Assembly: GCA_965277805.1 (NCBI GenBank)
Contig: OZ255842.1
Span: 3,488,001 to 3,552,000, forward strand
DNA: 64,000 bases
Source of the DNA: Candidatus Lustribacter sp.
GTDB taxonomy: Bacteria; Vulcanimicrobiota; Vulcanimicrobiia; Vulcanimicrobiales; Vulcanimicrobiaceae
Direction: 5' to 3'
Part shown: in pieces, positions 1-64,000 of the stretch
Layout of the letters: each line of letters starts with the position of its first letter
Numbering within the stretch: position 1 is the stretch's first letter
Notes under the pieces: model-generated
Database searches by the model: none
Seen by the model: the letters and a program-made list of their open reading frames with translations, nothing else
What the model was told of the DNA's origin: nothing
Position numbers and translations under genes: made by a program

Positions 1-121
1 TAAGCGAGACGATGGCCGTCAATTCATACGGGTCCGCAGCGCTGCTCTGCCGCGGGCCCAGGACCGTGGCGCACAGGACGGCGGCCAACACAACGCGAGA
101 AAAGGCGCGAAAGCGAAGCAT
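1..121 (-). CDS. ABC substrate-binding protein (branched-chain amino acid type), 5' end only, truncated by window edge
   Basis: Hand translation MLRFRAFSRVVLAAVLCATVLGPRQSSAADPYELTAIVSL: signal peptide, then a PYEL.AI.S start matching the SBPs at 2602 and 5464. Confidence 0.7.
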   Translation of the reverse strand, partial: MLRFRAFSRVVLAAVLCATVLGPRQSSAADPYELTAIVSL

Positions 122-215
122 GCATTTCCCTCCGGCAAACTGCGGGTAGCTTCCGGAGGAGGGAATTTTCACCCGCCGGAACGTTTCAGGCTCGGAGTCT
201 TTAGGAGGCAGCACC

Positions 216-1442
216 ATGGCCATGACCGCGGAAGAAAACGAGCGCCTGACGCAAGTCGGCCCCGGAACGCCGGGCGGCGAACTCTTGCGGCGCTACTGGC
301 AGCCGGTCGCGGCCGCGCTCGAACTTGCCGAGAATCCGGTGAAGCTGGTGCGGTTGCTGGGCGAAGATCTCGTCCTCTACCGGACCCGCTCGGGCGAGTT
401 CGGGCTGATCGACACGACGTGCCCGCATCGCTGCGCCTCATTAGAGTACGGCGTCCCCGAGCCGCACGGACTCCGCTGCGGATACCACGGCTGGCTCTTC
501 GACTTGGGCGGCAAGTGCGTCGAAGCGCCGTTCGAAGACCGGATGCATCCCGAGGCCCGGTTCAGAGACAAGGTCTCGATCAAGGCGTATCCGGTCGAAG
601 AACTCGGCGGCCTGCTCTTCGCCTACCTCGGGCCGCAGCCGGCACCGCTGTTGCCGCGCTGGGATTTGCTCGTGCGCGACGACATCGACCGGGCAATCGA
701 AGTTCACCCACTGCCGTGCAACTGGCTGCAGTGCATGGACAACTCCGCCGATCCGGTGCACTTCGAGTTCTTGCACGCCTACTGGGGAAACTACGAGCTC
801 GAGCGCATGGGCTTGCCGCCCTCGATGAAGCAGGCGAAGCACCTCAAGATCGAGTTCGACGTGTTCCGCTACGGGATGATGAAGCGGCGCCTGGCCGAGG
901 GCGAGAGCGAAGATTCGACCGAGTGGCGGATCGGGCACCCGTTGCTCTTTCCGAACATCCTGGCCGTCGGCGACAAAGCGCACGCGCATCTGCAGTTCCG
1001 CGTCCCGATCGACGACGTCAATTCGCGTAACTACACGTACTGGACCTCGCCGCGCGAGCCCGGGGCCCAACCCGCGCCCACCGTCTTCAAGCTGACCGAG
1101 ATGTTCGATCAGAACCGGCGCCTGATCGGAAAACTGGATTGTGTGGGCAATCAGGATATGGTCGCCTGGGTCGGCCAAGGACCGGTCTCCGACCGCACGC
1201 GCGAACATCTGGGCGCGAGCGATCGCGGCGTGATTCTCTACCACAAGATGCTCTTCGAAAACATGGACCGCGTCGAACGCGGCGAGGAGCCGATCGCCGT
1301 CATCCGCGATCGGGCTGAGAACGAGCCGATGATCAACATCGAGCGCGGCCGCGAGCTCAGCTCGCACGAAGCGTTCGAGTACGACCGCGACTTCGGACAC
1401 AACTACAAACAGACCGTAGCCGGCGCGACCGCGGCGCGGTGA
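216..1442 (+). CDS. Rieske non-heme iron aromatic oxygenase alpha subunit (phthalate 4,5-dioxygenase-like)
   Basis: CPHR...CGYHG Rieske motif, DPVHFEFLH iron site, VGPGTPGGELLRRYW N-terminus; AGGAGG RBS. Confidence 0.9.
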   Translation: MAMTAEENERLTQVGPGTPGGELLRRYWQPVAAALELAENPVKLVRLLGEDLVLYRTRSGEFGLIDTTCPHRCASLEYGVPEPHGLRCGYHGWLFDLGGKCVEAPFEDRMHPEARFRDKVSIKAYPVEELGGLLFAYLGPQPAPLLPRWDLLVRDDIDRAIEVHPLPCNWLQCMDNSADPVHFEFLHAYWGNYELERMGLPPSMKQAKHLKIEFDVFRYGMMKRRLAEGESEDSTEWRIGHPLLFPNILAVGDKAHAHLQFRVPIDDVNSRNYTYWTSPREPGAQPAPTVFKLTEMFDQNRRLIGKLDCVGNQDMVAWVGQGPVSDRTREHLGASDRGVILYHKMLFENMDRVERGEEPIAVIRDRAENEPMINIERGRELSSHEAFEYDRDFGHNYKQTVAGATAAR

Positions 1443-2629
1443 AGCTGCGCCTGGGCTTTGCCGGTCTCGGCGTCGGGACCGGCATGTTCTTGCGCAGCAT
1501 CGACCAGGAACCCAACGTCGAGATCGTCGCGGCCGCGGAAGTGCGGCCGCAAGCGCTCGAAACGTTCGCGCAACGTTACGGCGGCCGCACGTACGACAGC
1601 GTCGAGGCGTTGTGCGCTGATCCGGACGTCGACGTCGTTTGGATTGCGACACCGAACCACATGCACCGCGAACATACCCTGCTCGCGGCGGCGCATCGCA
1701 AGCACATCATCTGCACGAAACCGATGGCGCTGACCGTCGAAGAGTGCGCGGCGATGTGCGAGGCCGCCGAGCGCAACGGCGTTGCGCTCTTGTGCGGACA
1801 AACCTATAGCATGGCCTCGGACATTCAGGCGATGGCGCAGGTCGTCGCGTCCGGCCGGCTCGGCCGCGTCATCGCGATCACGATGGCGATGTCCGCCGAC
1901 TGGCTCTTGAAACCGCGCGTGCCCGAAGAGCTCGACGAATCGCTCGGCGGCGGTGTGCTCTATCGCCACGGCCCGCATCTCGTCGATACCGCGCGCGTAC
2001 TTGCCGGCAAGCGGCTGCGCAGCGTTCGCGGTTCGGTCGGCCGCTGGATGCCCGAACGCCCGTGCGCCGGTAACTTCTCGGCGTTTCTGTCGTTCGAGGA
2101 CGGGACGCCGGCGACCATCTCTTACAACGGTTACGGCTACTTCGATACCTCGGAGTTGACGTGGGGGATCGGGAACCGCCAATACTCCGACGCCGAGCGC
2201 GTCACCGTGCGGCGCGAGTTGCGCGGCGGCACCTCCGATGGCGCGGGCGGCAAAGAAGCGATGCGCTTCGGCGCGGCCGGGGAAGCGCCGCTGCTCGACG
2301 ATCCGAACGACGTGAACAAAATCTCACCGTGGTTCGGTTTGACCGTCGTCAGCTGCGAGCGTGGCGACATCCGCCAATCACCGCACGGCATCTTCATCTA
2401 CGACGACGACGGGCGGCACGAAGTCCCGGTAAAGCTCGACCCGATCGGTCTCCCCGACGTCAAAGAGCTCTACGACCATTTGACGCATGGCAAACCGCTG
2501 ACGCACGACGGCCGCTATGCGCTCGCGACGCTCGAGGCCTGCACCGCGATCTTGCGGTCATCCGACGAAGGACGCGAAATCGTTCTCGAGCACCAGGGTG
2601 CTTATTCGGCGGGTCGACCGCCGGGATAA
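1439..2629 (+). CDS. Gfo/Idh/MocA oxidoreductase (cis-dihydrodiol dehydrogenase-like)
   Basis: GFAGLGVG Rossmann motif, IATPNHMH, TKPMA, GGGVLYRHGPH; GTGA overlap with the Rieske gene. Confidence 0.85.
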   Translation: MKLRLGFAGLGVGTGMFLRSIDQEPNVEIVAAAEVRPQALETFAQRYGGRTYDSVEALCADPDVDVVWIATPNHMHREHTLLAAAHRKHIICTKPMALTVEECAAMCEAAERNGVALLCGQTYSMASDIQAMAQVVASGRLGRVIAITMAMSADWLLKPRVPEELDESLGGGVLYRHGPHLVDTARVLAGKRLRSVRGSVGRWMPERPCAGNFSAFLSFEDGTPATISYNGYGYFDTSELTWGIGNRQYSDAERVTVRRELRGGTSDGAGGKEAMRFGAAGEAPLLDDPNDVNKISPWFGLTVVSCERGDIRQSPHGIFIYDDDGRHEVPVKLDPIGLPDVKELYDHLTHGKPLTHDGRYALATLEACTAILRSSDEGREIVLEHQGAYSAGRPPG

Positions 2630-3783
2630 CTGACCGGCCGGAACTGGCCGTGCGCCGCGTCCCAGCGCGAAACGATGTCGCTCTGCAGCGCGCCGCTCTG
2701 CTGCCCGAAGCGGAAATCGTAGATCACGTTTGCGCCCGGAAAGTTGTAGAGGTGTGCGATGTAGTAGCGGACTTCTTGCGCGGTCGGATTCTCCGGCACG
2801 TGCCGCAGCGCGTCGATGAGCACCAACGTGATGTCCCACGTCGCCGCATAGCCGCCGTTCGTCGGCAATCCCGCGGCGCTCAAATACTTCCGCAAGATCT
2901 CTTGCTGCTTGAGGACGGCGGCCGGCTCGTGCGCACCGACGACCCACGACGCGCCGCCGATGAAATTGATGTCGCGCGGCAAGACATCCGCGCTCTGCTG
3001 CATTTGGTCGGCCGTCTCGTTGACGCTGTTCGATACCACCGGGACGTTGATGCCGGCGTCGTGCAGCGCTCGGAGCGTTAGCCCGAACGGCGCCCCAACG
3101 CTCCAGGTCACGATCGCATCGGGATTGGAGGCCTTGATCTGCGATGCCTGAGCCGTCAGCGTGATGTCGGAGGGCGAAAACCGGATGTGCGCGACCTGAT
3201 GCAGCGAGGCGAACTCTTTCAGGCCGAATGCCTGCTCGAAGCCGCCGTCGGCAGCCTGACTGCTGGCGTCGGTTGCGTCGAGCACCGCGATGCGTTTGAG
3301 CCCGCGGCCTTTCAGAAAACGCAGCCCGGTGATCGCAATATCGAGTGCCGAGCCCTGCTGCATGAACATGTAGCCGCCACGCGGCGAGTTCACGAACGGC
3401 GAGTCGCAGTACGCCACGGGTCCGCTTTTGGAGATGAGCGGAATGACGGCTTCGCACGATGCGGTGAGCTCGGGCCCGATGAACGCTGGGATCTTTTGCG
3501 CCATCAGCCCGTTGACGAGTTGCACGGCGACCTGCGGGCTCGACTGATCGTCGAGTACCGTCACCTTGAGCGGGCGCCCGTGAATTCCGCCGGTGGCGTT
3601 GATGTACGACTCCATCGCGACCATCGATTTTGCCGCCGCCTGGCCGACGAAGGCGCCGGCGCCGGTCTCCGAGAGCACGGCCGTCAACGCGTACGGCGTT
3701 GGTTGCTGCGCACCGACGGGCAGGCCGAAGGCTAGGACGCACGCCGCCAGCAGTGCCGGTGCGGCGTTTCTCGCGCGCTTCAA
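2602..3783 (-). CDS. ABC substrate-binding protein (LivJ/Peripla_BP_6 type)
   Basis: Signal peptide, INATGGIHGRPL...DDQSSPQVAVQL motif. Confidence 0.85.
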   Translation of the reverse strand: MKRARNAAPALLAACVLAFGLPVGAQQPTPYALTAVLSETGAGAFVGQAAAKSMVAMESYINATGGIHGRPLKVTVLDDQSSPQVAVQLVNGLMAQKIPAFIGPELTASCEAVIPLISKSGPVAYCDSPFVNSPRGGYMFMQQGSALDIAITGLRFLKGRGLKRIAVLDATDASSQAADGGFEQAFGLKEFASLHQVAHIRFSPSDITLTAQASQIKASNPDAIVTWSVGAPFGLTLRALHDAGINVPVVSNSVNETADQMQQSADVLPRDINFIGGASWVVGAHEPAAVLKQQEILRKYLSAAGLPTNGGYAATWDITLVLIDALRHVPENPTAQEVRYYIAHLYNFPGANVIYDFRFGQQSGALQSDIVSRWDAAHGQFRPVSYPGGRPAE

Positions 3784-4826
3784 TGGCTCGCCGTCGCGGG
3801 CGTATAGTCCACGAGATCCGGAAAGACGCTGCTCGCGAGCAAGTCCAACGTACGTTTCGACTGCTCGAACGTGAGATCGCCGAATGCGATCCGGCAGTTG
3901 AGATAATTGATACCCGACTCCTCGATGTACTTGATCAAGCCGTCGCGCACGGTCGCCGGGCTGCCGGCAAAGACGATTCCCAGCCGTACGGCTTCATCGA
4001 AGTCCTCGACCGCCGCGCGATTCTTCGGCACGTTGAACTGACGAGGCAGCAGCGTGTTGTGATAAATCCAACGCCCGTGCGCCGGCCGCGCAAGCGCGCG
4101 CGCTTCTTCATCTGTATCGGCCACGACGATGTGCTTCGACGTTCCGAAGAACGGCATGTCCGCCGGGTCCTTTTTGGCCACCGCCCACTCTTGCACGAAG
4201 CGATCGTGCAGCACGCGGGCCGCTGCGGCCGTATGGTTGGTGAGCAAGTTGACGTTGTGTTCCGTTGCCCACACGGCCGTATCCGGTGAACCGATCCCAT
4301 ACCAGAGCGGCGGCCGCGGCTTCTGATACGGTTCGAGCACGACCGGAAGGTTCGTATACCGGTAGTGACGGCCTTGGAACGTCATCGTCGCGCCGCTCTC
4401 GGCGGCGGCAAAGCACCGCATGATGACCTCGAGCGCCTCCGCATACATCTCGTTGGCGTCCTCGAGCGGCACGCCCATGAAGCCGAGTTCGATCGGCGAG
4501 ATACCGCGGCCGATACCGAGCTGCATGCGCCCATGGCTCATCTGATCGAGCATGCAGATCTCGTCGTAGAGCCGGTACGGGTTGTACATCGCGAGCGTAA
4601 AGACGGAGGTACCGATGTTGACCGTCTTCGTCCGCTGCGCGAGCGCCGCCAGAAAGAGGGACGGCGACGGCGCCATCCCGAGCGGGGTGGCGTGGTGCTC
4701 GTTGATGTGAACGCAATAGATCCAGCCCGACTTATCGCACTCTTCGTACAGGCGCAAGCGGTCATCGTATTGCTGTGACAACGGTACCGCAGCGCGGTCC
4801 ATATGGTCCGTGACGCCGAATTTCAT
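3780..4826 (-). CDS. LLM-class flavin-dependent monooxygenase
   Basis: MKFGVTDH start, EHHATPLGMAPSPS, PYQKPRPPLW motifs; start trimmed from the ORF track. Confidence 0.9.
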   Translation of the reverse strand: MKFGVTDHMDRAAVPLSQQYDDRLRLYEECDKSGWIYCVHINEHHATPLGMAPSPSLFLAALAQRTKTVNIGTSVFTLAMYNPYRLYDEICMLDQMSHGRMQLGIGRGISPIELGFMGVPLEDANEMYAEALEVIMRCFAAAESGATMTFQGRHYRYTNLPVVLEPYQKPRPPLWYGIGSPDTAVWATEHNVNLLTNHTAAAARVLHDRFVQEWAVAKKDPADMPFFGTSKHIVVADTDEEARALARPAHGRWIYHNTLLPRQFNVPKNRAAVEDFDEAVRLGIVFAGSPATVRDGLIKYIEESGINYLNCRIAFGDLTFEQSKRTLDLLASSVFPDLVDYTPATASH

Positions 4827-5028
4827 CGTGAGACGATCGTTCCAGCCGAGGTGTTTTATGCCCCGCTCCTGGGACGAGCAGACCAGCTCACCTCGCGGCC
4901 AGCTTCGTGAAACCCACAGCGTTCGAGGACCCGGCGCGATGCGGCATTGTCTCCTGCGACCCATGCCCAGAGAGGCCGGTCTTCATCCCGCCGCCCACGC
5001 AAGATAACGGTTTCACGTGGAAGGCTGC

Positions 5029-5418
5029 TCACTTTTTCCGGATCATTTCTTCAGCTTCGGCCAATAGCGCAGCAACGTCGACGTCCACATTGTGCACGAA
5101 GCCGCGGATGTTCGGCTCGCGCTTTTCTCGCCCGTTCACGACGCGAACGCGAATCGCGTTGCCCCAAATGGTGTAGCGCGTCGCGGCTGGTGCATTACGG
5201 CCGTGAAGCCAGGCGCGCACGCGGTCCGTTAGCTCCGCGGCCGTTTTGCCCGGCACGCGAATCGGCGCGGTTACGGTAAAAAGCAGCGTCATACCATCCG
5301 GGACGTCATCGCGCAACGCATTCTGCATAGCGGCAATGAGCCCAAGCGCAACCTTGTCAAAGCGCAGTCCTCGCTTCGAACTCAACTGCGTTTTAGCTGC
5401 CTGTCCGGTTTCTGGCAT
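5029..5418 (-). CDS. hypothetical protein
   Basis: 129-aa ORF co-oriented with neighbours, protein-like composition (LRFDKVAL...TVTAPIRVPGKT). Confidence 0.6.
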   Translation of the reverse strand: MPETGQAAKTQLSSKRGLRFDKVALGLIAAMQNALRDDVPDGMTLLFTVTAPIRVPGKTAAELTDRVRAWLHGRNAPAATRYTIWGNAIRVRVVNGREKREPNIRGFVHNVDVDVAALLAEAEEMIRKK

Positions 5419-5463
5419 CTATCAGCCGTTCCGGGTTGGGACACGTACCGCTTTGCAGGCGAG

Positions 5464-6666
5464 CTAGCGGTTTGCGGTCGGACCCGCCTTCCCGCCGATT
5501 TCGCTTACGGTCGACCACGCGTTCTTCGCAGGATTCCAACGGACGAGGACCACGGACGACAAGCCGACACCGCGTTGGCTGCCGTCGCGGAAATCGAATA
5601 TCCCAACGGTCCCGGCGTAACCATGAAAGGTTTCGAGGTAATCGCGTAAGTCTTTCGCCGTCGCGGTGGTGCCGAGCTTGCGCAGCGCCTCCACGAGAAT
5701 CAATGCCGGGTCCCATGAAAGGCTGTGAGGGGCGTCCGGTTCGATGCCCTTTGCGCGCAACTTCTCGTAAAAGACGCGCTGCGCATCGCGCACGGGCCCT
5801 TTGTTTGAAACATCGTACGTCACAAATCGCGGCGCGGTGAGGTAGAAGTGCTCCGGTACGTATGACGCATATTGGGCGAGCTGCGCGTGCACGAGGTTAC
5901 CAAAATTCGTCATGACGGGGACCTTCTCGAGTCCCGCATCCTTGAGCGCGTGCAGAGCCGTTCCGAGCGGCGTCCCAACGCACGTGATGATGATCGCGTC
6001 GGGATCGGTGCTTTTCAGTCGAGCGGCTTGCGCTGAAAGCGACACGTCGCCGATTCCGAAGTGCTCGCGGCCCACGATGTGAACCGCTCCGTACGTGGCC
6101 ATGCCCGACACGATGTCGATCTGCTGATCCTGATCTTGACCGGCCGCATCCGTAGACGAGAGCACCGCGATCCGCTTCCATCCCAAGGACTGAGCGAAAT
6201 TGAACCAGGCCCGCGTTTGGTCGAGCGTGGACACCGAGGTTGAGAAGGCATAGCTGCCGGCCGGCGGATGAATTGCCGGCGCGAGGCAATACATCAGCGG
6301 TCCGTTGCGAACGAGCGGCAGAATCGACAGGCACGAGGCGATGTAGCTCGGCCCGATGATGATGGGCACGTTCTTCGCGATGATGCCGTTCGCGAGTTGT
6401 ACGGCGGTCGCGGGCTGCGACTGATCGTCGGCAATGACGAATCGAATCGGCTGTCCATGGATGCCGCCCGACTTGTTGACGACGTCCTGAACCGTGAGCA
6501 GCGATGCCTGTTCACCGGCGCCGAGGAGTGCTAACGGCCCCGTAAGCGAGAGGATTGCATTGATCTCGTACGGTTCCGCAGCGTTCGCCCGCGGAGCGGT
6601 CGTGACGAGCAGCGCCGCCATTGCCATGACGGCGAGGCACTTTGCAACCGAATTAGACTTCTGCAC
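5464..6666 (-). CDS. ABC substrate-binding protein (LivJ type)
   Basis: GTG start after GGAGG; AEPYEINAILSLTG, GGIHGQPI...DDQSQP. Confidence 0.85.
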   Translation of the reverse strand: MQKSNSVAKCLAVMAMAALLVTTAPRANAAEPYEINAILSLTGPLALLGAGEQASLLTVQDVVNKSGGIHGQPIRFVIADDQSQPATAVQLANGIIAKNVPIIIGPSYIASCLSILPLVRNGPLMYCLAPAIHPPAGSYAFSTSVSTLDQTRAWFNFAQSLGWKRIAVLSSTDAAGQDQDQQIDIVSGMATYGAVHIVGREHFGIGDVSLSAQAARLKSTDPDAIIITCVGTPLGTALHALKDAGLEKVPVMTNFGNLVHAQLAQYASYVPEHFYLTAPRFVTYDVSNKGPVRDAQRVFYEKLRAKGIEPDAPHSLSWDPALILVEALRKLGTTATAKDLRDYLETFHGYAGTVGIFDFRDGSQRGVGLSSVVLVRWNPAKNAWSTVSEIGGKAGPTANR

Positions 6667-6691
6667 GGACTGCCTCCAGGGTGGCCGGCGC

Positions 6692-7849
6692 TTACGCAAC
6701 GAGCGGCTCGTTGAGGTGACGCAGTTTGGGAATCACGTCGCTTGCAAAAAGACGCAAGCTATTCTCCGTTAGATCGTGCGGCAGCGTCCCGAAATGAAAG
6801 ACGCCGACGTGCGTGTCGAAGCCCCATTCGAGCGCGTTGCGCTCGAGCTGTTGGCGGACCGTGTCGGGACTTCCGCACAGGATGACGCCGTGCTGCATGA
6901 GGTTCTCGAACGTTTGCTCGCCAAAAATCGGCGTCTTGTCCTGGGCGATCCGGCGCTGCGATTCGAGCGACGTATAGCCCGGCGGGAAGAAACGATGTCC
7001 CGGCATTCGGAAGAACGTGTTGTACATGTTCTCGATATGCGGCTTCATCTCGCGATGGGCGCGCTCGTCCGTGTCGGCGACGTAGATCGGACAGCCCCAG
7101 CCAAGCTGCTCCGGGCCGGCCGTCCAGCCCGCCTCGTTCGCGACTTCCCGGTAGAGATCCATGTACTTCTTGCAAGCGGCGGCCGTGCTCAGGTTTTGCA
7201 GGTACTTGTAGCGATGGTCATCACGAGCGGCCCACGCCACCGTTTCGCTGCTGCCGTTGGTTGGGATCCATATCGGCGGATGAGGTTTTTGATACGGCCG
7301 CGGCCAGATGTTGACCCACGGAATGTGATAGTGTTTGCCTTCGAAGGCGAACGGTTCTTTCGCGGTCCAAGCGCGAACGATTAACTCCTGCGATTCGTGG
7401 GCGCGTTCGTGCGAATCGGCAGGGTTAACGCCCCACACTAAGTACTCGATCCCAATCCCACGCACGAAGCCGCTAATGAGCCGGCCGCCCATGATATTGT
7501 CGAGCATCGCCAGTTCTTCGGCCACCATGAGCGGGTGGTCGCGCAGCGGCGTTGCGTTCCCGAGGATGGCGATCTTGATGCGCTTCGTTCGGCGCGCAAG
7601 CGTCGCCGCAATGAGGTTCGGCGAGGGCATCAGGCCGTATGCCGTCATGTGGTGTTCGTTGAGGACGACGCCGTCGAAATCGAGCTCTTCCGTTAACTCG
7701 AGTTCGTCGAGGTAGCGATTGTAGAGCGCGTGGCCCTCTTCGGGGTCGTAGGCCGAATTCGGCAAGACCATCCAAGCGGAATCGTAGCGCGCGCGAATCT
7801 CCGGATCGAGCGGCGCGTACGGCATGAGGTGAAAGAAGAAAAATTTCAT
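6692..7849 (-). CDS. LLM-class flavin-dependent monooxygenase
   Basis: MKFFFFHLMPY start, NEHHMTAYGLMPSPN, WPRPYQKPHPPIW. Confidence 0.9.
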   Translation of the reverse strand: MKFFFFHLMPYAPLDPEIRARYDSAWMVLPNSAYDPEEGHALYNRYLDELELTEELDFDGVVLNEHHMTAYGLMPSPNLIAATLARRTKRIKIAILGNATPLRDHPLMVAEELAMLDNIMGGRLISGFVRGIGIEYLVWGVNPADSHERAHESQELIVRAWTAKEPFAFEGKHYHIPWVNIWPRPYQKPHPPIWIPTNGSSETVAWAARDDHRYKYLQNLSTAAACKKYMDLYREVANEAGWTAGPEQLGWGCPIYVADTDERAHREMKPHIENMYNTFFRMPGHRFFPPGYTSLESQRRIAQDKTPIFGEQTFENLMQHGVILCGSPDTVRQQLERNALEWGFDTHVGVFHFGTLPHDLTENSLRLFASDVIPKLRHLNEPLVA

Positions 7850-8622
7850 CCGATAGCCTCGACGAATGAGGAGTTGATCGCGTGTTGGAGGCGTTCGGGC
7901 TGCTCGATGTGGGCATAGTGCCCGCAGTTTTCGAGGATCGTGGTCCGCGCGTTGGGGAGCAATGCCGCAAGTGCATGCGCGTACGCAATCGGAAACAGGC
8001 GATCGGTGTCGCCCCAGATCAGGTGCACCGGCATGCTGACGCGATGCAGCCACTTCTCGAGCTGCGGATTGAAGAGCGGCGGCTGCCAGGCGACTCGAGC
8101 AACGGCGTTCCGATTCTTGTTGAAAGCAAACTCTGCTTCCGGCGAGGAATGGACCTTCGCGACCTGCGCGTCACCCAGGGCCGAATCGGCGAACATGCTG
8201 CGGAGTACGACATCGGGCGCGCGCATGAACAGGTCGCCCTTTGGAACGCCGATCACGTGAATGCCGGCCGAGGCGACGAGCGTAAGCGTTGGAAAGCGCT
8301 GCGGATAGCGGATGGCAAGTTCCAAGGCAACCCACCCGCCCAGCGAATGCCCAACCAGATGCACGCGGTCGAGCCCGAGTCGATCGAGTAGCTCCAGCTG
8401 AAAGTACGCGAGGTCGTCGATCCGCGTGAGCCAGTCCGGCATGTCGGATTCGCCGAACCCGGGCTGTTCCGGCACAACAACGTCGAACGCCGACCCGAGG
8501 CCTTCGGCCAGCGGCAACGCCGGCCGCGCTCCGTCGAGCCCGTGCAGATACAGCAGCGGTTCGCCGCGTCCCGTGCGATGCAGCGCGAAACGGTTTCCGC
8601 GGTAATCGATCGTCGATGTCAT
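7846..8622 (-). CDS. alpha/beta fold hydrolase
   Basis: LHGLDG, GHSLGG nucleophile elbow, C-terminal GHYAHIE. Confidence 0.9.
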   Translation of the reverse strand: MTSTIDYRGNRFALHRTGRGEPLLYLHGLDGARPALPLAEGLGSAFDVVVPEQPGFGESDMPDWLTRIDDLAYFQLELLDRLGLDRVHLVGHSLGGWVALELAIRYPQRFPTLTLVASAGIHVIGVPKGDLFMRAPDVVLRSMFADSALGDAQVAKVHSSPEAEFAFNKNRNAVARVAWQPPLFNPQLEKWLHRVSMPVHLIWGDTDRLFPIAYAHALAALLPNARTTILENCGHYAHIEQPERLQHAINSSFVEAIG

Positions 8623-8629
8623 CCTTGCG

Positions 8630-9115
8630 CTAGCTGCGCGGTGCGTTCGCGGGTTCCGCACCCTCCAGCTTCAGCTGGCGAATGGCGGCGAGCGTGGCAT
8701 CGAGCGCACTCAAATATTCTAAACGCATGTCCCGCGCGTAGGCCGCTTCTTCTTCGCTGCCCGCCGCAACGCCCGGAAGCTCGAGGTCGAATGTGAAGCG
8801 CAACAAGAGCTCTCCGCGCTCGTCTTCGTCGATGAGGTTGCGGATGACGCCGACCGACTTGCCCGTCAAGCGTTCGAACGTGACGCCGTGCAGCGGATCG
8901 AGCGTGACGCGCTGCCTTGCGCGGTCACCCTTAAAGATGATTTCGCGAAAGAAGACGTTCTCCGACTCTTCGCTGAGCACAACGCAGTGCGTCATCGCCG
9001 GAATGAACGGCAACGCGTTGCGCGCCTTCAGTTCGAGACCACGCCAAACATCGGCCCGCGTTAGTGGGACCTTTCCCTCTTCGTTGACCACCACCGCTTC
9101 ATTCACGCTGAACAT
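8630..9115 (-). CDS. SRPBCC/AtaL-like (DUF1857) protein
   Basis: LTRADVWRGLELKARNALPFIP N-terminal motif typical of DUF1857. Confidence 0.75.
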   Translation of the reverse strand: MFSVNEAVVVNEEGKVPLTRADVWRGLELKARNALPFIPAMTHCVVLSEESENVFFREIIFKGDRARQRVTLDPLHGVTFERLTGKSVGVIRNLIDEDERGELLLRFTFDLELPGVAAGSEEEAAYARDMRLEYLSALDATLAAIRQLKLEGAEPANAPRS

Positions 9116-9158
9116 GCCGCACCTCTGGAACCGGTAGAAACTGCCCGCGGAATTTGAT

Positions 9159-9179
9159 ATACTTATTGTCAGTAAGTAT
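9159..9179. promoter_or_regulatory. inverted repeat ATACTTA-N7-TAAGTAT, probable MarR operator
   Basis: AT-rich dyad in the divergent intergenic region between the operon and the MarR gene. Confidence 0.6.
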
Positions 9180-9226
9180 TAGCGTACTTCGAGCCCCGTG
9201 TCAACGGTACTCTCAGGAGGGGTAGA

Positions 9227-9697
9227 TTGCACGCTCCGTTTCGGCGGGTCAACATCGCCGCGAAGATTCGCGATGCCTCCGACCTTTACGTAAAATCGAT
9301 CCGCGCTCGGGTGCGGCCCTACGGATTAAGCCTCAACCAATTCCGGCTGCTGCGCGAGCTGTGGGAGGAAGAGGGCGTCACGCAACGGGTGATCGCGCAA
9401 CGGATGCACGTTTCGGAACCGGCGACGGTAGCGACAATCGATTCGCTCGTCGAGGCCGCACTCGTGCGGCGCGGGCGAGTCGAAGGCGACAAACGGAAGT
9501 CGTCAATTTTGCTGACCGCTCGCGGCGAGCGGCTGCGCGATGCCATTCTGCACGAGAACGGCGCACTCAACGCGCTCGCGCTAGAAGGCTTGTCCGCCCA
9601 GGAGCGTGAGACGCTTTCGGCACTCCTCGACCGCGTCATCGGCAACCTGACGGATGCAGCCGAAGCCGACGGGGTTGACCGCAACCACAGGCACTGA
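9227..9697 (+). CDS. MarR family transcriptional regulator
   Basis: GLSLNQFRLLRELW...DKRKSSILLTARG wHTH pattern; TTG start after AGGAGG. Confidence 0.9.
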   Translation: MHAPFRRVNIAAKIRDASDLYVKSIRARVRPYGLSLNQFRLLRELWEEEGVTQRVIAQRMHVSEPATVATIDSLVEAALVRRGRVEGDKRKSSILLTARGERLRDAILHENGALNALALEGLSAQERETLSALLDRVIGNLTDAAEADGVDRNHRH

Positions 9698-9710
9698 GGA
9701 CGAGAATTTG

Positions 9711-10550
9711 CTAGACCGCCAACCTCTCGAGCCCCGGCTGAGGATCCCGCACGCCAACCGCATCTACCAACTGGAACTCCAATAGCTCGAGCTGTGCGCC
9801 AAAGTATGCCTTCCGGAAAGCGTCTTGCGACTCGAATGTTGATTGCGCCAAACGACGCACCGGCACCGCAATGCGCAAAGCCGGAACGTCGAAAGGATAC
9901 GGATCGAGGGATACCGTCTTAGCGTCGAGCGGCGTCATGCTGAGCCTCACCCCGTCCTTTTCGCCGTCGTTGTAGCTGACGGGAACGGGTTCGAATGCAT
10001 CCGCCTCAGGAGCGTGCAGCGAAAAAGCGAGGCTCAAGAGATCCCAGACTTGCAGCAAGCGGTAATTGATCCAAAGCTGCTGCGGGTCGAAATTGTGCTG
10101 CGCGATGAGCTGCGGACGTAGCGCCTCTTGCCGGTCGATGAACGCTTCGACTTCAGGCTTTTGCTTTCGTACGTCTTGGATGGCTGACGAGATCGTTTTA
10201 TAGCGCTGTCGCCATAATCCGGTACGATGCATGCTCACAAGCAAGCCGGCATATGGGTCGAGCGCCAATAGCCAATCGAAACACCATCGATATTCTTCTA
10301 AGCGACGCTCATCGGTGAGCACATTCCGGAACATCGGCGTACCGCCCGTCGCTTCGTCGTATGCCGGCGCCGTCTCGTAGCGCAGATAACCGAAATCGTG
10401 AAACGCGGCCGCGCGTGCGACGGACTCGTACGGGGTTAGTGAGGCGAACTCCGCGTTACCCCAATGCGCTGCGAACTGGCCCGCCAACCGCGAATGATCG
10501 GTTTGAGCGAGCAAGAGCATTTCGCCGTTGGCTTCTTTGCGGACAATCAT
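9711..10550 (-). CDS. DUF3891 family protein
   Basis: MIVR...QTDHSRLAGQFAAHWGN...HDFG...LLVSMH motifs. Confidence 0.8.
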   Translation of the reverse strand: MIVRKEANGEMLLLAQTDHSRLAGQFAAHWGNAEFASLTPYESVARAAAFHDFGYLRYETAPAYDEATGGTPMFRNVLTDERRLEEYRWCFDWLLALDPYAGLLVSMHRTGLWRQRYKTISSAIQDVRKQKPEVEAFIDRQEALRPQLIAQHNFDPQQLWINYRLLQVWDLLSLAFSLHAPEADAFEPVPVSYNDGEKDGVRLSMTPLDAKTVSLDPYPFDVPALRIAVPVRRLAQSTFESQDAFRKAYFGAQLELLEFQLVDAVGVRDPQPGLERLAV

Positions 10551-10734
10551 GTCATGATCTCACTAACCTGACGAGAGTAGCCTCAGCTCGGCGCAACCTT
10601 TTCTGAAACCCTGCAAGGAAACCTGGCCGCTAAAAGGTCGTCAGCCTACCCTCACTGTAGAGCAACCGGCGGTCAGCGATACATTCGGCGCCGAATGGGC
10701 AGATACGTCCTCATGAACGGACCACGTTGATTTC

Positions 10735-11055
10735 ATGCCGAAATTTCTTACGATCGGGTACGGCGACGAAGCCGGCTACAATCGCACACCAGCCCCCATT
10801 CGTGACGCCGCACACCGCCATGACGCACTGTTGCGAGAAGCGGGTGCAATCGTCGGGATCGCGAGAACTCCGGTGCAAGTCCGCAATCCTGAGGGGCACG
10901 GCGTCCAGACGACCGCGGGCGCTTTTATGCGCTCAGACTTGCCGCTCGCGGGCTTCGCTTTGATCGATGCCGAGAACATCGAGGACGCGATCAACCAGGT
11001 CGCCCAGACGCCCTGCGCTGTGGCATACGGCGTTGTGGAGATTTGGCCACTTTGA
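10735..11055 (+). CDS. YciI-like protein
   Basis: GAFMRSDLPLAGFALIDAENIEDAI...PCAVAYGVVEIWPL. Confidence 0.75.
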   Translation: MPKFLTIGYGDEAGYNRTPAPIRDAAHRHDALLREAGAIVGIARTPVQVRNPEGHGVQTTAGAFMRSDLPLAGFALIDAENIEDAINQVAQTPCAVAYGVVEIWPL

Positions 11056-11085
11056 GCGACCTGATGTTGACGCCCGTAGCGCAAA

Positions 11086-12018
11086 TTATGCCTTGAACAC
11101 GATCTCGTCGATTGGAAAGCGCGGCAGGTTTCCGTACTTTGCGCTCATGTCAATGACCGCTTGGGCTTCGGCCGGAACCCACTTCTCGGCGAACGCAGAT
11201 CGGATCATCGTGCGTGCGGCAGACTCCGGAAGCTTTGTATACTTTATGAGGATCTCGGCGGTCTTGTCGGTATTGTGATTCGCCCACACCGCTGCTTCGG
11301 CATTGGCGCGTTGAAATCGCCGAACGGTATCGCGATTGGCCTGAGCCCAGTCACGCGTGGCAATGAAGACGTCGACCAGGAAGCGCGGCGCACAAGCATC
11401 GAGCGGAGCGCCGATGGAGCGCGCGATCGCCATCGCCGGTACGAGGAACGGTTCCGAAACCATGGCCGCATCGACGCGGCCGGCCGCGAGCGCGTCCTGC
11501 ATCTGCGCGAAACCTAACTCGACGATCTTCACGCTCGACGAATCGACGCCGTTCTTGTCGAGCCATGCGCGGATGCAAAAGTCTTGAATGCCGCCGACGC
11601 CGTTGCAGCCGATCGTCTTGCCGGCGAGGTCCCGCGGCCCGTTGAGCGCTGACGCCTTGGCGACAGCCATCACCGTGGTGGGAGCGGAGGCCAGATAGAG
11701 CCCGCCCGGCGCGAGGATCACAAACGGCAGCCCCTTGGGATGCGCTTGCGCGATCGAGACAAGACTCGTGGCCCCAATGTCGAGCGACCCGCCGGCGATT
11801 CCGGCCGCGATGGCGGCACCGGTATTAAATGCCTGAATTTCGACCCGCAGCCCGGCTTTTTTGAAGAATCCGCCGTCCTGGGCGTAATACGGCTGGGCCG
11901 TGGCGTCAATGTTGATCGTACCCATCCGCAGCGGGAGGTCGTCTGCGAGGGCAATCCCGGGTATCGTCGTCGCCGCGGCGACGCCGCACAAAGAACGGAG
12001 GGCGCTCGATCGTTTCAC
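11086..12018 (-). CDS. ABC substrate-binding protein (NMT1/SsuA type)
   Basis: GTG start VKRSSAL; YAQDGGFFKKAGL, GAAIAAGIAGGSLDIG. Confidence 0.85.
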   Translation of the reverse strand: MKRSSALRSLCGVAAATTIPGIALADDLPLRMGTINIDATAQPYYAQDGGFFKKAGLRVEIQAFNTGAAIAAGIAGGSLDIGATSLVSIAQAHPKGLPFVILAPGGLYLASAPTTVMAVAKASALNGPRDLAGKTIGCNGVGGIQDFCIRAWLDKNGVDSSSVKIVELGFAQMQDALAAGRVDAAMVSEPFLVPAMAIARSIGAPLDACAPRFLVDVFIATRDWAQANRDTVRRFQRANAEAAVWANHNTDKTAEILIKYTKLPESAARTMIRSAFAEKWVPAEAQAVIDMSAKYGNLPRFPIDEIVFKA

Positions 12019-12953
12019 TGGCTCGCTCCTACGTACAGATCGCCGGCTGGGAACGTCGGGAAGTTGCTGTATTTCGCGGTGAGGTCGATCAGCGGCTGCG
12101 CGTCGGCGGCGTTCCACGCCTCTGCAAACGGTGCCCGGCGCATCGTATGAACCGTCGCCTCCGGCAGCTTCGTATACTCCGTGAGCATGGCTGCGGTTTT
12201 GTCATGATTCCTGTTGGCCCAAGCAGCCGTCTTGTACATCGCGCCTTGAAAACGTTTTACCGTGTCGCGATTCGCCGCGGCCCACTGCGGCGTGGAAATA
12301 TAGACGGACAACAAGAAGCGCGATCCGCACGCGTCAAAAGGAAGCCCGATCGCGCGTCCGGTTGTCTTCGCTTCGGTGATGAAGGGCTCGGTTACACACG
12401 CCGCATCGAGGCGCGAAGCGCCGAGCGCGTCCATCATCTGCGCGAAGTTCATCTCGACGACCTTGACCGTCGATGAGTTGCCGCCGTTTTTATCCACCCA
12501 CGCACGAACGCAATATTCCGGAATTCCGTTGATGCCGTTCATGCCGATCGTCTTGCCTTCCAGATCCTTCGGCCCATTGATGGGCGAATTCTTCGGGACC
12601 ATCATCGACGTCGTCGGAGCGGACGAAAGATACAGTGCCGCCGGCGCGATGATCGAAAACTGCACGTTGCGGTTGCGCGCCTGCGCGAGCGCGACCGGAT
12701 TGGAGACCGCAATGTCGAGCGCCCCACCGAGGACGGCCGCTGCAATCGCTTGACCGTTGTTGAACTGCTGGAATTCGGCCCGCAGTCCGGCACCTTTGAA
12801 GAAACCCGCCTCCTGCGCATAAAACGGCTCGAGCCCGCTGTCGATGTTGATCATCGCCATCCGGACCAGCGAATCTTCCGCACGTACCATGCGCGGAGCC
12901 AGCGGAGCGATGGCGGCCGCCGAGAGTAGACCAAGAGCAGACGAACGCTTCAC
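12015..12953 (-). CDS. ABC substrate-binding protein (NMT1/SsuA type)
   Basis: YAQEAGFFKGAGL, GQAIAAAVLGGALDIA; paralog of the downstream gene. Confidence 0.85.
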   Translation of the reverse strand: MKRSSALGLLSAAAIAPLAPRMVRAEDSLVRMAMINIDSGLEPFYAQEAGFFKGAGLRAEFQQFNNGQAIAAAVLGGALDIAVSNPVALAQARNRNVQFSIIAPAALYLSSAPTTSMMVPKNSPINGPKDLEGKTIGMNGINGIPEYCVRAWVDKNGGNSSTVKVVEMNFAQMMDALGASRLDAACVTEPFITEAKTTGRAIGLPFDACGSRFLLSVYISTPQWAAANRDTVKRFQGAMYKTAAWANRNHDKTAAMLTEYTKLPEATVHTMRRAPFAEAWNAADAQPLIDLTAKYSNFPTFPAGDLYVGASQ

Positions 12954-12977
12954 GCGGGTTTCCCTCCGTTGTCGTGA

Positions 12978-14123
12978 CTAAAGGTGCTTAATCAGCAAGC
13001 TTTCGATCTCGGCTGCGGCGTTCTTTGCACCGTCCACGCTCCCCAATTGAACGGAAATCGCCCGAGCTTTCTCGCGATACGTTGCGTTGGAGAGAACCTC
13101 TTGCACGGCCTTACGCATCGTTTCGGCGCTCGCGTCCGCGGGCAGCGAGCGCCCGACGCCCCACTGCTGTGCGGCCGCGGCGTTCGGCGCCTGATCGTGC
13201 GCCATGCCCGGGATGAGGACCATCGGCAAGCCATGCGTGAGCGCGCGCATGAACGTCCCATGACCGCCATGCGTCACGACGAGCGCTGCCCGGTGCATGA
13301 GGGCGTCATGATCGGCCGTCGCGAAAACCACGACATTTGGGGCACTCTTGAGCGTCGCAGGATCGACACTATCGCCGACGGTCACCACACCGTGGACCGG
13401 AAGTGCGGCGAGCGCATCGATCGCGTTTTGAAATTTGGCCGGCGAGCCTTGTTCCGGCATCGTACTGAAGCTGACGAGAACGAGCGGCACGGGATCGTCG
13501 TCGCGCCAGGGGAGTTCGACGCGCGCACCGTGCCGTTCGCGTTCCAAAATCGGTCCCACGTGACGGACTTTGTCGGCATGGGCGAGGCTGTTCGGCGCGT
13601 CGTCAAGGGCTTTGAGCGTCGAGACCAGCAGCAGGTCCCGCGACATCCACAGCGTGTCCAGGTCGGCGGATAGCGGTGGGAAACCGGCTTCCGTGCGCAG
13701 CCCGACGATGGATTCCAATTGCTTTCGCCAGAATTCGATGATGCGGAGGACAGCAGTGTGACACATGGCCACAGTCGGACAATCGAAATGCGCCGCCTCC
13801 GTCAGGGCCGCCGGGAACATCGCATCGATGATCACGAGATCCGGCTCTTCCAATGCCATCACAGTGCGAATTTCTTCGGACGTCGCCGGCGAAGTGAGAA
13901 AACTCGCGGCCTTTGGAAGCCACTTCTGCGGATATCGTTCGGCTTGCTCGTAGGCGCGCGTCAGCTCGATCGCGCGAAAGCCCGCCCGCTGCACCCGCGG
14001 AACCATCTCTGGCCGCCCGGCGAAAGAGACCTCGTGACGCCGCTCCGTCAACTCGCGCGCGATGCCGAGACTCGGAGGCAGATTTCCGCCGCCGGACCAA
14101 TTCAGCCACAACACCTTCGACAT
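12978..14123 (-). CDS. UDP-glycosyltransferase (GT1, MGT-like)
   Basis: GGGNLPP N-terminus, VTHGGHGT...DQ..NA signature. Confidence 0.85.
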   Translation of the reverse strand: MSKVLWLNWSGGGNLPPSLGIARELTERRHEVSFAGRPEMVPRVQRAGFRAIELTRAYEQAERYPQKWLPKAASFLTSPATSEEIRTVMALEEPDLVIIDAMFPAALTEAAHFDCPTVAMCHTAVLRIIEFWRKQLESIVGLRTEAGFPPLSADLDTLWMSRDLLLVSTLKALDDAPNSLAHADKVRHVGPILERERHGARVELPWRDDDPVPLVLVSFSTMPEQGSPAKFQNAIDALAALPVHGVVTVGDSVDPATLKSAPNVVVFATADHDALMHRAALVVTHGGHGTFMRALTHGLPMVLIPGMAHDQAPNAAAAQQWGVGRSLPADASAETMRKAVQEVLSNATYREKARAISVQLGSVDGAKNAAAEIESLLIKHL

Positions 14124-14258
14124 GCGTTCTCATTTCGGCCGAACGGCATTAACCCCTGATGCCCATCCTAGGAACGGGAAACCCAGGTCACCGACGGGTC
14201 GCCGTCGTCGACCCGGGTAAGGCGAACGCCTGCAGCAACACGGGCGAGGAGCACAGCG

Positions 14259-14385
14259 ATGCCACTGATCGCGGTCTCGAAATACGAGCGATTCTTTAGA
14301 GAAGCATCGACAAGGACGTCGCGTTGGGGCCGATCCTCGATCAGGAGGTCGCCCGGCCGCCACTCGATTTCCGCTATAGCGAAAC
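14259..14385 (+). pseudogene. DUF1931-like gene remnant with an internal deletion
   Basis: GAGGAG RBS, MPLIAVSKYERFFREA, then in another frame IDKDVALGPILDQEVARPPLDFRYSE; both resemble distant parts of DUF1931 proteins. Confidence 0.55.
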
Positions 14386-14467
14386 TGGAAAGGCGCAATG
14401 CAAATCTTCAACCTGCTGCTCTAACGATCTGCCGTGCGAAGCAACGCATAGATCGGAGAACGAGTTC

Positions 14468-14851
14468 ATGGTCATCGATCCACTAACGGTAATTGCGCGA
14501 TGGCAAGCAGCCGTGTCTGCTTCAGACTTCAAAGGCCTCCGCGCCCTGTCGACTGACGACATTGAGATTGTGGGCTCACGGGGTCCCGGTCGCGGCATCG
14601 CCTTCGCCGAGGAGTGGGTGCGCAAGACGGGTATCGGCCTGCAGACGATGCGCGCCTTCGCGCGCGGCGATGTGGTTGTTGTTGAGCAAACGGCACGCTG
14701 GGCGGCCGGCGCAGACAGCACCGAAGCTCCGGAGCGCATTATCGCAACGGTGTTTACTGTTCGCGACGAACGGATCGCGCGCGCGGTGCGCTACGAGGAT
14801 CTCGCGAGCGCGCTGGCGGCTGCCGGCATGCCCGCTAACATCGGAAGCTAG
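14468..14851 (+). CDS. NTF2/SnoaL-like protein
   Basis: VIARWQAAVSASD...DDIEIVG...ATVFTVRDERIARAVRY. Confidence 0.75.
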   Translation: MVIDPLTVIARWQAAVSASDFKGLRALSTDDIEIVGSRGPGRGIAFAEEWVRKTGIGLQTMRAFARGDVVVVEQTARWAAGADSTEAPERIIATVFTVRDERIARAVRYEDLASALAAAGMPANIGS

Positions 14852-15956
14852 CCGACGCCCGCTGTTTCGAGCGTCCGGTAGTCCGTGTAGCCGCGTTCGT
14901 CCCCGCCGAAGCAGTGGTCCCAATCGACATCGTTGAGCGGGCCCCAACGCGTAGCCGCTCGACGAGATCAGGGTTCGCCACGAACGCCCGCCCGAAGGCG
15001 ACCAGATCCGCGTGGCCGGATGCGAGGGTTTCGGTCGCGAGCTCGCGCGTATAGCCGTTGTTTACCATCCACGGACCGTCGAAGCTCTCGCGGAGCTTCA
15101 CGAAATCGAATCCGTGGAAATCACGCGGGCCCTGCGTGTGCCCTTCGATCACGTGGCAGTAGGCGAGACGGAAGCCGTTGAGCTCGCTCACCAGGGGAAA
15201 AAAGACGGCCTGCGGATCACTGTCGAACACGCCCCCAGCGGGCGAGACCGGCGAGATACGGATCCCGGTGCGATCGGCGCCGACCGCAGCGACCACGGCC
15301 GCGGTCACCTCGAGCGTCAGGCGGATGCGGTTCGCGACGGAGCCGCCGTATCGGTCCGACCGACGGTTGCTGCCGTCACGCATGAACTGGTCGAGCAGAT
15401 ATCCGTTGGCAGCATGAATTTCAACGCCGTCGAATCCCGCGGCGATTGACTTCGTCGCCGCGTCGGCGTAGTCGTCGATGAGGCCAGGCAACTCGACGAG
15501 CTCAAGCGCACGCGGCGTCTCGACGTCGGCGAAATCCCCGCTCTCTAGAAACGTGCGCGCGCCTTGCGGAGCGATCGCCGACGGAGCGACGGGCAGGAGG
15601 CCGCCGGGCTGCAGCGAGGTGTGCGAGAAGCGGCCGACATGCCAAAGCTGTAGGTAGATGGTTCCGCCTTCAGCGTGAACCGCGTCGGTCACGCTTTTCC
15701 AGCCGGCAACCTGTTCGGGTGAATAGATCCCCGGTGTGAAGGCGTAGCCTTTGCCATACGGAGAGATCTGCGTCGCTTCGGCGATGATCAAGCCGGCACT
15801 CGCACGCTGTCGATAGTACTCGACGTTGAGCGCGTTCGGCGCGTCGGTTCCGGGCGTCGCGCGATTGCGCGTCAGCGGTGCCATGACGACGCGATTGCGG
15901 AGCCGCGAGCGACCCAGCTCGAACGGCGTAAACAGTACGGCCGACGGATTCTCCAT
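14848..15956 (-). CDS. Old Yellow Enzyme alkene reductase (NemA-like), single-base frameshift near the 3' end
   Basis: MAPLTRNRA, HAANGYLLDQF, FGRAFVANPDL; conserved tail PLN...FGGDERGYTDY lies in another frame past 14940. Confidence 0.85.
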
Positions 15957-16097
15957 GATGCGCGTTGACACGTCTGCCCGCCAAATGTTTGCAGCGCGCA
16001 TCGCTGGCGTGAAGCACGCGATAACGCATAATACGACACATACGATAATGCGTTAACATTCCGCGTAAACGCAGTAGCCCGCGGGTAGACGAACTCC

Positions 16098-16658
16098 ATG
16101 AGCAATGAACTGTCCGGAAAAAAAGTCGCCATCCTCGCAACCGAAGGTTTCGAATACGTCGAACTGACGGAACCACGGAAGGCCCTCGACCAAGCCGGCG
16201 CAAGCACGTACGTTGTTTCGCCGGAAAGCGGGCAAATTCGGGGTTTCAATCATCACGATCCAGGCGATTCCGTTCCAGTGGATCGCACGCTAGATCAAAC
16301 CAGTCCCAACGATTACGACGCACTGCTCCTGCCGGGCGGCGTGATGAATCCCGACGCGTTACGGATGGACCCCCACGCTGTCGCGTTCGTCAAAGCATTC
16401 GCCGACGCGAACAAACCAATCGCGGTCATTTGTCACGGACCGTGGACACTGGTGGAAGCCGACGTCGTGCGCGGGCGGCGAATTGCGTCATGGCCTTCCC
16501 TAAAGACCGATTTGAAGAACGCCGGCGCGACTTGGGTCGACCAGCCGAGCGTCACCGACGGCAACATCACCTCAAGCCGCAAGCCTGACGACATCCCGCA
16601 GTTCAACCGGGCGATGATCGAGTTATTCGCGCAGCAGAAAGCGGCCGCGAAGACTTAG
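16098..16658 (+). CDS. PfpI/DJ-1 family intracellular protease/deglycase
   Basis: GFEYVELTEP, LLPGG..NPD.LR, ICHGPW, SRKPDDIP. Confidence 0.92.
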   Translation: MSNELSGKKVAILATEGFEYVELTEPRKALDQAGASTYVVSPESGQIRGFNHHDPGDSVPVDRTLDQTSPNDYDALLLPGGVMNPDALRMDPHAVAFVKAFADANKPIAVICHGPWTLVEADVVRGRRIASWPSLKTDLKNAGATWVDQPSVTDGNITSSRKPDDIPQFNRAMIELFAQQKAAAKT

Positions 16659-17287
16659 ATACGCCGCCGCGAGCGCAACACCGCGTCGTGCACGATTACG
16701 GCGGCGCCGCTTGCGTCGGTGACGTCGCGGGGACGCGCCGCTTGGACGAGCGTCTCCCATGCCTGCGGATGGAGTAGCCCCGCGATTTCCTCTGCCGTGT
16801 ACAGCACGCCCGGCATGCGCGGCCGGCGCACCGTCGTTTCGAGATCGCTGGGATGATGCCCGACGATCAGCAGCGTGCCGCCAATAGCCACCGCCGCAGC
16901 GAGACGCCGAAATACGGCGTCGCGCAGCGGCGGGGCAAGCTGCATGAACTGCGCCGACACGAGATCGTATGACCGTTCGGGCGTCCACGTCGCTATGTCG
17001 CCTTGCCGCCAGTCGATCCGCTCCGAGACGGGGGCATTCGTAGCGGCTTTGCGCGCGCGCTCCAACGCCACGCCGGAAATATCGATCGCCGTGACGTGCC
17101 AGCCGCGCTCGGCGAGCCACACTGCGTCGGCACCCTCGCCGCAGCCGACGTCGAGCGCGGTTCCGGGCATGAGCCCGGAAACCTCGGCAACCAGCTGCGG
17201 GTTCGGATCGCCGGACCAGATCTCGTCGGCTGAACGATAGCGTTTGTCCCAAAAGCTCGCGTCGGACACAGCGTCAGATTGCGTCAT
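16655..17287 (-). CDS. class I SAM-dependent methyltransferase
   Basis: FWDKRY...ALDVGCGEGADA motif I. Confidence 0.9.
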   Translation of the reverse strand: MTQSDAVSDASFWDKRYRSADEIWSGDPNPQLVAEVSGLMPGTALDVGCGEGADAVWLAERGWHVTAIDISGVALERARKAATNAPVSERIDWRQGDIATWTPERSYDLVSAQFMQLAPPLRDAVFRRLAAAVAIGGTLLIVGHHPSDLETTVRRPRMPGVLYTAEEIAGLLHPQAWETLVQAARPRDVTDASGAAVIVHDAVLRSRRRI

Positions 17288-17383
17288 CGTCGCACGACAG
17301 TCCGCTCACGGAGCGTCTCATCGCGACAAGATCCAGGTTCGGCTCCGCCGCACGCATAACGATTGCTGCCGGAGGGATGTCGC

Positions 17384-18319
17384 ATGAAGAGACCCGCATT
17401 CCTTGCCGGCACTTTGGCAGCGTGCACTGCGTCGGCGCTCGCCACCGACCTGACGACCGTGCGCGTCGCCGGGACTCCCGATACGGACATCACCGGCACC
17501 CTGTGGGGCGTGCGCTCCGGAATCTTCGAGCGCGCCGGGCTGAACGTGCAAGTACAGCGGTTGAACAGCGGCTCCGCAACCGTCTCGGGGGTCATCGGCG
17601 AGTCGATCGACATCGGTAAGTCGAGCGTCTTCGGCCTGATCGCGGCGTACAACAAAGGCGTGCCGCTGGTCCTCGAAGCCGTGGCCGACATCTACGACGC
17701 GAACGCACCCAATACAGCGTTCGTCGTAGGGAAAAATAGCCCGATCGGCGGGCCGCGTGATTTAGCCGGAAAGACGATCGCTAGCCCGTCCCTCGGCGAT
17801 CTGTTCTCGACGGTCAGCGCCGCCTGGATCGACGCGAACGGCGGCAATTCGAAGGCCAGCAACTTCATCGAACTTCCGATCCCCCTGATCGCAAACGCGA
17901 TTTCGGCCGGACGCGTCGACGGCGCGATGCTCGTCGATCCGTACTATCATGAGGCGACCGATGCCGGTTGCCGCACCCTCGGCTACGCGTTCAACGTCAT
18001 TGCGAAGCGCTTCGGGGTGACGTATTATTTTTGCGCCAAATCGTACGCCCAAGCGAATGCCGACATCCTCGCGCGCTTCCGCCGCGGCCTCGCCGAGGCG
18101 ACGACTTATGCGCTCGCGCACCCGAGCGAGGTGGTCCCGGTGATCGCCGACTACACCAAGTTGGACCGGGCGCTGATCGAGAAGATGCCGCTCGACATCG
18201 GCGTCGGGATCGACCGAGCCCCCTTGCAGGCTGTGATCGACTTCGCCGCGCGCATCAAATCGATTCCGGCGCCCTTCCCGGCCGCGCAAATCATCGACCC
18301 GGCCGCGCTCCGCGCCTAG
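17384..18319 (+). CDS. ABC substrate-binding protein (NMT1/SsuA type)
   Basis: MKRPAFLAG after GGAGG; GIFERAGL, DLAGKTIA, AGRVDGA. Confidence 0.85.
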   Translation: MKRPAFLAGTLAACTASALATDLTTVRVAGTPDTDITGTLWGVRSGIFERAGLNVQVQRLNSGSATVSGVIGESIDIGKSSVFGLIAAYNKGVPLVLEAVADIYDANAPNTAFVVGKNSPIGGPRDLAGKTIASPSLGDLFSTVSAAWIDANGGNSKASNFIELPIPLIANAISAGRVDGAMLVDPYYHEATDAGCRTLGYAFNVIAKRFGVTYYFCAKSYAQANADILARFRRGLAEATTYALAHPSEVVPVIADYTKLDRALIEKMPLDIGVGIDRAPLQAVIDFAARIKSIPAPFPAAQIIDPAALRA

Positions 18320-18333
18320 GTCTATTGATAGGG

Positions 18334-20082
18334 TTACTTGACGTACGTCATCGCGACGGCACCGCCGGCCGGCGTGAGCGTTTGTGTCAAGGTGCCGGTT
18401 GGACCGTAGATCTTGACGCTCGTTCCGTTGAGTGCGAAAACGTCGCCGCTAGAATCCGCGCCGATCATATTGGCTGTAAAGCCCACCGTCACCTGAACGC
18501 TCGCGCTCTCGTTCGTGGTGAATGGTGCTGAATATTTGCGCAGGCTCACGTCGTTGAGTTGCGCCCAGAGGTTTCCGTTGGAATCGAATGTGACACCGCC
18601 GTCCGGTTGAGAGCCGCCGAGCGAAATCAGAGTTGGAGCTCCGTACGGAACGGAGAAAACCGCCAATTCGTATGGCGTCGGAAGCGTGCCGACCGCGACC
18701 GTGCCCCCTGGTGAAACGGCGATCCAACCGCCGATTCCCGTCGCAAGCATTGTCGGCGCCGAGAATGCCGGCTGCCCGAATGAGAGGGTCGTCGCGCTAG
18801 GATATGTCTCAGTCGTCACCGCGTTGCCGAACGAATCAATGACGATCCCGAACGCGTTCACTCCGCTTGCAACCGTCATTGGCGAAGCCGTATACGGTGC
18901 CGCGAGTTCCTTGAGATTTCCGGAATCCTGGAAGAGCAGATTACCCGAAGCCGTCATCGCGGGAGCGGTCGGCAGACCGACGTTCGTATTTCTCACCGGT
19001 GCACCGGAATAGGGCGGCACGAAGATCGAGATGCTTGCCGGCGAGCCGGGCGGGGGAAACGGCGGCGAGCCCGCGTCGAGCACGATTGCGTCACCGTTCG
19101 GTGCGTACGTCACCCCTTCCGGATCCGAGACGGTGCCGGTGCTTGACGCCGCGAGCGTCCACGTCACATCGTCCGGCGACGTGTACGCTGCAAAGCCGTG
19201 GAAGCCGGCCACGAATAACTTATGCGGCGGAGTCGAGATGGCGACACTCGCACTGCAAACGACGCCGCTACTCGTACACGAGAATCCACCGGTGGATGGT
19301 GCGGCTGTGACCGTGAGGGTGCTGCTGCCCGCGGCGGATGCTGCGAGCAGAACCTGGTTCGGCGTGCCGGCCTGCGGTTGCGTGACGCTAAAATTGTTGC
19401 CCGTCGTGCCGGCGATGAATGTGGGTGCGCCCGCACCCATGATAATGTTCGAAGCGGCGTCGAGCGCTTCGACGGTGAGCGCTTGCGCTGTATACCCCAC
19501 GACAAATCCAGCACCCGTCTGTGTACCGGTGATGGTCGATCCGGATGCCGGTGCGATGACGATCGACGCGGGCACGCCGTCGAGTGTGATCGCGACGAGG
19601 TTCGTTTGGCCGGCGACGGCGACCATCGGGATACTCTGTCCACTCGATAGCACCGCGCCCGTCGCGGCTCCGCTCACAACAGGCCCCGCGTAGGTGACAA
19701 ATGTCCCCGTGTACGAGCCGGCCGCGAGTCCGAGCAGCACGGTGCACGTCGTGGCTCCGGCGGAAACCGAGCAGTTCGCCGGATTGCTAGCAACGGTCAA
19801 CCCAACGGCTTGCTGCAGCACCGTGGCCGCGCCCGCTTGCACGACGACCGACAACGATTGTGTCGATGGCGAGACGTAGGTCGGGCGAAGCCGTCCAGCC
19901 GCCATCCGCGGTGCAGGCACAATGACCGTCAATTCAAGGCTCGTCTTCGCGAGCGTCGTGGAAACAGGCGGAGCAACGTTGCCGCTGCTGCTGGCCCCGC
20001 CGCTGCATGCAGCCAATGCTAAGACGTTGACGATCAGCGCGAGCCGCAGACGTTGCGTTTGCATTATGCGCACCTCTCTCAT
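18334..20082 (-). CDS. secreted Ser/Thr/Gly-rich lipoprotein, beta-rich with a repeat-like C-terminus
   Basis: LALAACSGG lipobox, YVSPSTQS motif, repeated 'D..GN' units at the C-terminus. Confidence 0.7.
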   Translation of the reverse strand: MREVRIMQTQRLRLALIVNVLALAACSGGASSSGNVAPPVSTTLAKTSLELTVIVPAPRMAAGRLRPTYVSPSTQSLSVVVQAGAATVLQQAVGLTVASNPANCSVSAGATTCTVLLGLAAGSYTGTFVTYAGPVVSGAATGAVLSSGQSIPMVAVAGQTNLVAITLDGVPASIVIAPASGSTITGTQTGAGFVVGYTAQALTVEALDAASNIIMGAGAPTFIAGTTGNNFSVTQPQAGTPNQVLLAASAAGSSTLTVTAAPSTGGFSCTSSGVVCSASVAISTPPHKLFVAGFHGFAAYTSPDDVTWTLAASSTGTVSDPEGVTYAPNGDAIVLDAGSPPFPPPGSPASISIFVPPYSGAPVRNTNVGLPTAPAMTASGNLLFQDSGNLKELAAPYTASPMTVASGVNAFGIVIDSFGNAVTTETYPSATTLSFGQPAFSAPTMLATGIGGWIAVSPGGTVAVGTLPTPYELAVFSVPYGAPTLISLGGSQPDGGVTFDSNGNLWAQLNDVSLRKYSAPFTTNESASVQVTVGFTANMIGADSSGDVFALNGTSVKIYGPTGTLTQTLTPAGGAVAMTYVK

Positions 20083-21098
20083 CTGTGGCCCAACGATTGA
20101 ATGACGGCATTGGTCTGGGTGACGGTCACCGTAAACGGCGCAGCCGTGCCGCCGGCACTGCTGGAGATCGACCCGGTGCAGGTCCCCGCTGCCGGCGAGA
20201 GTGCAGACACTGCAACGGAAAACATCACCGGCGCTCCGGGTGCAGAAGCGGTGGACGAACCGACGGCGGCAATTGTTGCGACAGTGCCCGGGAGACTATT
20301 CGCTCCTATGGTACACGCCATTGTTGGAATGAACGTCGGCGCGAAGCCGCTCTGTGTCACGGTTAGCGTCTGCGCCGTCGGCGAGCCGCCGATCACGAGC
20401 GCTGCACTATTTGGCGTGATGCTCACCGCTACGGTCGCAGGAGCGGCGGTTGGGCTAGGCGCCGGTGAAGCTGTCGCGGTAAATCGCAGCAGAGCAAAAT
20501 TTGCCGGGACGTTTGCCGCAAGAGCAAACGGCAATCCGCTCGATGCGAACGTCAACGTCGATGCAACGATCGTTGCCGGGCCTGCCCAGGTCAGATTCCA
20601 GCCCGTTACAGGATCATAGAACGCGAGCATGTACGTCGCCCCCGCAACAATCGTGTTCGCCGGCAACTCAAGTGTGAACACCGGCGCCGCGCCGAACGAG
20701 ATCGTTGCCGAAGACGTAACGATGATCGAGGAGACGGTGTCGATGTTCGCGAGGCCGAGCGGCTTTCGTGTCAGCGCGGAACTACTGATCGGAAGGGACG
20801 GCAACGTTTTTACCGGCGACGGCTGCACCGTCACCACGAACCTTACGCCGGCGAGCCCGAGCAGCGGCGCCGGGGCCGCGATCGTACCCGAGAGAATCTC
20901 TTGCGTCGGGGGCAACGTGAGAGCGAATGTGCTACCGCCACCGCCCGAGGCTTGCGTCGCAGAAAACGGAAGGGCAGGGGTAATCGGCGTCGTTTGGACC
21001 GTCGAAGGTGCGCAACTCACCATTGCCTGCGCGACTGTCATCAGAAGAAAAAAGCGTATCGCGCAACCGCGTCGCAAAAGGTGATGCATAGAACTCAC
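20079..21098 (-). CDS. secreted/lipoprotein hypothetical protein
   Basis: Hydrophobic N-terminus with VSC, Ala/Thr/Pro-rich; stop overlaps the next start; exact start uncertain. Confidence 0.6.
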   Translation of the reverse strand: MSSMHHLLRRGCAIRFFLLMTVAQAMVSCAPSTVQTTPITPALPFSATQASGGGGSTFALTLPPTQEILSGTIAAPAPLLGLAGVRFVVTVQPSPVKTLPSLPISSSALTRKPLGLANIDTVSSIIVTSSATISFGAAPVFTLELPANTIVAGATYMLAFYDPVTGWNLTWAGPATIVASTLTFASSGLPFALAANVPANFALLRFTATASPAPSPTAAPATVAVSITPNSAALVIGGSPTAQTLTVTQSGFAPTFIPTMACTIGANSLPGTVATIAAVGSSTASAPGAPVMFSVAVSALSPAAGTCTGSISSSAGGTAAPFTVTVTQTNAVIQSLGHR

Positions 21099-21214
21099 GT
21101 CCTGTTGTCATCGGCCGGGACAATCCACAACGTGAGGCCGTTCTTACGTTCGGCCGACGACAGCGCCGAACTTTAGGCATGAAAACAATCAGGTCGAGAT
21201 AAACAAACAAGAAT

Positions 21215-21973
21215 CTACACGCCGCCGTACCGTTCGGTGTGGATGAGCCCGGAGGGCACGCCGGCGGCGACGGCGCCGTCCGCACCCGCGTTAACGAATG
21301 AGTTCGTGCCGCAGACGAAGACGGCTTTTGGCGGTGCCGGCAGTTGACTGAGAAGTTCACGAACGATCGTCCCGTCGATTCGGCGCATGTAGTCGCCGGG
21401 ACGCTGCGCCGGTTCACGCGTAATCGCGAACACCAGCTTGAACGTCGGATCGTCGTTAGCATATTGCAGGAGCTCTCCGCGGAAAGGAATGTCGCTCCAC
21501 GTTCGGGCCGACACGAGTAATAGCGCCGGCACGAGCGACTTCTTCGCACGGCGATGACGCAGCATCGACATGAGCGGCACCGTGCCTGAGCCGCCGCCGA
21601 TGAGAAGGAGTGGCCCTCCGTCCGCGACGTCCCAGACAAAGTAGCCGCCGATTGGTCCGCGGAGTTCGATGATGTCGCCCGCCCTTGCGACATCATGGAA
21701 GAACGACGAGACCTCGCCGTTATCGACCTTCTCGATTGCAAGTTCGAGATCGCCCTTGTCTTCCGGCCCGGATGCGATCGAGTAACTCCGTTCAGCCCGG
21801 TAGCCATCGGCCGCCGTGAGGCGGATGTCGACGTGTTGCCCCGCTTGGATCCGAAGCGACTGCGGCAGGCGAAAGAAAAAGCTCTTGATGCGTGGGGTGT
21901 TCTCGACGATTCTCGTAATGGTGGCGTCCTGCCAGCGCAGTGTGACAGGCGCAACTCGCGGTGCATCAGTCAC
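21215..21973 (-). CDS. FAD/NAD-binding ferredoxin reductase-type oxidoreductase
   Basis: RSYSIAS, GEVS, GGGSGTVP, VCG motifs. Confidence 0.9.
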   Translation of the reverse strand: MTDAPRVAPVTLRWQDATITRIVENTPRIKSFFFRLPQSLRIQAGQHVDIRLTAADGYRAERSYSIASGPEDKGDLELAIEKVDNGEVSSFFHDVARAGDIIELRGPIGGYFVWDVADGGPLLLIGGGSGTVPLMSMLRHRRAKKSLVPALLLVSARTWSDIPFRGELLQYANDDPTFKLVFAITREPAQRPGDYMRRIDGTIVRELLSQLPAPPKAVFVCGTNSFVNAGADGAVAAGVPSGLIHTERYGGV

Positions 21974-22568
21974 CGCTGTAGCGTTCCTCTTTCCACGGAT
22001 CGCCGTGGTCGTTGTAACCGCGCGTCTCCCAAAAGCCGGGTGTGTCTTTCGAAATGAATTGAATCGCGTTCACCCATTTGGCCGATTTCCAGAAGTAGAG
22101 GTGCGGAACAAGGAGCCGAGCGGGGCCACCGTGGTCGGGTGGAATCGGCATACCATCGTATTTAAGGGCGACCATCGCCTTGCCGTTGCTCACGTCGGAT
22201 GTGGGCAGATTAGTCGAGTACCCGTCGTAGGAATGCGCAAGCAAAAAGGGGAGCGGATCAGTTAACCCGGCGTCCCGCAGCAGATCGTCGACAGCGACGC
22301 CTTGCCACTTTGTGTTGAACTTTGTCCACGTTGTAACACAGTGGATATCGCGAATGACGCTCGTTTGCGGCAACGCGTTGAACTCGGCCCACGTCCACGT
22401 CTTAATGGGCCTGGGCCCAACGCGAAGCGCGAACGTCCATTTGTCGAGTTGAACTTTGGGCGTGGGGCCCAACGAGAGCACGGGGAAGTCTTGGGTCAGG
22501 TGCTGTCCCGGGGGGAGCCGTCCGCCCGAATCCTCCGAGCGGCGGCCGACAAAGCCGCGTGTTGGCAT
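21966..22568 (-). CDS. sulfite oxidase-like molybdopterin oxidoreductase
   Basis: RLPPGQ, DIHCVTTW, HGGPARLLVPHLYFWKSAKW, GFWE.RGY. Confidence 0.92.
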   Translation of the reverse strand: MPTRGFVGRRSEDSGGRLPPGQHLTQDFPVLSLGPTPKVQLDKWTFALRVGPRPIKTWTWAEFNALPQTSVIRDIHCVTTWTKFNTKWQGVAVDDLLRDAGLTDPLPFLLAHSYDGYSTNLPTSDVSNGKAMVALKYDGMPIPPDHGGPARLLVPHLYFWKSAKWVNAIQFISKDTPGFWETRGYNDHGDPWKEERYSGD

Positions 22569-22674
22569 GCATCGATCTCCTATAGGGAGCGGATTTCCCC
22601 GCCTTCTATCCGGATCGTTGTACCCGTAAGCCAGCGGGGCAGGATCGAGGCATCGGCACCAACGGGCCGCTGAC

Positions 22675-23502
22675 TTATTTAACCGTCAGGTTGAACACGA
22701 CGGGAGCAAAGAGACCCTTGATGCTATCCACCGTTATGGTGAGTGGGCCGTTTCCGTTCGTTATGACCAACGGGCTTTGCGCACCGCTCGGCGTTAAGAT
22801 GAACATCGGGAGATCGGCTTTCCCTGAGGAATCCGTGAAGGTCATCTCCGCGTTCTGGCTGATGAGACCGCCGACTTCCGGTAATTTCATGTCGCAATGC
22901 ATCGCGCGATTCGGCATCAGACACTCCCACATCACCTGGACATTCGGCACCGGATTACCGGCGCGGTCGACGATTTGCACTTCCATGCCCGAGAAATATG
23001 CTTCGCCGCCCGTTTGAAGTTGTGGGTTCGCCGGCCAAACGGCGGTTTGATTATTCCCGAACACGATCTTCGCGACGTACGCCGGCGGAGGGGGCGTCGT
23101 CACCGTTAGACTGAACGACTCGTGCGGTTCGACGTTCGCGGGAATGTTCGAGGGCCCGGTAACATTCACCAAACACGTGCCGGCGGCGGAGGCCGTCACC
23201 GAAATGGTGGACTGGATGGGCGAAAGCGCATCAACGACCGGCGTTATTTTGCACTGAGCCGAATCGTTGGCAGCATCGACCGACCAAACGACGTTTCTCG
23301 AACCCTCGACGCCGAGCGGCGTCTGCACCAGTAATTTCGCCGACAACGTATTTGGGAACGTCGCCGGGAATTTGGTGACGTTCATCTTCTGCGCGTCACC
23401 GCTCACTTTTTGAATCGAAACGGGGCTGGCAGCAAGACTGGGCGTCATGCCGAGACAAATCCAAGCCAAGCTGACAACCAAGACGAATGAACGTTTGACC
23501 AT
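22675..23502 (-). CDS. secreted hypothetical protein with Ig-like segments
   Basis: Signal peptide; two SGDAQ/FGNNQ units; VDRAGNPVPNVQV.W and TDSSGKA Big-like motifs. Confidence 0.65.
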   Translation of the reverse strand: MVKRSFVLVVSLAWICLGMTPSLAASPVSIQKVSGDAQKMNVTKFPATFPNTLSAKLLVQTPLGVEGSRNVVWSVDAANDSAQCKITPVVDALSPIQSTISVTASAAGTCLVNVTGPSNIPANVEPHESFSLTVTTPPPPAYVAKIVFGNNQTAVWPANPQLQTGGEAYFSGMEVQIVDRAGNPVPNVQVMWECLMPNRAMHCDMKLPEVGGLISQNAEMTFTDSSGKADLPMFILTPSGAQSPLVITNGNGPLTITVDSIKGLFAPVVFNLTVK

Positions 23503-23598
23503 ACGATCTCAATCGGCAGCTTGTTCCACGAAAGTGAGGCGTCGCTTTGCCGCCTACTAACGCAAAGGAGCCTTCAATGGCGCGCTTGGGGATGCAGA

Positions 23599-24537
23599 TC
23601 ACACGCCGGGCGCGCGCAGTTCCGCGGCCGAAAACGGCTGCGGAATGAACCCGTAGCGAGCCATGACGTTGATGACCGGCTGAATGAGGCTCGGGTCGAT
23701 CTTCGTCGCAAAGACCGTGCGCGGATACGAAGCGATCACTGCCGGGTCGATCTTCGTCAGCTGCGCTAAGAGCACCGCGACCTCGGCGTGGTTGCCGTTC
23801 GTCCAGTTTGCCGTCTTCAGCAGCGCAGCGGCAACACGGCGCGTGAGCTCCGGATTCTGCGTAGCCCATTCCTTGTTGCTGATTGCGCCGGTCGTCTGGA
23901 ACGGCTTTCCGTCGTTGACGGCCTCGTAGGGGAAGCCGATCGTCTTCACTTTGTCTTTGATCGCGCTATAGCCCGGCTCGACGATCACCGCGGCGTCAAG
24001 ACGTCCCGCCAAGATCGCCGGCCCCATCTGCACCATCGGAATCTCGAAAAATTTCGACGCGTGCGAATCACCCCCACGCTTGTCGATCCAGGCCATCGCG
24101 GCGGCTTGCACCATGTCGCTGAGCGTCGTGACGCCGATCGTCTTGCCGGCGAGACCCTTGGCATCGTCGATCGGGGAGTTGGGCGCGACGATCATGTGCG
24201 CCAGCGGTGCGCTCGGCGAGTAGAGCCCTCCTGGTCCGATCACATAGATGGGCAAGCCGCGCACGTGTGCCGATGAGAGCGAGCCGCTGTTCGTCACGCC
24301 GACGTTGAGCGTGCCGTTGATCACCGCCGTCGTTACCAGGCCGCCGCCGTTGAACAGCGCCACATCGACGTCGAGACCGGCGTCACGGAAAAAGCCCTTT
24401 TGCACCGCGTAATATGGCAGCGCGAATTCCTCGACCGGGCCGGTTCCGGCGTGCAGGCTCGGAGCGGCCGCACGAACGACGGCAGGGATGAACGCAGCTG
24501 CTGAACCTGCCACGCGAACAAAGTGCGATCGTTTCAT
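23599..24537 (-). CDS. ABC substrate-binding protein (NMT1/SsuA type)
   Basis: MKRSHF start; YAVQKGFFRDAGL, LAGKTIGV. Confidence 0.85.
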   Translation of the reverse strand: MKRSHFVRVAGSAAAFIPAVVRAAAPSLHAGTGPVEEFALPYYAVQKGFFRDAGLDVDVALFNGGGLVTTAVINGTLNVGVTNSGSLSSAHVRGLPIYVIGPGGLYSPSAPLAHMIVAPNSPIDDAKGLAGKTIGVTTLSDMVQAAAMAWIDKRGGDSHASKFFEIPMVQMGPAILAGRLDAAVIVEPGYSAIKDKVKTIGFPYEAVNDGKPFQTTGAISNKEWATQNPELTRRVAAALLKTANWTNGNHAEVAVLLAQLTKIDPAVIASYPRTVFATKIDPSLIQPVINVMARYGFIPQPFSAAELRAPGV

Positions 24538-24592
24538 CGGATGGTCTCCAGAGATCCTCGAGTTCGGAAGGAAGGCCATTTGGGGACAGATA

Positions 24593-24606
24593 ATTTGGTA
24601 CCAAAT
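24593..24606. promoter_or_regulatory. perfect 14-bp palindrome ATTTGGTACCAAAT overlapping the MarR start, probable operator
   Basis: Exact dyad in the divergent intergenic region. Confidence 0.6.
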
Positions 24607-25072
24607 GACTTTACCGGCGCTTTCGCCGCGTTCTCGACAGATTCCGTCCGCAGGCGGCCCCGGTCATCTCATTCGTCGCGCGCATCGCGCCGTCGCGAGC
24701 ACGATGGGTGAGGTACTGTCCGAACTCGGCATCGCGGTGAACCACTATTTTTATCTGCGAGCGTTGTTCGAACAGGACGGCTTGACGCCGGCAGAACTGA
24801 GCGCGCGCATTGGTATGGACCGCGCTACCGTGACAAACGTGCTCGACACGATGCAGGCCCAGGACCTCGTGCGCCGCGCGCCACATCCGCATGACCGCCG
24901 GCGTGTCTGCATCTTTCTGACGGCTCGCGGCGAGGGGCTGCGTGAACCGGTGCTCGACGCGATGGCCACGGTTAACGCAACGGCAGTCGAGGGCATTTCG
25001 GCAGCCGAATTCGAGCACTTCCGAACGACGATCGAAAAGATCATCGCCAACCTCACGAGTCAACCATGCTGA
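24605..25072 (+). CDS. MarR family transcriptional regulator
   Basis: GHLIRRAHR, DGLTPAELS, DRRRVCIFLTARG. Confidence 0.9.
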   Translation: MTLPALSPRSRQIPSAGGPGHLIRRAHRAVASTMGEVLSELGIAVNHYFYLRALFEQDGLTPAELSARIGMDRATVTNVLDTMQAQDLVRRAPHPHDRRRVCIFLTARGEGLREPVLDAMATVNATAVEGISAAEFEHFRTTIEKIIANLTSQPC

Positions 25073-26388
25073 GCAAAGAAGACAACGAACTCCTCACCCG
25101 CATCGGACCCGGCACGCCGATGGGCAACCTGCTACGCTGCTACTGGTTCCCGTTTCTCCTCAGTCGCGACGTGCATGCCGACGGCAAGCCGGAACGGTTG
25201 CAACTGCTTGGTGAAGATCTGCTGGCCTTTCGCGACACGAACGGCGCGGTGGGCTTAGTCGCCGAACGCTGCCCGCACCGGCGCGCAAGTTTGTATTTCG
25301 GCCGCAACGAGCAGTGTGGAATTCGTTGTATCTACCACGGTTGGAAATTCGACGTCCACGGAACCTGCATCGATCAGCCGAGTGAGCCGGAAGGCAGCTC
25401 GTTCAAAGATAAGATTCGCATCGCGTCCTATCCCTGTGTCGAGCGCGGCGGTTTCGTTTGGACGTACATGGGCGTACTGCCAGCCCCGCCGCTGCCGCGA
25501 TTCGAATGGATGGAACTTCCCGAAGAGCGGCTGATCGCCTCAATGCGCGTGCAGTGCTCGAATTGGGCACAAGCACTCGAAGGGGATTTCGACCAGAGCC
25601 ACGTTTCATTTTTGCACAGTCGGCTCGACGTGAGCGATGCAGAAAACGCGACCATCACGACCTCGCTCGTCGACCGCATCCGGGCCGAGGATCGCCACCC
25701 CGTCTTCGAGGTCGAGTCAACGCCGTACGGCACGTGCATCGCAGCAGGCCGCAGGGCTCCCGGCGGCCAGCGCTATTGGCGTCTCACCCAGCATCTGATG
25801 CCGAACTATTCGATGACCGGCCCATACGGTCCCAATCCGAAGCGCTTTTGGCGGGTGTGGGTGCCGATGGACGATCATACCGTGGTCGTGCTCGGCGTCA
25901 TGTACCATCCGCTGCGGGCGCTCACCGACGAGGAGCGAGCGCTCGAGCTGACCCGTTCATCGGTCTCCAATATAGCGCCGGAGTTTCGCGCGCCGGCCAC
26001 CTCAAAGCCGTTCGGACGATATCGCGCGCTGGCGTCGATCGATAATGACTTTTTCCAAGACCGCGAGCTACAGCAGACTCGCTCGTACTCGGGTATTCCG
26101 GAGTTTTGGGCGCAGGATGCAGCGATGCAGGTCAGCATGGGTGCCATCTGCGAGCGCAACCTCGAGCACCTCGGCACGAGTGACTCGGCGATCATTGCAG
26201 TTCGTAAACGCTTGCTGACGGCCGCCAAAGAGTTGCGCGATCGCGAGACCGTGCCGGGCGAGATCGCTGACCCGGATTGCTACTACACGCGCTCGGACGC
26301 GATACTGCTACCGGCCGACGCGCCCTGGTTCGCCGCAACCGCCGAGCGCCGCGCGATCGCAGCCGGCATCAACCCCGACTGCCCCTGA
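25066..26388 (+). CDS. Rieske aromatic oxygenase alpha subunit (phthalate dioxygenase-like)
   Basis: CPHR...CIYHGW, EGDFDQSHVSFLH, QDAAMQ.SMG. Confidence 0.92.
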   Translation: MLSKEDNELLTRIGPGTPMGNLLRCYWFPFLLSRDVHADGKPERLQLLGEDLLAFRDTNGAVGLVAERCPHRRASLYFGRNEQCGIRCIYHGWKFDVHGTCIDQPSEPEGSSFKDKIRIASYPCVERGGFVWTYMGVLPAPPLPRFEWMELPEERLIASMRVQCSNWAQALEGDFDQSHVSFLHSRLDVSDAENATITTSLVDRIRAEDRHPVFEVESTPYGTCIAAGRRAPGGQRYWRLTQHLMPNYSMTGPYGPNPKRFWRVWVPMDDHTVVVLGVMYHPLRALTDEERALELTRSSVSNIAPEFRAPATSKPFGRYRALASIDNDFFQDRELQQTRSYSGIPEFWAQDAAMQVSMGAICERNLEHLGTSDSAIIAVRKRLLTAAKELRDRETVPGEIADPDCYYTRSDAILLPADAPWFAATAERRAIAAGINPDCP

Positions 26389-26451
26389 CCGCTCGCAGGT
26401 TCTCCCAATTTCACCATTTCGTGAAGACGCGCTCATAACGCGGCCGACGCC

Positions 26452-26751
26452 TTAGCGTTTTGCGCTGCGCTTCACGGCGCCGGCATTCATGAGCGTGATC
26501 GAGAGATACGCGCCGATCCAGGAACCGATCGCTGCGAAAATGACGTACACCCAGTTTCGGGTGTAGCTGATGACCGCAAACGAGGAGAGCAAATACCACG
26601 CACTGCTCCAGCTTGCCGCGGCGATGCGGTTGCGGCTCGAAACCGCTGCCGTAAATGCAACGTACACGGCATCGGTTGTCGCAGTACTTACGATCACACC
26701 CAGCGCAAGCCACGGCTGGATCAGCGCGAGTTGCCCGAGCAGCGCATTCAT
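26452..26751 (-). CDS. small hypothetical membrane protein
   Basis: 99 aa with three hydrophobic segments. Confidence 0.6.
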   Translation of the reverse strand: MNALLGQLALIQPWLALGVIVSTATTDAVYVAFTAAVSSRNRIAAASWSSAWYLLSSFAVISYTRNWVYVIFAAIGSWIGAYLSITLMNAGAVKRSAKR

Positions 26752-26829
26752 CCGGCTTGAAGCGAAATCGGGCAGCCCGAAAGCAGCGTCTTCTGAGTCT
26801 CCATGACAGTATCAGTGTGCAGCACCGCG

Positions 26830-28740
26830 TTAAAGCCTGCCGCGTGGCTTCGTCTCGGGACCGGGCACCGGTGCCGCCTGCATCGGGTCTTGCGGCGCCG
26901 GCCTTAATTTGAGCCAGCCGCCAGTCACTGCCACAACGCGTAAAAGCCGCTGACCGAGCCTCGCCTGCGCAGCCGATGCCCAAGGAAACGGCTTCATCGC
27001 CCCCGCCATCGTCTGCTCATATGGTGCGACCGAGGTTGCGTCATGGACCGCGCGCGCGTACTCGTCGAACACGACGAGTGTGGAGCGTAGGCGCGTTACA
27101 CGCTGCTCTTCCCACCTCGTCGTCGGAGCCTGTAACGGAGGCGCGAAGAACTGTTGGATCAATTCATCGCCGGCTTGCGCTCCGTCTTGCATGAGCGTCT
27201 TGATCGTTGTGTCCGCCATGGCAAGATTGAGGCCGCCCTGAGTCGCGTCGAGTTGGATCTCGACGACGCGCTCGCGGTAACCCGATAGCTGCATGAGTAT
27301 ATTGTCATTCCAGTTCTGCATTGCGTCCAGAACCGCGGCCAGGAACGAGGGAAGACGATTGCCTCCCGACTCCGAAACTTCGTTGACGTCAGGGGCATTC
27401 GCGTCGGCCATTGCCACTCGCTTTGCGGAACCAGGTACGACGTTGCGCAAATTGAGAGCAAATGTCGGCCAACGCGGCAGCGGATTGTCGAAGAACTGGA
27501 TCGGTAGGTTGCTCGAAATTCCGCCATCGCTGAACCAACACTTTTGGGGCGGCGTCTGCTGCGGATTAGCAGCTTTGGGAACCGCATAGAGGGGAATTGC
27601 GCTGAAGAGAAGCGGAAACGACAGGCTCATCCGCGCCGCCATGACCACGGGAAAGTCTTCAGGGGGTGGCAGCGGGTCCAACACGACGGCTTGCTTCGTT
27701 TCGGGATCGGTGTAACGTTCTTGCGGAAGCCCCGCGTTCTTCGAAGTAACGAGCAAGTGCTGCACAACTTGCGGCGGAAACAGATCTGCCATCTCACGCT
27801 GATCGAAATAGTACGTGTACAGGTTGAGCGGGCTAAACGGCAATCGATAAGGTCGCCCGATCGTCACATTCGTCGTCACCATTTCGAGGTTGATCGACCG
27901 GCAACCGCGGTTTTGGAGATCGTCCAAGTAATCGTTGCCCGTTGTCGTGCATTCTGACATGACGCCACCCGGCAGCCACGGTGCTTTCGCCCCCCAAAGG
28001 TCACCGAACGTCAGGGGCGCCGGCCCGGGAAGATTTGCGTATGCGTTGATCTTTTGGTAGAGCCACGTCGTCAGCGGAAGCGGCTTTCCGCGCTGTTGCG
28101 AAATACCAGTGCACATCCCGAAGTAATTTTCCGGAACCCTCGTCCGTATTGTACGCCAGAGGCCGAACGAGACACCGAGCGTCGCCGCTAGGCCGGCAAA
28201 GGGCACCGTCAGCAGGAGCGCCCATGAGAATGCCGCGGGCGAGTTAAGGAGGCTTCTCTGAATCGGAAACGCCAGTGCTTCCGTTAGGAGGACCAGACCG
28301 ACCGACCACGGCCAATACGATCGGAAAGCCCGAAGAACGATCGCGGGTATCGGTCGATTCTGGGTTGCAGCGAGTAGCGCGTCAAATAGCGGCTTTGTCG
28401 CCATCGACGGTTGAAATAAATTCAGTAAGCCGTTGTTCTGCGCGAGAAAAATCGGCAGCGCCGCGAGCTGCTTAAACCCGTCGCCACCGGCACGTCGGCT
28501 ATACTCTGCCGCGGCCCCCAACGCAGCGGCGATGGCACCGGCGGACGTCCCGCCGATATTCCGGAACAAATAGCGTTGCGCGAGCCGGCAAATGGCAAGC
28601 GGATACACTACGCCACTCGTGACCCCCCCTTTCATTACGACGTCGCAGAACGGGGTGTCTGGCGAGTTGGGATACGTCGCGTCGATGTACGGCTGCGCGA
28701 TCTGCTCGGGTGACAGTTGCGCCGCGTCTACCAGTTCCAC
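26830..28740 (-). CDS. patatin-like phospholipase with an internal transmembrane hairpin
   Basis: KGGVTSG, GTSAG, DGG catalytic motifs; GTG start at 28740 chosen by overlap and RBS. Confidence 0.85.
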   Translation of the reverse strand: MELVDAAQLSPEQIAQPYIDATYPNSPDTPFCDVVMKGGVTSGVVYPLAICRLAQRYLFRNIGGTSAGAIAAALGAAAEYSRRAGGDGFKQLAALPIFLAQNNGLLNLFQPSMATKPLFDALLAATQNRPIPAIVLRAFRSYWPWSVGLVLLTEALAFPIQRSLLNSPAAFSWALLLTVPFAGLAATLGVSFGLWRTIRTRVPENYFGMCTGISQQRGKPLPLTTWLYQKINAYANLPGPAPLTFGDLWGAKAPWLPGGVMSECTTTGNDYLDDLQNRGCRSINLEMVTTNVTIGRPYRLPFSPLNLYTYYFDQREMADLFPPQVVQHLLVTSKNAGLPQERYTDPETKQAVVLDPLPPPEDFPVVMAARMSLSFPLLFSAIPLYAVPKAANPQQTPPQKCWFSDGGISSNLPIQFFDNPLPRWPTFALNLRNVVPGSAKRVAMADANAPDVNEVSESGGNRLPSFLAAVLDAMQNWNDNILMQLSGYRERVVEIQLDATQGGLNLAMADTTIKTLMQDGAQAGDELIQQFFAPPLQAPTTRWEEQRVTRLRSTLVVFDEYARAVHDATSVAPYEQTMAGAMKPFPWASAAQARLGQRLLRVVAVTGGWLKLRPAPQDPMQAAPVPGPETKPRGRL

Positions 28741-30542
28741 TGGTCCACAACCTCGTTCGACGGCAAGCCGAGTTCCGCGCACAGCCAGAGCGCTGCCTGA
28801 GCCCGCGTCATGCTCGCGCTCGGCCACGGGAGCACCTTTCCGGCGTGATCGTTCACGGCGTCACGTTCGCTCTGCGTTATGGGATCGGAGGGACGGAAGT
28901 GCAGCGAGTTCGGGTCGCTCAGAAAGCCACGCACACCCAGCAGATGCGCTGCTGCAAACGTCTTCGGATCGTCAAACGTAACGTCGTCCCACCAGAAAAT
29001 CGGCGTTCCGTATTCGAGAAGACGCAGCTGCAACGCGGCAAGGCGAGCAGTGTTTCCGTGCGCATCGGCCGGCATAACGCCTTGACCAACACAGTATGCG
29101 GCCAAGGTACCGGCAGCTTCCCCGATGGCCCATTCTCCCGGATGAACGCGATATGCCCCGCTCGTGATGTGCGTGGCTCCGATATTCTTGCACGCTGCGA
29201 TCACATTGGATGCGTCGGTTGGGATAAGGGAGCCCAGGGGAATCTGGAACGGCCTGACGCTGATGCCGCCCACCCACGGTGTTCCGGGCGGCCCGTAACA
29301 TTGATGCACGTCAATGCCGTAATAGCAGATCCCGCATGAATCCGCGAAGTTCATCGGCGCACGGGCAAGTGGAGACTTGCTGTCTTCCACGGAAATGTGC
29401 TGCTCGAGGACGCGGACGATGGGGTGCGCGAGGCGGCGTGACTCGCGGATGTACGCCTGCGGAGCCGTTCCATCTTCGCGACCGAAGATATCGGTCCGCA
29501 CTTTTAGATTCGGGTAGCCCTTCCCCGGGCTTCCATCGTCGTGTGGCGCTTCGGTTTGCAGCCAGTACAGATACGCCAGCGAAGCGCCGCGCGCGGCCTC
29601 GACGATGGCGGCATCGGCGGCATCATCTCCAGTGGGGATGACGGCCGCTTGGTAATCGTTGCAGCCGACATTGATGACGCTCCGGTCGTTCGGGTAGTCC
29701 GCGTCGGCAAAATTTGCGTGATCGAGATACTGACGATAATTGAATATCGTTTCCCACTCCGGATGATCGGAATGTGCCGACGAGAGCACACCGCCGATGT
29801 AGCCGTTGCGATTGTCGTACATCTGAAAGTCCTGTGCCTCGATCAGCTCCGGCGTGTAGGCGCCCGGCTTCGCGATCACATGATTCTCACCGGCCGGACA
29901 GCGTTCGACGGCAATGGACACGGTGATTGGCTGAATGTGGCCCGGATTCGGGGTCGGCTCCGCGTGCGGCTCGTCCGTGTCGCTTTTTGCTTCTGCGCCG
30001 ATGACCCAGCTGATGCCGGCTTTCGGAAGGAGTCGACCGAGGTCGGTCGCATCGACGAAGATTTTGCCGCTCATCGTATCGCCGTTTGACAGTACGAGCG
30101 AGGTTACGTGCCCGTCGTTGACGTTGACCGTCGCCACATCCGTACGAAGCATCACCGTAACGTTCGAAGCCACGTCCTTCAGCAATTGCTCCAACACTGT
30201 TTGGGTGACGTTGCAATCAGCTGAAAACGGATGGCCCGAGCTAGAGAAACCGGGGTTGAACTCCTGGCCGTTGACGCCGGCCGCAAGAACTGCGTTCGAG
30301 CGATACCAGCCCCTAATGTCGTCTTTCAGTAACTGATACGATTTTGAGCTTCCGTACCTGTTCGGCGAACTGATCTCCGCCGTTTCGTCCCAGCGTGTCA
30401 ATCCTTGCGTCGTCGCCTGCCCACCCACGCCTTCGCCGGAATCAACAAGAACAATACTCTTGCCGTAACGCGCACCGGCAAGAGCGGCCGATACGCCGCC
30501 AAAGCTGGCGCCGAGGATCACGATATCGTATTCGCGCGTCAT
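28728..30542 (-). CDS. FAD-dependent oxidoreductase (FAD_oxidored type) with an SLH-like C-terminus
   Basis: YDIVILGASFGGVSAA, DATDLG, YIRESRR, YRVHPGEW; tail FRPSDPIT...MTRAQAA. Confidence 0.8.
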   Translation of the reverse strand: MTREYDIVILGASFGGVSAALAGARYGKSIVLVDSGEGVGGQATTQGLTRWDETAEISSPNRYGSSKSYQLLKDDIRGWYRSNAVLAAGVNGQEFNPGFSSSGHPFSADCNVTQTVLEQLLKDVASNVTVMLRTDVATVNVNDGHVTSLVLSNGDTMSGKIFVDATDLGRLLPKAGISWVIGAEAKSDTDEPHAEPTPNPGHIQPITVSIAVERCPAGENHVIAKPGAYTPELIEAQDFQMYDNRNGYIGGVLSSAHSDHPEWETIFNYRQYLDHANFADADYPNDRSVINVGCNDYQAAVIPTGDDAADAAIVEAARGASLAYLYWLQTEAPHDDGSPGKGYPNLKVRTDIFGREDGTAPQAYIRESRRLAHPIVRVLEQHISVEDSKSPLARAPMNFADSCGICYYGIDVHQCYGPPGTPWVGGISVRPFQIPLGSLIPTDASNVIAACKNIGATHITSGAYRVHPGEWAIGEAAGTLAAYCVGQGVMPADAHGNTARLAALQLRLLEYGTPIFWWDDVTFDDPKTFAAAHLLGVRGFLSDPNSLHFRPSDPITQSERDAVNDHAGKVLPWPSASMTRAQAALWLCAELGLPSNEVVDQWNW

Positions 30543-31522
30543 CGTGGTGGCTGATCGGTGCGTTTGGGCTTGCGCCCGGCCGCCCGGACGTTGGCAAGCG
30601 AAGAAAGGGCCTCGAACCAGAACGGGCCGCCAAGCCATACGGCTAGCCACGTCAAGGCGAGTCCGGGCCAGCGCAGGGAACCACTGCTCCAAGCCCAGTT
30701 ATTCCAAAAATCCGGACGTGGGCTCGCGAATTGCGTCATGTCGAAAGGCGAGGCTCCGAGGTTGACGCTCAATCCGGCTGATGTGGCCAACTTGGCCAAC
30801 GAGTCCGGATCCGTTGCGGAGAGCACTTTGACGACCGCGATGCTATCCACGCCGGAAACAGACACGAGCAGCAGAGCGATGAAGAACAGAATGGTTTTCG
30901 TCCGACGTTTATACCACCCCGACACGCGGTCCATTTGGGCGCTGAACCAGGAATCCGTCGTGCGCAGAAGCTTTTCGTAATCGTCCCCGCCGGCTGTTAT
31001 GAGTGCAAGCAAACTCTTTTGTACTGGGCTCGGATGCATGTCGGCGACCGTACTCTTCAACGCGGTTATCGCCGCAGTCGGATTAGCGATTGCAACGAGC
31101 TGCGCGAGCTCACTCGATTGCTGTGCTGCTGCGTCGGGGGTATTCGGGCCGCTGGGCGCCTTGGCCGCAGTATAGACCACTTGCCAGAATGCAAGTGAAA
31201 AGTTCCGCGCGTCCAAGTATGACGGCGGACCGCTGCCGACAACGTTCAGGAAGCGCCGGAAGCCGTTGACGTCGGGAGTTTCAGCGACTTTTAGCTGTGG
31301 CTTCGGCGAGGTATTGAGAACGAGTGGGTGATTAAAGATTTTGGCCGCGATATCGTCGCCGCCGGCAAGCGCGGAGACGCCGCGAAACAAATCCCATCCG
31401 CGCAACGCCAATCGGGACGCGATCCATTCGTGAATCCACGAAGAAACGCAAGCCAACGACGCATATATTGCGAATAACACGATCGCAATGTCGAGTACCT
31501 GGTTCAAAGATAGCGCGCCCAC
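30539..31522 (-). CDS. hypothetical multi-pass membrane protein
   Basis: LDIAIVLFAIY N-terminal TM, WF...MDRVSGWYKR, GGPFWFEAL. Confidence 0.75.
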   Translation of the reverse strand: MGALSLNQVLDIAIVLFAIYASLACVSSWIHEWIASRLALRGWDLFRGVSALAGGDDIAAKIFNHPLVLNTSPKPQLKVAETPDVNGFRRFLNVVGSGPPSYLDARNFSLAFWQVVYTAAKAPSGPNTPDAAAQQSSELAQLVAIANPTAAITALKSTVADMHPSPVQKSLLALITAGGDDYEKLLRTTDSWFSAQMDRVSGWYKRRTKTILFFIALLLVSVSGVDSIAVVKVLSATDPDSLAKLATSAGLSVNLGASPFDMTQFASPRPDFWNNWAWSSGSLRWPGLALTWLAVWLGGPFWFEALSSLANVRAAGRKPKRTDQPPR

Positions 31523-31747
31523 CGCACACCCCCAGCCAGGGTTGATCTGAGCTACCGCGGCCCCTTATCTGACGCCATTTGCTTTCCTGCAAAGCTGGGG
31601 CAACCAAGCGTTGCTTCAGGAGATCCGGTCCCGACGGTATCGTAACCCCAACGCTGACCGCGCTAGGCTTAGGGTCCGAAGAGGGCGGAACCCCGTCACG
31701 GTGGTACCTACCGGATGACGTTTCTCATTCCGTCCCGGAGGAAATCC

Positions 31748-32392
31748 ATGCGCATTGCATCTCCGTCGGCTCTTGGTACGCTTTCCGAGAACAACACGGT
31801 GACTCTCGACAATACGTGCGTGAGCCTGTCCGGCGACGATGCCCGCGTTTGGGCGTTGTGCGACGGCCAGCGCTCGCTAGAGGAGCTTCGCCTAGCCCTC
31901 GCCCTCGACGCGGAGGCGATCTTTGCTGCGCTCGACCGCCTTGCAGACCTCGGCCTGGTTAACCGCCGCGTGACGCCCCCCGCCGGCTCCTCCTCGATGT
32001 CGCGGGCTACAGCGATCGCGGCGGCTGCGGTGCTGGTGACGTCCGGTGCCGTATCGCGTCTGGCCCCGCATGACGAGATCGCCGGCCGCGGACAAGAGCA
32101 GGGGCACAAGAAGGCACCACTGCGACCCGAGATCGCCGACCGCGGACAAGAGCAGCACCACAAGAACGCACCACTGCGACCCGAGATCGCCGACCGCGGA
32201 CAAGAGCAGCACCACAAGAACGCACCACTGCGACCCGAGATCGCCGACCGCGGACAAGAGCAGCACCACAAGAACGCACCACTGCGACCCGAGATCGCCG
32301 ACCGCGGACAAGAGCAGCACCACAAGAACGCACCACTGCGACCCGAGATCGCCGACCGCGGACAAGAGCAGCACCACAAGAACCGCGCCTAG
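31748..32392 (+). CDS. candidate RiPP precursor: PqqD/RRE-like domain, hydrophobic linker and six tandem 18-aa cores
   Basis: GGAGG RBS at 31737; ARVWALCDGQRSLEEL...ALDRLADLGLV wHTH; repeats EIADRGQEQHHKNAPLRP. Confidence 0.75.
   Translation: MRIASPSALGTLSENNTVTLDNTCVSLSGDDARVWALCDGQRSLEELRLALALDAEAIFAALDRLADLGLVNRRVTPPAGSSSMSRATAIAAAAVLVTSGAVSRLAPHDEIAGRGQEQGHKKAPLRPEIADRGQEQHHKNAPLRPEIADRGQEQHHKNAPLRPEIADRGQEQHHKNAPLRPEIADRGQEQHHKNAPLRPEIADRGQEQHHKNRA
32075..32383 (+). repeat. 54-bp tandem repeat, about 5.7 copies (starts 32075, 32129, 32183, 32237, 32291, 32345)
   Basis: Unit gagatcgccgaccgcggacaagagcagcaccacaagaacgcaccactgcgaccc; copies 2-5 identical, first variant, last truncated. Confidence 0.97.
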
Positions 32393-32405
32393 CGCCGCCT
32401 CTGCC

Positions 32406-33869
32406 CTGGACGTTCTCTCGGATAAGCCGCGCGTCTATCGTGCGGCGAAGTTTTGTTCGCCGCACGAATGTGCGCGGCTCATCGCCGTGGCGGCCAAGTA
32501 TGTGCGCGAAGCCCCCGATCGGCGCGAGGATGAGACCGGCGAGTCGTGCGAGTTGCCGCTCGATGTCGATCCGCTCGTCGCAGAGATCTTCGCGCGTGTC
32601 GAGCGCGTGCTCGGCATCGCGAATGCGTGCGGCGGCACGCTGCGCTACCGCCGCTACGAGCCGGGTACGTCGCACCCCGCTCACCTGGATGCGTACGAGA
32701 TCAACGGCGCGCATCTCCTCGTTACGGCGATGCTGAACCTGACCGACACCGAGGACGGCGGCGAAACGGTCTTCCCCGACGCGGTCAAAGGCGCCCTTGC
32801 GCTCCCCGCGCGCGCCGGCGAGCTCCTACTGTGGTTCACTCACCGTCCCGACGGTTCGCTTGACCCGACCTCGAAGCACGCCGCCCTCGCGGTGCGCCGC
32901 GGAGAGAAGCTGACGCTGACGCAGTTTGTGTACGGGCCGCTCGCTGCAGCCGCGCTCGCCTACGATCCCCACCGCCAGCGCTTCGTCCTGCCGCCTTCCG
33001 CCTCCGGATGGTTCTGCTGCATTGACGACGGTTGTCCCGAAGCGTCAATTGAAACGCTGCGAGCCGCGTGCGCTGCGCGCGACGTCCCCTTCAAGGTCAT
33101 CGAAGCGTCGCAGTTCGATTGGGATCCCGCCCGGCGTCTCGCGCCCGGCGATATGCTCTTCCGCCCGGCCATCTCGATTGCCGCGGAGCGCGTGGAACGC
33201 TTCCTCCACGCCCCCGGCGTCTCCACATTCTACGACGATGGGCCCGACACGGTTTTCTTCACCCCGAACACGACGCCGCTCTTACTCGAGCGCGCTGGTC
33301 TGCCCGTCCCACGCACCGTGTACTGCTCGTCTGGCGACCGCGCACTGTTGCGCGCGTACGTCTCGCATCTCGGCGGCTTCCCAGTGGTCGTGAAATTCGA
33401 AGGCGGTTCGGGCGGCGTCGGCGTTCTGCGTGCTGACTCAGAGCCGGCGCTCTTCTCGCTGATCGACTTCGCGCTCGCGCTCGGCCGCCATCCGTTGCTC
33501 GCGGCGTACATACCGGACGCGGAACACTGGCGCGTCGTCGTCGTCGGCGACCGGCCGATCGCCGCATATCGCAACCCGCCAGACCCCGGCGACTTTCGGA
33601 CGTCAGGCACACAGCGTGCCGATGAGGTAACCGCAACGCCGCGTGAGCCGCTGGCGACGCTCGGGGTACGAGCCGTCCGCGCCGTGCGCAGCGCATTCGG
33701 CGGCGTCGACATTCTCCTGCACCCGAGCGGTCGCGCCTACGTGCTCGAGGTGAACGTTCCGTGTTACTTTCCGCACGCGCAGCTCGTTGGGGGCGTGGAC
33801 GTCGCTGGAGCGATGGTGGCGTACCTCGTCGAGCGCGCGAGCCAGTTGCGGATTATGTCACCACCGTAG
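32406..33869 (+). CDS. 2OG-Fe(II) oxygenase (prolyl 4-hydroxylase-like) fused to a RimK-type ATP-grasp ligase; start uncertain
   Basis: LSDKPRVY...HLD...GGETVFP...HAALAV..GEK; then LPVPRT, PVVVK..GGSGGVGV, FGGVDIL, LEVN. Confidence 0.85.
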   Translation: MDVLSDKPRVYRAAKFCSPHECARLIAVAAKYVREAPDRREDETGESCELPLDVDPLVAEIFARVERVLGIANACGGTLRYRRYEPGTSHPAHLDAYEINGAHLLVTAMLNLTDTEDGGETVFPDAVKGALALPARAGELLLWFTHRPDGSLDPTSKHAALAVRRGEKLTLTQFVYGPLAAAALAYDPHRQRFVLPPSASGWFCCIDDGCPEASIETLRAACAARDVPFKVIEASQFDWDPARRLAPGDMLFRPAISIAAERVERFLHAPGVSTFYDDGPDTVFFTPNTTPLLLERAGLPVPRTVYCSSGDRALLRAYVSHLGGFPVVVKFEGGSGGVGVLRADSEPALFSLIDFALALGRHPLLAAYIPDAEHWRVVVVGDRPIAAYRNPPDPGDFRTSGTQRADEVTATPREPLATLGVRAVRAVRSAFGGVDILLHPSGRAYVLEVNVPCYFPHAQLVGGVDVAGAMVAYLVERASQLRIMSPP

Positions 33870-33900
33870 TGATGTTATCGTATCAAATTGTGAGACGGTC

Positions 33901-34002
33901 TTACCATTCCACTTCGAGCGGCTTCGAATAAGCGTGATGCGCTTGAATCTTTTCGGAACCGCCGTGTTCGCACCAGGTCATAAAGAACTTTATATCGACC
34001 AT
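33901..34002 (-). pseudogene. 33-codon degenerate copy of the C-terminal part of the adjacent HNH-like gene
   Basis: MVDIKFFMTWCEHGGSEKIQAHHAYSKPLEVEW* versus CAVCGAEKVQAHHDDYTKPLEVTWLC. Confidence 0.7.
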
Positions 34003-34048
34003 GCGATCTCAATCGCTATTCTCCGGGCCAATTTTCGTCAAGGCACCG

Positions 34049-34582
34049 TTACGAGGATGATTCGCAGCGAAACCTGTCTGCCAAAGGCAGTTCTTCGCTG
34101 GCTGTACGGTGGGCTAGGCCATGATGAATGGAGCATAACCATGTAACTTCGAGCGGTTTAGTATAGTCGTCGTGGTGCGCTTGGACCTTTTCGGCGCCAC
34201 AAACTGCACAAGGTGAACGCTGAATATGACCGCCCTTGAGCCCATACATGACCGCGAAATGCGCGGCAGCTTTTAGGGGATTACGCGCTCGCCAATCATC
34301 AATGCTCTTTCGCACGTGCTGAGCATTTCGCGAATACCAAGTTCGTCGATATGCCGCAACGTGATCCAAATTTTCTTGTCGCCATGCTTCAGTCTTCGCT
34401 CGTAAGCGATCGCTGTTCTTTGCATAGAATTCGTAGTAAGATTGTTTCGAGCAAACGATACAATGGCTCCGTCGACCGTCACTCGAAGACGGATTTGTAT
34501 AGAACTGCTCAGGCTGCTTAAGTTCGCCGCAACGATTGCACGTTTTGGCTGCACCCGGACTGAGTCGTCGCGGCGCTCCCAT
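34049..34582 (-). CDS. phage-type zinc-finger/HNH-like protein
   Basis: CNRC, CIVC and CAVC pairs, AHHDDYTKPLEVTWLCSIHH; visibly lower GC. Confidence 0.7.
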   Translation of the reverse strand: MGAPRRLSPGAAKTCNRCGELKQPEQFYTNPSSSDGRRSHCIVCSKQSYYEFYAKNSDRLRAKTEAWRQENLDHVAAYRRTWYSRNAQHVRKSIDDWRARNPLKAAAHFAVMYGLKGGHIQRSPCAVCGAEKVQAHHDDYTKPLEVTWLCSIHHGLAHRTASEELPLADRFRCESSS

Positions 34583-34627
34583 CTTTACCTAGCGTAAGCG
34601 ATGGCAGTGCCAACAGTATGGCACATA

Positions 34628-34657
34628 CAAAAGGCCTCGTATAAGCGAGGCCTTTTG
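34628..34657. terminator. intrinsic terminator hairpin downstream of ssb
   Basis: CAAAAGGCCTCG-tataag-CGAGGCCTTTTG perfect 12-bp stem with A/T tails. Confidence 0.85.
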
Positions 34658-34698
34658 CTCTTAGTTGTTTATCAAGTTTGTACTTGACTGCTAGAACG

Positions 34699-35151
34699 CT
34701 AGAACGGAATCTCGTCTTCAAGTGCGGCGTCTTCGTCGAAGCCGGCGGACGCCGATGCACCGGTACGCGCGGGTGCGGCTGAGCGTTCGTACGGTTCGCT
34801 GACGTCGCCGTTCATGCTGCGGCCTCCGCCGCCGGCACGATCGAGCATCTGCATCGTGTTGCACACGACTTCCGTTGCTTTGCGCTTTTCGCCGTCTTTC
34901 GTTTCATAAGAACGAATCGACAGACGGCCCTCGACCAGGCACGACATGCCCTTCTTCAGATACGTGTTGCACGTTTCTGCGAGCTTGTCCCAAGCGACGA
35001 TGTCGATGAAATCCGTCTCTTCTTGCTGCTTCGAGCGGCGATTGACCGCGAGCGTGAATTTGGTGACAGCTGCGCCGGAGCCGACGTAGCGGATCTCCGG
35101 GTCGCGGGTCAGATTTCCGACCAAGATAATTTTGTTATAGGATCCAGCGAT
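34699..35151 (-). CDS. ssb: single-stranded DNA-binding protein (apparent ATC start)
   Basis: SYNKIILVGNLTRDPE, VEGRL, acidic tail EDEIPF. Confidence 0.95.
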   Translation of the reverse strand: MAGSYNKIILVGNLTRDPEIRYVGSGAAVTKFTLAVNRRSKQQEETDFIDIVAWDKLAETCNTYLKKGMSCLVEGRLSIRSYETKDGEKRKATEVVCNTMQMLDRAGGGGRSMNGDVSEPYERSAAPARTGASASAGFDEDAALEDEIPF

Positions 35152-35256
35152 GACACGTTACCTCACTTAGATGCGCTGCCTACCGGTCAGCGCGCAAACT
35201 CACTATGCGGGACCACAGTGCCACCTGCCTGGCACTGTTGTCCACTGATTTCTACA

Positions 35257-35553
35257 CTACTTTTCCAATTTAATGAACAGGGCGCGCATCACGTCTTCGT
35301 TGAGACGCATCTGGCGTTCGAGCTCTTTCGAAGCGACGGCTTCGCTCTTGAACTTCATCACGACGTAGTAGCCTTCGCGAACATCGTCGATCTCATAGGC
35401 CAGGCGGCGCTTGCCCAGCTTCTCGATCTCGCCGACAACTTCACCGCCCTGGCCCTTGATGGACTCGGCGATGGCCTCGACGCGGGCGTCCATGTCGGTC
35501 TCTTCGAGCGCGGGACGCAGAATATAGGTGACTTCGTAGTCGATTGCGGGCAC
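35257..35553 (-). CDS. rpsF: 30S ribosomal protein S6
   Basis: YEVTYILRP, GKRRLAYEI, EGYY, L..DVMR. Confidence 0.97.
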   Translation of the reverse strand: MPAIDYEVTYILRPALEETDMDARVEAIAESIKGQGGEVVGEIEKLGKRRLAYEIDDVREGYYVVMKFKSEAVASKELERQMRLNEDVMRALFIKLEK

Positions 35554-35646
35554 GGGGGTTTCCCTCTGCGGACACCAGCGGAGCCGGTGGGTCGGACGGG
35601 CCGACCAGCGGGTAGCGGACGGGCAGTGCCCGGCCAGAACCCCGGA

Positions 35647-35655
35647 AGTATATCA
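35647..35655 (-). promoter_or_regulatory. extended -10 promoter (TGaTATACT) for rpsF-ssb
   Basis: Motif about 95 nt upstream of the rpsF start. Confidence 0.55.
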
Positions 35656-35712
35656 CGCCGAGGCGACCAACGCCAAGGGCGGAGAGGTCCGTGCCGCCAA
35701 GCCGCCCCTTCG

Positions 35713-36519
35713 ATGAAGATCCTCGCCTCCGCCCTCGCCGCCACGATCGCCGCCGCCGCGCTCGTGATGACGGCCCCGCCGGCGCCGGCCCGCGCCAACG
35801 TCTTCTGCCCGGTCACGATCGCCGCCGTCACCGACCTCGCCATCCTCGGCCGCCAAGACACCTACGGCGTGTTGCTCGACTTCGACCCCGGAGATACTGC
35901 GAGCGTCCGCATGCGTGTCGACTCTGCGACCACGCACTACGCGGTCGACTTCAATGATATCGGCCCGATCGGGAACGCCGCTTCGAGCGGCCGGCGCTAT
36001 TTCGTGATGCCGCCGGGCGAACGGCTCGTAACCGCGTGGATCGAGAGCACCGGGCTCAGCCCTAATTCGCGCATGGAGTGCCCGATCACGCGGCCGTATG
36101 CCGCCGATGCACCCCGGCCGGTGAATCCGCGCACGATCGCCGCTCTCGACGCCGCGCGTCAGGCATTGCGCGACAACTTCTCCACGAGAACGCCGACCGT
36201 GCAGCCGACGAGTTTCGGTGCGGCAACCGTTGCATCGTGCAGTCAGCCCTACGCTCCGCCGCGCGCGATTTTGCCCGTGCAGCCGGACGACATTCCCGCC
36301 GCGCGCGCCGTCCACGCGACCGGGACGACGGTCGTGCGCGTCGATCTCGATGAGACGAGCACCGTCGTGGGTGCCGGGATCGTCCGTTCGAGCGGCTACG
36401 CGCCATTGGATCGCGCCGCGCTGGCTGCAGCGCAGAAGTCGTCGTACCGCACCGAATCGTTTGCGTGCCGCCCGGTGGCCAGCACGTATCAGTTCACGGT
36501 GACGTTCGGCGGGAGTTAA
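35713..36519 (+). CDS. secreted protein with a TonB C-terminal domain
   Basis: Signal peptide MKILASALAA; GTTVVRVDLD...RSSGYAPLDRAALAAA. Confidence 0.8.
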   Translation: MKILASALAATIAAAALVMTAPPAPARANVFCPVTIAAVTDLAILGRQDTYGVLLDFDPGDTASVRMRVDSATTHYAVDFNDIGPIGNAASSGRRYFVMPPGERLVTAWIESTGLSPNSRMECPITRPYAADAPRPVNPRTIAALDAARQALRDNFSTRTPTVQPTSFGAATVASCSQPYAPPRAILPVQPDDIPAARAVHATGTTVVRVDLDETSTVVGAGIVRSSGYAPLDRAALAAAQKSSYRTESFACRPVASTYQFTVTFGGS

Positions 36520-37121
36520 TTGGCGCCAAAGTCAAAGCGGCAGCGTAAACGGGCCCCGAACGCGTCTCGCGTCGACGGCCCGCTAACAGAACGCGAGCGC
36601 GAAGAGCTGCGCGCATACTTGGCATCACGGCCTGCATCGGATGACTGCATGAGCATCACCATGCTTCACGGTTTTCTCTGCGCGATTCTCTCGGGCCCGA
36701 TGATAATGCCCAACGAGTGGCTACCCGAGATATGGGGTGAGGAAGGACCTCGCTTCGATAGCGAGGTCCAAATGGGGCGTATCGTCGGCCTACTGATGCG
36801 CTTCTACAATGGCGTTGCCGATGAACTGGCCCGCAACCCGTTGCGTTTCAAACCCTTGCTCGATGTCTCGCTACCGAACGACGCTGAGGCCTGGTGCGCC
36901 GGCTACGTCCATGGCATGGCGGCTCGGGAAGATGCGTGGAGCCCCTCATGAAGGACCCCGGGACGGTCATGTTTTTTTCCCCGATCGTGTCGCTCGGTAT
37001 GCGCGGAGCAAACCCGGAGAACGACGAGATGCTGGCAGACACCGAGGCCTACGAGACCAGCGTCTCTTCGATAGGCAAGTGCGCCGGCGTCATTTACATG
37101 CTTTGGCGCGACCGAACGTGA
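36520..37121 (+). pseudogene. UPF0149/YecA family protein split by a one-base frameshift near 36939
   Basis: LHGFLCAILSGP..IMPNEWLPEIWG, WCAGYVHG; DAW|EPLMKD continues in the next frame. Confidence 0.75.
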
Positions 37122-37145
37122 GTTCAATTGCCATGATCGTGGCGG

Positions 37146-37168
37146 TCCCTCGACAAGCTCGGGATGAC
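37146..37168. repeat. REP-like palindromic element between convergent genes
   Basis: TCCCTCGACAAGCTCGGGATGAC imperfect hairpin; only one copy seen in this window. Confidence 0.45.
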
Positions 37169-37173
37169 AGCGG

Positions 37174-39339
37174 TTAGTTGGCGCTGACTCGGGCTTCGCG
37201 TTTGGTGACGCGGTAGACGGCACGTACTTCTTTGAGGTGTTCGAGCTTGTAGAGCAGTTTCTGCAAGTGCTCGATGTTCGTGATTTGCGCGGTTATCGAG
37301 ATGTTCGCCGCCTCTTTTTTCACGCGCGCGTTGACCGAGGAAACCGGGGTCTTCAACTCGGCGCAGACGCCCATCACGTCTTGCAGTAGGCCGGAGCGGT
37401 CATTGGCTTCGATCTCGATGTCGACCGCGTGCTGGATGTGGGTGACGTCGGCCCACGTTGCTTCGAGGATACGTTCGGGTGCGGCGTTCATGTACGCCAC
37501 GTTCGGACAGTCCGCGCGATGGACCGAAACGCCGCGGCCGATCGTGACGAAGCCCATGATCGGGTCGCCCGGGACGGGCGAACAACACTTCGAGAGCCGC
37601 ACGAGCACGTCGTCGACGCCGGCGATGCGGATGCCCGATGCGTTGCGCGCTACACGACGCGTCGAGGTCGGGCGCGGCAGCGTCTGGATGTCGACGACGT
37701 TGTCGGTCTTGAGTTCTTCGCGCAGGCGTTTGGCAACCGAGGCCGCGTTGGCGTCGCCAAAGCCGATCGCCGCGTAGAGGTCGTTGGCCGTGGCGTAGTT
37801 CAGCTTGCCGGCAATTTTCTCGATCACGTCGCCGCGCGCGGAGTCGATGCGCAAGCCGAGATGGACGAGCTCGCTCTCGAGCATCTCTTGCCCGAGCACC
37901 GCGTTCTCTTCTTTCTTCTCTTTACGGAACCACTGTTTGATCTTGTGCTTCGCGCCGGACGTCTTGACGATCGAGAGCCAATCCAGCGACGGGCGCGCGC
38001 TCGACTTGTTGACGAGCACCTCGACGATGTCGCCGTTCTTCAATCCGAAGTCGAGCGGCACGATCTTGCCGTTGACCTTCGCGCCCACGCAATGATTCCC
38101 GACGCCGGAGTGCACTTGGTAGGCGAAGTCGAGCGGCGTCGCGCTTGCAGGCAGCGAGAACACATCGCCCTTGGGCGAGAAGATGAACACCTGCGACTCG
38201 AACAAGTCGAGCTTGAGGTTCTCCATGAACATCCGCGAGTCGCGCATGTCGTTCTGCCACTCGAGCAGCGAACGCAGCCAGGTGAGCTTCTGCTCGAAGG
38301 TGTCGCCCTTGGCGCCTTCTTTGTATCGCCAGTGTGCGGCGATGCCGTACTCGCTCGTGCGGTGCATCTCGAGCGTGCGGATTTGCACTTCGAGCGGATC
38401 GCCGCCCGGCCCGACGACCGTCGTGTGCAAAGACTGGTACATGTTGGGCTTGGGCATCGCGATGTAATCTTTGAAGCGCCCCGGCAGCGGCTTCCAGATC
38501 GAGTGCACGACGCCCAACGCGCCGTAACAATCCTTGACCGAATCGACGATGATGCGGACGGCCGTCAAATCGTAGATGGTCGAGAAGTCGCGGCCCTTCT
38601 GCATCTTCTTGTGAATCGAGTAGAAGTGCTTGGGACGGCCGTTGACTTCCGCATGCAGACCGATCGCTTCGAACTGGCCCTTGAGCTCGTCGAGCACGCG
38701 TTGCACGGCGGCTTCGCGTTCGCCGCGTTTCTTCGCGACGCGTTCGGCGATATCGTGATACGCCGCCGGATCGAGGTAGCGCAGCGAGAGATCTTCGAGA
38801 TCCCACTTCATGCGCCAAATGCCCAAGCGATGCGCGATCGGGGCGTAGATCTCGATCGTCTCTTGGGCGATCGTCTGCTGCTTCGCCGGCGGGAGCGATC
38901 CCAGCGTGCGCATGTTGTGCAGCCGGTCGGCGAGCTTGATGATGATGACGCGGATGTCCTTAGCCATCGCCAGGAACATCTTGCGCAAGTTCTCGACCTG
39001 CGCGTCTTCCTTCGTCTGATACGGAATGCGCGTCAGCTTGGTGACGCCGTCGACGAGCGAGGCGATCTCCTCACCGAAGCGTTCGCCGACTTCTTCGCTC
39101 GTGATGACCGTGTCTTCGACGACGTCGTGCAGCAGCGCGGCGGCGATCGTCTGGCGGTCCATTTCGAGATCGGCCAGGATCGCGGCAACGGCCAGCGGGT
39201 GCTCGATGTACGATTCGCCCGAGGCCCGGCGCTGCTCGCGGTGCGCGCCCTCGGCAACAGCATATACGCTCTCGAGCCACGCGGGGTCGAGGGAGGGGTC
39301 ATAACGGCGAACATTAGCAACGAGATCCGCGATCGTCAT
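37174..39339 (-). CDS. relA: bifunctional (p)ppGpp synthetase/hydrolase (RelA/SpoT)
   Basis: LHDVVEDT HD motif, RFKDYIAMPKPNMYQSLHT, TGS, CC and ACT domains. Confidence 0.97.
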   Translation of the reverse strand: MTIADLVANVRRYDPSLDPAWLESVYAVAEGAHREQRRASGESYIEHPLAVAAILADLEMDRQTIAAALLHDVVEDTVITSEEVGERFGEEIASLVDGVTKLTRIPYQTKEDAQVENLRKMFLAMAKDIRVIIIKLADRLHNMRTLGSLPPAKQQTIAQETIEIYAPIAHRLGIWRMKWDLEDLSLRYLDPAAYHDIAERVAKKRGEREAAVQRVLDELKGQFEAIGLHAEVNGRPKHFYSIHKKMQKGRDFSTIYDLTAVRIIVDSVKDCYGALGVVHSIWKPLPGRFKDYIAMPKPNMYQSLHTTVVGPGGDPLEVQIRTLEMHRTSEYGIAAHWRYKEGAKGDTFEQKLTWLRSLLEWQNDMRDSRMFMENLKLDLFESQVFIFSPKGDVFSLPASATPLDFAYQVHSGVGNHCVGAKVNGKIVPLDFGLKNGDIVEVLVNKSSARPSLDWLSIVKTSGAKHKIKQWFRKEKKEENAVLGQEMLESELVHLGLRIDSARGDVIEKIAGKLNYATANDLYAAIGFGDANAASVAKRLREELKTDNVVDIQTLPRPTSTRRVARNASGIRIAGVDDVLVRLSKCCSPVPGDPIMGFVTIGRGVSVHRADCPNVAYMNAAPERILEATWADVTHIQHAVDIEIEANDRSGLLQDVMGVCAELKTPVSSVNARVKKEAANISITAQITNIEHLQKLLYKLEHLKEVRAVYRVTKREARVSAN

Positions 39340-39382
39340 AGGATCTAAGCCTTACAACCCGCCGCATGCCGCATAAGGTGCG

Positions 39383-39895
39383 TCAGTACGTGATGAACGA
39401 CGTGATATCCACGCCGGGCAGGGCCTTGCGGCCGTTGAGGTCAGCCAGCTCGATCAGCACGGCCACGCCGGCGATCTTGGCCTCGAGGCGCGCCAGCAGC
39501 CGCAGGGTGGCGGCCATGGTGCCACCGGTGGCAAGCAGGTCGTCGATCACAAGCACGCGCTTGCCCTTGGTCACGGCGTCGGCGTGGATCTCGATCGTGT
39601 TGGTGCCGTACTCGAGCTCGTATTCTTCGGTGAACTTCTCGCCGGGCAGTTTGCCGGGCTTGCGCACCGGCACGAAACCGGCATTCAGAGCATACGCGAC
39701 CGGCGCGCCGAGCATGTAGCCGCGAGCCTCGATGCCGACCACATATTCAATGCCTGCACCGCGGTATTTGTCGACAAACAGGTCGACCATCGCCTTGAAG
39801 CCGGCGGCGTCGCCGAGTAACGGTGTGATATCGCGGAAAAGAATCCCGGGAATGGGAAAATCCGGTATCGCGCGGATCAAAGCTTCGAGCTGCAC
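39383..39895 (-). CDS. apt: adenine phosphoribosyltransferase
   Basis: IPDFPIPGILFRDITP, GIEARG, RKPGKLP, IDDLLATGGT. Confidence 0.97.
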   Translation of the reverse strand: MQLEALIRAIPDFPIPGILFRDITPLLGDAAGFKAMVDLFVDKYRGAGIEYVVGIEARGYMLGAPVAYALNAGFVPVRKPGKLPGEKFTEEYELEYGTNTIEIHADAVTKGKRVLVIDDLLATGGTMAATLRLLARLEAKIAGVAVLIELADLNGRKALPGVDITSFITY

Positions 39896-39958
39896 GCCCC
39901 GGCGTTCGCCCCATTCGAACGGGAACCCCGCGGCACGCTCGAATCGTTGTGCCTGCGC

Positions 39959-40765
39959 ATGAAGACAAAAGTCGGAGCACCGGCCTTCGACGATCCCGTC
40001 AGGCGCTTCGCCGTTGCCGTCCCGAGTGCCATCGTTATTACGGTGTTGTGCTTTGCGCTGGGCCGCTGCCAACCGGCTGAACGCTCGGTCACCGAAAGCG
40101 CGCCGCCCGCTACCGTGGTGCTCGAACGCCGGCCGCCGACCCCGACACCGGCCCCGCCAACCCCCACGCCGCGTCCGCCGACACCGCCGCCCACCTTACC
40201 GCCGGTCCCGCGCGTGACGCTCGCGCCGGTTCCCGAGCGCGCGGCGCCCCGTGCCGTCCATGCCTCGGGCGGCGGACACGCCGCGCCCAAGCCGCATCCG
40301 CAGGTCGTGATGCCGTCGGTGGTCGTCGCGGGGAGCGGTGGCGGCGCCGGGACGGGAACCGGCGATGGTGAGGGCGCAGGCAACGCCGGCGGCAGCGGCA
40401 ACGGCACGGGCGGCACCGGCAGCGGAACGGTCAATGCCGATGCGCCGTGCGGCAGCGTCGATCTGATCCCGGTCCAATCGCCCGATCATGCGGGCGCGCT
40501 CACCTACGAGCACATCCGCGCCACCGTGACGTTTCCGGACGGCCACACGCAGACGGACGAGTTTCCCTATCGCTGGGTCTACGCCAACCCGGCCGACGAT
40601 CCGTGGTCGACGCAAAACATGTCCAATGCGAACTTCATCACGCGTGTCCAGCAGCCGCCGTCCAGCGCCGACGTGAGCCGCTACCCGGAAACCATTCGCT
40701 ACATCCTCAACCACACGCGTTCCGACGGCACGACGATCCTCCAAGAGTGTCCGCAGCAGCATTAG
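39959..40765 (+). CDS. membrane-anchored Pro/Gly-rich hypothetical protein
   Basis: N-terminal TM, PTPTP linker, Gly-rich tract, globular C-terminus. Confidence 0.65.
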   Translation: MKTKVGAPAFDDPVRRFAVAVPSAIVITVLCFALGRCQPAERSVTESAPPATVVLERRPPTPTPAPPTPTPRPPTPPPTLPPVPRVTLAPVPERAAPRAVHASGGGHAAPKPHPQVVMPSVVVAGSGGGAGTGTGDGEGAGNAGGSGNGTGGTGSGTVNADAPCGSVDLIPVQSPDHAGALTYEHIRATVTFPDGHTQTDEFPYRWVYANPADDPWSTQNMSNANFITRVQQPPSSADVSRYPETIRYILNHTRSDGTTILQECPQQH

Positions 40766-41946
40766 CGCTGCGCTAACGCTTCGAGCCGCGCGTAGAACGC
40801 GTCGATCGCGCTGCCATGTGCCGCCAGCGCGCGCTGCGCTCCGGCCACGCGATCCTCACGCTCGCCCGCGCTCGTTTCGAGTGCGTTGCGGATGGCGCCG
40901 AGCCAATCGTCGTCATCCGAAATGAACAGCGTCGCAGCGACGTCCGGCGGAAGACCCGTGACGCCGGCCGTCGTCGAAAGAACCGGAACGCCGGCGCCGA
41001 TGTAGTCGAGCATCTTCATATTGACGCCGCCGGTAAACCGCACCGGATTCACGGCCAGATCGGCCAGTGCCAAGAGCGCGGCGAGTTCATCGCCGGTAAC
41101 GATCCCGAGCACGCGCATGTTTTTCGGCCGGCTGCGACGATCGAGTTCACCCGCAACGTTGCCGGCTACGACGAACTCCATGTCCGGCGCGCGCACGGCA
41201 ACGCCGGCGAGTTCGCGTGCGGCAAGAACATTCGGCCAGTGCGAGCTCCCGACAAACAAGACGACCGGCCGGTCGCCGAAGCGTGAACGGCGGCGCGTGG
41301 TTCGCGCGTCAATCGACGGCGGCGCAAACTTGGCCGGGTCCCCAAACGGTGGAACGACGATCACATCGCGCAGACCGGGGTAGCGAGCGGTGAGCGCTCG
41401 CGCAACGTCATTGGAAATGGCAAACGTGAGTTGCGCGCGGCGCACGGCGCGCGTCTCGAGCGCGGCGACCTGCTGCAATAACGCGGCACCGCGCTCGTTA
41501 CTCGGCAAATGCGCCTCCATTAGCCGCACTTCGTCGTCCATCGCCTCGTATACAAGCGGCCCGTTCCACGCGTGTTCGATCGCAGATATGAGATATGGCC
41601 GGGAAGCAATCATAATATCGGCGTCGGCCGCGTTTGCGCGCAGCCGCTCGACATAGCCCGGCGTGAGGCGCGGCGTCTCGTCAGCTAACACGTCGTCGAC
41701 AACGACGCCCAGTGATTTTGATACGCTACCGTACGAACGTTGCTGCGCTTTGCTCGTGGCGAAGCGTTCTTCGACAATACCGGCGTACGGTCGACTTTTC
41801 TTGCTCGGGGTGTTGTAAGGCGTGAGCGCAACGATTACGATCTCAGCACCCGTGTCGGCAAGCGCACAATAAACATCTGCCATTCGCCGTTGACCGCCGC
41901 TCGTTGCTGGGAACACTGCAAACGTCGTGGCAACCACGATCCGCAT
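40762..41946 (-). CDS. glycosyltransferase family 4
   Basis: SGGQRR, LFVGSSHWPN, MKMLDYIGAGVPVLST. Confidence 0.85.
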   Translation of the reverse strand: MRIVVATTFAVFPATSGGQRRMADVYCALADTGAEIVIVALTPYNTPSKKSRPYAGIVEERFATSKAQQRSYGSVSKSLGVVVDDVLADETPRLTPGYVERLRANAADADIMIASRPYLISAIEHAWNGPLVYEAMDDEVRLMEAHLPSNERGAALLQQVAALETRAVRRAQLTFAISNDVARALTARYPGLRDVIVVPPFGDPAKFAPPSIDARTTRRRSRFGDRPVVLFVGSSHWPNVLAARELAGVAVRAPDMEFVVAGNVAGELDRRSRPKNMRVLGIVTGDELAALLALADLAVNPVRFTGGVNMKMLDYIGAGVPVLSTTAGVTGLPPDVAATLFISDDDDWLGAIRNALETSAGEREDRVAGAQRALAAHGSAIDAFYARLEALAQR

Positions 41947-41996
41947 CCGACTCGATTACCGCAGCGAATCGGCGCACCCTTTGGAGAAAATATCCG

Positions 41997-43025
41997 TTGA
42001 TCCGCGTTGGCATTGACGCGTGGAATCTACCGAACGATCTTCGTGGCATCGGCCGCTACGTTCGCGAAATGGTAAAGTGCTTGCGCAGCGAGCACGGCAG
42101 CGAAGTCGCGTGCACGCTCGTCATTCCGGAATGGCCACCGACGCTCGCAAGCAGGCGCTATCTGCGCGCAATCGGCGACGCAACGCTGCCGGTAGTGTCA
42201 CGTCGTGTCGCGCGGCAACGCCGTTTCGACTTGCTTTGGTTTCCGTTCAACGGACCCAGCTGGGACGATTTTCGCGGACCGTCGGTGGCGACGCTGCACG
42301 ACGCGCTCACATTTGCGCTGCCGGGTTTTTCCGACGAAGCGCGCGCTCCGTTCCGGCGCGCTGCCGAGCGCTGCGAACACATCGTCACGGACTCGGAGTT
42401 TTCGCGCACCGAACTGTTGCGCGTTTTGCCGCTGGAGCCCGAACGCATCAGCGTCGTCCTGCCGGGTGTCGCACCGCTGCCGGTGGGCACCCCGGCGATC
42501 GACATCGCTTCGCTGGGCTCGTATTTGCTCTTCGTCGGCGAAACCGATTCGCGCAAGGGCGTCGACCGGTTCATCGCTGCAGCGGAGTTGCTGCGGGCGC
42601 GGGGGATCGACGTCACCTGCGTGATTGCGGGCCGGGTCGTCGGCTCGTTGCCCGCGCCGGACGGCGTGAACGTGCGCGCGCTCGGATTTGTCGACGACGT
42701 CACCTTGCAGGCGCTCTACCGCGGCTGCAGCGCGTTCGTGTATCCGTCGCGCTACGAGGGCTTCGGGCTGCCGATCCTCGAGGCGCTGCTCGCCGGGGCT
42801 CCTGTCGTCGCGAGCGCGGGCTCGTCGCTCATCGAGGCGGGCGGGGATGCGGCACTCTACGCGCCGGCCGATGACACGGCCGCCTTCGCCGAGGCCGTGC
42901 AACGCATTTTCAGCGATGCGGCGCTCGCCGAGGCTCTGCGCCGGCGCGGCATCGAACGCGCCCGGACGATGAGCTGGTCACGGTCAGCCGGAGCGCTGGT
43001 CGACGTCTTCCGGAAAGTCGCCTAG
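41997..43025 (+). CDS. glycosyltransferase family 4
   Basis: GIGRYVRE, TLHD, YPSRYEGFGLPILEA. Confidence 0.9.
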   Translation: MIRVGIDAWNLPNDLRGIGRYVREMVKCLRSEHGSEVACTLVIPEWPPTLASRRYLRAIGDATLPVVSRRVARQRRFDLLWFPFNGPSWDDFRGPSVATLHDALTFALPGFSDEARAPFRRAAERCEHIVTDSEFSRTELLRVLPLEPERISVVLPGVAPLPVGTPAIDIASLGSYLLFVGETDSRKGVDRFIAAAELLRARGIDVTCVIAGRVVGSLPAPDGVNVRALGFVDDVTLQALYRGCSAFVYPSRYEGFGLPILEALLAGAPVVASAGSSLIEAGGDAALYAPADDTAAFAEAVQRIFSDAALAEALRRRGIERARTMSWSRSAGALVDVFRKVA

Positions 43026-43076
43026 GCAACCGGCCGCACAAGGAGGTCGCGCCCGCAACGAAAAGGACGTTCGAGC

Positions 43077-44307
<1,231 letters not shown>

Positions 44308-44324
44308 GGGGTAGTTCGAACAAT

Positions 44325-45281
44325 ATGAAGGTCGTAGTGGCTGGCCAAGGTGCTTTTGGTCAGAAGCATCTCGATGGGATCGCGCGCATCGACGGCGTGG
44401 AAGTCGCCTCGCTCGTCGGCGGCAATCAGGAATCGACGAAGGCCGTAGCGGCGAAGTACGGCATCCCGCACTACACGGGCGATCTCGCCGAAGCGCTCGC
44501 GCAGCCCGGTGTCGAGGCCGCGATCCTCGCGACGCCGACGCAGATGCACGCGAAGCAGGGCGAACAAGTGATGCGCGCCGGCAAACACGTCGAGATCGAA
44601 ATTCCGGTCTCGGACACGCTGGCCGAAGCCGAACGTCTCGTGGCCGTCCAAAAGGAAACCGGCATGATCGGCATGGGCGGTCACACGCGCCGTTTCAACC
44701 CAAGCCATCAATACATCCACAACAAGATCAAGGCGGGCGAACTCACGGTACTGCAGATGGACGTGCAAACGTACTTCTTCCGCCGTACCAACATGAACGC
44801 CGCCGGCCAGCCGCGCAGTTGGACCGACCATCTTCTCTGGCACCATGCCTGTCACACGGTCGATCTCTTCCAGTACCAAACCGGCGGAACCGCAACCGTC
44901 GCGCATGCCGTCGAAGGCCCGATGGATCCGAACCTCAAGATCGCGATGGATATGGGCATCTTGATGAAGGTGCCGAGCGGCGCGATCTGCACGCTCTCGC
45001 TCTCGTTCAACAATGACGGCCCGTTCGGAACGTTTTTCCGCTACATCTGCGACAACGGCACGTACCTCGCCTATTACGACGATCTCAGCGACGGCAAGGG
45101 CAATAAGATCGATCTGACCGGCGTGGCCGTCTCGTTCGACGGCATCGAACTGCAAGACCGCGAGTTCTTCTCGGCGATCAAAGAAAAACGCGAACCCAAC
45201 GCCAGCTTCGCCCAAATCCTACCCGCCATGCAAACCCTCGACAAACTCGATAAAGACATGGGCGGCTCACCCCGCGCCTAA
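44325..45281 (+). CDS. ligC: 4-carboxy-2-hydroxymuconate-6-semialdehyde dehydrogenase
   Basis: GAFGQKHL, GHTRRFNPSH, RSWTDHLLWHH; follows ligAB. Confidence 0.9.
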   Translation: MKVVVAGQGAFGQKHLDGIARIDGVEVASLVGGNQESTKAVAAKYGIPHYTGDLAEALAQPGVEAAILATPTQMHAKQGEQVMRAGKHVEIEIPVSDTLAEAERLVAVQKETGMIGMGGHTRRFNPSHQYIHNKIKAGELTVLQMDVQTYFFRRTNMNAAGQPRSWTDHLLWHHACHTVDLFQYQTGGTATVAHAVEGPMDPNLKIAMDMGILMKVPSGAICTLSLSFNNDGPFGTFFRYICDNGTYLAYYDDLSDGKGNKIDLTGVAVSFDGIELQDREFFSAIKEKREPNASFAQILPAMQTLDKLDKDMGGSPRA

Positions 45282-45283
45282 TC

Positions 45284-45955
45284 GTGCCTGACACGCCCTA
45301 CGGCATGCCGCCATACGTGATCGAACGCGTGATGGCGAAGCGCGGGCGATTGGCGGTCTTCGAGCGGTTTGACCCGCTCAAGACCGCGCTGCTGTGCATC
45401 GACATGCAGTATTTCTACGTCGGTGAGATCCCCTCGGTGCTCGCGATCATTCCGAACATCAACCGCATCGCGAAACGGCTCCGCGAACTCGGCGGCTTGA
45501 TCGTTTGGGTCGGGATGAGCGCCGGCGAAAACGGCGAGAGCCGCTGGCACGTCTATCACGACAACTTCTTCACCCCCGAACGGGGCGCCAATCACCGCGA
45601 CGGCCTCTCGCCCGGTCACCCCGCGCACGCGTTTCACGCCGATCTCGACATCCAACCGTCGGATGAGATCGTCTATAAATCGCGTTTCAGCCCGTTCATC
45701 GCGGGCGCATCGAACATTCAGGACGTCCTGCAGCCGCACGGAATCGAGAACCTCATCGTCGTTGGAACCGCCACGAATATGTGCTGCGAATCGGCGGCGC
45801 GCGACGCGATGATGCTCGATTACAAAGTCGTGATGGTCGCGGATGCCAACGGCGCGCGCTATGACGACGACCACCTGGCCGGATTGACGAGTTTCTATCA
45901 GAGTTTCGGTGACGTGCGCACGACCGCAGAGGTCACCGATTCGCTGCTAGCCTGA
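45284..45955 (+). CDS. isochorismatase-family cysteine hydrolase
   Basis: IDMQ, K.RFSPF, GTATNMCCESAARDA. Confidence 0.9.
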   Translation: MPDTPYGMPPYVIERVMAKRGRLAVFERFDPLKTALLCIDMQYFYVGEIPSVLAIIPNINRIAKRLRELGGLIVWVGMSAGENGESRWHVYHDNFFTPERGANHRDGLSPGHPAHAFHADLDIQPSDEIVYKSRFSPFIAGASNIQDVLQPHGIENLIVVGTATNMCCESAARDAMMLDYKVVMVADANGARYDDDHLAGLTSFYQSFGDVRTTAEVTDSLLA

Positions 45956-45956
45956 G

Positions 45957-46544
45957 CTACGGCGCCGGCCGGTTCGTAACTACGTTCCACTGCAGTTTGG
46001 TGAGCGTGTCGCTCGTCAGCGGCTTGGTCGTATCGACCTTTGCCTGCTCGTAGGCAACTTGGGCGTAGTTGATATCGAAGGTGTCAACGAGCTTGCCCTT
46101 CGAGTTTGCGGTGATTTGCGACGATGTGATGTAGACATTTTTCATGATGAACAGCTGGTAGGGCACGACCTTGCCGCTGACGTTCTTGCCGATGACGAGC
46201 ACCAGTTCCGGAAGGTGCTTATCGCTGATGGCATCTTGCGTCAGTACGTTGGCGGCCTCGGAATCCGCTCCGGTGACGGTCATGGACTCCATCGTCGCTT
46301 TGCCGGCGCCCGCGCCGGTGGATTGGCTGCCGATATTTTCCGGATGACCGACGCCGATTGAGAAACTCGTGACTTTGTACATATCCGCCGGTTTTTGCGT
46401 AATCTCGCCCTTGGGCTCGGAACCCTCGATTTGACCGGGCGGAATTTTGAGATAGTACACGTCCGCGAACGCCGGCGCGGCGATTGCCGTTACGGCGAAG
46501 ACGGAGAGGGCGCCGGCGATTCGCGCAAACAAGGATGATTTCAT
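45957..46544 (-). CDS. Hcp-like (type VI tube fold) protein with an N-terminal signal peptide
   Basis: YLKI...IEG, SFSIGV...GAGAGKAT, MKNVYITS, INYAQV, WNVVTN. Confidence 0.7.
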   Translation of the reverse strand: MKSSLFARIAGALSVFAVTAIAAPAFADVYYLKIPPGQIEGSEPKGEITQKPADMYKVTSFSIGVGHPENIGSQSTGAGAGKATMESMTVTGADSEAANVLTQDAISDKHLPELVLVIGKNVSGKVVPYQLFIMKNVYITSSQITANSKGKLVDTFDINYAQVAYEQAKVDTTKPLTSDTLTKLQWNVVTNRPAP

Positions 46545-46690
46545 AAAGGACTCCCATCAGAAGAACCAGGTGGCCGGTTGCGTCTTTGGCGCGGTGGGAA
46601 CCGTCCCATGGCAAGCGAGCCATTGCCCGCTGGGACGGCACGATTCGGAATGCCACCCAGGTGGCACTAGCGGGCGCGATACTGCGGCCT

Positions 46691-47284
46691 ATGTCCGCTT
46701 TGCCGATCCGGGCGGGTCGCTTCGCCTTCGTCGACGTCGAAACGACCGGTTTCGACCCGAGCAAGTGCGCGGTCGTCGAGGTGGCATGCCAAATCGTCGA
46801 GGCGGGTGAGATCGTCGCGACGTTCGAGTCGCTGGTCAACCCGCTGCGTGGCATCCCCTCGTTCGTGCAGGCGATCCACGGCATCCACGACGGCATGGTG
46901 TGGGGGCAGCCGCACATGCGCGAGCTCGTCCCCACCCTGCGCCGGCTCTGCCGCGGCGCCGTGATCGTGGCGCACAACGCCGATTTCGACCGCCGCTTTC
47001 TGCCGTTCTTGGCCGCGCAGCCCTCGGCGTGCTCGTGGCGGCTCGCCTCGCTCGTGGTGCCTGAAGCGCCGAATCACAAGAATCAGACGCTCGGCAACTT
47101 TTTCGGCGTGGACGATCCGCAGTTGGACGGCCGCCGGCCGCACCGCGCGCTCGCCGACGTGATCGTCACGCGGCACGTGTTCTTCCACTGCATCGAACGC
47201 TACGTCGCGGCAGGCAACGGCGATAACCTCGAAGCGCTGTTCGACTTTCTGCAGCCGAAGTATCTGCGCGACCAACCGGCGTAA
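46691..47284 (+). CDS. DEDDh 3'-5' exonuclease (DnaQ-like)
   Basis: VDVETTG, AHNADFD, HRALAD. Confidence 0.9.
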   Translation: MSALPIRAGRFAFVDVETTGFDPSKCAVVEVACQIVEAGEIVATFESLVNPLRGIPSFVQAIHGIHDGMVWGQPHMRELVPTLRRLCRGAVIVAHNADFDRRFLPFLAAQPSACSWRLASLVVPEAPNHKNQTLGNFFGVDDPQLDGRRPHRALADVIVTRHVFFHCIERYVAAGNGDNLEALFDFLQPKYLRDQPA

Positions 47285-47293
47285 ACTCTCATC

Positions 47294-50200
47294 GTGCAGC
47301 GGGTTGAAGGCGGGTTCATCTATTCGGCGTCGGATCTCAACAACGATCTGGAGTGCCGCCGCTTAACCTGGCTCGAGAACCAACTCGCGTCGGGGCTGTG
47401 GGTGCGGCCGGAAACGGGTGCGGCCGTCGAGCTCATCGCCGGCAAAGGCGACGCGCACGAAGCGCGCTACTTCGACGATCTGCGGCGGCTGCACGGCGAC
47501 GCGATGATCGTGTTCGAAACGCGGCTCAAGGATTACACGCTCGCGGAGATGGCGGCGGCGGAAGCGGAGACGCTCGCCGCAATGGCCAGCGGCGCGCCCG
47601 TGATCTATCAAGCGACGTTCTTCGACGGCACGTTTCTCGGCCGCACCGACTTTCTGCGGCGCGTCGAGACGCCGAGCGAACGCTGGGCGTGGAGCTACGA
47701 GGTCATCGACACCAAACTCGCGCTGCACGCCAAAGCGCACTTTCTCTTGCAGTTATGCAACTACAGCGAACACGTCGCGCGGCTGCAAGGCACGATGCCG
47801 GCCTACGGCTATCTCGTGCTCGGTTCGGGCGCGGAAGCACGCTTCCGCATCGATGACTACCTCGCATACTACCGCCACCAGAAGCGCAGTTTTCTTGCGC
47901 GCGCGGCGCAGCCGGTGGAAGCGTATCCGGCGGAGATCGGCCACTGCACCGTCTGCCGCTGGGCCGATTCGTGCAACGCGCAGCGCGAAGCCGATGACTA
48001 CCTCGGTATCGTTGCCTTGATGCGCCAGAGCCAGATCGATAAGCTCAGCGCGAACGGCATCACGACGATCGGCGCGCTCGGCGCCGCGGACGACGAGCAG
48101 CGCCCGTTCGGCATGATCGAAACGACGTTCAACACGCTGCGCGCGCAAGCGCGGCTCCAGCACATTCAGCGCACCGAAGATCGCCTGCTGCACGAACTGC
48201 TCGAACACGAGGAGCGCCGCGGCTTCTCGCTCTTGCCGCCGCCGGCCGAGGGCGACGTCTACTTCGATATGGAAGGCGATCCGCTCTACACGCCCGAGCG
48301 CGGGCTCGAATACCTCTTCGGCGTGCACCTCGGCGCGAGCGATGAGTACCGGGCGTTCTGGGCACGCGATTTGAGCGCAGAGCGCGCGGCGTTCGAGCAG
48401 TTCATCGACTTCATCGTCGAGCGGCGGCAGCGCTATCCCGACATGCACGTCTATCACTACGCGCCGTACGAAACGACCGCGCTGCGGCGGCTGATGGGCG
48501 TCTACGGCACGCGCGAGGCGGAACTCGACACGCTGCTGCGCGGCCAGGTCTTCGTCGACCTGTATGCGGTCGTGCGCCAGTCGGTGCGCATCTCGCAGCC
48601 GAGCTACTCGATCAAGAAGCTCGAACCGTTCTACGGCATGGTGCGCAACACCGACGTCAAGCGCGGCGACGATTCGATCGTGCAGTTCGAGACCTGGCTC
48701 GCCAACGGCGACGAGGAGATTCTCCAGGACATCGAGCGTTACAACGAAGACGACTGCCGCTCGACGTGGCTCTTGCATCGCTGGCTCCTCGAGCGGCGCG
48801 CAGAACTCGAGCGCACGCTCGACGCGGAAGTGCCGTGGCGTGAGCCGCCTACGCCGCCGAAACCGGATGAACCGGCGCCCGGCGACGAGCTTGCTGCCCG
48901 GCTGCTGGCCGATCTGCCGGAGCTGCGCACCAATGCCGACTTGCGCGCGGCGGACGAAAGCGCTCGCGCGCGCTGGCTGCTCGGCCATCTCTTGCAGTAT
49001 CACCGCCGCGAAGCGAAGCCCGGCTGGTGGAAGATTCACGATCGTCACGAGAATGCCGATCGCTTGATGGAATTCGATCATGAAGCGATCGGCGAGCTTT
49101 CATGGTGCGCCGACGTCAAGCCGTACAAGGCCAAGGCGAACGATCGGAACCTCGTCCACACCTACACATTTCCGGATCAGCTGTACAATCTCGGCCGTGG
49201 CAGCGTCTTCTGCCCCTACACCAAACAAGGTGCCGGCGAGCTGATCAAGATCGACGACGACGCGAACCGTCTCGAGATCAAGCTGTCCAGCAAGATCGCG
49301 CCGCTCGAGCTGATCGCCCTGATCCCGGGACCGCCGATCCGCACGCACGTGCTCGAAGATGCCTTGCACCGCATCGCATCCGCGTACGAAAATGGGACGA
49401 TCGGCGAACGCTTCCCCGCAGCATTGGACATTCTGCTGCGCCGGACGCCGCGCTTGACGAACATCACCCCCGGCGCGCCGTTGCAGCCGCCCGAGATCAC
49501 GGGCGATGCGGTCGCCGCGCTCGTCGGCGCGCTCGACGGCAGCTATCTGTTCGTGCAAGGACCGCCCGGCAGCGGCAAGAGCACGACCGGCGGCGATGCG
49601 ATCGCGGCACTGCTCGGTGCGGGCAAGCGCGTCGGAATCGTTTCGCGCGGCTATGCCGCGATCGGCAACCTGCTCGACAAAGTCGAAGAGTCGGCCGTCA
49701 AACGCGGCGTCACGTTTGTGGGCGTGCACAAACACTCGGGCGACGAGCACGCGTACAAATCGGATTTGCCAGAACCGATGATCGTGAGCACCGGCGACAA
49801 CAACGCCTTCGTCAGTCAGGAGCACCAGCTCGCCGCCGGCACGCCCTGGCTCTTCGCACGCGAAGAACTCACCGGCAAATACGACGTGCTGTTCATCGAT
49901 GAGGCCGGACAGCTTTCGCTCGCCGACGCGCTCGCCTGCGCCGGCGCGGCGCGCAACGTCGTGCTGCTCGGCGATCCGCTCCAGCTCGCGCAAGTTTCGC
50001 AAGGCTCGCACCCGCTCGGCAGCGGACCGTCCGTGCTCGAGCATTTGCTCGGCGAGGATCATACCGTGCCGCCCGAACGCGGCGTGTTCCTCAACATCTC
50101 CTACCGCATGCATCCGGAGATCTGTGCGTTTATCTCGCGCACCGTCTACGACGGACGCCTGCGTTCGGCCGCCGTCACCGCGAACAACCGCGTTATCTCG

Positions 50201-50695
50201 CCCAGGCTGCACGGCGCGGGACTGCGCTATCTGCCGGTTGAGCACCGCGGCAACAGCCGCGAGTCGCCCGAAGAGGCCGAGCTGATCGCGACCGAAATCG
50301 ACGCACTCCTGAGCGGCAGCGTGGTGGCCGGTGCGAAACCCGAGCGGCCGATGACCGTCGAAGACATCCTGGTCGTCACGCCGTACAACGCGCAGCGCCA
50401 GCGCATTTCGCGCGCGCTCGCGGCGCGTGGTCACGCCGGCGTGCGCGTCGGGACGGTCGACAAGTTTCAGGGCCAGGAAGCGCCCGTCGTCTTTTATTCT
50501 ATGGCGACATCGAGCGGCGAGGACATGCCGCGCGACATGAGCTTTCTCTTCGAGAAGAACCGCTTCAACGTCGCGATCTCGCGCGCGCAATGTCTGTCGG
50601 TGCTGGTTTGCTCGCCGCAGCTGCTCGAAGTCCGTTGCCGGACGCCCTACGAGATGATGCTGGCCAGCCTGCTCTGCGCTTTCGTCCAATCCTAG
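47294..50695 (+). CDS. TM0106-family RecB-like nuclease fused to RNase H-like and SF1 (DNA2/UPF1-like) helicase domains
   Basis: SASDL, DFL...DTKLA, FDMEGDP, YSIKKLE, GPPGSGKS, DEAGQ, TVDKFQGQE, NVAISRA. Confidence 0.9.
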   Translation: MQRVEGGFIYSASDLNNDLECRRLTWLENQLASGLWVRPETGAAVELIAGKGDAHEARYFDDLRRLHGDAMIVFETRLKDYTLAEMAAAEAETLAAMASGAPVIYQATFFDGTFLGRTDFLRRVETPSERWAWSYEVIDTKLALHAKAHFLLQLCNYSEHVARLQGTMPAYGYLVLGSGAEARFRIDDYLAYYRHQKRSFLARAAQPVEAYPAEIGHCTVCRWADSCNAQREADDYLGIVALMRQSQIDKLSANGITTIGALGAADDEQRPFGMIETTFNTLRAQARLQHIQRTEDRLLHELLEHEERRGFSLLPPPAEGDVYFDMEGDPLYTPERGLEYLFGVHLGASDEYRAFWARDLSAERAAFEQFIDFIVERRQRYPDMHVYHYAPYETTALRRLMGVYGTREAELDTLLRGQVFVDLYAVVRQSVRISQPSYSIKKLEPFYGMVRNTDVKRGDDSIVQFETWLANGDEEILQDIERYNEDDCRSTWLLHRWLLERRAELERTLDAEVPWREPPTPPKPDEPAPGDELAARLLADLPELRTNADLRAADESARARWLLGHLLQYHRREAKPGWWKIHDRHENADRLMEFDHEAIGELSWCADVKPYKAKANDRNLVHTYTFPDQLYNLGRGSVFCPYTKQGAGELIKIDDDANRLEIKLSSKIAPLELIALIPGPPIRTHVLEDALHRIASAYENGTIGERFPAALDILLRRTPRLTNITPGAPLQPPEITGDAVAALVGALDGSYLFVQGPPGSGKSTTGGDAIAALLGAGKRVGIVSRGYAAIGNLLDKVEESAVKRGVTFVGVHKHSGDEHAYKSDLPEPMIVSTGDNNAFVSQEHQLAAGTPWLFAREELTGKYDVLFIDEAGQLSLADALACAGAARNVVLLGDPLQLAQVSQGSHPLGSGPSVLEHLLGEDHTVPPERGVFLNISYRMHPEICAFISRTVYDGRLRSAAVTANNRVISPRLHGAGLRYLPVEHRGNSRESPEEAELIATEIDALLSGSVVAGAKPERPMTVEDILVVTPYNAQRQRISRALAARGHAGVRVGTVDKFQGQEAPVVFYSMATSSGEDMPRDMSFLFEKNRFNVAISRAQCLSVLVCSPQLLEVRCRTPYEMMLASLLCAFVQS

Positions 50696-50727
50696 GACCC
50701 CGAAACGAGGGCGCCAAAGACCAAGCG

Positions 50728-51723
50728 GTGAGCCTGCGCAACATTCACCTGTCGATCGCGACAACCGATTACGACCATTTCCGGGACTTCCGTACCGGCG
50801 TCGTCAACGCGGAGGGCATCGACCACACCTGGTCGATGCACGGGCACCATGAGGTCTTCGCCCGCTTCACGCTTAACCGCGAGTGGGACGTCAGCGAATT
50901 GTCCTTCGCTAAGTTCGCGGCCCAAGTCAGCCGTGAAGATAGCGACATCATCGGGCTACCGGTGATCTGCTCGCGCCTCTTCCGCTTCAGCTCGTTCTAC
51001 ATCAACAAGAACAGCGGCATCAAGAAAGTCGAAGATCTGCGCGGCAAGAAAATCGGGTCGCCCGAGTGGGCGCATTCGGCCGCCGTATACATGCGCGGTT
51101 GGATGATGAATGACATCGGGATCCCGCTGCAGGACGTGCACTGGTATCAAGCCGGCGCCAACGCCCCCGGCCGCGAGGAGAAAGTCGAGCTCGATCTGCC
51201 CAAGGGCACGAAGCTCACGCGCATCGCCGATAAGTCACTGAGTGAAATGCTGGCGTCGGGCGAGATCGATTGTGCGATCATCGCGCGCCCGCCGACGTGC
51301 TTCCTCGAAGGCCACCCCGATGTCGTGCGCCTCTATCCCGACTATCTCGAGATGGAAGAAGACTACTACAAGCGCACGCACATTTGGCCGATCATGCACA
51401 TCATTGCGATGCAGAAGCACATCCTCGCCGACAACCCGTGGATCGCGCGCAGCCTCTACAACGCGTTCCTCGAATCGAAGCGCCGCAGCATCGAGCGCTT
51501 CATGGATCCGGCCGTTTCGCGCTATCCGCTGGCCTGGCTGCCGACGTACGCGCGCAAGATGCGCGACATCTTCGACGGCGATCCGTTCCCGTTCGGCATC
51601 GATGAAAACCGCACGACGCTCGAAGCGCTCACGCTCTACACGTTCCAGCAAGGGATCGCCCATCGCAAGATGGACCCGGAGGACATGTTTCCCAAAGGGG
51701 TCATGACGAAGGTCATTATTTGA
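50728..51723 (+). CDS. 4,5-dihydroxyphthalate decarboxylase-like protein
   Basis: DYDH...GVVNAEGID, DVSELSF, WPIMH, DPFPFGI. Confidence 0.85.
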   Translation: MSLRNIHLSIATTDYDHFRDFRTGVVNAEGIDHTWSMHGHHEVFARFTLNREWDVSELSFAKFAAQVSREDSDIIGLPVICSRLFRFSSFYINKNSGIKKVEDLRGKKIGSPEWAHSAAVYMRGWMMNDIGIPLQDVHWYQAGANAPGREEKVELDLPKGTKLTRIADKSLSEMLASGEIDCAIIARPPTCFLEGHPDVVRLYPDYLEMEEDYYKRTHIWPIMHIIAMQKHILADNPWIARSLYNAFLESKRRSIERFMDPAVSRYPLAWLPTYARKMRDIFDGDPFPFGIDENRTTLEALTLYTFQQGIAHRKMDPEDMFPKGVMTKVII

Positions 51724-52583
51724 TGCGTTTGGCGAGTTTTATCGCTAACGAACACCACAGCTATGGCGCCGTGTGGGATAACGGCGTCACCGATCTGGGC
51801 CAGCGCATCGGCGCAACGTACCCGACCCTGAAAGCCCTGATCGCCGCCGGCGCACCCGGACTCGCTGCGGCGCGCGCCGCCGGCGCCCCCGTCGATCTGC
51901 GACTTGGCGAGATCGAATACGTGCCGCCGGTTCCGGGCACGGAGAAAATCATCTGCGTCGGCATCAATTATCCCGAGCGCGCCGATGAGTACAAAGACGG
52001 TCGCGAAAAACCCAAATACCCGAACCTATTCGTGCGCTTTCCGGGCTCGTTCGTCGGCCACGACATGCCGATCGTGCGCCCCAAGCATTCGGATAAGTTC
52101 GATTACGAGGGCGAGATCGTCATCGTGATCGGCAAGAGCGGACGCAACGTTCCGCGCGAGAAAACGCGAGACATGGTGTTCGGCCTAACGCTCGGAAACG
52201 AAGGCAGCCTGCGCGATTGGATCCGGCACGGCACGCTCAACGTCACGCAGGGCAAGAATTTCGACCGTTCGGGCAGCATCGGTCCGTGGATCGTGCCGGC
52301 CGGCGAGGTTCCGCCGTTTCAACCATTGCACCTCACCACCTACGTGAACGGCGAACTGCGCCAAGACGATACCACCGACCGCCTCACCTGGGATTTCGCG
52401 GAGCTAATCCGCTACATCACGATGTTCGCCACGCTAAACCCGGGCGACCTGATCTTCACCGGCACGCCCGTGGGTGCGGGCGGCCACCAGAAACCGCCGA
52501 AGTGGCTCGTACCCGGTGACGTCGTCGAAGTGTCGGTGCCGCAGATCGGCACCTTGCGCAACGCCGTCATCGACGAAGCCTGA
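51723..52583 (+). CDS. fumarylacetoacetate hydrolase family protein
   Basis: CVGINY, DYEGE, GKNF, TGTP.G. Confidence 0.9.
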   Translation: MRLASFIANEHHSYGAVWDNGVTDLGQRIGATYPTLKALIAAGAPGLAAARAAGAPVDLRLGEIEYVPPVPGTEKIICVGINYPERADEYKDGREKPKYPNLFVRFPGSFVGHDMPIVRPKHSDKFDYEGEIVIVIGKSGRNVPREKTRDMVFGLTLGNEGSLRDWIRHGTLNVTQGKNFDRSGSIGPWIVPAGEVPPFQPLHLTTYVNGELRQDDTTDRLTWDFAELIRYITMFATLNPGDLIFTGTPVGAGGHQKPPKWLVPGDVVEVSVPQIGTLRNAVIDEA

Positions 52584-52618
52584 TCTCTCCTCACCTTCTT
52601 TCCGGAGCACGCATTGTT

Positions 52619-53371
52619 ATGAACGCCGTCGACCAAGCCCTCAACGATCTCATTATCGCCAACCGCATTCTCTCGAATGAAAACGTGGTCGACGCCTACG
52701 GACACATCAGCGTGCGCCACCCCGAGAATCCCAACCGCTACTTCCTCGCACGTTCGCTGGCACCGGATCTCGTGCAAAAGGACGACATCCTCGAGTTCGA
52801 CCTCGAGAGCAACGTCCAAAACGGCGACAAGCGGCCGCCGTATCTGGAACGCTTCATTCACGGCGCCATCTACGAAGCGCGGCCGGAGATCATGTCGGTC
52901 GTGCACGCGCATGCCGAAGAAACGTTGCCGTTCGGGATCACCAAAGACAACAAGACGCCCATCCGGCCGGTCATTCACTCCGGCAGCTTCCTCGGCGCGA
53001 ACATTCCGATCTGGGACATCCACGATCATTTCGGCGACACCAACTTGCTCGTCGGCAACGTCGCGCAAGGCCGCAGTCTCGCGAAACACTTGGGCGACGG
53101 CAACGTCGCGCTGATGGCGTGCCACGGCTTCGCCGCCGCGGGCCGCTCGATTATCGAAGTCGTGCGCATCTCGGTGTACTTGCCGCGTAACGCGCGCGTG
53201 ATGCTCAACGCGCGCCAACTCGGCACCGACCTGCGCTACCTCACCGACGGCGAAATCGCCGCGCGCAACAGCGGCTACAGCCCGTACTCGAGCGAGACGT
53301 GGCGCGCGTGGGAGTACTGGGCGAATCAAGCCGGCGTCGGCAAGATGCTCCACAAACCCGACGGCGTCTAG
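52619..53371 (+). CDS. class II aldolase/adducin family protein
   Basis: DAYGHISVR, ERFIHGAIY, VHAH, HG motifs. Confidence 0.88.
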   Translation: MNAVDQALNDLIIANRILSNENVVDAYGHISVRHPENPNRYFLARSLAPDLVQKDDILEFDLESNVQNGDKRPPYLERFIHGAIYEARPEIMSVVHAHAEETLPFGITKDNKTPIRPVIHSGSFLGANIPIWDIHDHFGDTNLLVGNVAQGRSLAKHLGDGNVALMACHGFAAAGRSIIEVVRISVYLPRNARVMLNARQLGTDLRYLTDGEIAARNSGYSPYSSETWRAWEYWANQAGVGKMLHKPDGV

Positions 53372-53377
53372 CGCGCG

Positions 53378-54214
53378 ATGAAACTTGCAAGCTACGTCGC
53401 CGACGGCGTGCCGTCGTTCGGCGCCGTAACCGGCGACGGCGTCGTCACGCTGAACCGCCGCCTCAAACAGCGTTACGCTTCGCTGCGCGAGGCGCTCGCC
53501 GGCGGCGCACTCGACGAAATCCGCGCGGTCGCGAAGAGCGCCGCCCCGGACCGCGATTTCGCCGGACTCGAAATGTTACCGGTGATCCCGCATCCCGGCA
53601 AGACGCTTTGCGTCGGCATCAATTACGGCTCGCACGCCGCCGAGCACGGCGGTGCGAAAGCCAACATCTTCACCAAATTCGATGACGTCCTCATCGGCCA
53701 TAACGGCACCATGATCCGTCCGAAAGCATCCATCCAGTTCGACTACGAAGGCGAGTTGGTCGTCGTCATGGGGCGCGGCGGTCGCGCAATTCCGGCGGCG
53801 AAGGCACTAGAATACGTTGCCGGCTACAGTTGCGGCTGCGACACCTCGGTACGCGACTTCATCGCGGCATCGCTTATTACGGGCAAGAACTTCCCGCAGA
53901 GTTCACCGGTCGGGCCATGGATGGTCACCACCGATGAGATTCCGGATCCCTCGAAGCTCACGTTGATGACACGCCTGAACGGTCAGGAAGTGCAGCGCAC
54001 CGGCGTCGACTTGCTGATCTACGACGTGCCGATGCTCATCGAGTACGTCTCAGCCTTCACGCCGCTGGCTCCGGGTGACATCATCTTCACCGGCACACCC
54101 GAAGGCATCGGCGCCAAACGAAAGCCGCCCCTCTGGATGAAGGACGGCGACGTACTAGAGGTCGAGATCACGAGCATCGGCACCCTAAGCGCGAGAGTAG
54201 CCGACGAACGCTAA
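53378..54214 (+). CDS. fumarylacetoacetate hydrolase family protein
   Basis: CVGINY, DYEGEL, GKNF, TGTPEG. Confidence 0.9.
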   Translation: MKLASYVADGVPSFGAVTGDGVVTLNRRLKQRYASLREALAGGALDEIRAVAKSAAPDRDFAGLEMLPVIPHPGKTLCVGINYGSHAAEHGGAKANIFTKFDDVLIGHNGTMIRPKASIQFDYEGELVVVMGRGGRAIPAAKALEYVAGYSCGCDTSVRDFIAASLITGKNFPQSSPVGPWMVTTDEIPDPSKLTLMTRLNGQEVQRTGVDLLIYDVPMLIEYVSAFTPLAPGDIIFTGTPEGIGAKRKPPLWMKDGDVLEVEITSIGTLSARVADER

Positions 54215-54229
54215 CTTTTTTTGTGGCGG

Positions 54230-55447
54230 TTAGGCTACGATTTGCTCGATCGTGCCGTCGGGCAGTTTGCCCTGGGCGCGGTATTGGCCGATGTGTTTGA
54301 GGACTTCGGAGTCGGTGACGGTGTAGAGCACCGCATCGGTCGCGCCGGTCGCGACGTGCTTGCGCCACGTGAACGGGGGCACGACCATGATGTCGTTGGG
54401 CTTCCAGTCGAAGCGCTCGCCACCGATTTCGCTGTAGCCTTCCCCGTCCATCACCACGATGAACGTGCCGCAGGTTTCGCGCTTATAGCGCAGCTCTTCA
54501 CCCGAACGGATCAGTTGCGCCGAGTAGTTCATCGTCGGGAACACCGCAGCGCCGGTGATCGGGTTGACGAACTGCATGATGATGCCTTCGTATGGATCGC
54601 CCGATTCGACGCGCAGTTTGTCGAGCGTCGCGCGCACGTCTTCACCGCGATAGTGGAACAGCGGCGCGGCCTTCTGTCCCCAGCCGCGCTGATGCGAAAC
54701 GAATGCCGGCTTCAGGCCGCCCGTGCCGTAGAGATTGTGCGAGTAGCCGCACGGAACGGTTTCCAGTTGCGAGGTGGCGCCGGGGCGATTGATATCCTCA
54801 TACGCCTGGTCGACCCACGCGCAGTCGAACATCTCCATCAACGGCCAATCGAGCATGTCGATCCAGATGACGGGCGTCGTGCCTTCGTTGCCGTGATCGT
54901 GCCAGGTGCCGTTGGGCGTCAGGATGAGGTCGCCGCGGCTGGCTTCGCAGCGCTCGCCCTCGATGTTCGTGTAACCGCCGTTGTCGGAAAGAATCGTGCG
55001 GCTGGCGTTGGGGCTATGGATATGCGCCGGCGCGATGTCGCCCGGATTGTAGATCGAGATCGCGCAGCGTATCGTGTTCGTCACTTGCAGACGGCCGCCG
55101 AGACCGGGATTGCAAAGCAGAATGCTCTGACGGTCGGCAAACTCGATCGGCGGAATGTCGGCCTTCGCCGCGATCTGCGAGATGCGGTCGAGGTAGGGAC
55201 CGTAGTCGGCCCACTTCCAGCGATACGGCAGCGCCTTGAGCTGGTTGGTTGCGACGCGGCCGGAGGTCTTCGCACCCGCGCCGCTCGTGTCGGAGAACCA
55301 TGCCTTTTGAGCCGGCGCGTTCATCTCCGTGCGCAGCCAGAAGTTGTGTTCCGCAGCTTCGAGATTGAGCTGCTCCATCAACTCGCGGGCTTTGACGGGA
55401 ACGACCTTGCGGCCGGTTCCCTCTTTCGGATCGATGACGGTGGCCAT
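54230..55447 (-). CDS. gentisate 1,2-dioxygenase-like bicupin
   Basis: APAHIHSPNASR, GDLILTPNGTWHDH, W.D.LD.P. Confidence 0.85.
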   Translation of the reverse strand: MATVIDPKEGTGRKVVPVKARELMEQLNLEAAEHNFWLRTEMNAPAQKAWFSDTSGAGAKTSGRVATNQLKALPYRWKWADYGPYLDRISQIAAKADIPPIEFADRQSILLCNPGLGGRLQVTNTIRCAISIYNPGDIAPAHIHSPNASRTILSDNGGYTNIEGERCEASRGDLILTPNGTWHDHGNEGTTPVIWIDMLDWPLMEMFDCAWVDQAYEDINRPGATSQLETVPCGYSHNLYGTGGLKPAFVSHQRGWGQKAAPLFHYRGEDVRATLDKLRVESGDPYEGIIMQFVNPITGAAVFPTMNYSAQLIRSGEELRYKRETCGTFIVVMDGEGYSEIGGERFDWKPNDIMVVPPFTWRKHVATGATDAVLYTVTDSEVLKHIGQYRAQGKLPDGTIEQIVA

Positions 55448-56232
55448 TATTGTGCTCCTTGCATGAACGTTTCGAGTGCGCGGTTGTACTCGTCCGGCCG
55501 GTCGAGGTTCGAAAGGTGCCCGGCGCCCTCCAGCTCGACGATCGTCGACCTGGGGACATCGGCGTGGATCTGACGGGACCCGGCCAGCATTGCATCTTTC
55601 GTTCCCACAATCACCAACACCGGCCGCTTTACCGCGGCCAAGCCGGGCTGATAGTTGAAGTTGGCGAGCGCCCCACAGCAGCCGGCGAACCCGGCGGGCG
55701 GGGTAGAGAGGATCATCTCCCGGACCTTGGGGATGAAGGGTGGCGCCTCAGGGGTGAGGGCGGTCGGGAACCAGCGGGTGAGCGTGGAGTCGACCAGGGC
55801 CGTCATCCCGGACTGCTGGGCGATCGCGATCCGCTCTTCCCACTGCTGGGTTGAGGCCGGCGTCGAGGCCGACGAGCAGTCGCAGGGCGCGACGCCGATG
55901 ACCCGGTCCGGATGCTGCTCGACGAGCCCGAGGGCCGTCATGCCGCCCATCGAGACGCCGGCAAAGTACGCCTTGTCGATCTCGAGCGCATCGAAGAGCC
56001 CGATGACGTCGGCCACCAGCAAATCGAACGTGTACGGCCCGGGCGTGACCTCGGTGCCGCCGTGACCGCGCTGATCGTAGCGCAGCACGCGGTACTTCGA
56101 TTTGAAGTACGCCGCTTGCGCATCCCACATGCCGACGTTCGTCGCAAGCGAATTGCTGAACGCAATCCACGGCGCGCCTTCGGGCCCGTCGACTTCGACG
56201 TTGAACGTAATGCCGTTCGCTTTGATCTTCAT
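55447..56232 (-). CDS. 3-oxoadipate enol-lactonase-like hydrolase
   Basis: FSNSLAT..MWD, YDQRGHG, GVSMGG, HLSN. Confidence 0.85.
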   Translation of the reverse strand: MKIKANGITFNVEVDGPEGAPWIAFSNSLATNVGMWDAQAAYFKSKYRVLRYDQRGHGGTEVTPGPYTFDLLVADVIGLFDALEIDKAYFAGVSMGGMTALGLVEQHPDRVIGVAPCDCSSASTPASTQQWEERIAIAQQSGMTALVDSTLTRWFPTALTPEAPPFIPKVREMILSTPPAGFAGCCGALANFNYQPGLAAVKRPVLVIVGTKDAMLAGSRQIHADVPRSTIVELEGAGHLSNLDRPDEYNRALETFMQGAQ

Positions 56233-56249
56233 TCGTTACCTTAAACGTC

Positions 56250-57029
56250 TCAGCGCGGCAGAAAGTTGAGCAGAAGCGCGAGCAGCCCGCTCGGATTGGT
56301 CGACGGCATGAAATGTCCGGCGTCGATCGCTTCGAAACGCGCGCCCGGAATTTGCGCCGCGATCGCTTCCGACCCCGCGACCGGACGCACGACGTCTTGA
56401 TTACCGCCGACCACCATCGCGGGACACGCGACCTTGCCGAGCGAGCCGCGTTTGTCGGTCGTCGCCAACAGCCGGAACGCGAGCGCGAAGCCGACCGGAT
56501 CGTTGCCCAGATAGCGGCCGCGATAATTTTCGTACGTCTCGCGGTCGGAAAGTTCGGGCGGGTATGAGCGGTCGAGCATCTGCGGCAACACGCCGCGAAT
56601 GCCCTCGCGTTCGGCTTGCGACGCGATTTTCTCGAGCGCTTCAGCGCGTGACGCATCGACGCCGGGCGCCGGATTGCAGAACACGAGCGACGCGACGTTC
56701 TTCGGATCGCGCTCCATGAACAGCAGCGCCTGCATGCTCGAGGCGGCGATCGACACCACGTTATACGGACCGGCAAGTTTCAGTGCACCGAGGAGCGCTT
56801 GCAGATCGTCGACGAGCGTGTCGAGCGTGTATTGCGCGCGCACTTTTTCGGACAATCCGAAACCGCGCTGATCGTAGCGGAAAACGCGATAGTTTTTGGT
56901 CAGCCCGGGGACGACGCCGTCCCAGCTGTCGAGCGTTCCGCCGAGTTCGTGCAGCAAGATCACGACCGGTCCGGCACTGCCCTCGAGCTTGTAGTAGAAA
57001 CTGGTTCCGTTGACTTCAATCCAGGGCAT
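56250..57029 (-). CDS. alpha/beta hydrolase fold protein with an atypical nucleophile elbow
   Basis: LHELGG, YDQRGFG, GHF; SIAASS where GxSxG is expected. Confidence 0.8.
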   Translation of the reverse strand: MPWIEVNGTSFYYKLEGSAGPVVILLHELGGTLDSWDGVVPGLTKNYRVFRYDQRGFGLSEKVRAQYTLDTLVDDLQALLGALKLAGPYNVVSIAASSMQALLFMERDPKNVASLVFCNPAPGVDASRAEALEKIASQAEREGIRGVLPQMLDRSYPPELSDRETYENYRGRYLGNDPVGFALAFRLLATTDKRGSLGKVACPAMVVGGNQDVVRPVAGSEAIAAQIPGARFEAIDAGHFMPSTNPSGLLALLLNFLPR

Positions 57030-57072
57030 AGGCGTACAGGATGGCGATGTGCATTCTCATAAGGTGAATATC

Positions 57073-58023
57073 GTGCTTGCGCGACGGATCGACCTTCATC
57101 ACCACTATTGTTCGCCCGAGTGGTTCGCGTACCTCACCGAACACCACGAAAAGAGCTATCCGTTTCCCGGGAACAAACGGTTGAGCACGTGGTCGGCGGC
57201 TGCGGGCGTCGAGGCGATGGACGAAGCCGGCGTGCAGACCGCGGTGCTTTCGACGACCACGCCGGGCGTCTGGTTCGGCAACGACGCCGATGCGCGGCGA
57301 ATGGCGCGCAACATGAACGACTTCGGCGCCAACATCGTGCGCGAGTATAGGGGACGCTACGGTCTCTTCGGCTGCTTACCGCTGCCCGACATCGAAGCGA
57401 GCCTGCTCGAGATTCCCTACGTGATGGATACGCTGAAGGCCGACGGCATCGGCGTGCTCTCGAGCTATGGCACGAAGTGGCTCGGGGATCCGTCGTTCGG
57501 TCCGGTGTGGAGCGAGCTCAACCGGCGCAAGGCCGTCGTGTTCAGCCACGCGACCGCGCCCGAGTGCTGCCGCACGGTCATGCCGGGATTCGATCCGACC
57601 ACGATCGAGTTCAACACCGATACCGCGCGCACGATCATCAACCTAATCGAAACCGGCACCGCCGAACGCTATCCCGACATCCGCTTCATCTTCTCGCACG
57701 CCGGCGGAACGATCGCCGCGCTTGCCGGCCGCTATTTGGGCACGCAGGTGGCACGCGCGACGCTCGCATCTGATGTGCCGCTTAACACGAAGCTCGGTCA
57801 GCTGCGCCGTTTCTATTACGACACGGCGGGTTCAGCGAACGCCGTCAACATGCAGGCACTCAAGATGATCGTACCGCCGTCGCAAATCGTGCTCGGCACC
57901 GACTTCCCATGGTTTACCCCGGCGACGATTCTGGCCGGCCTCGCCGATGCGGGATTGTCGGCGGATGAACTGCGCGGCATCGACTACGAAAACGCGCTGC
58001 GCATCTTACCCCAATACCGCTGA
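57073..58023 (+). CDS. amidohydrolase_2 family protein (decarboxylase/hydratase type)
   Basis: IDLHHH, SHAGG, YYDTA, GTDFPW; start could be 57064. Confidence 0.88.
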   Translation: MLARRIDLHHHYCSPEWFAYLTEHHEKSYPFPGNKRLSTWSAAAGVEAMDEAGVQTAVLSTTTPGVWFGNDADARRMARNMNDFGANIVREYRGRYGLFGCLPLPDIEASLLEIPYVMDTLKADGIGVLSSYGTKWLGDPSFGPVWSELNRRKAVVFSHATAPECCRTVMPGFDPTTIEFNTDTARTIINLIETGTAERYPDIRFIFSHAGGTIAALAGRYLGTQVARATLASDVPLNTKLGQLRRFYYDTAGSANAVNMQALKMIVPPSQIVLGTDFPWFTPATILAGLADAGLSADELRGIDYENALRILPQYR

Positions 58024-58041
58024 CCGAGGTATACTAGAACA

Positions 58042-59337
58042 ATGCTGACCCATGAAGAAAACGAGCTGCTGTGTCGCGTCGGGCCCGGTACCGCGATGGG
58101 CAAGATGATCCGCAGCTACTGGATCCCGGCGCTGCTGAGCGCCGACTTGGAAGCCGGCGGCGACCCGAAGCGCGTGCGACTGCTGGGCGAGGATCTGGTC
58201 GCGTTCCGCACCCACGATGGACGCGTCGGGCTGCTCGATGAGTTGTGTCCGCATCGGCGCGCGTCGCTCGCGCTCGGGCGAAATGAGAACGGCGCGCTCG
58301 AATGCCTCTATCACGGCTGGCGCGTCGACTGCGCCGGGCGCATCTTGGACGCACCGGTGGAACCCGAAGAATCGACCTTCAAGGATCGCATTCGCGCTAC
58401 GGCCTACTCCGTCTATGAATCCGGCGGCGTCGTCTGGGCCTACATGGGCGAGCCCGGTCAGGAACCGCCTCCGGTCGATCTTCCGTTCACGCAAGTGCCG
58501 CAGGAAAACGTGTTGACGGTGCGCGTGAACATCAACGCCAACTGGGCCCAGGGGCTCGAGGGCGTGATCGATTCATCGCACACGAACCTTTTGCATCGCC
58601 ACGGCGTGCGTCCGAGCGCCGACGTGACGACGACGACGCTCGATACCGGCATCGTTGCCAAGCGGCCGTCGAACGATACGCGCCCGCGCATGGAAGTGCA
58701 AGATACGCCGTATGGTTTTCGCTATGCCGCGATTCGCAAACCGCTCACGAATCCGGAAACGCAGAAGTATGTCCGCGTGTCGCTCTTCATCGCGCCGATC
58801 TTCGCGATGTTTCCCCCGCCGAAGGGCTGGATTTTTCTGCAAGCGTTCACGCCGATCGACGACGAGCACACGATGTTCTTCTTCTGGCAAGTTTCCGAGA
58901 CGGCGCTCGATGAGAAGCGCCGCGCGGAACTGCTCGAATCGATGTGCTTGCGGCCCGGAGTCGAGCTCGACGATGAGTTCCGCCTGAACCGCAACCGTGC
59001 GAACAACTGGCTGCAAGATCGCGGCGCGATGCGGCGCGGCGAAAGCCACACCGGTATGGGCGGCGGCGTGAGTCCGGAAGACATCGCAGTCCAGGAAAGC
59101 ATGGGGCCGATCCTCGACCGTAGCAAGGAACATCTCGGCGTGAGCGACACCGCGGTGATTCGCTTCCGTCGCATGATGCTCGATGCGGTCAAGCAATTCA
59201 CCGAGCGCGGCGCAACGCCGGTGGGCCTGGGCCAATCGATTCCCTACGCGGATTTGCGCGCGGAAGAGCGCATGCTGCCGATCGATGAATCGTGGCATGC
59301 GGTGAGCGCGGCCGGCGTGGAGCCCGTGCCGGCCTAG
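58042..59337 (+). CDS. Rieske aromatic oxygenase alpha subunit (phthalate dioxygenase-like)
   Basis: CPHR...CLYHGW, EGVIDSSHTNLLH, EDIAVQESMG. Confidence 0.92.
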   Translation: MLTHEENELLCRVGPGTAMGKMIRSYWIPALLSADLEAGGDPKRVRLLGEDLVAFRTHDGRVGLLDELCPHRRASLALGRNENGALECLYHGWRVDCAGRILDAPVEPEESTFKDRIRATAYSVYESGGVVWAYMGEPGQEPPPVDLPFTQVPQENVLTVRVNINANWAQGLEGVIDSSHTNLLHRHGVRPSADVTTTTLDTGIVAKRPSNDTRPRMEVQDTPYGFRYAAIRKPLTNPETQKYVRVSLFIAPIFAMFPPPKGWIFLQAFTPIDDEHTMFFFWQVSETALDEKRRAELLESMCLRPGVELDDEFRLNRNRANNWLQDRGAMRRGESHTGMGGGVSPEDIAVQESMGPILDRSKEHLGVSDTAVIRFRRMMLDAVKQFTERGATPVGLGQSIPYADLRAEERMLPIDESWHAVSAAGVEPVPA

Positions 59338-60260
59338 GTCGCGAGCAGCTCCTCGACGGCAACCGCGCGGCTGATCGAGCCGAACTTGAGCCCGGCCGCG
59401 AGCGCGAGGCGGATCGACTGCAGCTGGGCATCCGGCGCGTAGAACGACCGGTGCTGCTTCGCAGCGCGCGCGACATCCTGATGCGTTGCGGTGGCGAGCG
59501 CGGTTGCGGTTTCGGTCGGATGATCGTTGGCCCAGCGCGCGACTTTATATATTGCCGACGTTAGTTGGCGCGCGACGGCGGCATTCTGCTTGAGCCAGGA
59601 CTCCGTTGCAAACCAGACGCTGGTGGCGTAATCGGCTTGGTACGGATTGGCAAAAATGCGCACGGTCGGCGGTAACTCCGAGATGTAGGGTTCACCCATC
59701 GTTGCCGCGGCGATCGTACCGCGCTCGAGCGCCGCGGCCATTGTCGAGTACGGCATCTCCACGAAGTGAATGGTCGTGAGATCGGCTCCGTTAGCGGCGA
59801 GCCACGCCTTCGTCATGACGAACGACATCGACGATTGCAGCGTGACGACCCCGAGCGATGCACCGTTGAGTTCTTTCGCAGTTTTGATCGGCGATGATTG
59901 CGCCACGCAGACATACGACGTCGCTGTTGTAGGCGTGTACACGGCTCCGGTCGCAAAGATGCGGAACGGGATACCGTGAATGACGCCGTTCGCGATCGCG
60001 AGCGGATCGGCAACGCCTGCATCGAGCGCACCGGAGACGACCGCTGCGGCCGTCGCCGTGCTGCTCGAGAACAGGCTGACGTCCAGCGTGATGCCGGTCT
60101 TGAGCGCCGGCTCGGCGGGCGCAAAGAACAGCGGCTCGGCATACGATCCCGACGGTGAGGTTCCAACCCGCAAGCTCGCGGTTTGCGCGCGCAACGGCGA
60201 TGCCGCCGCAGCCAGCGACAGCGCAGCACCAGAAGCGATGATTTCGCGACGCGTGATCAT
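59334..60260 (-). CDS. ABC substrate-binding protein (NMT1/SsuA type, Tat-like signal)
   Basis: MITRREII; AAAVVSGALDAG, EMPYSTM..AL. Confidence 0.82.
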   Translation of the reverse strand: MITRREIIASGAALSLAAAASPLRAQTASLRVGTSPSGSYAEPLFFAPAEPALKTGITLDVSLFSSSTATAAAVVSGALDAGVADPLAIANGVIHGIPFRIFATGAVYTPTTATSYVCVAQSSPIKTAKELNGASLGVVTLQSSMSFVMTKAWLAANGADLTTIHFVEMPYSTMAAALERGTIAAATMGEPYISELPPTVRIFANPYQADYATSVWFATESWLKQNAAVARQLTSAIYKVARWANDHPTETATALATATHQDVARAAKQHRSFYAPDAQLQSIRLALAAGLKFGSISRAVAVEELLAT

Positions 60261-60793
60261 TCGGCGGATCCACCTTCCTTTGGAGAGTCGTTGCGCACGG
60301 AGAGAAACGCCATCGCGACCACCATGCCGCCGGCGATGGCCAGCGTCGTGAAGACCGGATTGCGCAGCGGCTTGCGCGTGCCGAGCATTGCGTCCATCGA
60401 GACGTTGCCGTAGTCGGTTCCGACGAGCGATAGCGCGACCGCTGCGTAGAGCATCGGCACTTCCATCGATCCCGGCTGCGCGAAGAAGCCGTACTTCAAC
60501 CGCACGCAGCCTTGAGTGACGATCATGAATGAGATGAGCATCGACGAGCCGGCCGGGCCGCCGAAGCCGAGCGCGATCAGCGCGCCCGTGGCGATTTCCG
60601 TCCAGGCCGCAATTGCGGCATACCTTTCCGGCGGATGGAAGCCGAAGCCGTCCATGATCTTCGCGGCGCCTTGCGGACCGGGCCCGCCGAACCAGCCAAG
60701 AGCTTTTTGCGCACCGTGTGCGGCGATGCCGCCGCCCACCGCGAGTCGCGCGCCGAGAACAGTCAGATCGCGTATCATTTCGTTCTGCTTCAC
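60257..60793 (-). CDS. DoxX family membrane protein
   Basis: RLAVG...HGAQK..GWFGGPG. Confidence 0.88.
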   Translation of the reverse strand: MKQNEMIRDLTVLGARLAVGGGIAAHGAQKALGWFGGPGPQGAAKIMDGFGFHPPERYAAIAAWTEIATGALIALGFGGPAGSSMLISFMIVTQGCVRLKYGFFAQPGSMEVPMLYAAVALSLVGTDYGNVSMDAMLGTRKPLRNPVFTTLAIAGGMVVAMAFLSVRNDSPKEGGSAE

Positions 60794-60851
60794 TCCCTAT
60801 GGCCAATTACATGCGCAGGCTGCGCTGAAAACCGGCGCTAACGTATCACTC

Positions 60852-61790
60852 GTGCATCGTTACCAATTCCTTGCCTCAATGAGCGCGACGGCGGCCTTCG
60901 GCGCCTCGACGATACGACGCGCGTCGGCGCAAACCACGCTCACGTCCATTCGCATCGGCTCCACGGCATCGGAGGCGACCGGACAGGCGTTCTATGCCGC
61001 CGATCAAGGCTTTTTCCACAGTCACGGCCTCGACGCGCAAATCACGGCGCTGACATCCGGCCCGGCCGGTGCGGCGGCAATGGTCGCGGGAGATCTCGAC
61101 GTTGTCGAAGTCGATACCGTGACGCTCGCCAAAGCCTACGATCACGATCAGCCGTTCGTCTTCATCGCTGCGGGACTGCTCCACACGCCCAAGGCTCCGA
61201 CGCTCGGCATCATCTTGCGCGATGCCAGCGCGCCGAGCAGCTACAACGGGAAAACGTTTGCCGTAAATGCGCTGCAAAACATCGCCGTCGTCTTGGGCGA
61301 CGCGTGGATCGACCGCAACGGCGGCGACGCAAAAACCCTAAAGTGGGTTGAGATGCCGTTCCCGGCTATGACCGCGGCGCTGCAACGCGGGATCATCGAT
61401 GGCTATCCCGCACCGGAACCGTTTCTCAGCCAAGCCGTAAAAGCCGGACTTCACGTGGATTACTTGGTGAAAAATCCGCTCGCCCCGGCAATCATGCAGG
61501 GCGGCTGGATCGTAACGCGCGACTGGGTGGCGAAGAATGGCGCCACCGCGCGCGCCTTCGCCGCGGCGATGCGCGACGCGGGTAACTGGGCGAACCACGA
61601 TCGCACGGACTCCGGTAACATCCTCGTCAAATATAGTAAGATGGCGCCCGACGTCATCGCCGGCATGGGTCGCGGGGACTACGAGGATCGACTGGATCCC
61701 GCAACGATTCAGCCCCTGATCGATGCGAGCGCGCACTACGGAATCATCTCGAAGAGTTTCCCCGCGCGGAACATCATCGTCACACTCTGA
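60852..61790 (+). CDS. ABC substrate-binding protein (NMT1/SsuA type)
   Basis: YAADQGFFHSHGL, AAMVAGDLDV, EMPFPAM..AL. Confidence 0.85.
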   Translation: MHRYQFLASMSATAAFGASTIRRASAQTTLTSIRIGSTASEATGQAFYAADQGFFHSHGLDAQITALTSGPAGAAAMVAGDLDVVEVDTVTLAKAYDHDQPFVFIAAGLLHTPKAPTLGIILRDASAPSSYNGKTFAVNALQNIAVVLGDAWIDRNGGDAKTLKWVEMPFPAMTAALQRGIIDGYPAPEPFLSQAVKAGLHVDYLVKNPLAPAIMQGGWIVTRDWVAKNGATARAFAAAMRDAGNWANHDRTDSGNILVKYSKMAPDVIAGMGRGDYEDRLDPATIQPLIDASAHYGIISKSFPARNIIVTL

Positions 61791-61828
61791 GGCCTTGCCG
61801 CCCGTGATGCTCGTCGCAGTGGGCGGGC

Positions 61829-63037
61829 ATGAACATCACCGCTCTGCAATTCGGCCTTTATCGCGACGGCGATAATAACCTCGATACGGTTCAGTCACCG
61901 GTCATCGATCAAGCCTTCCGCGTCAGCGCCGCCGACGCCCAAATCGCCGTCACGGTCGAAGATACGACCGCACGGCGCGACTTCGTTCAAGACGGCGGCC
62001 GGCGCACCGAGTCCTACGATCTGCGCGGCGGCGAGATCGACGGTCCGGTGCAGGTCGACGCGCCGCACGACCCATCCTCGCGCGAGAACCTCGCGCGCTT
62101 CGTCGCCCGCACGCTCGATGCGGCGCAGCATAACAATGCCAAACAAACCTGGATCGACCTCGTCGATCACGGCGGCGGCGACGGCGGCGGCCTCGAAAGC
62201 GACAGCCACCACGGGATCATGTCATCGACCGATATGGCCGGCGCGATCGCCGACGGCATCGCACTGCACGCGCAAGCGCATCCCGAAGATGCCGGCCGCA
62301 CGATCGATGGCGTTGTCGCAAACCAATGTCTGATGTCGACGCTGGGGTTTGCCGACGCGCTCAGTCAGGACGGCGTGAAGTATCTCGCGGCATCGCCGGA
62401 GACGATGCTCGCACCGGGCACGCCGACCAGCGTGGCCGAAGACATCGCCAGTCACATCGATGATCCAGCCGCGATGGCGAAGGCGATCGTGAAGGATACG
62501 ATGCACACGAAGTACGGCATGCCCGGCATGGGCTCGTACACGCCGGCCGCCGCAATGGACGTGCTCGATCTCGACGCAACGAAGATCGGCGCGATGCGTT
62601 CGGCAGTGAAGACGCTCGATAGCGCTCTCACGACCGCGGCCAAGAGCAGCGACCCGGCGCGAGCCGCCATTCTCGACGATGCCCGCTCGGTCGATGGCAT
62701 GGTGCGCTTCGACGACGGCAAACTGCCCTGGCACGCCGATCGCCCGGCGATCGCCCTCTACGACACGTTCGCGCGAGACACGCGTCTTTCGAACGACGTT
62801 CGTAGCGCCGCTGCGGCCGCTTCGAAGGCAGTCGGCGACATCGTGCTCGCGCACAAGGAGAGCAAGGATTTCGCCGCCTTCGGCGGAGCCGACTACCGCG
62901 ATGCCGTTGGACCGACCGTGCACTTCGCGACCAATCGCGGCCAACTCGACCCGTGGGCGCCGAAGGTCAGCGAAACGCGCACCGCCTTTTACAAAGAAGT
63001 CGGCGCCGCCAAATTGGACAAAGCCCTGCTTGCCTGA
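61829..63037 (+). CDS. clostripain-related (C11-like) cysteine peptidase
   Basis: DGDNNL, DHGGG, ANQCLM, ASPE motifs. Confidence 0.7.
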   Translation: MNITALQFGLYRDGDNNLDTVQSPVIDQAFRVSAADAQIAVTVEDTTARRDFVQDGGRRTESYDLRGGEIDGPVQVDAPHDPSSRENLARFVARTLDAAQHNNAKQTWIDLVDHGGGDGGGLESDSHHGIMSSTDMAGAIADGIALHAQAHPEDAGRTIDGVVANQCLMSTLGFADALSQDGVKYLAASPETMLAPGTPTSVAEDIASHIDDPAAMAKAIVKDTMHTKYGMPGMGSYTPAAAMDVLDLDATKIGAMRSAVKTLDSALTTAAKSSDPARAAILDDARSVDGMVRFDDGKLPWHADRPAIALYDTFARDTRLSNDVRSAAAAASKAVGDIVLAHKESKDFAAFGGADYRDAVGPTVHFATNRGQLDPWAPKVSETRTAFYKEVGAAKLDKALLA

Positions 63038-63040
63038 GCC

Positions 63041-63069
63041 TTGTACGGCATTCGCCTGAGTAGTACAAT
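63041..63069 (+). promoter_or_regulatory. sigma70-type promoter TTGTAC-N17-TACAAT for mazEF
   Basis: Canonical spacing; -10 ends 7 nt before ATG 63077. Confidence 0.6.
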
Positions 63070-63076
63070 GTTCTAC

Positions 63077-63334
63077 ATGCGATCGGTCATTCGCCGGCTC
63101 GGCAACTCCCAGGGCGTCTCAATTCCAAAAAGCATGCTCGACGAAGCCGGCCTAGCAATTGATTCGCCGATCGATATCGCGGTCGACGGCACGACGATCG
63201 TGCTGCGTAAGGTCGCGGTTCATCCCCGTGAGGGGTGGGAAGCGGACGCCGCACTCGTCACCTATGACGCTGAGGACCGCGATTGGCTCGAAGCCGATCT
63301 CGACGCAAAAGCTCGCGCCGGGCACACGTGGTAG
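63077..63334 (+). CDS. mazE: AbrB/MazE family antitoxin
   Basis: IRRLGNSQGVSIPK, PREGW. Confidence 0.88.
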   Translation: MRSVIRRLGNSQGVSIPKSMLDEAGLAIDSPIDIAVDGTTIVLRKVAVHPREGWEADAALVTYDAEDRDWLEADLDAKARAGHTW

Positions 63335-63651
63335 CCCGGCGCAGCGAGGTCTATTGGGTCAGCCTCGATCCCGCAGTAGGCACCGAGATACGTAAGACAC
63401 GGCCGTGCGTTATCGTCTCACCCGACGAACTAAATTCGCGTCTGCAACATGTCATCGTCGCTCCGCTGACGGGCACGATTCGTCCATATCAGTTTCGGGT
63501 GACAACGAGCGTTGCCGGGCGGCCATCTTCCGTCGTTCTCGATCAACTGCGAACGGTTGATACTGCGCGTCTCGGGGAGCGCGTTGGAAAAGTCGACACG
63601 CGGACGATGCGAGACATCCTTGGCAAACTCCAAGCAATGTTCGCCGAGTGA
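63328..63651 (+). CDS. mazF: MazF/PemK family toxin (endoribonuclease)
   Basis: VSLDPAVGTEIRKTRPCVIVS, APLT, DQLRTVD..RL. Confidence 0.92.
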   Translation: MVARRSEVYWVSLDPAVGTEIRKTRPCVIVSPDELNSRLQHVIVAPLTGTIRPYQFRVTTSVAGRPSSVVLDQLRTVDTARLGERVGKVDTRTMRDILGKLQAMFAE

Positions 63652-64000
63652 GTGCTCTGAGCTAGGCTTCTGCGGCGGGCATTGCGCTTGTAATGCCCGG
63701 TGAACGTCCGATCGGGCGTGCGTTCGACCTCGTGTATCCGGTCCGGCCGTTGACTCACACCGGGCACGCGGATACGCTATCGTGGATACGATGTCGGATA
63801 TCAGGCAAGCTCGCAGCGCGCTCGCGGCGCGTCTTCTTGACGGGCCGGGTACGGCCTCGTCCGCACAGCGCCGCGCAGCGTTCGACAATGCAGCGCCTCC
63901 CGGCGATCTAGGCCGCCTGATCGACAAGGTGGCGAATGACGCCGGCGCGGTCGGAGATGCGGACGTCGGGGCGGTTTTAGCTGCGGGACTCAGCGAAGAC

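Follow-up and report, generated by a model that had tools for sequence, protein, structure and literature searches.

A Putative Graspetide-Like Modification Module Pairing a Six-Repeat Protein with an Oxygenase/ATP-Grasp Fusion Enzyme

Two adjacent genes in a 64,000-nucleotide stretch of Candidatus Lustribacter sp. DNA (the window) are interpreted here, with confidence that only modestly outweighs doubt, as a graspetide-like modification module acting on a ribosomally made peptide or protein. ORF1 would be the substrate, its N-terminal domain and signal-like segment serving as leader and its six 18-residue units as cores, and the downstream gene would encode the modifying enzyme, a 2-oxoglutarate (2OG)-Fe(II) oxygenase fused to a RimK-type ATP-grasp ligase, operating by the steps proposed below. 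The gene pair and the identities of the enzyme domains are established, and all of the features named in the original prediction for this stretch were located where it had placed them.

Organization of the Locus

The features of the locus, all on the + strand, are as follows.

31737-31741, + strand: Shine-Dalgarno-like GGAGG, read from the sequence, six bases 5' of the ORF1 ATG
31748-32392, + strand: ORF1, predicted substrate or precursor, 214 residues, with homologues next to the ligase gene at 36 of the 81 loci compared
31778-31987, + strand: PqqD-like (RRE-type) N-domain plus V-T-P-P-A-G linker, residues ~11-80, from the AF2 model, alignment and profile
31997-32056, + strand: hydrophobic Ala-rich segment, residues 84-103; a Tat-like signal in homologues (SRRxxL, hydrophobic region, AxA)
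32074-32383, + strand: 54-bp tandem repeat, six 18-residue units, predicted modification sites, each with E-Q-(G/H)-H-K
32406-33869, + strand: fusion enzyme, start uncertain, frame open from the GTG at 32046
32415-32933, + strand: prolyl-4-hydroxylase-type 2OG-Fe(II) oxygenase domain (PF13640), from Pfam and PDB matches
33012-33854, + strand: RimK/LysX-like ATP-grasp ligase domain, from Pfam, TIGR models, PDB and Foldseek
33929-33945, + strand: terminator-like hairpin past the enzyme stop; weak (5 sites vs. 2.6 expected in shuffles)

ORF1 starts at the ATG at 31748, in a frame open since 31715, and runs to the TAG at 32390-32392, giving a protein that ends K-N-R-A. The six tandem 18-residue units originally described are indeed present: Tandem Repeats Finder reports a sole array (period 54, 5.7 copies, 98% matches, score 585), and the protein contains six E-[EQ]-x-x-K motifs. 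The array breaks contigs in public runs from the same organism, and the repeat unitigs have a depth ~5.6-fold that of their flanks (54.8 vs. 8.7 and 10.8 in X1), consistent with the array copy number. The four public runs that contain the locus are contigs from one sample and have no bearing on expression, and no RNA data set was listed as covering it. A close relative of ORF1, P0121, carries three units reading E-Q-G-Q-K or E-Q-G-H-K, such that E, Q and K are kept while both middle residues vary and the copy number differs.

The start of the enzyme gene cannot be fixed with confidence. The frame lacks any ATG, GTG or TTG between 32046, within the repeats, and 32487, and initiation at the GTG at 32487 would remove the conserved N-terminus of the enzyme. 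The CTG at 32406, 14 nt past the ORF1 stop, is the only near-cognate codon 5' of that conserved N-terminus. An assembly error or indel at this point is unlikely because contigs from three runs show zero differences over 32354-34000. A frameshift fusion of ORF1 with the enzyme is ruled out since, in homologous loci, 35 of 38 partner ORFs lie on the strand opposite to the ligase; for the same reason, co-transcription is not the rule.

The Fusion Enzyme

The claimed fusion of a 2OG-Fe(II) oxygenase to a RimK-type ATP-grasp ligase holds, as both domains score above their Pfam cut-offs, and AF2 models the whole enzyme with a pLDDT of 92.9. The oxygenase domain matches 2OG-FeII_Oxy_3 (PF13640) at residues 87-182 (E 4.7e-7, 31.1 bits, cut-off 27), and its sequence matches in the PDB are P4H entries (2jig, 3itq, 5hv0) at ~1e-9. 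The catalytic residues are conserved in a 29-sequence alignment of the family: H92, D97 and H160 do not vary, at least 90% of the sequences keep H95, and the motif formed by H95-x-D97 and H160 is completed by a conserved Lys ten positions past H160. The ligase domain matches RimK (PF08443) at residues 299-480 (E 1.2e-14, 54.8 bits, cut-off 21), with K332, D437, E450 and N452 invariant in the same alignment.

By both sequence and fold, the enzyme is nearest to the ligases that activate protein carboxylates, RimK, LysX/ArgX and PsnB. Target-normalized Foldseek TM scores are 0.79 for RimK, 0.80-0.82 for ArgX/LysX and 0.68-0.70 for PsnB, and the best RimK match in the PDB is 5zct (3.3e-18). The best-scoring ligase models include rimK_fam (TIGR00768; 81.2 bits vs. 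a cut-off of 143.4, E 7.8e-23); the RimK equivalog model (62.3 bits vs. a cut-off of 331) and the graspetide maturase/synthetase model TIGR04187 (27.3 bits, E 1.9e-6, cut-off 350) are likewise unmet. LysX and ArgX activate the Glu γ-carboxyl on a carrier protein, as PDB titles also state. Because the best models are those of the RimK and LysX amino-acid ligases, though all fall under their curated cut-offs, the addition of a free amino acid remains a live, if unlikely, alternative: the ligase would join a free amino acid or amine, such as glutamate, to the Glu of the motif or to a C-terminus, with the Lys used for recognition only and the 2OG domain acting elsewhere. The top sequence and PDB matches, the nearest folds and the use of a carrier-protein Glu γ-carboxyl by LysX/ArgX all speak for such a reaction; the conservation of the partner proteins, described below, speaks against it. 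A complex prediction of the enzyme with ORF1 residues 1-125 was neutral (0.62, vs. 0.65 for a control with unrelated chain 1).

Homologous Loci and the E-[E/Q]-x-x-K Motif

Homologues of the enzyme occur in Polyangium and Viridibacterium as well as in a Hydrogenedens MAG and a range of metagenomes, and 81 homologous loci, from metagenomes and the Hydrogenedens MAG, were compared. The only recurrent gene clusters in these loci are the ligase and an ORF1-like partner. The partner is found in 36 of the 81 loci, or 23 of the 37 whose two flanks each extend for 900 bp or more, and contig-truncated E..K-rich ORFs occur in six more; among 4175 ORFs, the 36 with at least four E[QE]..K motifs all adjoin a ligase gene. 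The pairing across phyla is an observation, and the presence of repeat peptides beside homologous enzymes, a check that the original prediction had itself named, bears that prediction out. No candidate substrate lies beside the ligase in seven of the 37 well-flanked loci, two of these seven being outgroup ligases. The 2OG domain is present in 28 of the 81 loci, fused to the ATP-grasp domain in 18 and encoded by an adjacent separate ORF in 10, with the domain order reversed in P0012; it is thus optional in the family.

The scanned loci contain no conserved third gene encoding a protease, transporter or chaperone, the neighbors being unrelated housekeeping genes, which extends to the homologues the earlier remark that no protease or transporter is adjacent in the window. 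In the Hydrogenedens locus a DUF6901 gene lies 5' of the enzyme; it is not recurrent.

The partner tails are otherwise unrelated and share one conserved feature, the sequence E-[E/Q]-x-x-K. Across 35 partner tails, Glu occupies the position four residues before Lys in 58% of cases (4.4x background) and Gln the position at -3 in 35%, with the rest near background. The corresponding values in 150 independent representatives are 60% (4.8x background) and 30%, so the i,i+4 pair of Glu and Lys first noted in the window copy is kept in two data sets. E(i)-K(i+4) pairs also form salt bridges in charged single α-helices, so some of the enrichment could be structural. In one ligase clade, short double-glycine-leader peptides lie directly upstream, with cores that contain one or two E-[EQ]-x-x-K motifs and without the N-domain (an example from locus L038 has the core TEERQKLSFNEESFKTPQ), and minimal partners terminate in a single motif (L047, P0231). 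At least five partners (L023, L024, L034, L035, and L060) end in PEP-CTERM-like anchors. ORF1 is strongly inferred to be the substrate of the enzyme.

These patterns weaken the case for ligation of a free amino acid. The C-termini of the partners are unconserved and lack a terminal Glu, and a Lys at a fixed +4 position that is as conserved as the Glu would be unneeded for an intermolecular reaction. In addition, corallotide provides a characterized PF13640-associated analogue that forms an intramolecular i,i+4 lactam (PMC13097080).

A more improbable reading is that Glu-Lys isopeptides form between molecules or between distant repeats, polymerizing the tails into cross-linked extracellular material instead of closing local rings. 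A large number of the partners are long exported proteins with several motifs, at least five with the anchors noted above, and corallotide core fragments aggregate and have been likened to collagen (PMC13097080). The strict spacing of Glu at -4, by contrast, indicates that rings close locally; peptides with just one motif occur, as do short cores behind double-glycine leaders; and the ligase is cytoplasmic, so that a cross-linked polymer would be difficult to move out of the cell.

The same tails bear on the target of the oxygenase. Pro, Asp, Asn and His had been suggested as hydroxylated residues and prove to be poor candidates because they are unconserved in the tails of 2OG-bearing loci; Pro or His as the conserved target is rejected, since both are missing from the repeats of such loci (e.g., L036 and L060).

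The N-Terminal Domain and Signal-Like Segment of ORF1

The N-domain of ORF1 is modeled by AF2 with pLDDT values of 86-98 at residues 11-70, as two clear strands followed by four helices, and D63, P77 and P78 are invariant among aligned N-domains. A profile built from 29 N-domains has as its top three PDB matches PqqD (5sxy, 1e-3; 3g2b, 1.3e-3) and the lasso peptide RRE TbiB1 (1.8e-3), and Pfam PqqD (PF05402) is the commonest family among ORF1 homologues (15 of 29, best E 1.6e-7). The suggestion of a PqqD/RRE-like N-terminus, a further check named in the original prediction, gains support from the profile and the Pfam matches of the family; the window copy taken alone has no match to PF05402 at E 0.1. 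An exhaustive search with the N-domain profile returned ~2,000 clusters at 50% identity (E ≤1e-10); a word-based search with the N-region of ORF1 found only 3 proteins, and an alignment query with longer lengths found none.

The partners have in common the PqqD-like domain, the conserved linker xPPAG and a signal of Tat-like type, SRRxxL, with RRxhh present in 117 of 150 family representatives. Pfam TAT_signal matches two of 29 homologues, and the segment has weak profile matches to the NapA and MelC signal peptides. On these sequence features the hydrophobic segment is a predicted export signal in the homologues of ORF1, export itself being inferred, and such a signal would explain the missing transporter or protease gene. 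The window copy has a single Arg (S-R-A-T), leaving the Tat signal feature unmet; as the twin arginine is degenerate, Tat export is doubtful for this copy. TatC is encoded by this genome. What had been called an Ala-rich hydrophobic segment is present, but is better termed a signal-peptide-like or membrane segment.

The least credible alternative makes ORF1 no substrate at all, but either a PqqD-type chaperone anchored in the membrane or a winged-helix regulator resembling ToxR, its tail being charged and helical; the enzyme would then be directed at another target such as ribosomal protein S6. Foldseek does return only generic winged-helix matches for the N-domain, including the DNA-binding ToxR and CadC (best E 0.084, none significant; TbiB1 at rank 36), and rpsF lies nearby at 35257-35553, 1.4 kb from the module; against this, the S6 protein of the window ends K-L-E-K, not Glu, the neighbors vary among the scanned homologous loci with no recurrent third gene, and E-[EQ]-x-x-K occurs in the double-glycine-leader peptides that have no N-domain at all. 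One family member carries the NCBI name 'PqqD family peptide modification chaperone', a label that would suit this alternative. The genomic setting also argues against it. Three genomes of the genus contain nothing that matches the DNA of the interval at 26.7-34.69 kb of the window, synteny with same-genus genomes restarts exactly at ssb and rpsF, and the enzyme is absent from all seven same-genus genomes searched; the module is located in a variable region.

Proposed Mechanism and Implications

Under the preferred reading, that of a graspetide-like module with ORF1 as substrate, the RimK-like ATP-grasp domain would convert, in the cytoplasm, the Glu γ-carboxyl of each E-Q-x-x-K into an activated acyl phosphate. 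Attack on this intermediate by the ε-amine of the Lys at i+4 would leave every unit with a single Glu(i)-Lys(i+4) macrolactam. The fused PF13640 2OG/Fe(II) domain might next hydroxylate the ring, and by analogy with corallotide the cross-linked Lys would be the residue modified. The modified tail would then leave the cell through the internal signal, probably cut from the N-domain. Comparative evidence supports the earlier interpretation of the pair as a RiPP system, with no chemistry demonstrated; the lactam chemistry, the site of hydroxylation, the order of steps and export are all inferred, and the whole family lacks mass-spectrometric or other chemical data.

A wider proposal can be advanced only tentatively: the family may represent a large undescribed class of exported ribosomal peptides and proteins whose leader combines a cis-fused RRE-type domain with a Tat signal, and in which the cytoplasmic ligase turns every E-x-x-x-K of the tail into an i,i+4 Glu-Lys staple, with optional hydroxylation by a fused oxygenase, before Tat export. 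The N-domain would in that case restrain the signal, or recruit the enzyme, for as long as modification is under way, and exosortase would anchor the stapled product in some lineages.

Genome mining for RiPPs currently looks for RREs on enzymes. If the proposals are correct, a recognition-element fold that the substrate brings with it, linked to export by Tat, would constitute a new leader logic for RiPPs, and ATP-grasp cross-linking would extend beyond small secondary-metabolite peptides to a widespread hardening of secreted proteins. The lactams would be a natural enzymatic counterpart of the synthetic helix staple, and the enzyme a genetically encodable catalyst that forms an i,i+4 Glu-Lys lactam within a tag of five residues and can add a hydroxyl as a handle, of use in peptide stapling. 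The corallotide finding, confined to a single genus, would also be generalized to many phyla.

Comparison with Known Systems

As in RimK, the glutamate ligase of ribosomal protein S6, and in the LysX/ArgX-LysW systems, a protein carboxylate is predicted to be activated, and these enzymes provide the best sequence and structure matches. The module is unlike them in that the partner lacks a conserved C-terminal Glu, the ligase is fused to an oxygenase and the motif, E..K, is internal. Known RREs either form part of an enzyme or are free-standing, and they bind a leader in trans. The N-domain of ORF1 resembles PqqD and RREs (PF05402; TbiB1) in the top PDB matches of its profile and in the strands and following helices of its model, yet differs from them in lying within the presumed substrate, 5' of an export signal. 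No published case of an RRE-type domain on a substrate upstream of an export signal was found in the literature, including the portion of PMC12710340 that was available.

The module satisfies two criteria for a graspetide. An ATP-grasp gene lies beside the precursor gene, both in the window and at 36 of the 81 loci, and the spacing between acceptor and donor residues is conserved (Glu at -4 of Lys, 58% and 60%). Both are shared with the classical graspetides microviridin and plesiocin (PsnB), one clade of the present family has typical double-glycine leader peptides, and the plesiocin synthetase PsnB is a significant fold match. Unlike the classical systems, the predicted rings are amides only, Ser and Thr being unconserved; the ligase resembles RimK and LysX more closely than it does PsnB; and the majority of precursors, instead of being short peptides, are exported proteins that bear a PqqD-like domain in cis. 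Among graspetide synthetases, the MyxF subclade is reported to act on (KxxE)n (PMC12848669).

The original prediction did not recognize this architecture as characterized; a characterized analogue does exist, and by analogy the closest known system is corallotide of Corallococcus, encoded by CorA/CorB/CorC(/CorD) and assigned to graspetide group 15 (Carter et al., ACS Chem Biol 2026; PMC13097080). In that system CorB closes i,i+4 lactams at the K-x-x-x-D motifs of five repeats, CorC, a PF13640 oxygenase, hydroxylates Lys at C-δ after CorB has acted, and the two proteins co-purify, with CorB dependent on CorC (PMC13097080). Both systems have a protein-sized precursor in which a folded N-terminal domain precedes repeated cores, an ATP-grasp enzyme that forms a side-chain isopeptide between i and i+4 (only predicted for the present module), and a PF13640 2OG oxygenase paired with the ligase, by physical binding in corallotide and by fusion here. 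The motif differs, as E-[E/Q]-x-x-K places a Glu acceptor first whereas the corallotide motif, as given there, is K-x-x-x-D. The present ligase is RimK-like and below the TIGR04187 cut-off; its oxygenase is joined to it by fusion and, across the family, is optional, occurring at 28 of the 81 loci; a PqqD-like N-domain precedes a Tat-like signal; and no beta-lactamase-fold gene of the CorD type (PF00144) was found among the six window proteins scanned. Finally, where corallotide belongs to one genus, the family described here is spread across many lineages.

Conserved Pairing of Ligase and Predicted Substrate

The key result is the conserved pairing of an ATP-grasp ligase with a protein resembling ORF1, the predicted substrate encoded immediately upstream of the oxygenase-ligase fusion enzyme. 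All-against-all clustering of ORFs from 81 homologous loci (80 from metagenomes and one from a Hydrogenedens MAG), with shadow frames excluded, yielded only two recurring clusters, the ligase and this ORF1-like partner. A hidden Markov model of the ORF1-type N-terminal domain matches 36 of the 81 loci, and 23 of the 37 with at least 900 bp on each side of the ligase, so the original prediction that repeat peptides adjoin homologs of the enzyme held. The remaining 14 well-flanked loci comprise four with short double-glycine-leader peptides, three with E..K-rich ORFs, and seven without a candidate substrate, two of these being outgroup ligases. The partner is encoded on the strand opposite the ligase in 35 of 38 cases; thus the co-directional layout of ORF1 and its enzyme is a minority arrangement. 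No conserved third gene was found among the locus neighbors, which are unrelated housekeeping genes. In the Hydrogenedens locus (L008), a DUF6901 protein (5172-5897; Pfam E 7.3e-62) is encoded directly 5' of the fusion enzyme, and is not recurrent in other loci. Two metagenomic loci (L043, 708-2027, and L044, 460-1760) carry two tandem paralogous partner genes beside one ligase, and a single ligase may therefore serve several substrates.

A large protein collection holds 119 relatives of the enzyme, some fused (about 490 aa) and others stand-alone ligases (about 285 aa). Of the 81 loci, 28 have a 2OG domain, which is fused to the ligase in 18 and encoded by its own neighboring ORF in the other 10. 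Its occurrence is scattered across the ligase tree, and 23 of the 36 partner-bearing loci do without it. Judged by this gene content, the core unit is the ligase with its presumed substrate, and the oxygenase is accessory. In a relative from Viridibacterium curvum (P0012) the domain order is swapped, with ATP-grasp first and 2OG last, a circular permutation; about ten other relatives with 57-58% query coverage appear to share this order, as inferred from length and coverage only. The fusion enzyme was not found in the seven same-genus genomes searched, and in five of the other 33 relatives' genomes the ligase part alone is matched, weakly and incompletely (E 1.2e-7 to 7.3e-4).

ORF1 and the Fusion Enzyme

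Features of the module
31737-31741, GGAGG, six bases 5' of the ORF1 start codon
31748-32392 (+), ORF1, 214 aa; ATG at 31748 in a frame open from 31715, stop TAG at 32390-32392
32406-33869 (+), fusion enzyme, start uncertain

The only array that Tandem Repeats Finder detects spans 32074-32383 (period 54, 5.7 copies, 98% matches, score 585) and codes for six 18-aa units, as originally described, each with E-Q-(G/H)-H-K. Contigs from public runs of the same organism break at this repeat, where unitig depth is about 5.6 times that of the flanks, in agreement with the copy number. In the close relative P0121 (87% identity to ORF1) three units replace the six, and the two residues separating the conserved E-Q from K are G-Q or G-H.

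The predicted fusion of an oxygenase to a RimK-type ATP-grasp ligase was likewise recovered in one protein, with Pfam matches to 2OG-FeII_Oxy_3 (PF13640; E 4.7e-7, 31.1 bits against a cut-off of 27) and RimK ATP-grasp (PF08443; E 1.2e-14). The AlphaFold2 model is confident (mean pLDDT 92.9). In an alignment of 29 family members H92, D97, and H160 of the oxygenase part are invariant and H95 is conserved in at least 90%, while K332, D437, E450, and N452 of the ligase part are invariant. By residue conservation both domains look catalytically intact.

The enzyme frame contains no ATG, GTG, or TTG between 32046, within the repeats, and GTG 32487. The conserved N-terminus of the family, including an invariant proline, is encoded from about 32400, upstream of this GTG, and the sole near-cognate start is CTG 32406, 14 nt past the ORF1 stop. 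An assembly indel is unlikely, since 32354-34000 is matched without any difference by contigs that three public runs yielded for the same organism. The gene call of the closest relative (P0001) likewise begins at an internal GTG, so absence of a canonical start may be a conserved feature; translational coupling or initiation at a non-canonical codon might account for it.

Three same-genus genomes, the closest of which is 94% identical at rpsF-ssb, lose synteny exactly at the end of ssb (34693). They contain no DNA match to 26.7-34.69 kb, and GC is 65-68% over the pair versus about 60% beside it. The module therefore belongs to a genome-specific variable region (about 26700-34693), and its nearness to rpsF is incidental.

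Other genes of the variable region
26830-28827, patatin-like phospholipase
28728-30692, PF12831 FAD oxidoreductase
30539-31522, membrane protein of no family
34049-34582 (-), Cys/His-rich ORF of 177 aa, located between the module and ssb and containing CxxC and HH motifs

The last of these has no Pfam match above threshold (best E 0.013); its sequence looks like that of a zinc-ribbon or HNH-type protein, and it may be a mobile-element remnant.

Architecture of the Partner Proteins

All partners share an N-terminal domain of about 75 residues followed by an invariant P-P within a linker of consensus A-P-P-A-G, and their tails are very variable in length and sequence. The RRE-like N-terminus of the original prediction has profile support at the level of the family: the three best PDB matches of the family profile are PqqD (5sxy, 1e-3; 3g2b, 1.3e-3) and the lasso-peptide RRE TbiB1 (1.8e-3), and Pfam PqqD is the commonest family among partners (15 of 29, best E 1.6e-7). 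ORF1's own copy, however, falls short of a Pfam PqqD match. Its AlphaFold2 model (pLDDT 86-98 over residues 11-70) places strands ahead of helices, and Foldseek returns only generic winged-helix matches (best E 0.084; TbiB1 at rank 36). Among 24 members listed with NCBI names, the sole specific one is "PqqD family peptide modification chaperone"; five are "hypothetical protein" and 18 are unnamed. An exhaustive profile search gave 2,046 clusters (50% identity) at E ≤ 1e-10 and 7,639 at ≤ 1e-3; generic PqqD proteins or signal peptides may be among the weaker matches. The domain may dock the enzyme, or it may act in cis to hold back the signal peptide until the modification has finished. In complex prediction the enzyme with ORF1 residues 1-125 scored 0.62, and a control with an unrelated chain 0.65.

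In most partners S-R-R-x-x-L comes next, then a hydrophobic stretch rich in Ala and Gly, then a small-x-small site. The NapA and MelC Tat signal peptides are weak profile matches to this region; Pfam TAT_signal matches two of 29 partners, and in 117 of 150 independent representatives RR with two hydrophobic residues after it lies no more than 45 residues from the P-P motif. The Candidatus Lustribacter genome encodes TatC. The twin arginine of ORF1 is reduced to S-R-A, and its segment may thus be a Sec signal or membrane anchor. At least five partners (in L023, L024, L034, L035, and L060/L061) end in a PEP-CTERM-like sorting signal, for example V-P-E-P-S ahead of a hydrophobic stretch and basic residues. 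From these signals export is inferred and the tails would finish outside the cell, which would link ligase substrates to exosortase-type surface anchoring.

A Conserved Glu-Lys Motif

The tails have no alignable sequence in common, only one short word, E-[E/Q]-x-x-K. Across 35 non-identical tails Glu stands four residues before Lys in 58% (4.4 times background) and Gln three before in 35% (2.8 times); other positions are near background, with Glu at +4 in only 20%. The 150 independent representatives give Glu at -4 in 60% (4.8 times) and Gln at -3 in 30%. The i,i+4 pair first noted in ORF1 is therefore conserved, its chemistry being inferred. At least four motifs occur in 36 of the 4,175 ORFs of all loci, and all 36 flank a ligase gene. 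At the other extreme are partners whose tail has about 14 residues and one motif (L047, P0231). One ligase clade, which also includes ligases with a fused 2OG domain (L055, L059), has classical precursor peptides immediately 5' of the ligase; their leader ends in a double glycine (V-S-G-G), and their core, 10-20 residues long, bears one or two motifs (e.g., TEERQKLSFNEESFKTPQ).

Loci with double-glycine-leader peptides
L038, 1665-1808
Also L066, L059, L046, L042, L055, L033, L078/L081, and L071/L085

Under a null reading, the E/K pattern would merely reflect salt bridges in a charged single helix. The spacing bias, ligase adjacency, P0121, single-motif tails, and double-glycine precursors together argue against it, as do the Gly and Pro within ORF1's own repeat units.

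Proposed Mechanism and Relation to Known Systems

RimK (3.3e-18) and LysX are the closest sequence matches of the ligase, ahead of the graspetide synthetase PsnB (6.5e-6); in fold comparison, target-normalized TM scores are 0.79 for RimK, 0.80-0.82 for ArgX/LysX, and 0.68-0.70 for PsnB. Each of these enzymes acts by activating a protein- or peptide-borne carboxylate. The ligase falls below every curated NCBIfam cut-off (rimK_fam 81.2 against 143.4; TIGR04187 27.3 against 350). In the most economical reading, each step of which is inferred, the Glu γ-carboxyl would be activated as an acyl phosphate and attacked by the Lys at i+4 to give one macrolactam per motif, the ring would be hydroxylated where an oxygenase is present, and the product would be exported via the signal built into the substrate. 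Such export would explain the lack of an adjacent transporter or protease gene. The original observation is confirmed, and its interpretation as a RiPP system is supported by comparative sequence evidence, with the chemistry inferred.

In the passages of the literature consulted, including Makarova et al., 2022 (PMC8939145) and an RRE survey (PMC12710340), nothing matches this family. Graspetides with an E-x-x-x-K motif, comparable fusions of ATP-grasp and 2OG domains, and precursors carrying a PqqD-like domain in cis or a Tat signal are all missing there, although supplementary listings of some of these ligases are not excluded. Among characterized systems the closest is corallotide (Carter et al., ACS Chem Biol 2026; PMC13097080), which is reported only from Corallococcus. 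Its 22-kDa precursor CorA has a helical N-terminal domain and five K-x-x-x-D repeats; the ATP-grasp enzyme CorB forms Lys-Asp i,i+4 isopeptides, and the PF13640 oxygenase CorC, which CorB requires and with which it co-purifies, then hydroxylates Lys Cδ (PMC13097080). The two families are similar in logic, but differ in ligase type, leader architecture, and taxonomic breadth; Glu comes first and Lys second in the motif described here, and ligase and oxygenase, separate as CorB and CorC, are fused in the enzyme encoded beside ORF1.
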